From Octopus vulgaris (taxonomy: Eukaryota), in NCBI GenBank assembly GCA_951406725.2, contig OX597838.1, forward strand, positions 35,650,001 to 35,714,000: a stretch of 64,000 nt of DNA, read 5' to 3'. Below the pieces are notes generated by a model. It was not told the DNA's origin. It worked only from the letters and a program-made list of their open reading frames with translations, and searched no databases. Below are positions 1 to 64,000 of this stretch, one piece after another; the stretch's first letter is position 1, and every line of letters starts with the position of its first letter. The translations under genes and the position numbers were made by a program.

Positions 1-105
1 CACATCATCAAGATTTCAATGTTCCATTGTAGTTCATGATTAACTCAAAACAATTTGATTATATAAGCATTGCATTTGACAGAATAACCTGAATGCCAAA
101 TGCTT
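1..105 (+). mobile_element. 3' part of piggyBac-type MITE family H (degenerate, cut by window edge)
   Basis: Matches the right half of H copies (cacatcatc...ataagcattgcatttgacagaataacctgaatgc; cf. 57954-58054 and 63120-63220). Confidence 0.55.
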
Positions 106-590
106 TAGGTACCATACTCTGGGTTTGATCTCCAAAACTAAGTGGTTGGAAACAAACTTATTAACCTCACCGTCATGCTTTGCTAAGCATACTTCTCGAC
201 TATACAACCGTAGCTGAGGTCACAAATCTGTTTCTGGTTGCTAACGACTTTAAACCACATTTATTTCAAGAGTGTACTTGGCGCTAGCCAGGCCTAATGA
301 CCATTGTTTTTAACTGCTATTCCTGTTGTCTAATGATTGCACAGTCCACTGCTGCCGCAGTTGGGCTACAATATTCTAACCACCACTACTACCACCACCA
401 CCATCACCACCACTACCACAATGGTTGTAACTGTTGCTACTACTACTACTACTACTGCTGCTGCTGCCACCACTATGACTGCCACTATTACCACCACCAC
501 TATTACCATCATAAGCACAGCCTCCACCCTACTATCACCACCACTGCCACTTGCGTGTGTGCGTGCGTGCGTATGTGTGCGTGTGTGTGT

Positions 591-924
591 GAAGGTGCAT
601 AGCTCAGTGGTTAGAGTGTTGGCTCACAATCACGAGGTTGTAAGTTCAGTTCCTGGACCAGGCTGTTTCTTGTGTTTTTGAGAAAAGCACTTTATTTCCT
701 GTTGCTCCAAGTCACTCACCTGTAGAAACGAGTTGTGACAGTGTCACAGGTGCCAAGCTGTATTGGCCTTTGTCTTTCTCTTGGATAACACTAGGGAGAT
801 GGAGAGGAGAGGCTGGTATGCATGGGTGACTGTTGGTCTTCCATAAACAATGTTGCCTGAACTTGTGCCTAGGAAGGGAAATTTCTAGGTGCAATTCCGT
901 GGTCATTCACGACTGAAGCAGGTT
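591..924 (+). mobile_element. tRNA-derived SINE, family D
   Basis: A-box-like TAGCTCAGTGG and B-box-like GTTCAGTTCC head; body and tail match the reverse complement of 38839-39187. Confidence 0.85.
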
Positions 925-949
925 ATCAATTAATATATATATATTGAAA

Positions 950-1136
950 ATGTGACCACACGTGTACCGTTAGCGATTTTTTTTCCTCTGTCTTCCCTTC
1001 TCCTATGTTTCCGACGAAGAGCTCCACTCGAAACGCTAAACCCTCCTTCTTTCCTGAGCGTCCAATAATACTATATTTGTTCCACAACCTCGCATTGTTG
1101 TGTTTTTTTGTGCTTTCTTGTTTGGATTAACTAACT

Positions 1137-1137
<1 letters not shown>
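950..1137 (+). mobile_element. Family G repeat (Penelope-like terminal-repeat derivative) with decayed minimal hammerhead at 1007-1041
   Basis: Near-identical to 16742-16945 and 29618-29885; embedded in (TA)n; GTTT-CCGACGA-A-GAG-ctcca-CTC-GAAAC-GCT-AAAC. Confidence 0.7.
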
Positions 1138-1178
<41 letters not shown>

Positions 1179-1810
1179 GCATACATACATACATGCATAC
1201 ATACATAAAAATGGCATATATGTATAATTTATTTCTTGGTTTCGGAATAGGTTCAGAGTATTCCTACAGGTTGTTATAAGCAACTAAAAAGGGTCACCAT
1301 CAGGAGATGCTTCTGGCCCTCAAAACACTGACTCAGAATACCCATGCAACTCATGCCAGCAAGGTAAAACTAATGTAATCCATTAATGACACATAAATGA
1401 TATGCATACGCACACACACACACACACAGAGGCAGAAACACACACACAAATTAGTACAGAGACATACATACACATCATACACACACATAAACATATACAT
1501 AAATAGACATATGATATAATCAATTATAAAATAATAAAACTTATGAAAAAAAATACGGACAGTGAAATCAAATAAATCATCTGAAAAATTTTCAGCTAAG
1601 ACATTATTTTGAGACAAAAAAAAACATTTATTTTGATTTTGATTTTACATGAGGCAAGTGGTGGTGGGCGGGGCAGGATAATAATCCTTTCTCTCCCTCT
1701 TAATTTTCAGCCGGCTTTCACTTAACACATTCTACTAACTTCTTATGCATATATACACACTCACATACATATAAAAATATACATGCATATATATGTACAC
1801 ATACATATAT

Positions 1811-1854
<44 letters not shown>

Positions 1855-1917
1855 TCACTTATATACACACATACATACTCACATACATATGAATATATAC
1901 ACACATACATATATATT

Positions 1918-1959
<42 letters not shown>

Positions 1960-2067
1960 TATATATGTATGTGTACATATATATGCATGTATGTATGTAT
2001 ATTTTATATGTATGTGAGTGTGTATATATCCATATGAAGTTATATATACATATATAAACATATGTGT

Positions 2068-2114
<47 letters not shown>

Positions 2115-2507
2115 TGTTTATATATACTCGTACACATATATAAATATACATATGTATATATGTATGTATGTATGTATGTATATATATATGCACACACACA
2201 CACACAGTCATACACACCCTGCTTCATCGTGTCATTGATTGTGTTTGATCTAGAAGGCCGTGCAATCTCTACTTGATGCACCTCCCTTATAATGTATCGG
2301 TTCGTTTGTTTGTTGACTTATTCCAGTTGAAATAAACAAATTTGTATCAACCTCATGGAAAGACCAATAAATAACAACAGCCTCACCCCTCCATTCACAA
2401 ACACACCCACTCACACACATATATACACTTTATACACATTTATATGTATATAAATACGTTCATTAATATATATATATATGTGTGTGTGTGTGTAAGGTGT
2501 GTGTGTG

Positions 2508-2545
<38 letters not shown>

Positions 2546-2548
<3 letters not shown>

Positions 2549-2960
2549 TCTTTTACTCTTTTACTTGTTAGTCATTTGACTGTGGCCATGCTGGAGCACC
2601 GCCTTTTAGTCGAGCAAATCGACCCCGGGACTTATTCTTTGTAAGCCCAGTACTTATTCTATCGGTCTCTTTTTGCCGAACCGCTAAGTGACGAGGACGT
2701 AAACACACCAGCATCGGTTGTCAAGCAATGCTAGGGGCACAAACACAGACACACAAACACACACACATACATACATATATATATATATACATATATACGA
2801 CAGGCTTCTCTCAGTTTCCGTCTACCAAATCCACTCCCAAGGCATTGGTTGGCCCAGGGCTATAGCAGAAGACACTTGCCCAAGATGCCACGCAGTGGGA
2901 CTGAACCCGGAACCATGTGGTTGGTTAGCAAGCTACTTACCACACAGCCACTCCCACGCC
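2546..2960 (-). mobile_element. SINE-A full-length (tRNA-like head, CORE-like TTGGGCAAGTG, central TA/TG microsatellite, (TAAAAGAG)n tail)
   Basis: Reverse complement of the ~400-bp consensus seen at 11034-11433, 48094-48523 and 58936-59376. Confidence 0.92.
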
Positions 2961-3283
2961 TATATATATATGTGTGTGTGTGTGTATGTATTTGCCCATT
3001 CATTTATACATATATATGTGTGTATTTGTGTATATGCATGCACATACACAAATATCTAGATACACTGGGGGCTTCTATGAGCATGCTTGCCCACAATTTC
3101 TTTCTTAATCTCCATCAGTTCTTTACCCCCACACATGCTTCCCTCCACCCCACAAACATATCATAAGTGCATATGTATTTTTAATATATGTACACACACG
3201 GATATATATGTATATATAAATGTATATATTGTGTTCGTGTATATATATATATACACACGCACACATATGTGTGCGTATATGTA

Positions 3284-3320
<37 letters not shown>

Positions 3321-4169
3321 GCATGTATATATATATGTATGTATGTATATGTATGTATGTATATGTATGTATGTATATGTATATATGTATGTATATATAT
3401 GTATGTATGTATATATATGTAAGTATATATATGTTTATATGTATGTATGTATATCTGTGTGTGTGTATACATATATATATATATATGTAATTATTATTCT
3501 ATAAAACAATATTTAAGACTTTCTGATTCCAAAAATTATAATTTATTTTCTTTTAAGCCATGAGCTTGTTACTTGCTAATGAATTCAGGTTATTTTTTTC
3601 TTTCCTTCTTTCCTTTTCTTTCTTTCTTTCTTTTTTTCCTTCCCATGTTATTAATAGTTTTCATTTCATTACTTCACTTTGCATATGTGTGTATATGTGT
3701 ATGTATCTGCGTATGTGTGCACAAATAAAAGTAACTGTGTAACTGTGTGTGTGTGTGTGTGTTTACATCTAATACATTTTTAATCATTTCTTTCTTTCTT
3801 TCTTATCTCATTCGTTTTTACTCCCCCCTCTCCCAGATATAACTTCTTTTTCCTTTTTCTCTTTTTGTTTGTCATTCTTCATTTTCTCACTCGATTCCTT
3901 TAAACTCTGTCAAGATCAAGAAATAATCTTGTTTCAGCAACGATGCCGTAATTGGTCTCACTCAAACAGCCAATGCTTCTGCTCCCAGGCTTAGTCAATT
4001 TGGAAGCATATTGTACTGCCTAATAATCGTCTAAAATAATGTAGTGCTTGTTGTATAGGAAAGGTCAGAGAAAATTACAGTAGAGGGCAGCAACATAGTA
4101 TAGAATAGTATAGGGAACAATAGTATAGGGTTAGGGAGTGCATAATTTAGTGTTGCATAGTAAATGTAA

Positions 4170-4196
4170 GGCGCAGGAGTGGCTGTGTGGTAAGTA
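4170..4196 (+). mobile_element. SINE-A 5' stub
   Basis: GGCGCAGGAGTGGCTGTGTGGTAAGTA is identical to the SINE-A start. Confidence 0.7.
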
Positions 4197-4599
4197 TCCA
4201 AATTTGGCCAAATGGATTTTTATTAATATTTCATTTCGCTTGCAAGAGTCGGTTCTGTTGGTCAAAGCTATCGCATCTCCAACTGCTTCAGATTCCAAGA
4301 TATGAAAATTGTGAAAGTGTAGTGCAACGGTTTAACATTTTTCAAAAGTGTAGTAAGTCCCATATATGACAGTTTAGCAAAAATATTTCTGATTGAAAAT
4401 ATCACACACGTATGGAGTTACGATTTTATGCAACCAACAAAGTATTATTTTTAAGCTGAAACTGCTGTTAATGTAAAAAGAAATGGAATATTGACACTAT
4501 TTTTACGCTTTCTAAAAAAGCAACGTTTTGGACTTACGACACTTTTGCATAATAGCAACGATATGTATTGATACACAAACATATTCATACACTCACAAA

Positions 4600-5212
4600 C
4601 AGTTACGATAATGAGTGTTCCTGTTGATGTGATAAATAGAACAGCCTGCTCGTGAAATTAACAAACAAGTGGCTGAGTACTCCACAGACATACATGCCCT
4701 TAATGTAGTTCTCAGGGAACTTATTCTATCGGTCTCTTTTGCCGAACCGCTAAGTGACGGGGACGTAAACACACCAGCATCGGTTGTCAAGCAATGCTAG
4801 GGGGACAAACACAGACACACACACATATACACACACATACATATATACGACAGGCTTCTTTCAGTTTCCGTCTACCAAATCCACTCACGAGGCTTTGGTT
4901 GGCCCGGGGCTATAGCAGAAGACACTTGCCCAAGATGCCACGCAGTGGGACTGAACCTGGAACCATGTGGTTGGGAAGCAAGCTACTTACCACACAGCCA
5001 CAGTAGTTCTCAGGGAGATTCAGTGTGACATAGAATATGACATTGTTGTCCCTTTGCTATTACTTAGTTGCTACATCAATTTTGCCAGCTGAGGGGACTG
5101 GAGCAACATGAAATAAAGTGTCTTGCTCAAGGATGCAACACACTCCCAAGTATTGAACTCATGACCTTATGACTGTAAACCAAATACTCTAACCACTAAG
5201 CCATCCACCTTC
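4600..5212 (-). mobile_element. Older SINE with D-type head and B-type tail, split by a SINE-A insertion
   Basis: 5085-5212 matches the D head (rc gaaggtggatggcttagtggttagag...ccttgagcaagacactttatttc); 4600-4718 and 5003-5045 match the tail at 63630-63780. Confidence 0.75.
4719..5002 (-). mobile_element. 3'-truncated SINE-A with 14-bp TSD
   Basis: SINE-A sequence ending at ...GATAGAATAAGT; GTAGTTCTCAGGGA duplicated at 4705-4718 and 5003-5016. Confidence 0.9.
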
Positions 5213-5480
5213 GACAAACACACACAAAGGTGGACGACAATACACATCTGTGTGTGTGTGTGAGATGACATGATCTTTGCTAGAATACCTATGATCAAAG
5301 ATTTGGCAGCTCAAGTCAGACTCGGGGTTAAACAACTACAACTGCAACAACAACCTTATTAAACTCAGGTATTTCCAATTCGATGATTAACCATTCCTAA
5401 GAATACGAGATCTTTATATTGATGGGAAGGTGAAGGTAAAGTCGTTTGATTGATTGATCAGTTTGTGTATGGGTTCTTTT

Positions 5481-5857
5481 TCCTCCGTGCTGGTGACACG
5501 TAAAAAGCACCATCCGATTGTGGCCGTTGCCAGCCTCATCTGGCCCCCATGCCGGTGGCACGTAAAAAGCACCATCCGATTGTGGCCGTTGCCAGCCTCA
5601 TCTGGCCCCCGGCATGTTGGTGGCACATAAAAAGCACCATCCGATCGTGGCTGTTTGCCAGCCTCATCTGGCACCTGTGCAGGTGGCACGTAAAAAGCAC
5701 CCACTTCACTCACGGAGTGGTTGGCGTTAGGAAGGGCATCCAGCCATAGAAACACTGCCAGATCAGACTGGGCCTGATGAAGCCTCCTGACTTCCCAGAC
5801 CCCAGTTGAACCGTCCAACCCATGCCAGCATGGAAAGCGGACGTTAAACGATGATGA
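5481..5857 (+). mobile_element. Family E: probable RTE-LINE 3' UTR with internal ~63-bp tandem units and (GAT)n tail
   Basis: Three units GGTGGCACGTAAAAAGCACCATCCGAT... then GGCGTTAGGAAGGGCATCCAG...GGACGTTAAACGATGATGA; same structure at 12.0, 14.5 and 47.2 kb. Confidence 0.75.
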
Positions 5858-6152
5858 ATGCATGTGCATCTGTGTGTGTGTGTAAGTGATGGGTGTGTGT
5901 GTGTGGGAGAGGCGGATGGTGGCTCGGTGGTTTACACTGGATTTATTCATATTACTTGCTGTTTGCCATCTCAAATTATCTTCTTCTTTAACTGGTTTCA
6001 GGTTTTACGATACCAATCAACAGCTCCGAATATATTCTGAGATTAATGGGGCTTAGGTGTTAGTTGCTATCCTCTCGTCTGGCTGTCTATTATTTATACT
6101 TACATACATACTCCTTGTCTCTCTTTCTCTCTTGCTTGCTCTCTCTTTCTCC

Positions 6153-6185
<33 letters not shown>

Positions 6186-6716
6186 TATATCTATGTTTGT
6201 ATTCCACCTGCCTTGTCTTTTGTTTATTTTCCGTAAACCTGCCTTCATCTTTTGTCTATTTTCATAAAGCTTCCCGTTATGTATGTATATATGTACACCT
6301 ATGTATGGGGTTTTTATATATGTGCATACATATTTTATATATATGTATATATATGTTTATATATGTATGTAAATATGTATGTGTATGTATATCTGTGTGT
6401 GTACGTATATATTTGTATATATACATATATATATATATTTATGTATATATATATATATATATATGTAAATGTACTTGTAGATATCTATATGCATGTATTA
6501 ATCTGTCTCTGTGTACATTTGTATGTATGTGCATATGTGTGTAATTATGAATAGGCATGTACATGCATGTGCATATTTTTGTATACATAAATACATACAT
6601 ACATACATACATATATATATATACATATACATTTGTGTGTGTATATATATATATATATACATATACATTTGTGTGTGTATATATACACATACGTACTGGC
6701 ACACAATTTGATAGTG

Positions 6717-6913
6717 TATGTTTTATTTATGATATGCCGGCATGTGAATACACACATATTTATACAAAGAAATATTTGTATTTTGACTTGTGTGTGTGTA
6801 TATATATATATATATATACATATATATATACACATATATACACACACACAGGTCAAAATACAAATATTTCTTACATTTATACAAAGAAATATTTGTATTT
6901 TGACCTGTGTGTG

Positions 6914-6975
<62 letters not shown>

Positions 6976-7169
6976 CACACAGGTCAAAATACAAATACAA
7001 ATATTTCTTTGTATAAATGTAAGAAATATTTGTATTTTGACCTGTGTGTGTGTATATATATATATATATATACATATATATATACACATATATACACACA
7101 CACAGGTCAAAATACAAATATTTCTTTGTATAATGTGTGTGTATTCATATACCAGCTTATAAATAAAAC

Positions 7170-7172
<3 letters not shown>
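6717..7172. repeat. Nested palindrome of alternately oriented ~35-bp units
   Basis: AAGAAATATTTGTATTTTGACCTGTG occurs forward near 6767, 6884 and 7021 and as reverse complement near 6847, 6977 and 7101; outer arms are also complementary. Confidence 0.85.
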
Positions 7173-7217
<45 letters not shown>

Positions 7218-7774
7218 GGTGTACATCTTGGTATTTGTGGATGTGTGTCTATATATACACACACACATAGACATATAAGCTAATAGCATGATGCATTCTA
7301 TTTTCTATGAATATACATACATTGGTATTCACATACACACACTCAAATGCACTCACTTATACACACACACACACTCACAAACACACACATGCATAAACAC
7401 AGACACACACACTCACACACAAAACCACAAAACATCATTCAAGAATTTGGTCAAGTTTGCTGGTCAATACCAGAAAGGTGGAGGAACAATGGGAGACGTT
7501 CACCTTGCAAATTTTCTAAATACTTTCCAAGACATTGTTGCAGCATTTAACACTTGTTGAATAAACACAATGTTTGATACTTTCCTTCTGTTCACTGGCT
7601 TTACTTCATCATCAGCACCGGACCGAGTTGGTCGAGGAAATCATTTCTTTGCTACTTCTATGCAGAACATTCCACTTTTATTTTTCACTTCACTCAACTA
7701 GAATTTTCTTCTTTTGTTTGTTCGAAAATTGATTAGGATACATACATATATATATACACACACATACATGCATA

Positions 7775-7814
<40 letters not shown>

Positions 7815-7979
7815 TACATTCCTATATATATATATATATATAACATTCATATATATCTATATATATATATATATATACATACATGCATATATATATATAT
7901 ATATACACATACATATATATATATATATACATGCACACACATATATATATATACATACATATGTATATATACATGCATA

Positions 7980-8019
<40 letters not shown>

Positions 8020-8414
8020 CAAGCATATATATATATATATATTTATTATATGATTTTTGCCTGTTTTTTATATTGCTTTGTATTATATTTTAGTTTTGTG
8101 TTTTTTCGTATTTTTTTCTGTTTTGGGTTTTGCATGTTTTTTTCTTCTGCGTTTCCTTTTGTTTTTTTTGTTGTTTCCTTTTCGTTCTTGTACTCCTCCT
8201 TATATTTCCTTTCCACGGATCAGTGGTTTCTGTGTTTAAAGAAATTTGCAACTAAATTGGCTATTTAAAGAATATGAAAGGCCAAAGAAATTTCTGCTTA
8301 AATTACATCCATTTGTCAGCAAAATGATTAAAAAACCTTCTCAAAATAAAGAGTTGTATGTATATGTGTATACATAATTAAACACACACCTGCATACATA
8401 CACACACTATATAT

Positions 8415-8459
<45 letters not shown>

Positions 8460-8575
8460 TATAAGTATGTGTTTATGTATGCATGTGTATGTGTATATAT
8501 GTGTGTGTTTATATATATGTGGTTGTGCATATATATCTGTATATACAAGTGCATATATATATGTGTATATACATG

Positions 8576-8610
<35 letters not shown>

Positions 8611-8778
8611 ATATATATGTATATATATATGTGTGTGTGTGTATACATGTATATACACATATACGTAAACATAGACATACATAGACATAATATATGTTTA
8701 AATGTATACATGTATAGACGTATGTATGTATATATATATATATATATATATACATACACTCACATGTATATTTAAATA

Positions 8779-8824
<46 letters not shown>

Positions 8825-9295
8825 TGTATGTGTGTCTGTTTTGTGTGAGTTAGAGACAGAGTAGAGTAAATAAAAATTTAATCATTATTTTGTGAATTGA
8901 TATTTGTCATTGTTAGAACTAGAAGACGTACTCAAGTCTTTCGCTTTCAGAATACAATGTCTTCTCACCATTGCTTCACTCGCATAAAACAGGTTGCAGT
9001 AGCTTCGATTAGATGGCCACTATTATAGTCTTGAATAGATTGTACTTTGGCTTCATAGATTAGGCTGTATATTTGGAGATAGATTTCAAGATGGATAGTT
9101 AGATGACAGATAAATAGATTGTTCATTTAACCTTATTTTACTGGTGTTAGACATAATAATGCAGCCACTTATGGGAAACTGCTTTAAAATGTTCTTTACA
9201 GTCCTGGACATCAACCCTTTTGTTTGGTTGGTCTATTGCTTATTTCATTATTTAACATACTGCTATTTCTAGCAGAAAAAAGTAAGTGTAGTTAC

Positions 9296-9458
9296 GGAGA
9301 TGTACTCGCATAGCAAGTGATTTGATCTGAGATCATGTGCTGGAATGAAAACAATTGCAGCGTGGAAGGTGTTTGTAAGCCATTTAAGAAACACACAAAA
9401 GCCGTTCGATTCACTTCAACATTTAAGTTTAATTTGTCAAAATATTTTCATCGCTATA
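9296..9458 (-). mobile_element. Family F repeat (truncated; keeps 3' half of the hammerhead motif)
   Basis: Reverse complement of 34645-34809 with few mismatches. Confidence 0.8.
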
Positions 9459-9724
9459 AGTGACGGGGATGTAAACACACCAGCATCGGTTGTCAAGCAA
9501 TGCTAGGGGGACAAACACAGACACACAAACACATACACACACACATATATATATATACATATATATGACAGGCTTCTTTCAGTTTCCGTCTACCAAATCC
9601 ACTCACAAGGCATTGATCGGCCCGCGTCTATAGCAGAAGACACTTGCCCAAGATGCCACGCAGTGGGACTGAACTCGGAACCATGTGGTTGGTTAGCAAG
9701 CTACTTACCACACAGCGACTCCTG
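9457..9724 (-). mobile_element. 3'-truncated SINE-A joined to family F via TAAG microhomology
   Basis: SINE-A consensus from the head to ...CCCCGTCACTTA. Confidence 0.88.
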
Positions 9725-9761
9725 ATGATGAAATTTTTAAAACAGCGTATGGCCTAGTTGA

Positions 9762-9968
9762 ACCCTTTTGATAATCAACTTGGCTGAGACACCCTTGTTT
9801 TAAGACAGAGACTTCCTGCTTTGAAGGGATCTAAATGATATCTCCCATCATGTTTATTTATGTTTCAAACACCAGACAGAGTTATGTCACTAAATACCTC
9901 ATTACTTTAAAAATAATTGAAATGAACTCAGTGCGTATCGACTGAAATATGGTAACGATAGAGGTAAG
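9762..9968 (+). mobile_element. Degenerate family I-like MITE
   Basis: Starts CCCTTTTGAT...; ends AAATATGGTAACGATAGAGG, like the end of 43820-44039. Confidence 0.4.
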
Positions 9969-10328
9969 AATAACAAAAGGTAAAAATAAGTAACTAAATA
10001 GAGAAATAAAACATTTAAACTCTAAGTTCTGTAAAGATAGTTCGCAGAAATAATTATTTGGGTGGATAAACTTTGCATTCCAGCATTACTTAGCTTCAAG
10101 TCCTATTGGAAGAAGAATTAATGTAAGTTCTTAGTAAAGTTGGTTCCATTGAAATAATGGTAAGCTTGAAAAGATCAATTGACCTGACTGTCTTATCTTG
10201 GCTTGAAGGAGAACCATTCTTTTATGAAGCATACCTCAAGGCAAAGACATCAGACAAACCGTGACCCATTGAGACCCCAAAATGCAGGCTGCAACCATTT
10301 CTTATAATTTATATATTCTGTGAATGTA

Positions 10329-10452
10329 AAGGTATGTAGCTTAGTGGTTAGAGTGTTGCCTTCATGATCACTTACTAGATTGTAGGTTCAATCCCCAGAC
10401 TAGTCGGCGTATTATGTTCTTGAGCAAAACCCTTCATTTCACATTGCTCCAT
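10329..10452 (+). mobile_element. SINE-D head fragment
   Basis: AGCTTAGTGGTTAGAGTG...GGTTCAATCCC...GTTCTTGAGCAAAAC. Confidence 0.6.
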
Positions 10453-11033
10453 AGGTGGGGGAGTGGCAGAATTGTTGGTGTATTGACAGAAATACTTTAT
10501 GGTAAATCTTCCCACACTCTATGTTCTGAGTTCAATTCTACCTGCCCAGAAAAGGCAATGAAAAATCACTCTAGTGTTCATTCAAAGTCTAGTAATGGTA
10601 TGGTAACCAAAGTTCTGGTAATTTACTTCATGGTAGCAGGGGAAGGTATGGGCTCTCCCAGGTCATATAAAGAGATCTGGAGAAGGTTCATGTGCACAGG
10701 ACCTGCCCAAGGACAGACCACCACTAAACTATAGTCTGTGAATAATAGTATCCTCAGTTATAAGTTTTTCAACAAAGTAGTTACAGATTCAGTGAATTTA
10801 TTGTGGTAAACGTTACAAGGACATATTTGTATATAACTCTAAAGGAAGAAAGAATAGAAGGTATTTTTGTCCATGTGCACTGGTTTATCTGTTTTTCTAG
10901 CTGTTGTTTGATGAAAGGTATATGCACACTCAAGCATACATATCCACACACACACACACACATTTATATATACGACAGCTTTTCACTCAATTTCCATTTT
11001 AACCAAATTAATAATAATAATAATAATAAAATA

Positions 11034-11196
11034 GGCGCAGGAGTGGCTGTGTGGTAAGTAGCTTGCTAACCAACCACATGGTTCCGGGTTCAGTCCCACT
11101 GCGTGGCATCTTGGGCAAGTGTCTTCTGCTATAGCCCCGGGCCGACCAATGCCTTGTGAGTGGATTTGGTAGACGGAAACTGAAAGAAGCCTGTCG

Positions 11197-11235
<39 letters not shown>

Positions 11236-11433
11236 TTGTGTGTGTGTGTTTGTCCCCCTAGCATTGCTTGTGTGTGTTTACGTCCCCATCACTTAGCGGT
11301 TGGCAAAATAGACCGATAGAATAAGTACTGGGCTTACAAAGAGTAAGTCCCGGGGTCGATTTGCTTGACTAAAGGCGGTGCTCCAGCATGGCCGCAGTCA
11401 AATGACTGAAACAAGTAAAAGAGTAAAAGAGTA
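11034..11433 (+). mobile_element. SINE-A full-length (small internal deletion)
   Basis: Consensus head to (TAAAAGAG)n tail. Confidence 0.92.
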
Positions 11434-11439
11434 ATAATA

Positions 11440-11652
11440 ATCATTTCTAATAAAGCCACAAGGCCTGAAATTTGGTAGGAGGGATTACTTGATTGCATCG
11501 ACCTCAATGTCTTACTGGTACTTAATTTACTGACTCTGAAAGGGTTAAAGGCAAAGTTGACCTCAGTGGAATTTGAACTCAGAATTTAGCAATGGGCAAA
11601 ATATCACCAAACATTTTGCCTGGCATGCTAACGATTCTGCCAGCTCACCACC

Positions 11653-11696
<44 letters not shown>

Positions 11697-11850
11697 TTCT
11701 AATAAAGGCACAAGGTGGGAGGGATTGACTCTGAAAGGGTTAAAGGCAAAGTTGACCTCAGTGGAATTTGAACTCAGAATTTAGCAATGGGCAAAATACC
11801 ACCAAGCATTTTGCCTGGCATGCTAACGATTCTGCCAGCTCGCCACATTA
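11440..11850 (-). mobile_element. Two tandem SINE-C-like copies (local duplication) separated by (AAT)n
   Basis: 11531-11652 and 11726-11846 are almost identical and share private variants (GAAAGGGTTAAAGGC, TTTAGCAATGGGC). Confidence 0.75.
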
Positions 11851-11977
11851 TAATTGTTTTTGTAATAAGAAACATAATAATAGTCATAAGGTTTCTTTCC
11901 AATTTGGCTCAAGGCCATCAATTGTCATGCGAACAATGACAATACTTGACTGGTGCTTTATTCTATTGACCCTAAAT

Positions 11978-12415
11978 CATCATCATCATCTTCGTTTAAC
12001 GTCCGTTTTCCATGCTGGCATGGGTTGGACGGTTCAACTGGGGTCTGGGAAGCCAGAAGGCTGCACCAGGCTCCAGTCTTATCTGGCAGTGTTTCTACAG
12101 CTGGACGCCCTTCCTAACGCCAACCACTCCACGTGTGTAGTGGGTGCTTTTTATGTGCCACCTGCACAGGTTTCAGACGAGGCTGGCAAACGGCTGCGAT
12201 CGGATGGTACTTTTTACGTGCCACTGGCACAGGTGCCAGACGAGGCTGGCAAATGACCACGATCGGATGGTGCTTTTTATGTGCAACCTGCACAGGTGCC
12301 AGACGAGGCTGGCAAACGGCCACGATCGGATGGTGCTTTTTACGTGCCACCGGAATGGGGCCAGACGAGGCTGGCAAACGGTTACAATCGGATGGTGCAT
12401 TTTACGTGCCAGTCG
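11978..12415 (-). mobile_element. Family E (RTE 3' UTR) with ~4 internal 63-bp units
   Basis: Reverse complement of the 5481-5857 structure; 21-aa periodicity in the overlapping spurious ORFs. Confidence 0.78.
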
Positions 12416-12943
12416 GGGCGGCGCAACTCAGAAAGTACAGAGCCTGAACAAATGCTACTGAGTATTCTATCTGACTCACTAAGGATCCTGTCTGCTTGCC
12501 CCCTTAGTAGTAATAAAAGTGATGATACTTTCTGTTATAGGTAAAAGACCTGAAATTTTTAAGAGGCGGCAAGGTCTAGTTAATTGTATCAACCCCAGTG
12601 CACAACATTGGCCCTTAAACTATGGAAAAGAAAATCAAATTTGGTGGTATTTGAACTGGGAACATGAAAACAGGAAATGCCACTAAGCATTTTATCCAGC
12701 TAACCACCTTAATAATTATAACAACAGTAACAATAATAATAATAATAATAATAATAATAAGATCCATCATCATTAGCACCTCAGGTATTTACTTCTGCTA
12801 GCTTTGTAACCCTCATTAGAATCGCCATTATCAGCATTAATAGCAACACCTCTTTCCAGTTCCAAATTACATAATCATTTCCAACTGACCAAGCACATCA
12901 TGGTGTGAAGGAAAAGAACACACACACACACACACACACTCTC

Positions 12944-13051
<108 letters not shown>

Positions 13052-13365
13052 ATTTAAATCTCTAGCTTAATCCTTTCTGAACCTTAACTTTGTCCTGTCA
13101 ACTTGTTTGTTGTCATGGAGTGACAGGATGAAAAAGATTATATTGGGTACAGGCTAAAGAGCGTTCCAACCAAAGGTGTGCATCCTTAGCCTTGAGCTCA
13201 GAACACAAAGAAGCAGAACAGATACAAGACATGCCATCTGATGCTCTACTAATTCTATTAATTCACAGTCCTACACCTGTTTCCTTATTCATTAACCCTA
13301 AAAGGATGAAAGGCAACAGTTGACCCAGATAGGATTTGAACTCATTGTGTGGACAATTGAAACAA

Positions 13366-13776
13366 GGCGCAGGAATGGCTGTGTGGTAAGTAGCTTGCTT
13401 ACCAACCACATGGTTCCGGGTTTAGTCCCACTGCATGGCATCTTGGGCAAGCGTCTTCTACTATAGCCTCGGGCCGACCAAAGCCTCGTGAGTGAATTTG
13501 GTAGATGGAAACTGAAAGAAGCCTGTCGCATGTATGTATATATATATATGTATGTGTGTGTGTATTTGTGTGTCTGTGTTTGTCTCCCTAGCATTGCTTG
13601 ACAACCGATGCTGGTGTGTTTACGTTGCCGTCGCTTAGCGGTTCGGCAAAAGAGACGGATAGAATAAGTACTGGGCTTACAAAAGAATAAGTGCCGGGGT
13701 CGAATTTCTCGACTAAAGGCGGTGCTCCAGCATGGCCGCAGTCAAATGACTGAAACAAGTAAAAGAGTAAAGAGTA
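13366..13776 (+). mobile_element. SINE-A full-length
   Basis: Consensus match. Confidence 0.92.
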
Positions 13777-14102
13777 AGCACAGCAAGATCTTTTTGTCCT
13801 ACACTGTAACAACACAAATATATACGCATGTTGTTGTGTGTTCATGCATGTATGTGTGAATGTGTGCGTTTGTGTGTGTGTATAATGAATATAGAAATGT
13901 TTATGGCTGGAACTCAGTCACCTTGTTCCCCTGCAAACACACACACACACACACACATGCATGCGTACATGCACATGTGCACATACTCTTATGCGTGTGC
14001 ACGTATGTGTGTGTGTGTGTGTGTTTGTGTGTGTGAGTGTAATAAATACAAGAATGTTTATGGCTGGAATCCAGTCAACCTTGTTCCTCCCTCCAAACAT
14101 CA

Positions 14103-14141
<39 letters not shown>

Positions 14142-14489
14142 CATACTCATGCATATACGCATGCACTTAGCTTCCAGGACATATAAGCTGATGAATATAA
14201 TCAGGTGTCAATCTGATTGTTTCAATCCATTAACAATCAGTAGAAAATTGCATTAGTGTACACAGATACCTATCTGTCGTTAATTCTCGATATTGTGGGC
14301 TTCGGTGTTAATGCCCTTCAGTTTGGTTATGCTAGCTTAATGCGATTCTACAATTGACGAGTGCATCATCTGTAATTATTGATTCCCAGGCATTGTCAGA
14401 GTACATGGTTCATTGTGCAATGATGCAATGGACTTTCTCTCTCTTCAAGAGTAGTCTTGGTTGATAGAATATTCAGATGTTTGGTAAAG

Positions 14490-14972
14490 GTGGTCGATGC
14501 CAGCGCCGCCTTGACTGGCTTCTGTGCCGGTGGCATGTAAAAAGCACCATCCGAACGGGGCCGATGCCAGTGCCGCCTTGTCTGGTTTCTGTGCCGGGGG
14601 CACGTAAAAAGCACCATCCAAACGTGGCCGATGCCAGCGCTGCCTTGTCCGGCTTCTGTGCCTGTAGCACGTAAAAAGCACCATCCGAATGTGGCCGATG
14701 CCAGCGCCGCCTTGTCTGGCTTCCGTGCCGGTGGCACATTAAAAGCACTAACCGATTGTGGCCACTGCCAGACTCCCCTGGCACCTGTGCCGGTGGCACG
14801 TAAAAAGCACCCACTACACTCACGGAGTGGTTGGCGTTAGGAAGGGCATCCAGCTGTAGAAACACTGCCAGATCAGACTGGAGCCTGGTGCAGCCCCCTG
14901 GCTTCCCAGAGCCAGGTTGAACCGCCCAACCCGTGCTAGCGCGGAAAGCGGACGTTAAACGATGATGATGAT
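14490..14972 (+). mobile_element. Family E variant with ~67-bp internal units
   Basis: Units ...CATCCGAACGTGGCCGATGCCAGCGCCGCCTTGTCTGGCTTCTGTGCC; same tail GGACGTTAAACGATGATGATGA. Confidence 0.78.
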
Positions 14973-15395
14973 ATATTGATGGTTCATGTCACGCCCATGG
15001 CAGTGTTCTACATGTGTGTATGTGTGTGTGGTGGGGTTTTTTTTTTTTGTCACTTGTTGGGTCTGAAGTTCAAGGGGCAATGCCTATAGTTTGTGCAAGC
15101 CCTCTGAGACAGGTGATAATGAGGCTGTTAGTTTTCCTCTCTTGAGCCATTCATTGTAAATCAACACTTGTGGGGAAAGGCATGATCAAAGAAGGAATTC
15201 CAAAGAGCCAACATTCCAAGAAAAAAAGGACTACACATAATGGTTAGTTTGATATGTGGTTTCAGTGGTTTGGATCCAGCATGGGTAATGAGAGGGATGT
15301 CATTTAATTGTGGACCAACTCTGGAGTAGAACTCTGACCAAATCCATTTCAGCTTTAGCCACTATTATCCTTTTAAGTAGTGTATACACTTTTTT

Positions 15396-15789
15396 TCTCT
15401 CTTTTACTTGTTTCAGTCATTTGACTGTGGCCATGCTGGAGCACCACCTTTAGTCGAGCAAATCGACCCCAGGACTTATTCTTTGTAAGCCCAATACTTA
15501 TTCTATCGGTCGCTTTTGCCAAACCAGCTAAGTTACAGGGATGTAAACACACAAGCGATGGTATGGGGGACAAACACAGACACACAACCATATACACACA
15601 CATGCATATATATATATACATATATACGACGGGTTTCTTTCAGTTTCCACCTACCAAATCCACTCATTAGGCTTTGGTTGGCTCGAGGCTATAGTAGAAG
15701 ACACTTGCCCAAGGTGCCACGCAGTGGAACTGAACCCGAAACCATGTGGTTGGTAAGCAAGCTACTTACCACACAGCCACTCCTACGCC
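15396..15789 (-). mobile_element. SINE-A full-length (more diverged)
   Basis: Reverse complement consensus match. Confidence 0.9.
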
Positions 15790-15966
15790 TATGTATCTAG
15801 AACTGCATCACCAAATGTGTCCATCTTTTTTAAAGATGAGAATGTCGATAAAATGTTTGCGCTGTGTCAGTACTGAGTGTATGTTATTTCCTATCATGTC
15901 ATCATTGTTCAATCATGCCTACAATGAAAGAGATACCATCTGTGATGATCCTCTCTTCTTCTTTTG

Positions 15967-16196
15967 ACACTCATCTCAATCGAAGGAGAGGGGCGTTCTC
16001 CGTCCGGGTTGCGGATCCATGGAATAAGCTGCTGGACGAGATAGTGAAGATGCTGACGACCGCTCGGTTCAAAGTCTCCCTTGACCACAAGTGGCCTGAA
16101 CTCTTTACATGAACACCACCCTGTACATAACTCCATGTCCCCCTACATGGCCTTGCTTTTTGCTTTTTGAGCCAAAAAATTAACTAACTAACTAAC
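15967..16196 (+). mobile_element. CR1-type LINE 3' end (ORF2 C-terminus, 3' UTR, (TAAC)n tail)
   Basis: Translates HLNRRRGAFSVRVADPWNKLLDEIVKMLTTARFKVSLDHKWPELFT*, matching the FSxRV..WNxLP....FK..LD motif of CR1/L2-group ORF2 ends; tandem tail TAACTAACTAAC. Confidence 0.8.
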
Positions 16197-16705
16197 ATAT
16201 TACATTCACTAGTGTGTCCTTTTCAAAATGATTGGGTGTTGCTATAGGCACCCTTTTAGCATTGAGAGATAGATAAATAGATAGGCAGAGAGAGAGAGAG
16301 AAAGAGAGTTCATTTAGGCAGGTTTAATGTTACTTTGGTGTTTCCAGGGCATGAAACTATTTCTCCACACAAGTCAAATGGAATGAAGACACATGATTTC
16401 TCACTCTGATGACAGAAGTAGAGAGAAAAATAAACAAGGCACATGTGAACTGCCGATAAAACATTCATTATTAGCTTGGATTACAATATGGTGTCTGGGC
16501 AGTATCACTTGAATGAAGAGTTGTAGCTCTCTGCCCAGTTTGACTTATCTGAAGAAAGAGATGCTTGTTGTAAAAAGCAGAAAGTCCAGAATTAGGGATA
16601 CTGAAGTAAATAAACCTCTACAATTACTGTTCATGTTGAGTACTTATTCCAACTGTTACTTATCAACTGTTATATATAAGTATATAGGCACATAAACCTA
16701 TGATA

Positions 16706-16738
<33 letters not shown>

Positions 16739-16741
16739 AAA

Positions 16742-16939
16742 TGTGACTGAGTGTGTACCGTTCGCGATTTTTTTATCTTCCTTCTTCCCTTCTCTGGATC
16801 TTTCCTTTTCCTATGTTTCTGACGAAGAGCTCCGCTCGAAACATAAAACCCTCCTTCTTCCTGAGCGTCCAATAATACTATATTTATTCCACGTCCTCAC
16901 ATTGTTGTGTTTTCTCTTTGTGTTTTCTTCTTTGGATTA

Positions 16940-16945
<6 letters not shown>
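16742..16945 (+). mobile_element. Family G repeat with minimal hammerhead motif at 16815-16849
   Basis: GTTT-CTGACGA-A-GAG-ctccg-CTC-GAAAC-ATA-AAAC; flanked by (TA)n. Confidence 0.75.
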
Positions 16946-17033
<88 letters not shown>

Positions 17034-17522
17034 AATATATATTACATACTAAAAATGATAAATTCTCTTGTGTGTATATGTATATATGTATCTTCATGCA
17101 TGTACATATGTGGAAATGTATACATCAAATAGACATGGTTGTTTTTACATCTGGGATAAAGGAAACAACTTCAGCTGAAACCTGACAGGTTAAGGAAGTA
17201 TCCATTTTCAATTAACTCTTTAATTCATTGTCATAATCTGAGATACAAACAAGGACACCAGTACAAATAGGACAATCCCTAGCCATTACAACTGCTCACC
17301 AGATTCTGAGATTTCGTTTCTTTTTTCGTTTTTTCTTTTTTTTTCTTCTTTTTTTCCACTTTGCAAATGGAGTTAATAATAATGTTTGATGTACGTTATT
17401 CTCTTCAGAGTTTGTTTAGCCTTTCATCCAGAGTTGTCATTTCGCAGGTCGCACCCTTGAGGGCTAGTTTTTAATTACAAGCTAGATTAAACATATACTT
17501 GTTTGTTTGTGTGTACGTATAA

Positions 17523-17556
<34 letters not shown>

Positions 17557-18203
17557 ATGTACCATTTCCACTGGTTCTGTCATGAATATTGAAGGCTTAG
17601 CATAGGCTTGTTGATTATTGAAGCTGCAATTGCATAATCAATCATTTAATGAAACTAAAATAAAAATAAGTACACCTGCCTTGAAGATTCATGGCATTCT
17701 TCCTTCAGTTCTTCTAACTTTCTCCCCCCCCCCACCGTACTTATTCTTATTATTCAATTTCTTCTTTTCCTCTTCCTCCTTCCCATCTTTCTTTCATTAG
17801 TGTGTTCGTTCATTTATTCATTCATTCCTTCCTTCCTTCCTTCCTTTCTCCAACCATCAAACCAATCAACAAACACAAGCAGTGTCTATGTCATTCAAAT
17901 AGACACTGTCAGAAAGCGAGAGAGAGAGAGAGAGAGAGAGAAAGTGAGAGCTGGATGGAGGGTATGATTATATATGCAAGAAACAGAAGATGGACAGCGA
18001 GAGAGATAGAGAGAGGTGGGGGAGAGTGACAGACAGAGACAGAGAGAAAGAATGTGTGATGATATATATATATATACACATATATATATATATACATATA
18101 TATATACATATATATATATACATATATATATATACATATATATATATACGCACACATATATATATATACATACATATACCTACATACATATATATATACA
18201 CAT

Positions 18204-18242
<39 letters not shown>

Positions 18243-18351
18243 TACACATATATATATATATACACGTACACATATAGATATATACATATACATACATATA
18301 CCTACATACATATATATATATATATACACATATACATATACATATACATAC

Positions 18352-18480
<129 letters not shown>

Positions 18481-19214
18481 GAGAGAGAGTGAGAGAGTTA
18501 ATCTTGGTGAATCAGAATGAAGAATTTGCAAGCAATGATATCCAAGTAAATAGAATCCTTGATAAGTATTAATGTAAATCAAATCACAAAGGTGCCGACG
18601 AAAAGGAAAAAGAGAGAGAGAAAAAAAAAAGAAGAAGAAGAAGAAAGAAAGGAAGGAAACGAGGCGATGGTGGTGGTGGCAGCGAGGCGGAGGAGAGGAA
18701 AATAAATAAATAAATAAATAAATAAATGGATGAATAAATGATAAAAGAATCGAGAAGAAAGAAGAGGGGAAAAAAAAAAAATAAATAAAAAGAAAGAAGT
18801 CGGGATAGTGACACAATATATAGCAATTTATAGTGATGAAATAAATGAGTCTGCACAGTGATACTAATGCTATAAAAGAACACACTTATATATACAGTGT
18901 ATGGACATGTGTATGCATTACGGACACACTGACACATTTATGTGAACGTCTATGCGCTTATACGAGTGGTTGCATACGTATGCCTATGTCTGTGCCTGTA
19001 TGCATATATACACATATATGTATATGTGTGTGTATGTGTGTGTGTGTGTGTGTGGGTATATATACCTCTGTGTGTATGTACATACTCTGCCAAAGATTAA
19101 CAGTGAGAAACTCAGAGTAACAATCTGCGAGGTGAAGTTCCATTTCCCAATGATTTATGTCAATCTACATTCGGTATAACAGAACTGAGTTTCTCTTTTC
19201 TCTGGTTCACACCA

Positions 19215-19262
<48 letters not shown>

Positions 19263-19324
19263 TACATACATAGTTACATGTGTGTTTGTATATGTATATT
19301 TGTCTGTATATACACACATATGCA

Positions 19325-19379
<55 letters not shown>

Positions 19380-19470
19380 GTGTTTGTATATATTTCATGT
19401 ATATACAATGTGCATATGTGTATATATATCTGTATATATAGATATATATTTATATTTGTTTATGTATGTA

Positions 19471-19523
<53 letters not shown>

Positions 19524-19600
19524 GTGTTTGTATATATTTTATGTATATACAATGTGCGTATGTATATATATATAAATATATATTTATATTTGTTTATGTA

Positions 19601-19645
<45 letters not shown>

Positions 19646-20762
19646 GTATATGCATATTTCTATGTGTGTGGTGTGTGTCTGTGTGTGTGTGTGAGAGAGA
19701 GAGATGTGTATATTTCTTTGTCTGCTTATGAAGAATCTGTAGTTCCTTCTTCCGACTTTTCCGACTTGCTCAGTGAACCTAGCATGTATACTTTACAATA
19801 TCTTCTAGTAACAGACCCAATCACACACACACACACAGCAAGTCGATGAATGCCATCACACACACACACACACACATTTTTTTTTTTTTCCTAGTTTCAG
19901 CTCAGCGCTGCGGCCATGCCGATGCACCGCCATATACATTCATTATACACACACACACACATGCAAAACCCATATGGATAAAAGTACATACGTACATGAC
20001 TACACAATTACACATTCACTCACTCACACACACACACACAGACTTATATTCTGGTTCAGTAAACGATGTCACACCCAACTGGCTCCGTGTCTGCTCATGT
20101 ATAAGTCACATATTAGTTTTTATGTTGATGAAGTTTAAAGCTTTTCTCGTTTTCTTGCTCCGGCAACATAAAAGCGAGTCGCGGCTGATTGTGGCTTGGA
20201 AGATTTTCTAATTACGCTAAATAAATACATTGACAAATATGAAGACTGGGAGGTGGGCTAGTGAGGTAACAACAATAATAATAATAATAATAATGATGAT
20301 GATGATGATAATAATAACAACAACAATAATAATAATTATAAAGATTATAAAGATAACAATAAATATCAAAACTCAAAAAGCAAGAAAAGCATCAACAAAA
20401 ACATATTTATATAGTGTGTATGTATGTATGTATGTATGTATGTATGTATATATTAATACATGCACACACAAATATACATGTTTGTTTTTGTGTTTGTTAA
20501 TTCTGCTTTTACTGGATTTGGAGATGGGGCGGGGTGGGTGGGGAAGTGGTTGCATTCTTCCAGGCATGGCTTAGCTTCACTGTTTATAACAACAACAACA
20601 ACAACAACAACAATAATAATAATTATAAAATAATAATAATAAAGATAACCATGACAATAATATCCTTAGATTCCCATTGGTAGCACAAGTTGAGTTTCTT
20701 TGCAATGATAGTGTATTGAAAATAGCATACTGTTCCAAACATGTAGATATATATATACATAC

Positions 20763-20819
<57 letters not shown>

Positions 20820-20896
20820 CACACACACATATATATATATATATACACACACACATATATATATATATACACACACACATATATACATATATATAT

Positions 20897-20929
<33 letters not shown>

Positions 20930-20962
20930 CACACACACATATATACATATATATATACACAC

Positions 20963-20995
<33 letters not shown>

Positions 20996-20996
20996 C

Positions 20997-21031
<35 letters not shown>

Positions 21032-21516
21032 TAAATGTGTAATATATATATATGTGAATGTGTGTATATATTTATATGTTTGAATGAGTGTCGATGTATT
21101 TGTGCAACCATTCATTACTTTTACATGTTCCTGCCTCTTTCTTCCACCTTCTTTACCATTTGTAACATCTTCGTGGTTTATGGCGAATGTACCTTTATTC
21201 GTATTACCTATTCAGACCTACTCACACACACCTAGGTGCGTGGTATATACACATGCTTTACCATGCACACATGCTTTATAATACCCGGCTTAAATGTATA
21301 TTAATCTGTATCAGTAACATGCTGAAGTTTATTGTTCACTCAGTCTTATCTGTACAGGTATCTCGTTATATGTATGTGTACATCTCTCTCTCTGTCTCTC
21401 TTTCAATATATATATATATATAAAATATGTATATATATATGTATATATAAATTATGTATATATATGTCTATATAAATATGTGTATATATATATGTGTGTA
21501 TATATATATATGCATG

Positions 21517-21551
<35 letters not shown>

Positions 21552-22546
21552 GCGTATATATATATGTGTATATATATATATGTGTATATATATATGTGTA
21601 TATATGTGTATATATGTATATATATATGTGTGTGTGTGTGTGTAAATATATATATATATATACATATGTGTATATATATATGTGTATATATGTATATATA
21701 TATATGTGTGTGTGTGTGTGTAAATATATATATATATATATACATACATATATATATATATATGTGGATACACCTATGTATAGAACACATACACACACCA
21801 CATGCACACTTGTACGCACACATAAATGTGTATGCACATGTGTTCTGTACATAGGTGTTACCATGTAAGGGTGTATATATTTGTGTGTTGTACATATGTA
21901 GATCCTGCAGGTGTGTATATGTGCACATAATACATGTATATCTGAGTGCGTGTGTGTGTGCATATATAATATGTTACAGTATGTTTGTTTGCATAGTATG
22001 TATACTGTTATTTTGTTATTTCAGTACACTCACACACGCGTGTGTGTATGTGTGTGTGTGTGTGTGTGTGTACAAGAAGATCTCTAATTAGCTAAATTCT
22101 CCCATTGTGAATTTTTTTTTTTTTTCATTGTTCTCCTAATTCTCTTCTCTTTCATTGTAATTTATGTATTGTAGTAAAAACGCCTCTGTGTATATATTCA
22201 TATATATATATCTTCGAATCTTTTACGTCTTCTCGTTACCTAAACAGCCATGTCAATACAGACCCATACACTTCCGTATCTACCTTTCAGTAATTTGTGT
22301 TCCTGTTGCTTTCTCTTTATCTTCTCAGGAATTTTGAAGAATTTCACCATCGACTTCTTCAGGTTTACACTAAAGTACATGTATGTATAAATGTATGAGC
22401 TAATTTGGTGATTGTTCCATCTTCACAGATGATTGCTGGCTCTTTGTGCTTTCTTATCAGAGGTTCTTATGTCTTTTCTGTCCATGACCACTCAGATGAC
22501 TATCCAGTCCAGTTGCTGATCTTACATGGCTTCCAACAAGTTGGAA

Positions 22547-23148
22547 GGAACAGGGTTTCATACTGGAGGAACAGGGTTTCATACTGGAGGAACAGGATTT
22601 CATACTGGAGGAACAGAGTTTCATACTGGAGGAACAGGGTTTCATACTGAAGGAACAGGGTTTCATACTGGAGGAACAGCGTTTCATACTGGAGGAACAG
22701 GGTTTCATACTGGAAGAACAGGGTTTCATACTAGAGGAACAGGGTTTCATACTGGAGGAACAGGGTTTCATACTGGAAGAACAGGGTTTCATACTGGAAG
22801 AACAGGGTTTCATACTAGAGGAACAGGGTTTCATACTGGAGGAACAGGGTTTCATACTGGAGGAACAGGGTTTCATACTGGAGGAACAGGGTTTCATACT
22901 AGAGGAATAGGGTTTCATACTGGAGGAACAGGGTTTCATACTGGAGGAACAGGGTTTCATACTGGAGGAATAGGGTTTCATACTGGAGGAACAGGGTTTC
23001 ATACTGGAGGAACAGGGTTTCATACTAAAGGAACAGGGTTTCATACTGGAGGAACAGGGTTTCATACTAAAGGAACAGGGTTTCATACTGGAGGAACAGG
23101 GTTTCATACTGGAGGAACAGGGTTTCATACTAAAGGAACAGGGTTTCA
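22547..23148. repeat. 21-bp minisatellite GGAACAGGGTTTCATACTGGA, ~29 copies
   Basis: Directly visible head-to-tail array with rare point variants. Confidence 0.97.
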
Positions 23149-23195
23149 GCACTGATGGGCTTAAATGCACACTTTTATTCCTGCTCCTTCTAATG

Positions 23196-23800
23196 AACTG
23201 ATAGAATCATTAGCATGCAGAACTAAATGATTAGCGGCATTTAGGTGCAGGAGTGGCTGTGTGGTAAGTAGCTTGCTAACCAACCACATGGTTCCGGGTT
23301 CAGTCCCACTGTGTGGCATCTTGGGCAAGTGTCTTCTGCTATAGCCCCGGGCCGACCAAAGCCTTGTGAGTGGATTTGGTAGATGGAAACTGAAAGAAGC
23401 CTGTCGTATATATGTATATATATGTGTGTGTCTGTGTTTGTTCCCCTAGCATTGCTTGACAACCGATGCTGGTGTGTTTACGTCCCCGTCACTTAGCGGT
23501 TCGGCAAAAGAGACTGATAGAATAAGTACTAGGCTTACAAAAAAATAAGTTCCGGGGTCGATTTGCTTGACTAAAGGTGGTGCTCCAGCATGGCCGCAGT
23601 CAAATGACTGAACCAAGTAAAAGAGAGAGAAAGAGATTTCTTCTGGTTTTACATTCTGAGTTCAAATTCCTCTAAGGTGGACTTCACCTTTCATCCTCCC
23701 AGGGTTGATAAAATAAGCACCTAGTGAGTGATGGGATTGATGTAATCAACTAGCTACGTCCCCCCAAATTTCCAGCCTTCTGGGCTATAATAGAAAGAAT
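23196..23800 (+). mobile_element. Degenerate SINE-C-type element interrupted by SINE-A
   Basis: Head AACTGATAGAATCATTAGC...TTAGCGGCATTT (23196-23242) resumes at 23637 with ...TTCTGAGTTCAAATTCC...CCTTTCATCCT...GATAAAATAAG. Confidence 0.6.
23244..23636 (+). mobile_element. SINE-A full-length
   Basis: Consensus match. Confidence 0.92.
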
Positions 23801-24416
23801 TCTAGAACAGTGACCCATGCTTTATGCTTCATCATGTCTCCTCTCCCCTTAATTTTCCCTACCAACTCATCCTTAACAGCTCCCCTTTTCGATTTTCTTT
23901 TCTTCTCCCTCTATCACCAGCTTTCTTTCCCCTATTACCTCCATGTCTACGTTACATGTGTTCACCTTGTTTTGTGTTTCCCATCAGTTGCAGTTGATTG
24001 CTCAAATGCGGAGGATTCAAAACACTTCTGTTTTTGCTTTTTCTTCTTCACCTGACATCGTAACCACCTTAAAGCAAGATTCTGTCTGAAGCATTCATAC
24101 TCCTCTCCTCGCTGCAATTTCACATGACTCTTTCTGTCTCTGTTTCCATATAAATACAATTCTTGCCAACGCAAACCATCAGCTGTCTCCTTGGTTTCAG
24201 TTATATATATATATTTATTGTTATACTTATTTATACATACATTTATATTTATATATATATATATAATTATATATTTATTATTTTGTATACATGTTTACAC
24301 ACACACGCATATTTCTATTTAGGTTATACATGTTCATGTTTATATACTAACATATGTGTGTGTGTCTATATCTGCCTATCTATGTATGTATATATTTATA
24401 CATATTTATATTTGAG

Positions 24417-24477
<61 letters not shown>

Positions 24478-24481
24478 GCAA

Positions 24482-24582
<101 letters not shown>

Positions 24583-25772
24583 TGTATATATATATATATA
24601 ATATGACTCTGTGTGTGTACATATATATATATGTGTGCGCACAAATATTTTTATATAACTAACTCTCTGTAAATATATCTATAAATGTATATTTGCATTC
24701 ATATATGTATACACACCTGTATGAATATATATGGTACAGATCAGTTGTGCGCATGCATTCACTTACATTACACATTGTGATGGAAAACATGCTTGAAAAG
24801 ACACCTTTGCATCATTTGTGAAATGAAGTAATCTGCTATTAAATTATAGGCCACTGATTTTTGCCTATATTCATGTCGTTTCACAATCTTTCGTTTCAAG
24901 AAATACATAATTTATTTCTTTAGGTATTTTGTTCATTTATATGTAACTTTTTCTTTTTTCTTTTTTTTTTTGATTTCGCATTCATTTTTGTGTCCGGAAT
25001 TTATTTTTATTTTTTTGCCATTGTTTGGTTGTTGTTTGTGTATATATTTTTCTTTTTTTATTATTTTTTCTGTACAATTTTTTTTTTTTTTTTTCAAAGT
25101 TTGTTTGCATTTATTTAGATAGATGCAAATCCTGCCACCACCTCACAAATTTCCCCCCCTTGCTTACCACCATTCCACCACAACCATTCGTCTTGTTTCA
25201 TTGTTGCTTTTATGATCTTGTGATGATCACATTCATGGTTTCACTTTCATTTTCTCTTTTGTCCCGCTTCTTCTACCTTTCTCTCTTTTTCTTTCCTCTC
25301 TCTGTATATATATATATCTCTATATATAAAATATATATATATATACTCGTCTTTCATCTTTCTATGTTTCTCTCTCGCTCACTCTCACTCTTCCTTTGTT
25401 TTCCTTTGTTTCTCTATTACACTCATTATCCTCTTACGTAGCTTACCATCTTTCTCTCTTTTTCCCTCACTCACTGCTCTCCCTCTCACACTGACCCTTT
25501 CGCCCTCACACTTACCCTCACCCAATCTTGCCCTCCCCCATCCTAACCTCCATCATTTTCAACGTTTGTCTCTCTCTGTCTCTGCTTCTCTCTTCCCCTA
25601 TATATTCCTCTTTCATCTTTCTTTGTCCCTGTCTCTCTTTCTCCACATCTCTCTCTCTCTCTTTCCCCTCCCTCTTTTACTTTCACTTTCATTTTCCTTT
25701 TATTCCCCACCCTTCTCTGTTATTCTCATTCTCTCCCTGCGTAGCTCACTATCTTTCATCCGCTTTCTGTCA

Positions 25773-25873
25773 CTCACCACTCTCCCACTTGCTCACCACT
25801 CTCCCACTTGCTCACCACTCTCCCACTTGCTCACCACTCTCCCACTTGCTCACCACTCTCCCCACTTGCTCAC
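25773..25873. repeat. 19-bp minisatellite CTCACCACTCTCCCACTTG x5
   Basis: Visible tandem copies inside a pyrimidine-rich tract. Confidence 0.9.
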
Positions 25874-26339
25874 ATGCTCATCTTTACCTTTACCTTTACC
25901 CTCACCCTCACCCAATCTCTCTCCGCCAACCTGAGTTCAATCATGTAGCTTATTCCGGTTGACTTCTGTCATTAAACATTCTCTTTTCTCTGCTGTTCTG
26001 TAATCAACGGCTGGTTTTATATACGCTGAGAAATCATAATAACATATGTATATGGATTGCCTGGATTGACTCCAATTGCCTCGCATCGCCTGCTGTTTTT
26101 CCTTTGTTTTCGTCTTTATTGTTTTGTTGTGATTTATTGGTATTCTCATGCCATGTACACACCTCCCCCATCTACCACCTCCCCCCCACCTTCCACATGC
26201 CGCACTTCTCTGTTCTGCTGTTTCTGCCAACATTGCCGCCATCTTTTTGCAAAGAACGGAACCTGTAATCCTCTGTGCATGTAGTCTTATGCACGTTTCT
26301 GTGTGCATATGCTTGTGTGTATACATATAAATATATATG

Positions 26340-26370
<31 letters not shown>

Positions 26371-26497
26371 GTATAAATATATATATGTATATATATATAT
26401 ATGTGTACATATATGTATATATGTATATATGTATATATATATGTATATATGTATATATATATGTATATATATATATGTATATATGTATATATATATG

Positions 26498-26528
<31 letters not shown>

Positions 26529-27024
26529 GTATATATATGTATGTATATATGTATATATGTATATATATATGTATATATATGTATGTATGTATGTATATAT
26601 GTATATATGTATGTATATATATATGTATGTATGTATGTATATATGTATGTATATATGTATATATATGTATGTATGTATATATGTATGTATATATACATGT
26701 ATGTATATATGTATGTATATATGTATATGTGTATATATATATATATATAGGAAGAGAGTGAGATATATAGATGATATGTATGTATGTATGTATGTATATA
26801 TGTATGTATGATATGTATGTATATATGTATGCACACACTCCTACACACATGTATAATCAGCTTTGAAAGACAAACAATGCAAATTAATAAATAAAACATA
26901 GTCTTATTAACTTTTTTTTTCTTTTTTTAAATTTTTCATCTCAAAGCATCTTTCTCAAAAGTGAAGTTAGCAGTGCGACACAAGCAAAGAGATACAAACA
27001 TACAATGAAATGGACACCCTGTCT

Positions 27025-27070
<46 letters not shown>

Positions 27071-27378
27071 TACAGAGATACACATACATACATACATATA
27101 TATATATATATTTATGAATACATATAAGTATATATGTTTACATTATTGTTACATTGGGCCACCTTTCCATTACTTCAAATTTTTCGCCAGGAAGACCATC
27201 ATTACCGTATTAGAAGGTATATCATTATCTCATTGGAAGAAAAGTTTAATATTTAAAAACAGAGTGGCAGAATTAACAATAATATATTTACTTGAGCAGA
27301 CATACAATGTACTCTTTACGTTTTCCACACTACAAATCACAAATAAAATGTGTGTATGTATGTGTGTGTGTGTGTGTA

Positions 27379-27422
<44 letters not shown>

Positions 27423-28361
27423 TGTGTGCATGCATATATGCCCACTTGGTGTATGACTATTGCTTCAAACATAGCAAGGAATTTCCTTCTATTGATAATC
27501 AAGCGCTTTCCCAGAACACACCAAGTTTCTATAAGATCTACAAAAACAACGTAGATGCTAGTTTCAGCTGCTGAGAAAATACAAATGCCCAAATCTTACT
27601 GCCATATACTTTAGAAATCATGCACCTATCTCAACAGCCTGAATGCAAAAAGCAGAAATAAATCAACCTGACAATTTAATGGAAAATGCTGTTGAATGCA
27701 CATGTATATAGAATTACAGTATTAGTTGCAGATGGTATTGAAATCACTTTTATAGACCTTACTGAGAATACCTTTAAAATTAGGTATACACAATACTTAC
27801 ATTCCTTCAGTTTCAGAGACTAGAATAGCAGTCAAGAAATATTTATAAACATCAAAGCAATGGAAATAACAGTATCCTTATACTGTTACTGCTATATCTT
27901 ACTGAAAAATATCATATAAATACAGCAATGCTTCTTATTAGATATAGCATAGTGTTCTCATTTTGATAGCAATAGATTACACTCCAACAGTAGAGATGAA
28001 ACATTCTCCACATCACCTAATTGGAAAAAATACCTCAAAGCTCAAAATTAATATAAGCCATCTAAAGTAATCATCTCCTTGATCCAAAAATCTATTACAT
28101 CTTTCCAATTGCCTCTTATAAGAACAATAAAAGACTTATCCTCAAGTTACTAATACTTTTCTGAAGGCATGTTGCCATGTTGTTAGGGTGTGGAGCTTGC
28201 AATCAGTCATGTATTTGATTCACTGACTGGACTGTGCATTGCATCCTTGAGTAAGACACTTCACCTCATGTCACTCCAGTCTCCTCAGCTTAAAGCTAGG
28301 ATATCACTGTTATCAATTTTCAGTTGTGTGGAATGGAGCAATGAGAAATGAAGTGCTTTAA

Positions 28362-28571
28362 CCCTTTCGTTACTGTATTTATTTTGAGATGCTCTGTGTT
28401 TCTTTCAATCCCTTTAAATATGACAAAGAATTTAGTAAAATAACCTGGTTATCATTAGGAACATAAATTGTGACTAACGTTTGGTGGAAGATTTTAATTC
28501 AAAACTTATGAAAACAAGACATTTGTATCTCAGAGCCAGAGCCGGTTTCAGCTGGATTAGTATTGAAAAGG
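28362..28571 (-). mobile_element. piggyBac-type MITE family I
   Basis: TTAA|CCCTTTCGTTAC ... GTATTGAAAAGG|TTAA; reverse complement of 44071-44292. Confidence 0.8.
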
Positions 28572-29546
28572 TTAATCAATGCTGTGATACACTGCCCATT
28601 CCAAGAATTGAAACTGTGGCTCAGCACTTGTGACCACCACACCTGAACTAACATGCTATGTACTTTTATTTGGGGGTTTTGTAAGACTGCACAATCTAAA
28701 GAATTCTTTTAAGACGTAATAGTATGATTTGAGGGAAATATGGCCAATAATTCCCTTCCTTCAGGTCAGGCTTCTACATATGCTTTGTATACATTTATGT
28801 TGTGGAGGATAATGGTAAACCTTAAAGTTTTTATGAGCCTTCGTGGGGAAAAAAGCTTATGTTATCAGTTCCCTTGGGAAAGTCGTAAATGTCAAATATT
28901 TTCCTTTTCTTTGACCTGTAAGTTTATGCTAAGAAATCCTTGACATTAGAGGTTTTTATTCTGTGCTGAATTTGACAGGGGTAATGTGCAACGTGTTTGA
29001 TATACATATATACATACATTATCATATATATAAATATCAATATGTGGAAAACCATACAAAGTATTGTTGATATGTACATATTATGTGCACATTGACATAC
29101 ATGTGCATGTATACATACACATGCAAATACTACGGAAGCATGGAAAGCAGATCTGAAAATATGCTTTATATTATATATGCATGTGATGGTGGCCAGCTGA
29201 CAGAATCATTGGAGCAATGGAAAAACCGTTTTATGGTATTTGCTCCCTTTTTTTTTTTCTTTGAGGTGGTGATCTCAAAATTGTTCGCAGTCCACTTCAA
29301 AATCATTGTCCAAGTTCCTTGCTCTTGACATGATTCGACATGTTTATGGTCTTTGGAAGCAAAATGTTCACTCATATGATGTCATTTGTTTTCAGTTCCC
29401 CAGTAGATTGGTAGATTTATTACCTTGCTTGGAAACAAGTAAGGGTTGGTGACTGCAAGAGCTTCCTACTCTCATCCGCTATGCAAGCATGGAAAAGTAA
29501 ACTTTGAAGAATGATGGTGCTGGTGATGATGATGTGTGTATATACA

Positions 29547-29617
<71 letters not shown>

Positions 29618-29621
<4 letters not shown>

Positions 29622-29885
29622 CCTCATGTGTACTGTTGGCGATTTTTTTCCCTCTGTCTTCCCTTCTCTGGATCTTTCCTTCTCCTATGTTTCCAACGAA
29701 GAGCTCCGCTCGAAATGTTAAACCCTCCTTCTTTCCTTCTTCCTGAGCGTCCAATAATACTATATTTGTTCTACGTCCTCGCATTGTTGTGTTTTCTCTT
29801 TGTGTTTTCATGTTTGGATTAACTTTATATACATATATATATATATATATTGTGTTTTTTGTGCTTTCTTGTTTGGATTAACTAT
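29618..29885 (+). mobile_element. Family G repeat with decayed hammerhead (29689-29723) and partial tandem 3' duplicate
   Basis: GTTT-CCAACGA-A-GAG-ctccg-CTC-GAAAT-GTT-AAAC; 3' end repeated at 29850-29884 after (TA)n. Confidence 0.72.
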
Positions 29886-30604
29886 ATATATATATATATA
29901 TATTTGTGTGTGTATGTGTATATACATCCATGCACATACAGGTATGTACATACATATCAACATGCAAACAGACTTGCACCTGCCTGCCAATGTATACACA
30001 CGTGTGTACATACCAAAACACACACAGCCACATGCATATGCATACTGACACATACATATTTCTGTACACACACACACACACACACACAAATATAAAATGT
30101 ATAAAACATATATACATGTGGCGACGTTAAAACGAAATAGAGCAACAGAAACCAATACAAAATAAGAGAAATAGAAAACCAAAATCTGTCAGGTCCCAAT
30201 TCTTTTCATAATTTCTTAATGTCCATTTGTCACAGTTCTTCTCCTTATTAATATCATTAATAGTAATCTGAGACATTCTGGAATTCCATTCCCTTAATTT
30301 GTGAACGCCAAACGAATATTCAACCGAAGAAATTGATTGGCACATGACTACTGGTTAAATGGCAAGAATTCTTGTTGGCATTTAATGGTATTAGAAAGAA
30401 CTCGCTAGCAGAATACCTCATGAATGTGTGAGTGTAAATATGTTATATGTATGAGTGTTTATATATGTGTGTGTGCATATGTACGTATGGATGTGTACGT
30501 AGGTGTGTGTGTGTATTTCTTCATATATGTGTGTCTGTGTGTGTGTATATATATATATTCGTATATATATATATATATATGTATACACACATATATAAAG
30601 AACC

Positions 30605-30650
<46 letters not shown>

Positions 30651-30749
30651 GTTCATATATATATGTATATACATATATATATACATATATATATTTATAT
30701 ATGTTCATATATATATGTATATATACATTCATATATATATGTTCATATA

Positions 30750-30780
<31 letters not shown>

Positions 30781-31246
30781 GTTCATATATATATATACAT
30801 ATATATATATATGTTCATATATATATATGTATATATATATATATATGTTCATATATATATATATACATATATATATATATGTTCATATATATATATGTAT
30901 ATACATATATATATATGTTCATATATATATGTATACACACATATATAAAGAACCATATATATATACACACATGCACACACATACATCTACATTTCGTGAC
31001 AGTCTTCATCTATGCAAATTCCCCTGGGTGTGGTATAAAATACAATAATGATATTAAAATTGTGATGATAATAATATTAATCATATTTATAATAATGTTC
31101 TGTAATTCCATTTATATATAGATTACACTCTATGGATATAAACTGACACAAATAGTTAACTGGTATTTATTTTATCGAACCCCAGAATGGGAAATTGATT
31201 TCAACAAAATTTATTTTAATTTAGCACCTGTTTAGTAGGAGATATT

Positions 31247-31405
31247 CAGGAGTGGGTGTGTGGTGAGTAGCTTGCTAACGAACCACATGGTTCCAGGTTC
31301 AGTCCCACTGCGTGGCATCTTGGGCAAATGTCTTCAACTATAGCCTCGGGCCGACCAAAGCCTTGTGAGTGGATTTGGTAGACGGAAACTGAAAGAAGCC
31401 TGTCG

Positions 31406-31442
<37 letters not shown>

Positions 31443-31666
31443 ATGTTTGTGTGTCTGTGTTTGTCCCCCCAGCATTGCTTGACAACCGATGCTGGTGTGT
31501 TTATGTCCCCGTCACTTAGCGCTTCGGCAAAAAGAGACCGATAGAACAAGTACTGGGCTTACAAAGAATAAATGCCGGTGTCTAGTTGCTCGACTAAAGG
31601 CGGTGCTCCAGCATGGCCACAGTCAAATGACTGAAACAAGTAAAAGAGTAAAAAGAGTAAAGAGTA
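31247..31666 (+). mobile_element. SINE-A full-length
   Basis: Consensus match. Confidence 0.92.
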
Positions 31667-31904
31667 TTATAAAACAGCTGAGTGATTCCGTAGCTCACAT
31701 TGGCCATTGCTGTATGTGAGGGACTCACTACTATCATTATGCACCCTCACATTCAGTGAAGGAGACTAAGTCTGAGAAGGACTTATATGAAATTGTTATA
31801 TACGAAGGGCTTAGATTTGAGGGAAACCCCACAAGGATTTCCTTCAAAAGACACTCTGCTACCATAACCCTTTGTTTATCCTCTGTATCACATGATACAT
31901 AGGA

Positions 31905-31964
31905 TGCAGGAGTGGCTGTGTGGTAAGTAGCTTGCTAACCGACCACACGGTTCCGGGTTCAGTC
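31905..31964 (+). mobile_element. SINE-A head fragment
   Basis: TGCAGGAGTGGCTGTGTGGTAAG...GGTTCAGTC. Confidence 0.75.
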
Positions 31965-32138
31965 ACAAGTTTGCCCAAAATGTCTATGCCTGTTTACAGA
32001 CTTTTAGTTAGCTCTTGTTTCAAACATTCTGAGTAAACAAATATAAAGCCTTCCTTTCATAAGTCCCTGGTGGTTGAAAGAAAAAAGATTGGCAATGTTA
32101 CATCACGGATGCTAGGGATATTTCCATTTCTTTTCTGC

Positions 32139-32366
32139 TTTACTTGTTTCAGTCATTTGACTGCGGCCATGCTGGAGCACCGCCTTTAGTCGAGCAAATC
32201 GACCCCCAGGACTTATTCTTTGTAAGCCCAGTACTTATTCTATCAGTCTATTTTGCCGAACCGCTAAGTGACGGGGACGTAAACACACCAGCATCGGTTG
32301 TCAAGCAATGCTAGGGGGACAAACACAGACACAAACACATGCACGCACACACACACACACACACAC

Positions 32367-32405
<39 letters not shown>

Positions 32406-32565
32406 CAGGCTTCTTTCAGTTTCCGTCTACCAAATCCACTCACAGGGCATTGGTCGGCCCGATGCTATAGCAGAAGACACTTGCCCAAGATGCCACGCAG
32501 TGGGACTGAACCCGGAACCATGTAGTTGGTTAGCAAGCTACTAACCACACAGCCACTTATGCGCC
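32139..32565 (-). mobile_element. SINE-A full-length
   Basis: Reverse complement consensus match. Confidence 0.92.
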
Positions 32566-32960
32566 TATATATATATATATAAATAGACAGATAGAGAGAG
32601 AGAGGGAGAAAACAAGATAGGATAATATGGTTTACATGTGTTTCAGTGACAATTATAAATGAACTACACCCATAGAAAACCAGAAGTACTAAGAAATTGA
32701 TACAATCCCATCACACACACACACACTTTCTTCTCAACTACCTTTTCTCATTCATTCTCCTCTTTTCACTTTCCTTGTTTATCTTCCTCGTAATCCGAAA
32801 CATCAAGGCTCGTTCACTTCTTTTTTAAGTGTTTCAGCTCATACAATATTTACTGCATTTCTTAAAGCTTGTCACTCCCATGTTGTCTTTCAGTGCTCAC
32901 TGCCATCATACCTATCCATCTATCTATCTATTTGTCTATCTGTCTATGTATGTATGTATG

Positions 32961-33040
<80 letters not shown>

Positions 33041-33245
33041 TATATATATATATAAAATTAATAAATAAATAAAATATATGCATATATACATACATATATA
33101 TACGTACCTACCTCTACATGTATATATACATGCATATATGGGTACAGGACACCAAAAAAACGTCGAACACAATGAGAAATGAAAACATAAACACAAAACC
33201 AAGGAAATGGACATTTTTTTAAACAACGAAAAAATAGAGTACAGG

Positions 33246-33276
<31 letters not shown>

Positions 33277-33706
33277 ATTATATATATATATATCACATAA
33301 AAAGTCTTGCATAACATATATATATATATATATAATTATATATATATATCACATGAAAAGTCTTGCACAACAAATATATATATATATATATAATTACATA
33401 TATATATATATATATATATATACATAAAATGCCTGTTAAGTACAGTATGTTGAAATCCTTAATCCTTATGCAAGCATGAAGATATTACAGTGTCCAATAA
33501 ACTATACAGCGTAAATTACATTTTTCATCTTAGTGGCACTGTGAGATAGCATTTTAGTGGATGCAAAAGAGAGGGAAAATATACACTTTGTCAAAATTGT
33601 TTTTCACAGTAAAGCTATTAACTATGTCTTTAAAATCCTCCACAAGAACTTGTTTATTCTTCATATGTAGAATAAACGTTTAAGAGATTATATCACCAAG
33701 AACTGT

Positions 33707-33887
33707 GTTCTCGTTCCATTTGCAGTGACAATACTCCTGCGAATCTGTATTTAGCTTCTTTTTATCAATCAAGACAAAATCTTGGAATCACCTAAATCCA
33801 CAGGCAGACTTGTAGATTGCAGGACAAAAGACAGCCCCATGTTTTTTTTAGCGTCATAACTGTGAAGTAGGATTAAAGAAGTCATTG
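33707..33887 (+). pseudogene. hAT (Buster/Charlie-type) transposase C-terminal dimerisation-domain relic
   Basis: VLVPFAVT/(frameshift)YSCESVFSFFLSIKTKSWNHLNPQADL*IA...RSH matches the LLPFxTTYLCExGFS...KTKxRNRL...DLR motif; stops and frameshift present. Confidence 0.75.
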
Positions 33888-34580
33888 GACCATATTTTCT
33901 TGATTGTGATTGATTTTTCTCTCTCTTTCATTCTCTTCTCCATCTGTTTGTCTGTCTCTTCCCACCCCCTCTCTCCATATTTTTAAAAGTCTTTGTGAAA
34001 ATTACTTGATACGGTTTTACTAAGTATAAAAAACAGATTTAAAAAGAGTTTAAAAAAAAAAATTATTAGTTATTTACTAGAATGTCACTAACCTTTGTGT
34101 ATATGCACAAAACACACACATACACATATATATACATAAGTGGAGAAGGCTAGCTACTGGATTTGGTTAAAAAGACAATGAGTGATGGCTAGAAGTATAT
34201 TGAGTTCTTCATAACCAGCTGATCTAGCAAGCGGGGCCTCATATCAGTGAGGGGGGCTGGTGCGCATTGATGCCGTCGAGAGGTAGGCCCCGAAATGGCG
34301 CGCCTTCTCTCCTGATGACCCCATACACTTGCTAGCTTCCGGTATACGGAGCTTTTAACTGGTAGCACTTGCATGTGCAAGTTGTTTGCAAGACATGTAT
34401 ATAAAATTTGAGGGTATAATTATAATCCAGACTTTTAGCACTTCATGTATAAACCTGGTTAATGTAGTATTCAGTTAACCCTTTTGCATTCAGTTAACCC
34501 TTTTGCATTCAGTTAACCCTTTGTTAAATGTAAATGCAATATTTGTTCATTCACATACACACATACACACGTACATATAT

Positions 34581-34809
34581 ATGACGAACTAACTGTTACT
34601 TTCTCAGATGCAGCACGGATTGTTGTCAGTGAACAGGTCGCGGTCTTAAAGCGACGAAAATATTTTGACAAATTAAACTTAAATGTTGAAGTGAATCGAA
34701 CGGCTTTTGTGTGTTTCTTAAATGGCTTACAAACACCTTCCACGCTGCAATTGTTTTCGTTCCAGCACACGATCTCAGATCAGATCACTTGCTATACGAG
34801 TACATCTCC
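34581..34809 (+). mobile_element. Family F repeat carrying a variant hammerhead
   Basis: Second copy at 9296-9458; ATTCACAT duplicated at 34549-34556 and 34813-34820 around the insertion. Confidence 0.75.
34623..34671 (+). ncRNA. Putative minimal type-I hammerhead ribozyme, G3-C8 core variant
   Basis: TTGTCA/TGACAA stem I; GTGAACA core; GTCGC/GCGAC stem II; GAA; palindromic AATATT stem III; UUU triplet. Confidence 0.6.
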
Positions 34810-35124
34810 TTTATTCACATTGTTTGAATTAATCCTGCATTATCTCGTAGCTTTGAGATTTTGACGACGTGGTTGCTTATTCGTAGAGTGACATTGTAGG
34901 GTAAGTGTGAGAGGTCGGACCTGGCCAATTTAAACATAAAACAGAATATTTTGGCCAGATATAGCTAGTTTGAATATTTAAGGGTTAAACTGCAGTAGAT
35001 TATAAAAGGAACACTTTGCAAATCCAAAGTATTGTTGAATATGCGTAAAATATGCTTCACAGATTGTATAACGATAATTAAAATGAGGAAATGAGAAATT
35101 TAAATTGATGCTCGTATTTCTAGT

Positions 35125-35336
35125 TACTCTTTACTCTCTTTTACTTGTTTCAGTCATTTGACTGCGGCCATGCTGGAGCACCGCCTTTAGTCGAGCAAAT
35201 CGACCCCGGGATTTATTCTTTGTAAGCCCAGTACTTATTCTATCGGTCTCTTTTGCCGAACCGCTAAGTGACAGGGATGTAAAAACACCAGCATCGGTTG
35301 TCAAGCAATGCTAGGGGGACAAACACAGACACACAA

Positions 35337-35403
<67 letters not shown>

Positions 35404-35565
35404 GACGGGCTTCTTTCAGTTTCCGTCTACCAAATCCACTCACAAGGCATTGGTCGGCCCGGGGCTATAGCAGAAGATACTTGCCCAAGATGCCACGCAG
35501 TGGGACTGAACCCGGAACTATGTGGTTGGTTAGCAAGCTACTTACCACGCATCCACTCCTGTGCC
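35125..35565 (-). mobile_element. SINE-A full-length
   Basis: Reverse complement consensus match. Confidence 0.92.
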
Positions 35566-36853
35566 TTGTGTTTTAATATTTTGGGGTTTGGATTCCTTCT
35601 TCAGGAAATCTTCTGAGATGTGTGTTGTGAGCAGACCTCAAGGTTTCCTAAAGAGGTTCTGACCTAAAAATCGTGAATTGCAAGGTAAAAAGTACCAACA
35701 TTACCATCGACTTGTATTATTTTTTACAACTTGTATTGTCTTGGCTTTAAAAAAAAGTTTAAAAAAACAATTATTTAATGTACTTCTTTGTTTTTGTTTT
35801 TTAAAATAGCAAGGTCATAAATTGCGAGTGATTTTTTTTGGTTTTTATTTTTAGCATATCAAATCACCACATAGTGGTTTCCTCATTCACTTTTAGATTT
35901 ATGTAAATAATGGTACTGCTGTGGTGTTGGCCAAATATAAAAGAATGTGTATTACTGTGTGTTTGAAAATAAGAGAAGAGGAATCCGAAGAGATGGAGAA
36001 GAGGAGAGGAGATAGGAGAATAGATAAAATTGATAAGTGTTTTGTTGTCAATAGTATATAAATACCATGTTCCTTGCCTTAATGCTATGTATGTATGTGT
36101 ATGTATGTATATATATATATATATATGTATATATATGTATGTCATGCTACAATGTACTATAAACCTCTGAATGCAAATCTAATCCAATGGATAGTTTGTA
36201 TAATGAAAAGCTTCCTGGGGAAGGAAGTATTTGTATGTAAGCTGTGTGGTTGTGTGTGCATGGGTGTGCAATGTGTATGCTTGAGTACATGTGTATGTGT
36301 AAGAGAGAGAAAGAGAGTGGGAGAGAGAGAGAGTGTGTGTGTGTGTGTGTGTGTGTATATACTTGGCATTTAATATGGAAATCTTGAATGAAGTTGCTAA
36401 TCATGGTGACTGTGTTTAGGGAGAGTGAGAATAAGGGGGCAGGGAAGAGATTCATCGAATTTGGAAAGCTTAATCTATTTATTTAATCTATTTTTCTTAT
36501 TTTGGGTTTCTTTAGAATTGGTGGCTTTGAACTGGAATTTGCTCATTTGCTTCCATCACTGTCTGTCTTTACTCTCTCTCTCTCTCTCTTTCTATACCCA
36601 TCCCTCTCTCTCTCTCTCTGCATTGCCAGCAATCTGAACAGTGGTGCTCTGCTGCCAACACCATCACACATCTACCTCAGTCAGCCACCAACCATGACCA
36701 TCCACACCACCACTGCCACCACTAACAACAACAACAACAACATTGATTTACTGCTGCTCGCATTGATTTACTATTCATATATATATCCTCGGAGTTGACC
36801 CTAATTTGTGTACCGTAAATTGATTCATGCATTCCAATGTTAGAAGACCTCCA

Positions 36854-36898
<45 letters not shown>

Positions 36899-36947
36899 GT
36901 ATGTATATATATATATACATATATACATACATGTGTGTGTATCTATC

Positions 36948-36979
<32 letters not shown>

Positions 36980-37050
36980 CACACACGCACGTATGTATAT
37001 ATATATACATATATACATACATGTGTGTGTGTATATATATATATACATAC

Positions 37051-37174
<124 letters not shown>

Positions 37175-37647
37175 ATACATATATACATATGTGTGTGGGT
37201 GTTGCAACTCATGCAACCATGGAAAAGTGGACATTACAATGATGATACACATACACACACAACGTATTTATATACACATGTATACAGACACACAGACACA
37301 TATCTATGTATATATATATATATAGTTCCACACACAAAGCATTAGTCTTCCCAGTTCTTTATGAAGTAAGAGATGCGAGAGGGGGGGTATAGTGGAGATT
37401 AGGAATCAGGTTGTGGTGGGGGGAGTTGACAGCTGAAGCCGATTAAAGGCCAGGGGTTGTGACCATGTGCTGAACTCCAGGCCAAATCAGAGTTTAAAAT
37501 GAAACTATTCATTCACGGGCCTTTTAACATTTCTTAATAATGGGGCCACCAATATAGTATACTGTAGTAGATTAGAGCCAAGCGCAGCATTGTAAATGTA
37601 GGATAGTGTAACGCTGGCATTGCTCTGAGGAAATATTTGTAAATGTA

Positions 37648-37931
37648 GGCGTCGTTGTGTGGCTATGAAGCTTACTTTGTTACTTCATGGTTCCGGGTTC
37701 AGTCCCACTGTGTGGCACCTTTGGCAAGTGTCTTTTACAATAGCTCTGGGTTAACCAATGCTTTATGAGTGGTTTTGGTAACTGGATACTGAAAGAAGCC
37801 CATCATATATATATATATATAGGAGTGGCTGTGTGGTAAGTAGCTTGTTTACCAACCACATGGTTCCGGGTTCAGTCCCACTGCGTGGCACCTTGGGCAA
37901 GTGTCTTCTGCTATATCCTCGGCCCGACCAA
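37648..37931 (+). mobile_element. Two successive SINE-A 5' halves (old copy 37648-37805, younger copy 37821-37931)
   Basis: Both match the SINE-A head; the second starts inside the (TA)n tract of the first. Confidence 0.75.
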
Positions 37932-37959
37932 TCCCCTTCATCAGGGGCAGTGGCATTAA

Positions 37960-38066
37960 CACTTCTGCTGTGGGTGCGGGTCTTCTTGTGTAGAGCAAGG
38001 TGCCAGATGTCTTGGTCCTTTGTCATCTCCTCTGTAAGGTTCAATGTCCAGAGACCACCCTTCAGT
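37960..38066 (-). mobile_element. RTE-type LINE ORF C-terminal fragment
   Basis: LKGGLWTLNLTEEMTKDQDIWHLALHKKTR resembles the RTE terminal D....L...M..DR..WR motif. Confidence 0.55.
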
Positions 38067-38070
38067 ATAT

Positions 38071-38505
38071 AAAATCTTCAAAGCCACAGTCAAACCAGCT
38101 CTACTGTATGGCTCAGAAACCTGGATGTTATCAAAGAAGCTTGAGAGGTAGTTGGATGGAACCTACACTCGCCTCCTTATGAGAGCTCAAAATCTCTCGT
38201 GGATGCATCATCCAACTAAAGTACAAATATATGGGAAACTACCACCTGTGTCATCTCTTGTGAAAGGTAGAAGAGTCCAGTTTGCTGGACACTGTTGTAG
38301 AGCTGAAAACGAGGTACTTTCTACTCTTCTCCTCTGGAAGCCATCTGCTCATGATACCAGAGGGCGCACACTCTCCTACCCTGATGTAATCTCCAGGGAT
38401 ACAGGCACCCAGCAACAGGACCTCCGTAATGCCATGATGGACCGTGAAGTCTGGCGTAGCATGGTAAATTCCATTGTCTCGACCACGGTCGAACAATTAC
38501 GATGA
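38071..38505 (+). mobile_element. 5'-truncated RTE-clade LINE (RT C-terminal region), copy 1
   Basis: LLYGSETW...RRVQFAGHCCR...LLLWKP...AMMDREVWR; one in-frame stop; close paralog of 40635-41132. Confidence 0.85.
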
Positions 38506-38587
38506 TATGTATAAATGTATGTATATACATGTATATATGTATATACATGTATGTATGTATATACATATATATATATGTATGTATATA

Positions 38588-38742
38588 CGGAGTGGTTGGC
38601 GTTAGGAAGGGCATCCAGCCGTAGAAACACTGCCAGATCTGACTGGGCCTGATGAAGCCTTCCGGCTTCACAGACCCCAGTTAAACCGTCCAACCCATGC
38701 TAGCATGGAAAACGGACGCTAAATGATGATGATGATGATGAT
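38588..38742 (+). mobile_element. Family E 3' tail
   Basis: GGCGTTAGGAAGGGCATCCAG...GGACGCTAAATGATGATGAT. Confidence 0.8.
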
Positions 38743-38838
38743 GTGTGTGTGTGTGTGTGTGTCAATGTATGTGTCCCTCTTCACCAAATGACAACTTGCG
38801 TTTTTCCTTTTTTTGTTTTATGTTCTTGTGTAACTTAA

Positions 38839-39187
38839 AGGGTAAAGACCCCCTTCGGTCATGAATGACCATGGGATTGCACCTAGAAAGTTACCCTCCT
38901 AGACACAAGTCCGGGCAAGGTTGTTTATGGAAGGCCAGCAGTCGCCCATGCATACCAGCCTCCCCTCTCCACGCCACCAGTGTTATCCAAGGGAAAGACA
39001 AAGGTCGATACATTTTGGCACCAGTGACGATGTCGCAACTCATTTCTACAGCTGAGTGAACTGGATCAATGTGAAATAAAGTGCCTTGCTCAAGAACACA
39101 ACACGCAGCCCGGTCCGGGATTCGAGCTCACAACCTCACGATCGTAAGCTCGACGCTCTAACCACTGAGCCATGCGCCTTCACAGAC
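38839..39187 (-). mobile_element. SINE-D full-length with 12-bp TSD, inserted in an old SINE-A 3' half
   Basis: TGTGTAACTTAA at 38827-38838 and 39188-39199; head rc GGCGCATGGCTCAGTGGTTAGAGCG...GCTCGAATCCC. Confidence 0.9.
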
Positions 39188-39841
39188 TGTGTAACTTAAC
39201 AGTTCAGCAAAAGAGATAGTATAAGTGTCCAGATTTATAAAAACCAAGAATAGTAGTACCAGTTTGTCTGACTAAACTCTTGGAGGCACTGCCCCAGTGT
39301 GGCCACAGTCCAATTACTGAAGCAACCAAAAGAAAAGATAAAAGGAATATCTATTTCTGTTTTTTTTTTCTCCTTTATTTATTTTAATTTTTTTTTTGTT
39401 TTGACATGTCATTTTTCAACCAATGTTTATTTGCTCTTTGAACTGTTTGCACTCTTCATTTAAATGAAGAGGTCTGGCTGGCTGATTCTTCTTTGGATTG
39501 TAATGAAATTATGGGGGTAGTAGGGTAGTAGGTGAGGTTTCTTACATTTTTTCTTCTTGTTTTTCTTTTCTTTTCTTTTTTTTTTTTTAGTTTTCTTTCT
39601 GCCTGTTTTATTTTTATAAGTTAGTTGTAATTTTCAAATAACAGATGTCATGACTGGGAGGTGGAGAAAGAACTTGGCAACAACTTCAAACCAGTTTAAA
39701 AGATGTATATATGTGAGTGAGAGAGAGAGAGAGAGTGTGTGTGTGTGTGTGTGTGTGTGTGAGTGTATGTGTTTGTGTGTATGTTTTTATGAATATATAT
39801 GAGAGCATGTATTTAAGTATGTATGTATACATATCTATCTA

Positions 39842-39874
<33 letters not shown>

Positions 39875-39891
39875 GCCTGCCTGCCTGCCTA

Positions 39892-39933
<42 letters not shown>

Positions 39934-40014
39934 CGTCCGTCCGTCCGCCCGCCCGCCCGCCCGCCCGTCCGTCCGTCCGTCCGTCCACCTGCCTGCCTAT
40001 CTATCTATCTATGG

Positions 40015-40133
40015 AGGCACAGGTGTGACAGTGTGGTAAGAAGTTTGCTTCCCAACCACATGGTTTCAGGTTCAGTCCTACTGCATGGCAAGTGTCTTCT
40101 GCTGTAGCCTTAAGCCGACCGAAGCCTTGTGAA
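40015..40133 (+). mobile_element. SINE-A head fragment (older)
   Basis: GTGTGGTAAGAAGTTTGCTTCCCAACCACATGG...GGCAAGTGTCTTCTG. Confidence 0.7.
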
Positions 40134-40634
40134 TATTTGAACACTGCTTCTTTAAAGCAGCGTTTTAATGCTCTAATTGCTGACAGTAGATTTGAGCATT
40201 GATTGTTACATTAGTTGGTATCAACTCAAAGTGGATGATTCCATTGCAATCCCACCAACAGAAAGAAGGACCTTCTTTGCATAGAATTCCCTTTTTGGTT
40301 GTGATTGGGCTTTTTCCCCTTCACCAAGCCGATGTCTACAATTCTTAACATTTTGATGAAAGACCCATTTTACGTCACCGGTCACCAGCCTGTCTAAAAA
40401 GGGTGAGATGAGTCCATGAGAACAAAGAGAAGAGAAGGTGTTCACTTGGGATTTGTGGTTGGCTTCAGATAAATCACGAAGTACCCATTTTCAGAGTTTT
40501 GGGACCTTTCCAAGCTGTTGAAGATGGCAGTGAACAATTGTATGGCTTGAACAAAGCTTGTTTGCCAATTCTTCAACTGAAACTGCAAGATCTTTTTCAA
40601 GTTCTATCAAAAGGCACTTGACATCAAACTTAAT

Positions 40635-41132
40635 TGGATGTCTTGTTTGGACATGCATAAGATCTGGTCATCAAATCTAAGTAGAGACTTCAAACTTGAA
40701 ATCTTCAAAGCCACAGTCAAACCAATTCTACTATATGGCTCAGAAACTTGGACGTTATCAAAGAAGCTTGAGAGGTGGTTGGATGGAACCTACACTCGCC
40801 TCCTTATGAGAGCTCAAAATCTCTCGTGGAGGCACCATCCAACCAAAGTACAAATATATGGGAAACTACCACCTGTGTCATCTCTTGTGAAAGGTAGAAG
40901 AGTCCAGTTTGCTGGACATTGTTGTAGAGCTGAAAACGAGGCAATTTCTACTCTTCTCCTCTGGAAGCCATCTACTCACAATACCAGAGGGCACACACTC
41001 TCCTACCCTGATGTAATCTCTAGGGATACAGGCATACAGCAACAGGACCTCCGTAATGCCATGATGGACTGTGAAGTCTGGCGTAGCATGGTAAATTCCA
41101 TTGTCTCGACCACGGTCGAACAATGATGATGA
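40635..41132 (+). mobile_element. 5'-truncated RTE-clade LINE, copy 2, open frame to the stop, (TGA)n tail
   Basis: ORF 40638-41126 KIWSSNLSRDFKLEIFKATVKPILLYGSETW...FAGHCCR...; stop codon is part of the TGATGATGA tail. Confidence 0.88.
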
Positions 41133-41358
41133 ATGAAGGCTGAAATCTCCACTTCTAAATTTTACACACCATCTTCTGCACTCTTCTCCATAAGCTGAGT
41201 GGATATTTGAAGTCGCTTTCGCTGCAGAGTTGCCCTTTTTAGACTCATGAAGTATTATGTGCTTCAAATGCTCCTTAGGAACTACCATGTCTGAAGAGCT
41301 ATAATTCGTGAAATTTCAATTAGATTATCCTGCTTGATGCCATTAGACATTCTAAAAT

Positions 41359-41591
41359 GCTTATTTCTTTATTACCCACAAGGGGCTAAACATAGAGGGG
41401 ACAAACAAGGACAGACTTAGGTATTATGTCGATTACATCGACCCCAGTGCGTAACTGGTACTTAATTTATCGACCCCGAAAGGATGAAAGGCAAAGTCGA
41501 CCTAGGCGGAATTTGAACTCACAACGTAACGGCAGACGAAGTACCGCAAAGCATTTCGCCCGGTGTGCTAACGCTTCTGCTAGCTCGCCTT
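41359..41591 (-). mobile_element. SINE-C full-length with 13-bp TSD
   Basis: GACATTCTAAAAT at 41346-41358 and 41592-41604; central GCCTTTCATCCTTTCGGGGTCGATAAA resembles the Meta/MESC SINE domain (from memory). Confidence 0.88.
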
Positions 41592-41667
41592 GACATTCTA
41601 AAATACTGTTAAAGCATTCACAAATTGAAAATATAGAAGTCTGGACATCACTTATGGGATGATCTAA

Positions 41668-42207
<540 letters not shown>

Positions 42208-42212
42208 CCCAA

Positions 42213-42655
42213 ACCATCATCATCATCACCATCTTTGTTGTTTAACATCTGCTTTCCATGCTGGCCTGGGCTGAATTGTTTGAGAACTGGCAGGCCAAGA
42301 GGTTGTACCAGGCTCCAATCTGATTTGGCAAGATTTTTACAGCTGGACACCCTTCCTAATGCTAACAACCCCAAAGAGTTTAGTGGGTGTTTTTTTTACA
42401 TACCACTGGCATGGGAGCCACTCAGGTGGCTCTGGCATCAGCCGTGCTTGAAAGGTGCTTTTTACGTGCCACTGGCATGCGTGCTAGTCAGGCAGCACCA
42501 ACTTCAGTCATACTGGGATGCTGTTTTTTATGTGCCACCAGCATGGCGTATCAACCAACGATGGAAGACAGCTTGTGAATGAGCCAGTTATGCGACACTG
42601 GAATCGGCCACGACTACAATCTCACTTGGCTTGCTGGGTCTTCTCAAACATGTCA
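42213..42655 (-). mobile_element. Old family E copy extending towards the RTE ORF end
   Basis: Tail (CAT)n...TTTAACATC, degenerate units, then rc TTTGAGAAGACCCAGCAAGCCAAGTGA (EKTQQAK*). Confidence 0.6.
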
Positions 42656-42732
42656 TATCTCCAAAGGTCTATATATACATAGACACATGCATGTGCACAC
42701 ACACACAATTATATTCATATATATATATATGT

Positions 42733-43039
42733 GGAGGCGCAATGGCCCAGTGGTTAGGGCAGCAGACTCGCAGTCGGAGGATTGCGGTTTCGATTCCCAG
42801 ACCGGGCGTTGTGAGTGTTTATTGAGCGAAAACACCTAAAAGCTCCACGAGGCTCCGGCAGGGATGGTGGTGATCCTTGCTGTACTCTTTCGCCACAACT
42901 TTCTCTCACTCTTTCTTCTGTTGGCCTGCTCGCTTAGCCAGTGGGGTGGCATCAGTCAAAGGCTAAAACAATGTGAACGCATTGTGACCAGCGACGTGTA
43001 ACAACATCTGATGGTCTGGTCGGTCATGTGATCACGTGA
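42733..43039 (+). mobile_element. tRNA-derived SINE, B head with alternative tail
   Basis: A box TGGCCCAGTGG, B box GTTTCGATTCC; first ~180 bp shared with 63410-63790, tail unrelated and ending (GTGATCAC)n. Confidence 0.85.
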
Positions 43040-43218
43040 CATATATACATATACAGGTTCTTCATTGACTGAGTTATGGACTGGTGATTTGTCTCTTAAT
43101 TAGTTATATACATATATTATATATCATATATTACGAAATTCAGTCTAATATTATTATACTGAATTTTACCTGTAAGGTTGGAATAATAATTTATTCCTTA
43201 TTATTATTATTATTATTT

Positions 43219-43251
<33 letters not shown>

Positions 43252-43819
43252 ATATATATAGACATACACATATTTATACACACATGTATTTATATAAAAA
43301 TAAATGTGAATGTGTGTATATATACATATATATATATATCCATACATACATACATACACACACATTAATATATAAACACATGTGTGTGTGTGTGTATATA
43401 TACATATATATATACAATAATATATACACATTAAATCTTGAATTTAATGGACCTTGTTCAACAGATTTCTGATTTAATGTACTGAATAAAGGCAGTAATG
43501 CAATACTGTCCTACCAATGTGGTCACGCCAAATACACTTTTCCTATGACACTGTCAAGAAGGGAAGTTCTTTATTAGAATTTGATATATTTTATATTGCA
43601 TGCAAGTATGTATGGTGTAGAGAGAGTTTCTTCTTTTTTTCCTGTTTTTTTCAATGATAAATAGTAAGAAATGATTCCTAGGTTGCGTCCAATAACAGAC
43701 TTTTTTGCACTTGTGCACATGTACACATGGGCTTGGCCCTTCATCACGCTTTAACCATTTAGCACTTAGCTTTCTCTTTCAAGTGCAATGCTTATTTGTT
43801 TATATTGTTTTGAATTTAA

Positions 43820-44039
43820 CCCTTTCGTTACCAACCAGGCTGAAACCAGCTCTGGCTCTGAGTACAAATGTCTTGTTTCCATAAGTTTTGAATTAAAATC
43901 TTCCACCAAGCCTTAGTCCCAATTTACGTTCCTAACACTAGCTTAATGATGACTAAGTTATTTTACTAAATTCTTTGTTATATTTGAAATAATTGAAAGA
44001 AACACAGAGCATCTCAACAGAAATATGGTAACCAAAGGG
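43820..44039 (+). mobile_element. piggyBac-type MITE family I, copy a
   Basis: TTAA|CCCTTTCGTTACC...GGTAACCAAAGGG|TTAA (13-bp TIR, one mismatch). Confidence 0.88.
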
Positions 44040-44070
44040 TTAAAATATATAATAGAGAAACAATCCTTAA

Positions 44071-44292
44071 CCCTTTCAATACCAACCCGGCTGAAACTGG
44101 CTCTGGCTCTGTCGTACAAATGTCTTGTTTTCATAAGTTTTGAATTAAAATCTTCCACCAAACCTTTAGTCACAATTTATGTTTCTAACACTAGCTCAAT
44201 GATAACTAAGTTATTTTACTAAATTCTTTGTTATATTTAAAGTATTTGAAAGAAACACAGAGCATCTCAAAATAAATACGATAATGAAAGGG
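44071..44292 (+). mobile_element. piggyBac-type MITE family I, copy b
   Basis: TTAA|CCCTTTCAATAC...ATAATGAAAGGG|TTAA. Confidence 0.88.
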
Positions 44293-44554
44293 TTAATCAC
44301 GCCTTTATCTTGTAGCTTTGAGATTTGGGCGATGGGATTGTTTATTTTTAGAATGACTTAGGAAAGGTAAGGTATAAGAAGAGTACCTGAATGTAAGAAT
44401 ATTTTGGCCGGGTATGGGTCAGTTTGAATGCTAAAGGATTGATCCAGTGGTTAACAACCATTTTCTGCTTTTGGATTCCTTTGATTCTTAATTTACTCCA
44501 CTGGACCTCCATAACCAGTCAGTTTATATGAAAGAAATCTTACTGAATTTTTAA

Positions 44555-44745
44555 GCATGGCTACATGGTAAGAAGCTTGCTTCCTAACTACATGGTCCTG
44601 GGTTCAGGCCCACTGAATGGCACCTTGGGCAAGTGTCTTCTATGACCTCAGGTGACCAAAGTCTTGTGAGAGGATATGGTTGATTGAAACTGAAAGAAGC
44701 CTGGTACATACATACATACATACATACATACATACATACATACAT

Positions 44746-44792
<47 letters not shown>

Positions 44793-44850
44793 AAGTTGTG
44801 TGTATGTGTCTGTGTTTGTCCCCACCACTGCTTGACAATCCCTGTAACTT
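44555..44850 (+). mobile_element. Older SINE-A copy (partial)
   Basis: Degenerate head, CCTTGGGCAAGTGTCTTC, (CATA)n centre, TGTGTTTGTCCCC. Confidence 0.7.
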
Positions 44851-45015
44851 ATAAAGTAGTAGGTATTTAAAATGAAAATACTTTTTATATGGTGAGATGA
44901 AGGGGCCTACTATCTCTAAATGAAAATATATAAATTCCTTCATTGAGAATAATTTGAACATCTGTTATGCCGGAATTTTTATTCCCTAAAAAATAAAATT
45001 ATATATATATATATA

Positions 45016-45372
45016 ACGGGAAGGTTTACGAAAATAAACAAAAGACAAAGGCAGGTTTACGAAAATAAACAAAAGACGAAGGCAGGTGGAGTACAAACAA
45101 ACAATTGTATTAGTATGGGCTCAGGAATAGAAATAAAACATATATATATATATATATATATAATGGGAAGGTTTACGAAAATAAACAAAAGACGAAGGCA
45201 GGTGGAGTACAAACAAACAATTGTATTAGTATGGTGCTCAGGAATAGAAATAAAACAAGTCTTTTACATTTCAAGCCTACACTCTTCGACAGAAAGATAC
45301 ACAGAAAAGAAACAAGGAGAGAAATGAGGAGAGAAAGAAATTGCATGTAGGGGCTAACGATCCAACATGGCG
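45016..45372 (-). mobile_element. Family G-related repeat with partial tandem copies and a decayed minimal hammerhead (45260-45297)
   Basis: rc TCTTT-CTGTCGA-A-GAG-tgtagg-CTT-GAAAT-GTA-AAAGA; shares TCCTGAGC...TAATAC with family G; three tandem copies of one end in (TA)n. Confidence 0.7.
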
Positions 45373-45499
45373 TTATACATACAGGCATAAATATATATAT
45401 AAACACATACACGCACATACACAATGTGTATTTATATATGTATATGAGTGTTCATATGTGTATATATAGACACCTGCGTATATGTGTATATATAGACAA

Positions 45500-45735
45500 G
45501 GCGGCGAGCTGGCAGAAACGTTAGCACGCCGGGCGAAATACGTAGCTGTATTTTTTTGTCTGCCATTATGTTCTGAGTTCAAATTGCGCCGAGGTCGACT
45601 TTGCCTTTCATCCTTCCAGGGTTGATAAATTAAGTACCGGTTATGCACTTGGGTCAATATAATCGACTTAATACTTTGTCCTTGTTTGTCCCCTCTATGT
45701 GGTAATATTACCCTCTTGTGGGTAATAAAGAAATA
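45500..45735 (+). mobile_element. SINE-C full-length
   Basis: GGCGGCGAGCTGGCAGAAACGTTAGC...GAGTTCAAATT...AATAAAGAAAT. Confidence 0.88.
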
Positions 45736-46176
45736 TATATATAGACAGCTGCATGAGTGAATGCAAAACACACTGTCATTGTCATTAAAAGTATTGATCA
45801 ATAGTATTACTTAAACAACAGATGCAGTTTCATGAGCAAAGTTATTAGAATGGCTTTGCTCGTGTGAAGTTTGAGACACAATATTACCACAAGAACCAGA
45901 AGAGAAGACAAAAACATGAGCTTGAAGCAGCTGCTTTTGCAGATGCCACTCACAAAGGCTTTTTTTTTCTTTTAAATAAAGGAAGACAAAGAAAAACGTT
46001 TTCTTCAAACTTTTGTTTCATATTTCGAAAGAAAAGCAGGCTTTGATTACCAGTTGATGATCGGAAATGAGTGACCCCGAGTCCTGGAAACTGGAGCCTT
46101 TCAGTTATAACATATTAATGAATACTCTATACTCTCATTGATTCCCGTAGTTTGTTGCTTCTAGTGAATCAAGATA

Positions 46177-46591
46177 TACTCTTTTTACTCTTTTACTTGT
46201 TTCAGTCATTTGACTGTGGCCATGCTGGAGCACCGCCTTTAATCGAGCAAATCGACCCCAGGACTTATTCTTTGTAAGCCCAGTACTTATTCTATTGGTA
46301 TCTTTTGCCAAACCGCTAAGTGACGGGGACGTAAACACACCAGCATCGGTGTGAAGCAATGCTAGGTGGACAAACACAGACACACAAACACATACACACA
46401 TATATATATATACATATATACATATATACGACAGGCTTCTTTCAGTTTCTGTCTACCAAATCCACTCACAAGGCTTTGGTCAGCTCGGGGCTATAGCAGA
46501 AGACACTTGCCCAAGATGACACGCAGTGGGACTGAACCCAGAACCATGTGGTTGGTTAGCAAGCTACTTACCACACAGCCACTCCTGCACC
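46177..46591 (-). mobile_element. SINE-A full-length
   Basis: Reverse complement consensus match. Confidence 0.92.
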
Positions 46592-46622
46592 TTATATATT
46601 ATATATTCATATATTCTGCTAT

Positions 46623-46972
46623 TCTTTTACTTGTTTCAGTCATTTGACTGTGGCCATGCTGGAGTACCACCTTAAAGGGTTTTTAGTTGAAGAAATTGAC
46701 CCCTTTGTAAGCCTACTACTTATTCTGTTGGTCACTTTTGCAAAACCACTAAGTTATGGGGACATAAACACACCAACGTCAGTTGTCAAGTGATGGTGCC
46801 CCCCACTACATATATACGATGGGCTTCTTTCAGTTTCCGTCTACCAAATCCACTTGCAAGGCATTGGCTGGTCCTTAGGCTATAGTAGAAAGCACTTGCC
46901 CAAGGTGCCATGCAGTGGGACTGAACCCGGAACCTTGTGGCTGGAAAGAAAGCTTCTTATCACACAGCTATG
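46623..46972 (-). mobile_element. SINE-A older subfamily copy
   Basis: Same architecture, more diverged, extra AAGGGTTTTTAG segment. Confidence 0.8.
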
Positions 46973-46978
46973 TCTTTG

Positions 46979-47014
<36 letters not shown>

Positions 47015-47164
47015 AAATGATGATGATATATATGTATGTGTGTGTGTATATATATATGTACTAGCTGAATTACCCTGCATTGCTTGCGTTTCTGCTGTTT
47101 TTATTCAAATTAGTAAACAATAAATATGAAGATATATTTTTTTCTCATAATTATTTGGCCGTTG

Positions 47165-47628
47165 ACAGCACCACCCTGATTGGCCTCCATGTTGGTGGCA
47201 CGTAAAAAGCACCATCCGATCGTGGCCATTTGCCAGCCTCATCTGGCACCTGTGCCGGTGGCACGTGAAAAGCACCATCCGATCATGGCCGTTTTCCAGC
47301 TTTGCCTGGCCTCTGTGCCGGTGGCACGTGAAAAGCACCATCCAATCATGGCCATTTGCCAGCCTCATCTGGCACCTGTGCCGGTGGCACGTGAAAAGCA
47401 CCATCCAATCATGGTCGTTTGCCAGCCTCATCTGGGCTCCATACCGGTGGCACGTAAAAAGCACCCACTACACTCACGGAGTGGTTGGCGTTAGGAAGGG
47501 CATCCAGCTGTAGAAACATTGCCAGATCAGACTGGGCCTGGTGCAGCCTTCTGGCTTCCCAGACCCCAGTTAAACCATCCAACCCATGCTAGCATGGAAA
47601 GCGGACTTTAAATGATGATGATGATGAT
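47165..47628 (+). mobile_element. Family E with four 63-bp units
   Basis: Unit spacing 63 bp (CACGTG at 47262, 47325, 47388); (GAT)n tail. Confidence 0.8.
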
Positions 47629-48093
47629 CTATATTTTATTTTAAAAATATCTAAATTGTAATAATAACAGAATTTTGAACTGAAAATCTGTCGGTCTTGA
47701 AGCACTTTAGGGTAAACAATATTCTTTGTGTAATTTTTTGTTGGTGTCGAAATGAATAAAAAATTGTTGCTTCTTCTAGCTCGTGAGCAACCAGCATAGA
47801 GTTGGCCACGGGAGAAGCATGTAGTATAGAGATGAAGTTCAACTACCTTAAGGGATTGACTCTGAGATTTGTTAATTGAAATACCAAAACTTAGTTTGGC
47901 CAAAACTTAGTTCAAATGGATCATTTATGTATGAGAGGAATTTTTGGAATAAACACATTTTCCTCCATTGTGACTACCTGTTATGCTTGTTGCCTGTAGG
48001 ACACGGGGCTTCATGGAAGTAACTATTGAGTTCCATTTCACAGGCAAGGTTTGTCAAAGTTTGTCAAGCAACATAATGGAAGCATCCATAATA

Positions 48094-48258
48094 GGTGCAG
48101 GAGTGGCTGTGTGGTAAGTAGCTTGCTTACCAACCACACAGTTCCGGGTTCAGTCCCACTGCGTGACACCTTGGGCAAGTGTCTTCTGCTATAGCCCCAG
48201 GCCGACCAAAGCCTTGTGAGTGGATTTGGCAGACGGAAACTGAAAGAAGCCTGTCGTA

Positions 48259-48302
<44 letters not shown>

Positions 48303-48523
48303 CGTGTGTGTTTGTGTGTCTGTGTTTGTCCCCCTAGCATTGCTTGACAACCGATGCTGGTGTGTTTACGTCTCCGTCACTTAGCGGTTTGGCAAAAGAG
48401 ACCGATAGAATAAGTACTGGGCTTACAAAGAATAAGTCCCGGGGTTGATTTGCTCAACTAAAAGGCGGTGCTCCAGCATGGCCCCAGTCAAATGACTGAA
48501 ACAAGTAAAAGAGTAAAAGAGTA
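48094..48523 (+). mobile_element. SINE-A full-length inserted in the Helitron helicase frame
   Basis: Consensus match; ATCCA on both sides. Confidence 0.92.
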
Positions 48524-48889
48524 TCCAGTTTTAGTGTCAAGGTACGCAGTGGCATCCCAGTGGGTTTGAGTGTGTTCAGAAATCCAACAGGGCATTGAAC
48601 TGCCTGCTCTTGATCGACTGTTATGTGAATTGAAGGAAAGTCATCTCTGATGTATCTGTTAACTTTTGAAGTTCATGATTGAGTTTATCAACCATTTCAT
48701 TAGGTGGAGCCACTATAGCTCTTTGACATGGCCAGTTTACATCAGTGTAATTGACAATTGCACATGTACTCACACATACATATACATTGTCACATACATA
48801 CATTCTCACATACATACACTTAGACAGATGCACACACAGACATACATTTACGTAATGAATGCGCAAACACACACACACACTCACAAACA

Positions 48890-49320
48890 CATACTCATAT
48901 ACAAAACGTATCAAGGTGGTGCATAAAATGTCCTTTACTACGTGGTACATAACAAATGGGCAAATACACACACACTCACAGACACATATACACTCATATA
49001 CAAAATATACCATGGAGGTGGTGGTATAGAATGCCCTTTACTATGTCATATGTAGCGCATGCACAAACACACACACTGACAGGCACATATACAAAATGTG
49101 TTGTCCTTGTGGTATAAAATCTTCATTACTGTGCAAACACAGAAACACTGACAGACATGTTCACATTCATATACAAAATGTGTCATTGTGATCATTGTAT
49201 AAAATGTGTTTTACTATGTTGTACATAACAAATGCGCAAACACACACATACACTCTCATCTGCAAAATGTGATGTCGTAGTTGTTGTGGTGGTGGTATAA
49301 AAGGTGCTGTACTATAGTTG
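48890..49320. repeat. Degenerate ~90-110-bp tandem repeat, ~5 copies
   Basis: Recurring CATATACAAAA...GGTGGTATAAAATG...TTTACTA...GCAAACACACAC. Confidence 0.65.
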
Positions 49321-49692
49321 ACTAAAGAAACATTAATTTTGAGAAAATGTTATATTGTTTTTATCCAAATGAAAATAAAAATTACATGTTGACACTCATG
49401 GGGTTTAATAGTATTACCTTGTAAAGACAGAGAGAATGACAAAGAATTTTATATGTATAGTGATGATGATGAGGATATGTGTGTGTGTATGATGATGATA
49501 TATGTGCTTATATGCACATGCACACACACAAACGCACACACACGCACACATAAATGTCGAACAGTGAGAAAGAGCGCTCAACATTGCATTGGCAGGTAAA
49601 GAATCTTTACTTGTAAATTAAGGCTACCATTGGTTTCATGCTAAGAAAATATCTTAACGATTTGTCAAGCTGATCGCTTGGAGAAATTTTTC

Positions 49693-49729
<37 letters not shown>

Positions 49730-50479
49730 TAGGCTTCTTTCATTTTCCATTTACCGAATTCACTTACAAGACTTTATACATGAATGTTGGAAAGGGAGCT
49801 TCTTAATTATACATCGATTGATTCTATTGGAACAATTTAGTTGGGTGTGTCTTGAGCTTTCTTTTTTTGTCTGGCAGATACAATAGAGACAACAGTCATA
49901 TCCTCAGTTATCTCTGAATTTTTTTGTCATTACTATTTGCCTCTTGTTATTACAGCTGGTTGCTTTCCCTTTTGCTAGTCTTATGGATAGATATTAATTG
50001 AAAGAAAACATTATCTATCTGTGTGTATTCGTCTGTGTATGTGTGTGCATATATATATATATAGAAAGACAGAGCTGAATACATGAATCCCCTTCTATTC
50101 TTTCTGATTTTCAACTATGGCCATGCTAGTGCGTTGCTTATAGTGATGTTATTTTATCATATTGATCTCAATATTTTATCTTATATTACATATTTCATCA
50201 TCAACATCACTTTGGATCCTCTTTAGATGATGACATATGCTAATAGGTCATCATGTCCCAATTCAACATACACACACACACGTGTGTATGTGTATATAAT
50301 ATATATATAATAATGATATTAGGGAGTATACTATCTGTTTGTTTTGCCTAATAGTGGTTTTATCACTAATTTAATTTATATATATATATATAGTTGAAAT
50401 TTATAGAAAAACATAAGATGAAGACAGGTGTATGATCAACAAGTAGGTGTATTAGTTTGAAGCTTGGGAAAGTGAGAAT

Positions 50480-50714
50480 GTATGTGTGTGTATATGTCTG
50501 TGTGTCTGTGTTTGTCCCTCTAGCATTGCTTAACAGCTGATGCTGGTGTGTTTACGTCCCTGTCACTTAGCGGTTCGGCAAAAGAGACCGATAGAATAAG
50601 TACTGGGCTTACAAAAGAATAAGTCTCGGGGTCAAGTTGCTCGATTAAAGGCGGTGCTCCAGCATGGCCGCAGTCAAATGACTGAAACAAGTCAAAGAGT
50701 AAAAGAGAGAGAGA
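50480..50714 (+). mobile_element. SINE-A 3' half, preceded by a G-like fragment (50396-50478)
   Basis: TGTGTTTGTCCCTCTAGC... to AAAGAGTAAAAGAG. Confidence 0.85.
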
Positions 50715-50976
50715 GCTGTTTGACCAATGCCAACATAGAAAACAAAGATAAAATGTTGATGATGATTGTTGTTGGTGTGTATAGATGAATGTCTATACTT
50801 TACAAAATAACCTGATGCTGATGGCAAGGGAGGTGATCTGGCTGTGGAGTACAACTTCAACAAGTCTCATCCTCTCCAGACCAACATGGTAAAAGAATAT
50901 GATGTAGACATGTATGTAGATGTATGTGTTGTCCTGTATATGCGTTTGTATATATTTGTGTAAAAACATATATTTC

Positions 50977-51060
<84 letters not shown>

Positions 51061-51356
51061 GCTGTTTAAAGGGTGTATATTAGTTTGTATGAAAATGTTT
51101 ACATCACACTGTATGGGAGATGTAAATACATACAGTCATGTATACACTGTATGCGTATACACACACACACATGATTACACAAACACACACACATATATAT
51201 ATATATATAAATACACATACATTATGTGTGTGTATATATATATATATATAAAATACACATACATTATGTGTGTGTATATATATATATATATATATAAATA
51301 CACATACATTATGTGTGTGTATATATATATATATATAAATACACATACATTATGTG

Positions 51357-51391
<35 letters not shown>

Positions 51392-52397
51392 TGTATATTG
51401 GCTTCTTTCTTTGTGTCTGTATACTGTATATGCATGCATATATATAGCTGTATGTGTGTATGTGTATACTTGCATGCACATGCACACACACACATACACA
51501 AACACACACACACACACACAGAGTTATGGCAAACAATTTGTGCATCTCTGTGCTTGTACGCATGTAACATGTAAGCCGAGTGGAAGAAACAGCTTTAATA
51601 TGAAGTTCTGCTAGATTGGTTCCTCGGGGACACACAAAGGCTTCTGGCTGGAAGGCAAGGGAGTAGTAGAATTAGTCGCACTTACTTAGCTAATGAAATC
51701 CTTCAGAAAAGTGTAACCCCTCTTTGTCAGTGTGATTACTGCGAAAGCAAAGTGAATGATCCATAGAAAAGCCCTCAGTTAAAACCAGATGGTGGTGGCA
51801 GGATGGTCGGGGTATAGACGGATAGGTTGGTTCTGTTTCTGATGTGTTACGGAGATAATTTGTAAAGTGAAGCTAATAGATCAACTTGTTGATTGGAATG
51901 GAAAGAGACTGTAAAGCAAGCCTTTCTCATAATAATAATAATAATAATAAGAAGAAGAAGAAGAAGAAGAGGGGAGGTTTGTGTTCAGGTAGTCAACATA
52001 TAATTTGGCTTTGTACCAGGCTTATAAAGAGTTGAGATAATAAGGCAATTTTAGAAGAGATAATGGGTCCACTGAACAATGTTATTGCAGCTTGACCCTT
52101 GTTGTGCGGCTTGGCTTGGCTTGCTTTGACTTGGACCCCCAACTTATAATGTTGCCACAGGGGTAGTTTCGAAATGTTATTATCATCATTGTTTAACATA
52201 CAGTTTTCATGCTTGCATGAGTCAGACAGAACTTGTTGGGGTGGACTTTCTCTGGCCGGGTACCCTTCCTGTTGCCAATCCTCACCTGTCTCCAAGTAAG
52301 GTAATATTTTCCCACGATCGGATATATGTTGGAAGATTGGAAACTGAGGACACTGCTTGCATGGTGGTGACACCACTTACAACCATCACACTATACC

Positions 52398-52624
52398 TAT
52401 ATCTTTAATACCCGCAAGGGGCTAAACACAGAAGGGACAAACAAGGACAGAAAAACGGATTGAGCCGATTATATCGACTCCAGTGCGTAACTGGTACTTA
52501 TTGACCCCGAAAGGATGAAAAGCAAAGTTGACCTCGGCGGAATTTGAACTCAGAACGTAGCGGCAGACGAAATACCGCTAAGCATTTCGCCCGGCATGCT
52601 AATGATTCTCCCAGCTCGCCGCCT
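52398..52624 (-). mobile_element. SINE-C with 12-bp TSD
   Basis: TCACACTATACC at 52386-52397 and 52625-52636. Confidence 0.9.
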
Positions 52625-52677
52625 TCACACTATACCAAAGTGAAGAGACAATAGCACACACATTCACACACACACAC

Positions 52678-52836
52678 ATGAGAGGCTTCTTTCAGTTTCC
52701 ATCTACCAAACCCATTGACAAGGCTTTGGGCAGCCTGGGGCTATAGTAGAAGACACTTTACCAATGTGCATGCAATGGGATTGAACCCAAAATCATGAGG
52801 TTGGGAAGGAATGTACTTACCACACAGCCATTCCTG
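52678..52836 (-). mobile_element. Old SINE-A 5' half
   Basis: GGCTTCTTTCAGTTTCC...CTTACCACACAGCCA. Confidence 0.7.
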
Positions 52837-52848
52837 TATTTATATACT

Positions 52849-53082
52849 TATTTCTTTATTGCCCACAAGGGGCTAAACACAGAGGGGACAAACAAGGACA
52901 AACATAGGTATTAAGTCGATTACATCGACTCCAGTGCGTAAGTGGTACTTAATTTATCGACCCCCGAAAGGATGAAAGGCAAAGTCGACCTCGGCGGAAT
53001 TTGAACTCACAATGTAACGCAGACGAAATACCGCTAAGCATTTCGCCCGGTGTGCTAACGTTTCTGCCAGCTCGCCGCCTTT
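52849..53082 (-). mobile_element. SINE-C with 18-bp TSD
   Basis: TTCCTGTATTTATATACT at 52831-52848 and 53083-53100. Confidence 0.92.
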
Positions 53083-53399
53083 TTCCTGTATTTATATACT
53101 ATATACAAGTCTTCTCTCTGCTTGTTATTGTTGTGTACCAGAGCTCATGGTGACATTAACGTTTTGTCTGATATTCCATGCATGGCAATCTCACCTCATT
53201 TTGTATATCTCAGATTATATAGGTAAGTGTATCCATTTTTGCTTTTAAAAATTATCAGGTATGTTCTGAGCAAAATTAGCTGGTATTCCAAAAAGATCTA
53301 TACAATTACAGAAACCTCTCCTTTGCAGTGGTTGTGATGTGATAGTGGTAGTATGGAGGTGTGAGAGGTAGAGTGCAGGTTAGTGTGAAGGATTGTACA

Positions 53400-53442
<43 letters not shown>

Positions 53443-53455
53443 TCTTTTTTTTTTT

Positions 53456-53659
53456 TTTACTTGTTTCAGTCATTTGACTGCGGCCATGCTGGAGCACCAC
53501 CTTTAGTCGAGGAAATCGACCCCGGGACTTATTCTTTGTAGGCCCAGTACTTATTCTATCGGTCTCTTTTTGCCGAACCGCTAAGTGACGGGGACGTAAA
53601 CACACCAGCATCGGTTGTCAAGCGATGGTGGGGGGACAAACACAGACACACAAACATAT

Positions 53660-53720
<61 letters not shown>

Positions 53721-53883
53721 TACGATAGGCTTCTTTCAGTTTCCATCTACCAAATCCACTCAGAAGGCATTGGTCAGCCCGGGGCTATAGCAGAAAACAC
53801 TTGCCCAAGATGCCATGCAGTGGGACTGAACCCGGAACCATGTGGTTGATAAGCAAGCTACTTACCACACAGCCACTCCTGCA

Positions 53884-53885
<2 letters not shown>
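53456..53885 (-). mobile_element. SINE-A full-length
   Basis: Reverse complement consensus match. Confidence 0.92.
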
Positions 53886-53916
<31 letters not shown>

Positions 53917-54882
53917 TTCAGTTATTGGACTGTGGCCATACTAGGGCACCAATTTGAAGGGTTTGATCCTAGTAATTTTGATAAATAAGGCTGTATTCTG
54001 AGTTCTAACACAACATCCAAGTTAGAGATTACGATCGTCTTCCCCACCATGGAGGCAATGTGATTGAGCTCCTTTCAAGTGTTGGGCCTTATGGAGGCAA
54101 TGATCGAAACCCTTGGTACTATGTTGTGTTTGAGAAGAAACCCCATCAAGCCAAATGAAATTGCAGAGCCCCTGACTTGTCTGTTCGTATCAAACCATCC
54201 AACCCATGCCAGCATGGAAAAATTGATGTTAAATGATGATAATGATACGCACACACACACACACAATATGCCTCTTTCAGTTTCTGCTTACCAAATCTAC
54301 TCACAAGGCTTTGATCGGCCTGGGGCTATAATAGAAGATGCCTCATTGTGGAACTGAAACTGAAGCAGTGATTGCCAAATGCGCTTTCAGACCACACAGC
54401 CACACACACACACACATATACACATACACACACATGCAGATCAACATACATACATACATATATATGTATAGCAACAGAAGTGGTTGCAGTGTTAATGTTT
54501 GCCTGTGTTTGTGTGTGTGTGTTGTCTTTCTAAATCTTAGATTATAATTTATTGCTTCTATTTATCCGCAAAAAAAAAAAAAACCCGAAATAGTTTTGGA
54601 TAAAATAAAATAAAAATATATTATTTATCATTATTATTCTTATTATAAATTAGGAAATCATAATTTTGATTTTTTTTTTTTTTCAAATTTTTACCAATTT
54701 TTTTTTTTTTCAAATTTCCAAATTTCTTTTGACAGATTTTCTTTTTTGCTTTTTCTGTTTTAATTTTTTTCATTACATTTCTCAAAATTTTTCGCAAAGT
54801 TTTTTCCTCCAAAATTCTTTTATCTTTTAATATCATTAATTCATATATTTCTGTCATTATTATTATTATCATCATCATCATT

Positions 54883-54930
<48 letters not shown>

Positions 54931-55958
54931 GCTATTATTATTATTATTATTATTACCTAAACTCTGTATTTAGTATTATATTTGTGGTATTACATGGTGG
55001 TTTGTGGCATAACAATTCTAAAAATATGACTGAATTAGGGTTTTTGTTTTTTTCTTGGCAAGGTGAGGAGGGGAGTGCATTCGTTTGGTAGCAGTGGTGG
55101 TCGTGGTGAGAGTGCATATGTGTATGCAGAGCAGTATTTTTATATTTCATTTTATTTGCTTTCACTTTATTTATTTATTTTTTTTTAATTCTTTTTTTTT
55201 TATTTGGAGTGGGGTGGGCTGTGGGGGGTTGAAATCTTTCTTGTATACTAAGCTTCATTGATGCAAGATAATTTGTGATTTTGACTGGTTTATTGCTTGT
55301 CAAACATTGCCAATTTTCTCAGTTTGGTGTTTCTTGCGTTGTTTTTCTCATCATCATCATCATCACCATCATCACCATCATCATTATTATTTGTAGTAGT
55401 TGTTGTGAGGCAGTTGTTGTTTCCAGCCTCCTCCTCCTTTTGCTGCTTTATAGACAGCTTTTATTAGTATTGCTGTCGGTGGTTTTTTCTTTTTCTCAAT
55501 TTTTATGTCATGTAGGTTTTATTTTTTATTTTGTTCTAGGTTGGTAGATTTAAAAAAAAAAAAATTTTTTTGTATTTTTAAGGTATATGTGGTGGTAGTG
55601 GTGGTGGTGGTGGTGGTGGTGGTGGTGGATATGGTTTGTAGTGTAGCAGAATGGAGAATGGATGGAGGAGGGAACAATGTTTGTACAGTATGGTGGCTAT
55701 ATTATTTTAAATAACTGTTCCTGAAAGATAAAGAAGGCAAAAAAATAAAATAAAATAATAATAATGAAAGTGTGAATAAATAAATATAATAAAAATGTAA
55801 AAAAAATAATCCCCCCCCAAAAAAATAACCCCCCCCCCAAATCCCCCCAAAATACAAAACGAGCCAAGTAATGAAGGTATTTGGTTTAAATAATTATATT
55901 AGTTTTGTTTGATTAACTCTGGGAAAACTAAGGAAATAAATAAATGAAAGAGGGAAGC

Positions 55959-55962
55959 AATG

Positions 55963-56005
<43 letters not shown>

Positions 56006-56010
56006 TAATA

Positions 56011-56043
<33 letters not shown>

Positions 56044-56072
56044 TCATAATAATAATAATAATAATAATGATC

Positions 56073-56103
<31 letters not shown>

Positions 56104-56165
56104 TCATCATAATAATAATAATGGTAATCATAATAATAATAATAATGGTAATGATAATAATAATG

Positions 56166-56199
<34 letters not shown>

Positions 56200-56201
56200 T
56201 C

Positions 56202-56238
<37 letters not shown>

Positions 56239-56333
56239 TCATAATAATAATAATGGTAATCATAATAATAATAATAATGGTAATGATAATAATAATGATA
56301 ATAATAATAATAATGGTAATGATAATAATAATG

Positions 56334-56367
<34 letters not shown>

Positions 56368-56396
56368 TCATAATAATAATAATAATAATGGTAATC

Positions 56397-56489
<93 letters not shown>

Positions 56490-56573
56490 GTAATGATAAT
56501 AATAATGATAATAATAATAATAATAATAATGGTAATGATAATAATAATGATAATAATAATAATCATAATAATA

Positions 56574-56605
<32 letters not shown>

Positions 56606-56672
56606 GTTAATAATATGATAATAATGATAATAATAATAATAATAATGGTAATAATAATATTAATAAAATAAT
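55959..56672. repeat. Interrupted (AAT)n trinucleotide array, ~700 bp
   Basis: Visible; recurrent GAT/CAT/GGT interruptions. Confidence 0.95.
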
Positions 56673-57122
56673 AGGTAGCCAAAAGGAAGATGGAAAGCAA
56701 ACACAAAGGTGTGAAATAATTTATTATTATTATTATACCTTGCTGCTTTACAAATTGTGTATAAGTTATTTTATATCAAAAGTTCGATGACTGGTTACAC
56801 ATTAGAACTGTAACTAAATCTAAAATGATAGCACACACCCTGCTACATTATGCTTGACCATACCACACCACACACTACATTGCACTGCAACAAACAACTG
56901 TACACTACACTGCATCACACATGCCATCATCATAATATTACACTGCTACATCACACCACGGTGCACCATGTGCTGCACTAGAATTCACATTGTCGTTGTT
57001 ACACCCGACTGCTCTCTGCTGTATTGTGATGAATTATACCACATTGTGTTGCAACAAATCACACATCAGATCTAACTGCAATGAGCTGCACATCAAATTA
57101 CTTCACAGTTTTCCACCACACT

Positions 57123-57347
57123 GCGGCGAGCTGGCAGAAACATTAGCGCGCCGGGCGAAATGCGTAGCCGTATTTCGTCTGCCGTTACGTTCTGAGCTCA
57201 AATTCCGCCGAGGTCGACTTTGCCTTTCATCCTTTCGGGGTCGATTAAATAAGTACCAGTTATGCACTGGGGTCGATATAATCCGTTTGTCTGTTCTTGT
57301 TTGTCCTCTCTGTGTTTAGCCCCTTGTGGGTAGTAAAGAAATAGGTA
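57123..57347 (+). mobile_element. SINE-C full-length
   Basis: Consensus match with 45500-45735. Confidence 0.88.
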
Positions 57348-57511
57348 TGCACTCCACCACTCCATGTGACATCACACTGCTCTAACCCTTCAGCATTTAA
57401 ACCGGCCATATCCAACCCAAATATTCTATCTGTTTTATGTTCAAACTGGTCAGATCTGGCCCCTCTTAGCTCCCCTATAATATTATTCTAGAAACATACA
57501 ATCACATCATT

Positions 57512-57790
57512 ATGTAGTTTGCTCACTCACTCGATGGAGAAGGGATCAGGCCATTGCTGAGTGGTGATTCATTATCTGGTGCGAAGCACACGGTGCATGT
57601 TGAGCACTTTTGCGGGCACGGATGCAGGACACTTAGTCGAGAACAGTGTTGGTCGGGGTGTTTGACTGGGGTGGTATGTCTGTCAAACAGTAACACAGGC
57701 GTCCTGAGCTCAGTACGGACTGAAACCCTATGTTGAGTAAAAGGGCAAAAGCTTGCTCAATCTTGATTTCCAGTATGAATACAGACCGTG
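57512..57790 (+). pseudogene. Degenerate 28S rRNA fragment (expansion segment through the P-loop region)
   Basis: GGGGTGTTTGACTGGGGTGGTA..CTGTCAAACAGTAACACAGG..GAGCTCAG..AAGGGCAAAAGCTTGCTCAATCTTGATTTCCAGTATGAATACAGACCGTG aligns by eye to the conserved eukaryotic LSU GGGGAGTTTGACTGGGGCGGTACACCTGTCAAAC...GAATACAGACCGTG. Confidence 0.9.
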
Positions 57791-57953
57791 TTGTCCACTC
57801 TGCTGAGAGGTTGGTGTTATGAAGGGCATCCAGCTGTAAAAATCCTGCCAGTACAATCAAAGAAGTCTGGTGCAGGCTTTGGCCTGGCTGGCTCTTGTGG
57901 TAACGTCCCACCCATGCTAGCATGGAACATGGACATTAAATGATGATGATCAT
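57791..57953 (+). mobile_element. Family E (RTE) 3' tail fused to the 28S fragment
   Basis: GAAGGGCATCCAGCTGTAAAA...CCCATGCTAGCATGGAA...GGACATTAAATGATGATGAT. Confidence 0.8.
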
Positions 57954-58935
57954 CATCATTGAAATATCAAAGGTATGAGACAATGCATGATTAATTCAAA
58001 ACAATGTGAATAAATAAGCATTTCATTTGGCAGAATAATCTGAACGCTAAAGGGCTAAACTACACCACTCAACACAACACTACACCACACTAGGCCATAC
58101 TGTATTATGTACTGCATGAAACCACATGTTATTGCTGTGTACTACATGACATTACATCACACCACATATGACTACCTCACAACACTGAACCAAACCGTAA
58201 CGCATCGCAGTTCATTATATACCACAGTACTCCACATGATATTACACCATCCTATACTACTATTCTCTGGACTGCACCAATACCACACTGGTGTTTACCA
58301 CTCTAGAGCACACCACACCTCACAACATGACACCATCCCACAGATTGTGGCACTTAGACCACATCCCATGAAAGATGATTAAGGGGGCAGAAGATGGTGT
58401 TAAACTGGTGGTGGATTGGCCATTCAGCTATCCATCAATCCCTCCATCCCTCCAACAGTGTACGCATCCATCCATCCATCTAATTATCCATTTATCTCTC
58501 CATCCACCCAAGGATACATGCATTTATCCATTCGTCCACCCACCCATTCAGTATCCATCCATCAAACTATCCTAATATCCATCCATCCATCCATTTCCTA
58601 TCCATCTATCAATTCATCCATCAGGCTCTTCAAACATCTATCCATTCGACCATGCATGCATGCATCCATCTTTCAAACCATCCAATGGTTTTTCTAACCA
58701 TCCATCCCACCAACCAGCCAGCCAACCAACCCTATAACACAAGGACATAAATTTCATTGGAAGGATAGCTGCAGACTTCCAATCGACCGATCGATTCTAT
58801 CATCCTTCCTTCCTTCCTTCCTTCCTTCCTTCCTTCCATTGAAATTTATGTGTCCTTGTGTTGTCTCTTGCCTCAACTCAGTTACAATCGATCCCCTTCG
58901 ATGGTGGGTGGAGCAAATAAAAATAGGATAGAAAA

Positions 58936-59096
58936 CAGGAGTGGCTGTGTGGTAAGTAGCTTGCTAACCAGCCACATGGTTCCGGGTTCAATCCCACTGC
59001 GTGGCATCTTGGGCAAGTGTCTTCTGCTATAGCCCCGGGCCGACCAATGCCTTGTGAGTGGATTTGGTAGACGGAAACTGAAAGAAGCCTGTCGTA

Positions 59097-59153
<57 letters not shown>

Positions 59154-59376
59154 GTTTGTGTGTCTGTGTTTGTTCCCCTAGCATTGCTTGACAACCGATG
59201 CTGGTGTGTTTATGTCCCCGTCACTTAGCGGTTCGGCAAAAAGAGACCGATAGAATAAGTACTGGGCTTACAAAAAGAATAAGTCCCGGGGTTGAGTTGC
59301 TCGACTAAAGGCGGTGCTCCAGCATGGCCGCAGTCAAAAGACTGAAACAAGTAAAAGAGTAAAAAGAGTAAAGAGT
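58936..59376 (+). mobile_element. SINE-A full-length
   Basis: Consensus match. Confidence 0.92.
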
Positions 59377-59697
59377 GCAGGGTTTGAATTTGGATGGGAT
59401 ATTGAAGCTGTAAAGTAGACGACACAAAAGCACGGGGTTCCCTTCTGCATGGTTTATATAAACAACCAGCCGGCCGGCCGGCCAACCGACCATCATGAAA
59501 TCAAAACAGAATTCAAATAATTTGTTTGAAAGTGAGTAAACAAGTTGTTTACATGTCCATATAAGGGCAGTTGAGTATATGTGCCTCAGTTACTCTTTCT
59601 CCCCCCGTTGTCTTTCCCTCTATATCTCTTTTACCACCCCCCTACATTTCTCTCTCTCTCTTTGTATGGCACTCTCTTTCTGTCTCTTTCGCTTACT

Positions 59698-59739
<42 letters not shown>

Positions 59740-59958
59740 GTCTTGCATTTATTCACTCTTCCTGTCTCTCTTCCTTTCCTTTTCTTCAGTTTACATAGAC
59801 TGATAGTTCTTTGAGCTCCTCATAGTCTCTTGTCTCTTTGAATAAATACATACATACATATATATATATACACACACAGACACACACATACATACACACA
59901 CACATATATATATACATGGACATATATATATTTATGTGTATTTACTTTTGCAGGTTTG

Positions 59959-60011
<53 letters not shown>

Positions 60012-60300
60012 TCAGACACACAAATAGACATACATGCATATGTAAACAAACGACAAAAAAACCTCAACAACAAAAACCCCAAAATAAACAAGAACGTTTC
60101 ATGCCCCCTCTTTCGATAAAAAATAAATAAAGAAAAAAAGCACCAGAAACCTCTTCCTTCCCAGCAAAATCCCTTCACAAATACAAAAATGAGGAAAAAA
60201 AGAAAATGGTAGAACAAAAATTCCATTGCTAAACAGTTAACTTTTATTTTGGAACCATGTAAATATATTTACCTATTCCAACAGTAAGATAGTGGTAGTT

Positions 60301-60304
<4 letters not shown>

Positions 60305-60331
<27 letters not shown>

Positions 60332-60363
60332 AAGTAGGAGTAGTAGTAGTAGTAGGAGTAGTA

Positions 60364-60415
<52 letters not shown>

Positions 60416-60427
60416 GAGTAGTAGTAG

Positions 60428-60460
<33 letters not shown>

Positions 60461-60495
60461 GAGTAGTAGTAGTAGTAGTAGTATTAATAGTAGTA
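60305..60495. repeat. (GTA)n microsatellite
   Basis: Visible. Confidence 0.92.
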
Positions 60496-60651
60496 CCTCC
60501 ACCCCCACGTCACTGCTCCACCTCCCACACCTGAATGGTGATGTTGTTATGGAATTGGTTTAAACATTTTCATCTTGATTCAGTGGCAGAGTTATTGAAA
60601 TAACCTGTAATAAAAAAACAATGCCAGCATCACAACCACCATGGGGACACC

Positions 60652-62165
60652 ACTACCACTACCTACATCATACCACAACCATCAACACCACCACCACCAC
60701 CACCACCATCCACCACCACCACCATCATCATGATGTTACCACCTACATCATACCACAACCATCAACACCACCACCACCACCACCATGATGCTACCACCTA
60801 CATCACACCACTGCCACCACTACAACCACCATCCACCACCATCACCACCATGATGTTACCACCTACATCATACCACAACCATCAACAACACCACCACCAT
60901 CATGATGTTACCACCTACATCATACCACAACCATCAACAACACCACCACCACCATCATCATGATGTTACCACCTACATCATACCACAACCATCAACAACA
61001 CCACCACCACCACCATCATGATGTTACCACCTACATCATACCACAACCATCAACAACACCACCACCACCACCACCACCACCATCATGATGTTACCACCTA
61101 CATCATACCACAACCATCAACACCACCACCACCACCACCACCACCACCATCATCATGATGTTACCACCTACATCATACCACAACCATCAACAACACCACC
61201 ACCACCACCATCATCATCATGATGTTACCACCTACATCATACCACAACCAACAACAACACCACCACCACCATCATCATGATGTTACCACCTACATCATAC
61301 CACAACCATCAACAACACCACCACCACCACCACCATCATGATGTTACCACCTACATCATACCACAACCATCAACAACACCACCACCACCACCACCATCAT
61401 CATGATGTTACCACCTACATCATACCACAACCATCAACAACACCATCACCACCACCATCATGATGTTACCACCTACATCATACCACAACCATCAACAACA
61501 CCACCACCACCACCACCACCACCACCACCATCATGATGTTACCACCTACATCATACCACAACCATCAACAACACCACCACCATCATGATGTTACCACCTA
61601 CATCATACCACAACCATCAACAACACCACCACCACCACCACCACACCATCATGATGTTACCACCTACATCATACCACAACCATCAACAACACCACCACCA
61701 CCACCACCATCATCATGATGTTACCACCTACATCATACCACAACCATCAACACCACCACCACCACCACCATCATCATGATGTTACCACCTACATCATACC
61801 ACAACCATCAACAACACCACCACTACCACCACAACCATCATGATGTTACCACCTACATCATACCACAACCATCAACACCACCACCACCACCACCATCATC
61901 ATGATGTTACCACCTACATCATACCACAACCATCAACAACACCACCACTATCACCACAACCATCATGATGTTACCACCTACATCATACCACAACCATCAA
62001 CAACACCACCACCACCACCACCATCATGATGTTACCACCTACATCACACCACTGCCACCATGAAATGACCACCTATATCAAGCTGCCACCACTGCAACCA
62101 CCATCCACCACCACCACCACCATCACCATGATATTACCACCTACATCACACCACTACTACTACCA
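60652..62165. repeat. Compound minisatellite: constant core ATGATGTTACCACCTACATCATACCACAACCATCAACA plus variable (CCA)n(TCA)n linker, about 23 units
   Basis: Visible array with unit length varying roughly 52-73 bp. Confidence 0.95.
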
Positions 62166-62486
62166 CCATCACTAACTCCATGGCTCCTCATCCCCATCAT
62201 CACAGCCACCACCACCACTACCACCACTACCACTATAGCCAATACCACTACCACTGTAGCTAACATCACTACCACCACCATCACCTGGGACCTTAGCAGA
62301 AGAAATTTGCCCAAGGTGTCAATAGGACTGAACCTAGAACCATCTGGTTGGGAAGCAAACTTCTTACCACACAGCCACGCCTGTGCCTCAGAATGCTGCA
62401 AAAAGCAGAAGTTTTAATATATATTCCCTCAAATCCAGCAAAGTGCATGAGAAACTGGTGGATCATGCAGTTAACATCCTGCTTAA

Positions 62487-62772
62487 CTATTAACATTCAA
62501 ACTGGCCATTTCTGGCCCAAATATACTTCTGGTTTTATGTTCTAGCCAGCCAGATCCAGCCCATTACACCTACTCTTCAATGCCATTATAAAATATACAA
62601 TGGTGCAGGAGTGGCTGTGTGGTAAGTAGCTTGCTAACCAACCACATGGTTCCAGGTTCAGTCCCACTGCGTGGCATCTTGGGCAAGTGTCTTCTGCTAT
62701 AGCCCCGGGCCGACCAATGCCCTGTGAGTGGATTTGGTAGATGGAAACTGAAAGAAGCCTGTCGTATATATG

Positions 62773-62804
<32 letters not shown>

Positions 62805-63220
62805 GTATATATATATAATTTTAATCCAAACGGGAAAACAAAAAAACAACAACAGTGGAACAATTACAGTATTATTATTAATAGGCGCTCAGGAAATATG
62901 GAAGCAGTGTCTGTGTTTGTCCCCCTAGCATTGCTTGACAACCGATGCTGGTGTGTTTACGTCCCCGTCACTTAGCGGTTCGGCAAAAGAGACCGATAGA
63001 ATAAGTGCTGGGCTTCCAAAGAATAAGTCCCGGGGTCGATTTGCTCGACTAAAGGCGGTGCTCCAGCATGGCCGCAGTTAAATGACTGAAACAAGTAGAA
63101 GAGTAAAAGAGTAAAAGAATGACATCATCGAAATTTTGGAGCTATAAATTAATGATTAATTGAAAAGAAAGTGCGTGTAAAAAGCATTACCTTCGATAGA
63201 ATAATCTGAATTCTAAAAGG
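62487..63220 (+). mobile_element. MITE family H (degenerate) split by SINE-A
   Basis: TTAA|CTATTAACATTCAAACTGGCC... to 62600; resumes 63119 GACATCATCGAAAT...TCTAAAAGG|TTAA. Confidence 0.65.
62602..63118 (+). mobile_element. SINE-A with a G-like fragment (62819-62906, minus strand) in its central microsatellite
   Basis: Consensus halves flank TTAATCCAAAC...TATTATT...GGCGCTCAGGAA, the reverse complement of the family G 3' end. Confidence 0.88.
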
Positions 63221-63409
63221 TTAAACAGTTGTAGGTTTACATTGTCACGAGAAGCAGGAGCAGGGAGAGTGAGTTCCAGAGGGATGAGCAAGGACTTGGG
63301 TTGGTGGTTTGCGCAGTGATGGATGCAATATAAGTAATGAAATGAAGAGGTGAGTGTATTTGGCCAGTTATTCAACTCCGAGTAGCAGAGGTTGTTATAA
63401 TAGCAATGA

Positions 63410-63790
63410 GGAGGCGCAATGGCCCTGTGGTTAGGGCAGCGGACTCGCGGTCATAGGATCGCGGTTTCGATTCCCAGTCCGGGCGTTGTGAGTGTTTATT
63501 GAGCGAAAACACCTAAAGCTCCACAGGGCTCCGGCAGGGGATGGTGGTGATCCCTGCTGTACTCTTTCACCACAACTTTCTCTCACTCTTACTTCCTGTT
63601 TCTGTTGTACCTGTATTTCAAAGGGCCGGCCTTGTCACTCTCTGTGTCACGCTGAATATCCCCGAGAACTACGTTAAGGGTACACGTGTCTGTGGAGTGC
63701 TCAGCCACTTACGCGTTAATTTCACGAGCAGGCTGTTCCGTTGATTCAGATCAACTGGAACCCTCATCGTCGTAACCGACGGAGTGCTTC
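63410..63790 (+). mobile_element. tRNA-derived SINE, B head plus B tail
   Basis: A box TGGCCCTGTGG, B box GTTTCGATTCC; tail shared with the element at 4600-5045. Confidence 0.85.
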
Positions 63791-64000
63791 CATATATCCA
63801 TGTATAATAGCAATAGAACAGGCGAAGAGAAGACAGCATGTCTGTAGACCAGAAATTAGAGCATGCTTCTGAATAACAATCAGTTGAATGGCCTTTGTTA
63901 ACAAGATTAGAAGTTTTCGCATTATTAATCTCATTGTTGAACAATTTTAAAAAATTATTTACTGGCTTCGCTAGGCACAGGCATGGCTGTGTGATTAAAT

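What the first reader, a model, noticed from the sequence alone, without database searches (positions are those of the whole stretch)
57512..57960. 28S rRNA-RTE LINE chimeric retro-insertion (SINE28-like)
Seen: ~280 bp of degenerate LSU rRNA in sense orientation (strong match 57643-57790, weaker match back to 57512) is joined directly to the family E 3' tail ending (TGA)n. The unit sits inside an H-family MITE whose halves rejoin exactly, with CATCATT on both sides (57505-57511 and 57954-57960). Established: LINE RT template switching makes RNA-LINE chimeras (e.g. U6-L1), and 28S-derived SINE-like elements are known in vertebrates. Inference: rRNA and LINE tail integrated as one retrotransposition event, either a one-off chimera or a member of a 28S-headed SINE family I do not know from cephalopods.
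Basis: partly seen in the sequence, partly recalled or inferred. Interest (0 to 1): 0.72.

Follow-up and report, generated by a model that had tools for sequence, protein, structure and literature searches.

The report
One-off 28S rRNA–LINE fusion retrocopy
A 279-base decayed piece of large ribosomal RNA sits fused to the last 160 bases of a jumping gene inside one duplicated target site, likely because the jumping gene's copying enzyme hopped onto ribosomal RNA; it is a single copy of a kind known from humans, not a new element family, though it lies in a pile-up of similar rRNA scraps just before a spot where octopus ribosomes are reported to cut this RNA.

Summary
Observation confirmed. 57512-57790 matches host 28S (81%, mostly CpG decay). 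It is followed by the 3' end of an RTE-type LINE. Intact MITE copies have one CATCATT and this locus has two, so the 7-bp duplication is real. rRNA and tail are equally old (5.4% and 5.1% non-CpG); the MITE is older (11.1%). One TPRT event with template switching fits best. The SINE28-like reading fails: no other locus had this junction, the piece is not from the 28S 3' end, and it has no exact B box. Correction: the window's junction is a derived allele; contigs from another sample and a sister organism carry 21 more bases there. 28S-L1 chimeras are known in human and U6-RTE chimeras in anole, and this scan already noted 5.8S, 7SL, U6 and 28S fusions elsewhere in this genome. Side result: short 28S scraps are 4-8 times denser just 5' of the reported octopus H88 break (54 vs 14, 10 and 7 at control motifs), and this piece ends 35 nt before it. 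None ends at the cut, so that link is unproven.

The parts
57386..57511 (+). Left half of a non-autonomous MITE with CCC...GGG ends; its relatives are flanked by TTAA, this copy by CTAA at 57382-57385 and 58055-58058 ('piggyBac-like' is a recalled label)
   Evidence: (40 scored of 4776 candidates), alignment with 29 copies
57505..57511 (+). Left copy of the 7-bp target-site duplication (CATCATT)
   Evidence: present once, not twice, at the empty site of other MITE copies
57512..57790 (+). Sense 28S rRNA fragment covering the P-loop region. It corresponds to 304 nt of host 28S in the undeleted allele (G000:C20:24046141-24045838, minus strand), with 14 nt of internal deletions
57788..57792 (+). 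Junction. The window allele lacks 21 bases: 11 more 28S bases plus 10 of 12 unassigned filler bases. The remaining TT is the end of that filler
   Evidence: table 4 (X2, X4); (X1 identical to the window)
57793..57950 (+). 3' end of a 5'-truncated LINE (end of a ~1.2-kb 3' UTR) ending in (GAT)3; longer copies carry a reverse transcriptase ORF of RTE-type architecture
57954..57960 (+). Right copy of the target-site duplication, preceded by one extra CAT (57951-57953)
57961..58054 (+). Right half of the MITE, resuming in register with the family

Best explanation
This is a single-copy insertion of a sense 28S rRNA piece followed by the 3' end of an RTE-type LINE inside one 7-bp target duplication, likely made in one target-primed reverse transcription in which the LINE enzyme likely switched from its own RNA to a 28S molecule. 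Shown: the parts, their order and orientation, the duplication, equal ages of rRNA and tail, an older host MITE, uniqueness of the junction among the loci searched, and a later 21-bp deletion at the join that is polymorphic in organism A. Inferred: the LINE endonuclease nicked an older MITE. The (GAT)n end of the LINE RNA primed at a CAT-rich target. After about 160 nt the enzyme jumped to 28S RNA, leaving 12 filler bases, copied about 304 nt, and was joined to the target through a 2-nt TT overlap. The copy then decayed neutrally and did not amplify. RNA ligation before reverse transcription would give the same product and is not excluded.
For: The duplication encloses both parts, and the empty MITE site has one copy. 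Non-CpG divergence: rRNA 11/204, tail 7/138 (Fisher p=1.0), MITE 25/226 (p=0.014 against the insert). No LINE sequence lies on the left flank and no rRNA follows the tail. Duplications of 6 nt or more flank 7 of 28 ordinary copies of this LINE against 6.2% in shuffled pairs, so 7 bp is within the family's habit. Chance adjacency to a sense tail start within 25 nt is about 0.0017 per fragment. Two more candidates were found among 103 other short rRNA scraps (L187, L245) against 0.18 expected, P(>=2)=0.014; I read none in the mirror orientation. Both parts are present together in organism B. Human 28S/L1 chimeras have median 269 nt and 83% are sense (PMC13174262).
Against: The two extra candidates have no visible duplication, and L245's tail is only about 20 nt, which the chance estimate does not cover. 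Most copies of this LINE show no clear duplication (21 of 28 below 6 nt). rRNA scraps also sit inside LINE tails (L152, L186, L198), so non-TPRT capture next to tails occurs. The ages rest on few sites, on today's 28S as reference, and on a tail consensus from copies chosen for likeness. The 12 filler bases are unexplained. No listed contig bridged the tail-to-MITE junction. By eye, the T-stretch about 10 nt upstream that PMC6007223 describes for RTE targets is absent.
Confidence: 0.86

Rival explanations
1. Two independent insertions: a LINE tail entered with the 7-bp duplication, and an rDNA or rRNA scrap was later patched exactly into its 5' junction by break repair (or the reverse order).
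For: Dispersed rRNA scraps are common (104 short ones examined) and most have no tail or duplication. Three sit inside LINE tails (L152, L186, L198). The filler at the join could be repair filler.
Against: It needs the second insertion to land within a few bases of the first one's 5' end while sparing the left duplication (about 0.002 per scrap). The ages match. The tail has no duplication of its own. Organism B carries both parts.
Confidence: 0.09
2. A member of a 28S-headed SINE family (SINE28-like) mobilised by this LINE.
For: The head-plus-LINE-tail layout is that of many SINEs. An RTE tail made a snoRNA fusion into about 40,000 copies in platypus (as cited in PMC5322556).
Against: Junction BLAST found no other locus covering both sides (40 scored of 1475 candidates). 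The pattern for the window junction matched only this locus and the pattern for the undeleted junction matched nothing. All 73 places with the 28S motif were examined and none repeats this structure. There is no exact B box in the head. The piece is internal 28S, not the 3' end.
Confidence: 0.02
3. An assembly artefact joining repeats.
For: All three parts are repeats.
Against: Contigs of X1, X2 and X4 bridge the rRNA-tail join, and X2, X4 and X7 bridge the MITE-rRNA join. The CpG decay is locus-specific.
Confidence: 0.01

Closest known systems
[quoted passage not shown]
   Same: A sense internal 28S fragment of similar size (median 269 nt; here 279-304 nt) joined 5' of a truncated LINE in one event; not amplified
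   Different: The partner is an RTE-type LINE with a (GAT)n end, not L1 with poly(A); the host is an octopus; the human cases cluster at 28S 3,636-4,115
U6-RTEX-2, U6-L2 and U6-SINE template-switch chimeras of anole and platypus (Doucet et al. 2015, PMC4476161; passages read)
   Same: A non-L1 LINE with a simple-repeat end capturing a cellular RNA; short duplications (1-9 bp for L2)
   Different: The captured RNA is a Pol I rRNA fragment, not U6; an invertebrate host
SINE28 of mammals (Longo et al. 2015, PMC4994717; abstract and first part of the first Results section read)
   Same: 28S-derived head, target duplication, insertion inside another element
   Different: SINE28 comes from the terminal ~500 nt of 28S, has an A-rich tail, 27 loci and reported Pol III transcription; this piece is internal, has a LINE-derived tail and is single
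Tailless retropseudogenes (Noll et al. 2015, PMC5322556; passages read)
   Same: RNA fragments copied by LINE machinery with preferred 3' end points. L165 and L247 in this genome look like this (duplications of about 20 and 10 nt)
   Different: The finding itself carries a LINE tail; that paper tied tailless copies to L1
RTE-2_OV (Petrosino et al. 2022, PMC9115989; passages read)
   Same: Octopus LINE with one ~1,100-aa ORF of endonuclease plus RT
   Different: RTE-2_OV has a C2H2 finger and a ~600-nt 3' UTR; this family has a PHD-like insert after the RT core and a ~1.2-kb 3' UTR, so it is another family

Membership tests
RNA-LINE chimeric retrocopy | Cellular RNA copy directly 5' of a 5'-truncated LINE 3' end | tested here: met
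   12 filler bases in the undeleted allele
RNA-LINE chimeric retrocopy | One target duplication around both parts | tested here: met
RNA-LINE chimeric retrocopy | Both parts arrive together (same age, same phylogenetic presence) | tested here: inconclusive
   Ages equal and both present in organisms A and B; no outgroup with an empty site was seen, and organism D was not resolved at the join
RNA-LINE chimeric retrocopy | Template switch rather than prior RNA ligation | not testable with these tools
   Both give same-sense products (PMC13174262)
SINE28 / rRNA-headed SINE | Many dispersed copies with the same head-tail structure | tested here: not met
SINE28 / rRNA-headed SINE | Head from the 3'-terminal ~500 nt of 28S | tested here: not met
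   Rfam model positions 2425-2804 of 3401; host 28S continues well over 1 kb beyond
SINE28 / rRNA-headed SINE | A-rich simple tail | tested here: not met
   The tail is a LINE 3' UTR ending in (GAT)3
SINE28 / rRNA-headed SINE | Pol III promoter or transcription | tested here: inconclusive
   No exact B box in the head; one 1-mismatch hit at chance level (consensus recalled). Transcription not tested
RTE-clade LINE (tail donor) | Tail continuous with an RT-coding ORF | tested here: met
   RVT_1 E 8e-21
RTE-clade LINE (tail donor) | Single ~1,050-1,100-aa ORF with N-terminal AP endonuclease and RT (criterion recalled; also as described for RTE-2_OV) | tested here: inconclusive
   Met by relatives at about 60-68% identity (PF03372 + PF00078); the five long host copies fetched are truncated within RT, so their own endonuclease was not seen
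RTE-clade LINE (tail donor) | Microsatellite-like 3' end | tested here: met
   (GAT)n-type end in the 29 closest copies
RTE-clade LINE (tail donor) | RT phylogeny places it in the RTE clade | not tested
   No named reference RTs were available from the tools

The most novel reading that the evidence does not exclude
The octopus-specific post-transcriptional cut in 28S helix 88 opens the RNA just upstream to LINE reverse transcriptases. This chimera, whose 28S part ends 35 nt before the cut, and the pile-up of about 54 short 28S scraps beside it would then be a genomic fossil record of the break. Such a record could date when cleavage (not just the motif) arose, and could screen other genomes for hidden rRNA breaks from DNA alone.
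Probability: 0.33. Interest if true: 0.62.

Novelty: new member of a known kind. Interest (0 to 1): 0.33.

Why it matters
The locus itself is a neutral fossil. It extends 28S-LINE chimeras from human L1 to an RTE-type LINE in a mollusc and shows the raw material from which rRNA-headed SINEs could start, here without amplification. It matters more as a pointer. If the local excess of 28S scraps is caused by the H88 break reported in 2026, retrocopies would give a DNA-only, datable assay for an rRNA processing event that is otherwise seen only with fresh RNA. It is also a caution that junction details read from one assembly can be later deletions.

Tried and rejected
SINE family: rejected. My first junction pattern allowed a gap of only 20 nt and would have missed the undeleted join, so it was rerun with 30 (0 matches). 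By hand, an exact 19-nt motif finds about 4 in 10 copies at 5% divergence, so a family of 10 or more would very probably have shown. Reading the TT at 57791-57792 as untemplated or as a U-tail (a lead from earlier notes): rejected, because it is the end of a 12-nt filler after a deletion. Link to R2: the piece starts about 378 nt downstream of the R2 site, so none. Ends exactly at the H88 cut: not seen. Of 54 scraps, 25 end 43-65 nt and 11 end 14-29 nt before the cut, 5 end further upstream, 1 near the cut is a SINE overlap, and 12 cross it; crossing against the mirror distance gives 12 vs 20, p=0.14, and the 5' and 3' distance distributions do not differ by KS test (p=0.32). Of 12 scraps picked just 3' of the cut, one starts exactly at it (L249; 40 of 61 candidates scored): weak. 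Folding the junction region of 28S alone gave nothing useful (z 0.71). Organism D: one contig covers 57485-57688 with fewer than 31 bases on the MITE side, so it is not counted as bridging, and three further D runs listed no piece across the rRNA-tail join: no verdict. Joints that skip the insert come from other MITE copies and cannot be assigned to this locus. No RNA holder listed. The C2H2-finger ORF end upstream in L051/L077 is not shared with the other copies and belongs to another element. No gene context was found: 20 stop-to-stop frames of 110 aa or more in 44000-64000 look like repeats (read by eye). The look-up of earlier findings by sequence and by H88 words returned nothing. Literature searches listed no report of 28S-LINE chimeras in cephalopods, and (hidden break, 28S, retropseudogene) found 0 papers; the library lacks most subscription journals.

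Full report
Setting. The window is G000:C25:35650001-35714000 in a 2.8-Gb genome. It is an octopus by two signs: one of 120 listed homologues of the LINE protein carries the label Octopus vulgaris, and the host 28S holds the motif that PMC13321053 reports as specific to incirrate octopuses.

Observation. Rfam finds eukaryotic LSU rRNA at 57496-57837 (E 8e-22). Against the host rDNA array on C20, 57514-57788 aligns at 81%; 29 of 71 CpG positions but only 11 of 204 others differ, the pattern of a neutrally decaying copy. The tail begins at 57793 and ends in (GAT)3. Other copies of the surrounding MITE carry the CATCATT site once (29 aligned, several with point changes, one with a deletion), whereas the window has it on both sides of the insert and resumes in register.

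The tail donor. Walking upstream through longer copies gave a ~1.2-kb 3' UTR and then an RT ORF (RVT_1 E 8e-21, weak PHD hit below cut-off). Relatives at about 60-68% identity are single ORFs of about 1,050-1,100 aa with an AP endonuclease, RT and often a PHD finger. This is the RTE layout as I recall it and as described for RTE-2_OV (PMC9115989, passages), but the family differs from RTE-2_OV, and no tree was built. Ordinary copies have short duplications: 6 nt or more in 7 of 28, against 6.2% of shuffled pairs.

One event or two. Non-CpG divergence is 5.4% for the rRNA, 5.1% for the tail and 11.1% for the MITE (p=1.0 and p=0.014). The site counts are small, and the tail consensus came from copies chosen for likeness. 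Tails occur once per 7.2 kb in 287 kb of background, so chance adjacency within 25 nt in the sense direction is about 0.0017. No LINE lies left of the rRNA and no rRNA follows the tail. One insertion is the simplest account.

The junction is a derived allele. Contigs from run X2 (organism A, another sample) and X4 (organism B, 8 differences in 329 flank bases) span MITE, rRNA and tail with 21 more bases at the join; X1 equals the window. Read by eye against the host 28S, the first 11 extra bases continue the rRNA, and 12 bases (10 plus the TT) are unassigned. So the captured piece was 304 nt, and the deletion is recent and polymorphic. X7 (organism C) covers 57420-57790. Organism D is unresolved. 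No listed contig bridged the 3' join.

Family or single copy. Junction BLAST (40 scored of 1475), the window-junction pattern (1 match, self) and the undeleted-junction pattern (0) found no sibling. All 73 places with a 19-nt 28S motif from the piece were fetched and read: 17 long rDNA units, 2 rearranged rDNA blocks (dropped) and 54 short scraps. None repeats this structure. SINE28's defining features (3'-terminal head, A-rich tail, many loci; PMC4994717, abstract and part of Results) are not met.

Recurrence. Among 104 non-redundant short rRNA scraps (107 minus 3 rearranged rDNA blocks), three have this LINE family's tail directly downstream in sense with no LINE abutting upstream: the finding, L187 (61 nt of 28S plus ~165 nt of tail) and L245 (374 nt plus ~20 nt). 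I judged the mirror-orientation hits to be microsatellite matches or insertions inside tails, so none counts. Only the finding has a clear duplication. L070 joins 28S to the start of a SINE-like repeat. L165 and L247 are tailless with duplications of about 20 and 10 nt. Earlier notes of this scan report many 5.8S, 7SL, U6 and tRNA fusions, and one head-to-head 28S-SINE case, in this genome; I did not check them, and they are not independent support.

Known kinds. Law and Burns found 18 human 28S/L1 chimeras, median 269 nt, 83% sense (PMC13174262, abstract and passages). Doucet et al. found U6 chimeras with L2 and RTEX LINEs (PMC4476161, passages). The finding works like these and meets the tested features. 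I also read passages of PMC5322556, PMC6007223, PMC13282606 (the word rRNA does not occur in its main text) and PMC10946416. Nine searches listed no cephalopod case. No supplements were read; those of PMC13174262 and PMC13321053 may bear on positions and on the spread of the break motif.

The H88 lead. PMC13321053 (preprint; abstract, Introduction to Discussion and figure legends read) reports a post-transcriptional cut in 28S helix 88 of incirrate octopuses. The motif occurs once in the 30-kb rDNA stretch I fetched, and the undeleted rRNA piece ends 35 nt before the cut. Exact-motif censuses of short scraps give 54 at 80-100 nt 5' of the cut, 14 at 136 nt 3' of it, 10 at 590 nt 5' of it and 7 in 18S (binomial p 1e-6, 2e-8 and 4e-10). 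The excess is real for these four motifs. Against a direct link: no scrap ends at the cut, ends cluster 14-29 and 43-65 nt before it, 12 of 54 cross it (p=0.14 against the mirror), only three control positions were sampled, most scraps have no duplication, and the motif itself is A-rich, which could favour internal priming whatever the break. I put the link at one in three.

Verdict. Real, single, and most likely a template-switch retrocopy (0.86); not a SINE family. New member of a known kind; interest 0.33, lifted slightly by the testable H88 lead.

Noticed in passing
G000 genome-wide; 28S motif at window 57739-57757: Short 28S scraps are 4-8 times denser just 5' of the reported H88 cut than at three control motifs, with 3' ends in two clusters 14-29 and 43-65 nt before the cut.
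   Followed up: partly
window 57788-57790: A 21-bp deletion polymorphic within organism A: absent in runs X2 and X4, present in X1 and the window.
   Followed up: yes
L187 (G000:C28:12738685-12741703, minus strand): Second candidate 28S-LINE chimera: 61 nt of 28S joined to ~165 nt of another subfamily's tail with a short shared motif at the join; no duplication seen.
   Followed up: partly
L245 (G000:C23:43471516-43474533, minus strand): 374 nt of 28S followed by about 20 nt of the LINE's (GAT)n end, 45 bp downstream of another tail copy; no duplication seen.
   Followed up: partly
L165 (G000:C11:99274821-99277839) and L247 (G000:C9:48193759-48195818): Tailless 28S fragments flanked by direct repeats of about 20 and 10 nt, like tailless retropseudogenes described for L1 in mammals.
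   Followed up: partly
L070 (G000:C2:7315684-7318855): 28S fragment joined in sense to the very start of a SINE-like repeat; no clear duplication.
   Followed up: partly
L186, L152, L198: rRNA scraps sitting inside LINE tails and replacing part of them; L186 could be a LINE-28S-LINE double switch or break repair.
   Followed up: no
L004-L010, G000:C20:23.95-24.07 Mb: rDNA array of about 18.3-kb units; at least one unit (L004) has an element with an R2-type endonuclease motif inserted at the canonical R2 site, and several dispersed 28S pieces start at that site.
   Followed up: partly
L072-L073 (G000:C20, about 24048100-24048900): This 28S unit holds a duplicated segment of about 575 nt; variant or assembly error not tested.
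   Followed up: no
L249 (G000:C2:151677973-151680029): A 57-nt 28S scrap that starts exactly at the first base after the reported H88 cut.
   Followed up: no
window 57123-57348: A SINE-like repeat with at least four more near-full copies in the window lies just upstream of the MITE.
   Followed up: no
window 57382-57385 and 58055-58058: The MITE is flanked by CTAA on both sides instead of its family's TTAA, suggesting insertion at a non-canonical site.
   Followed up: no
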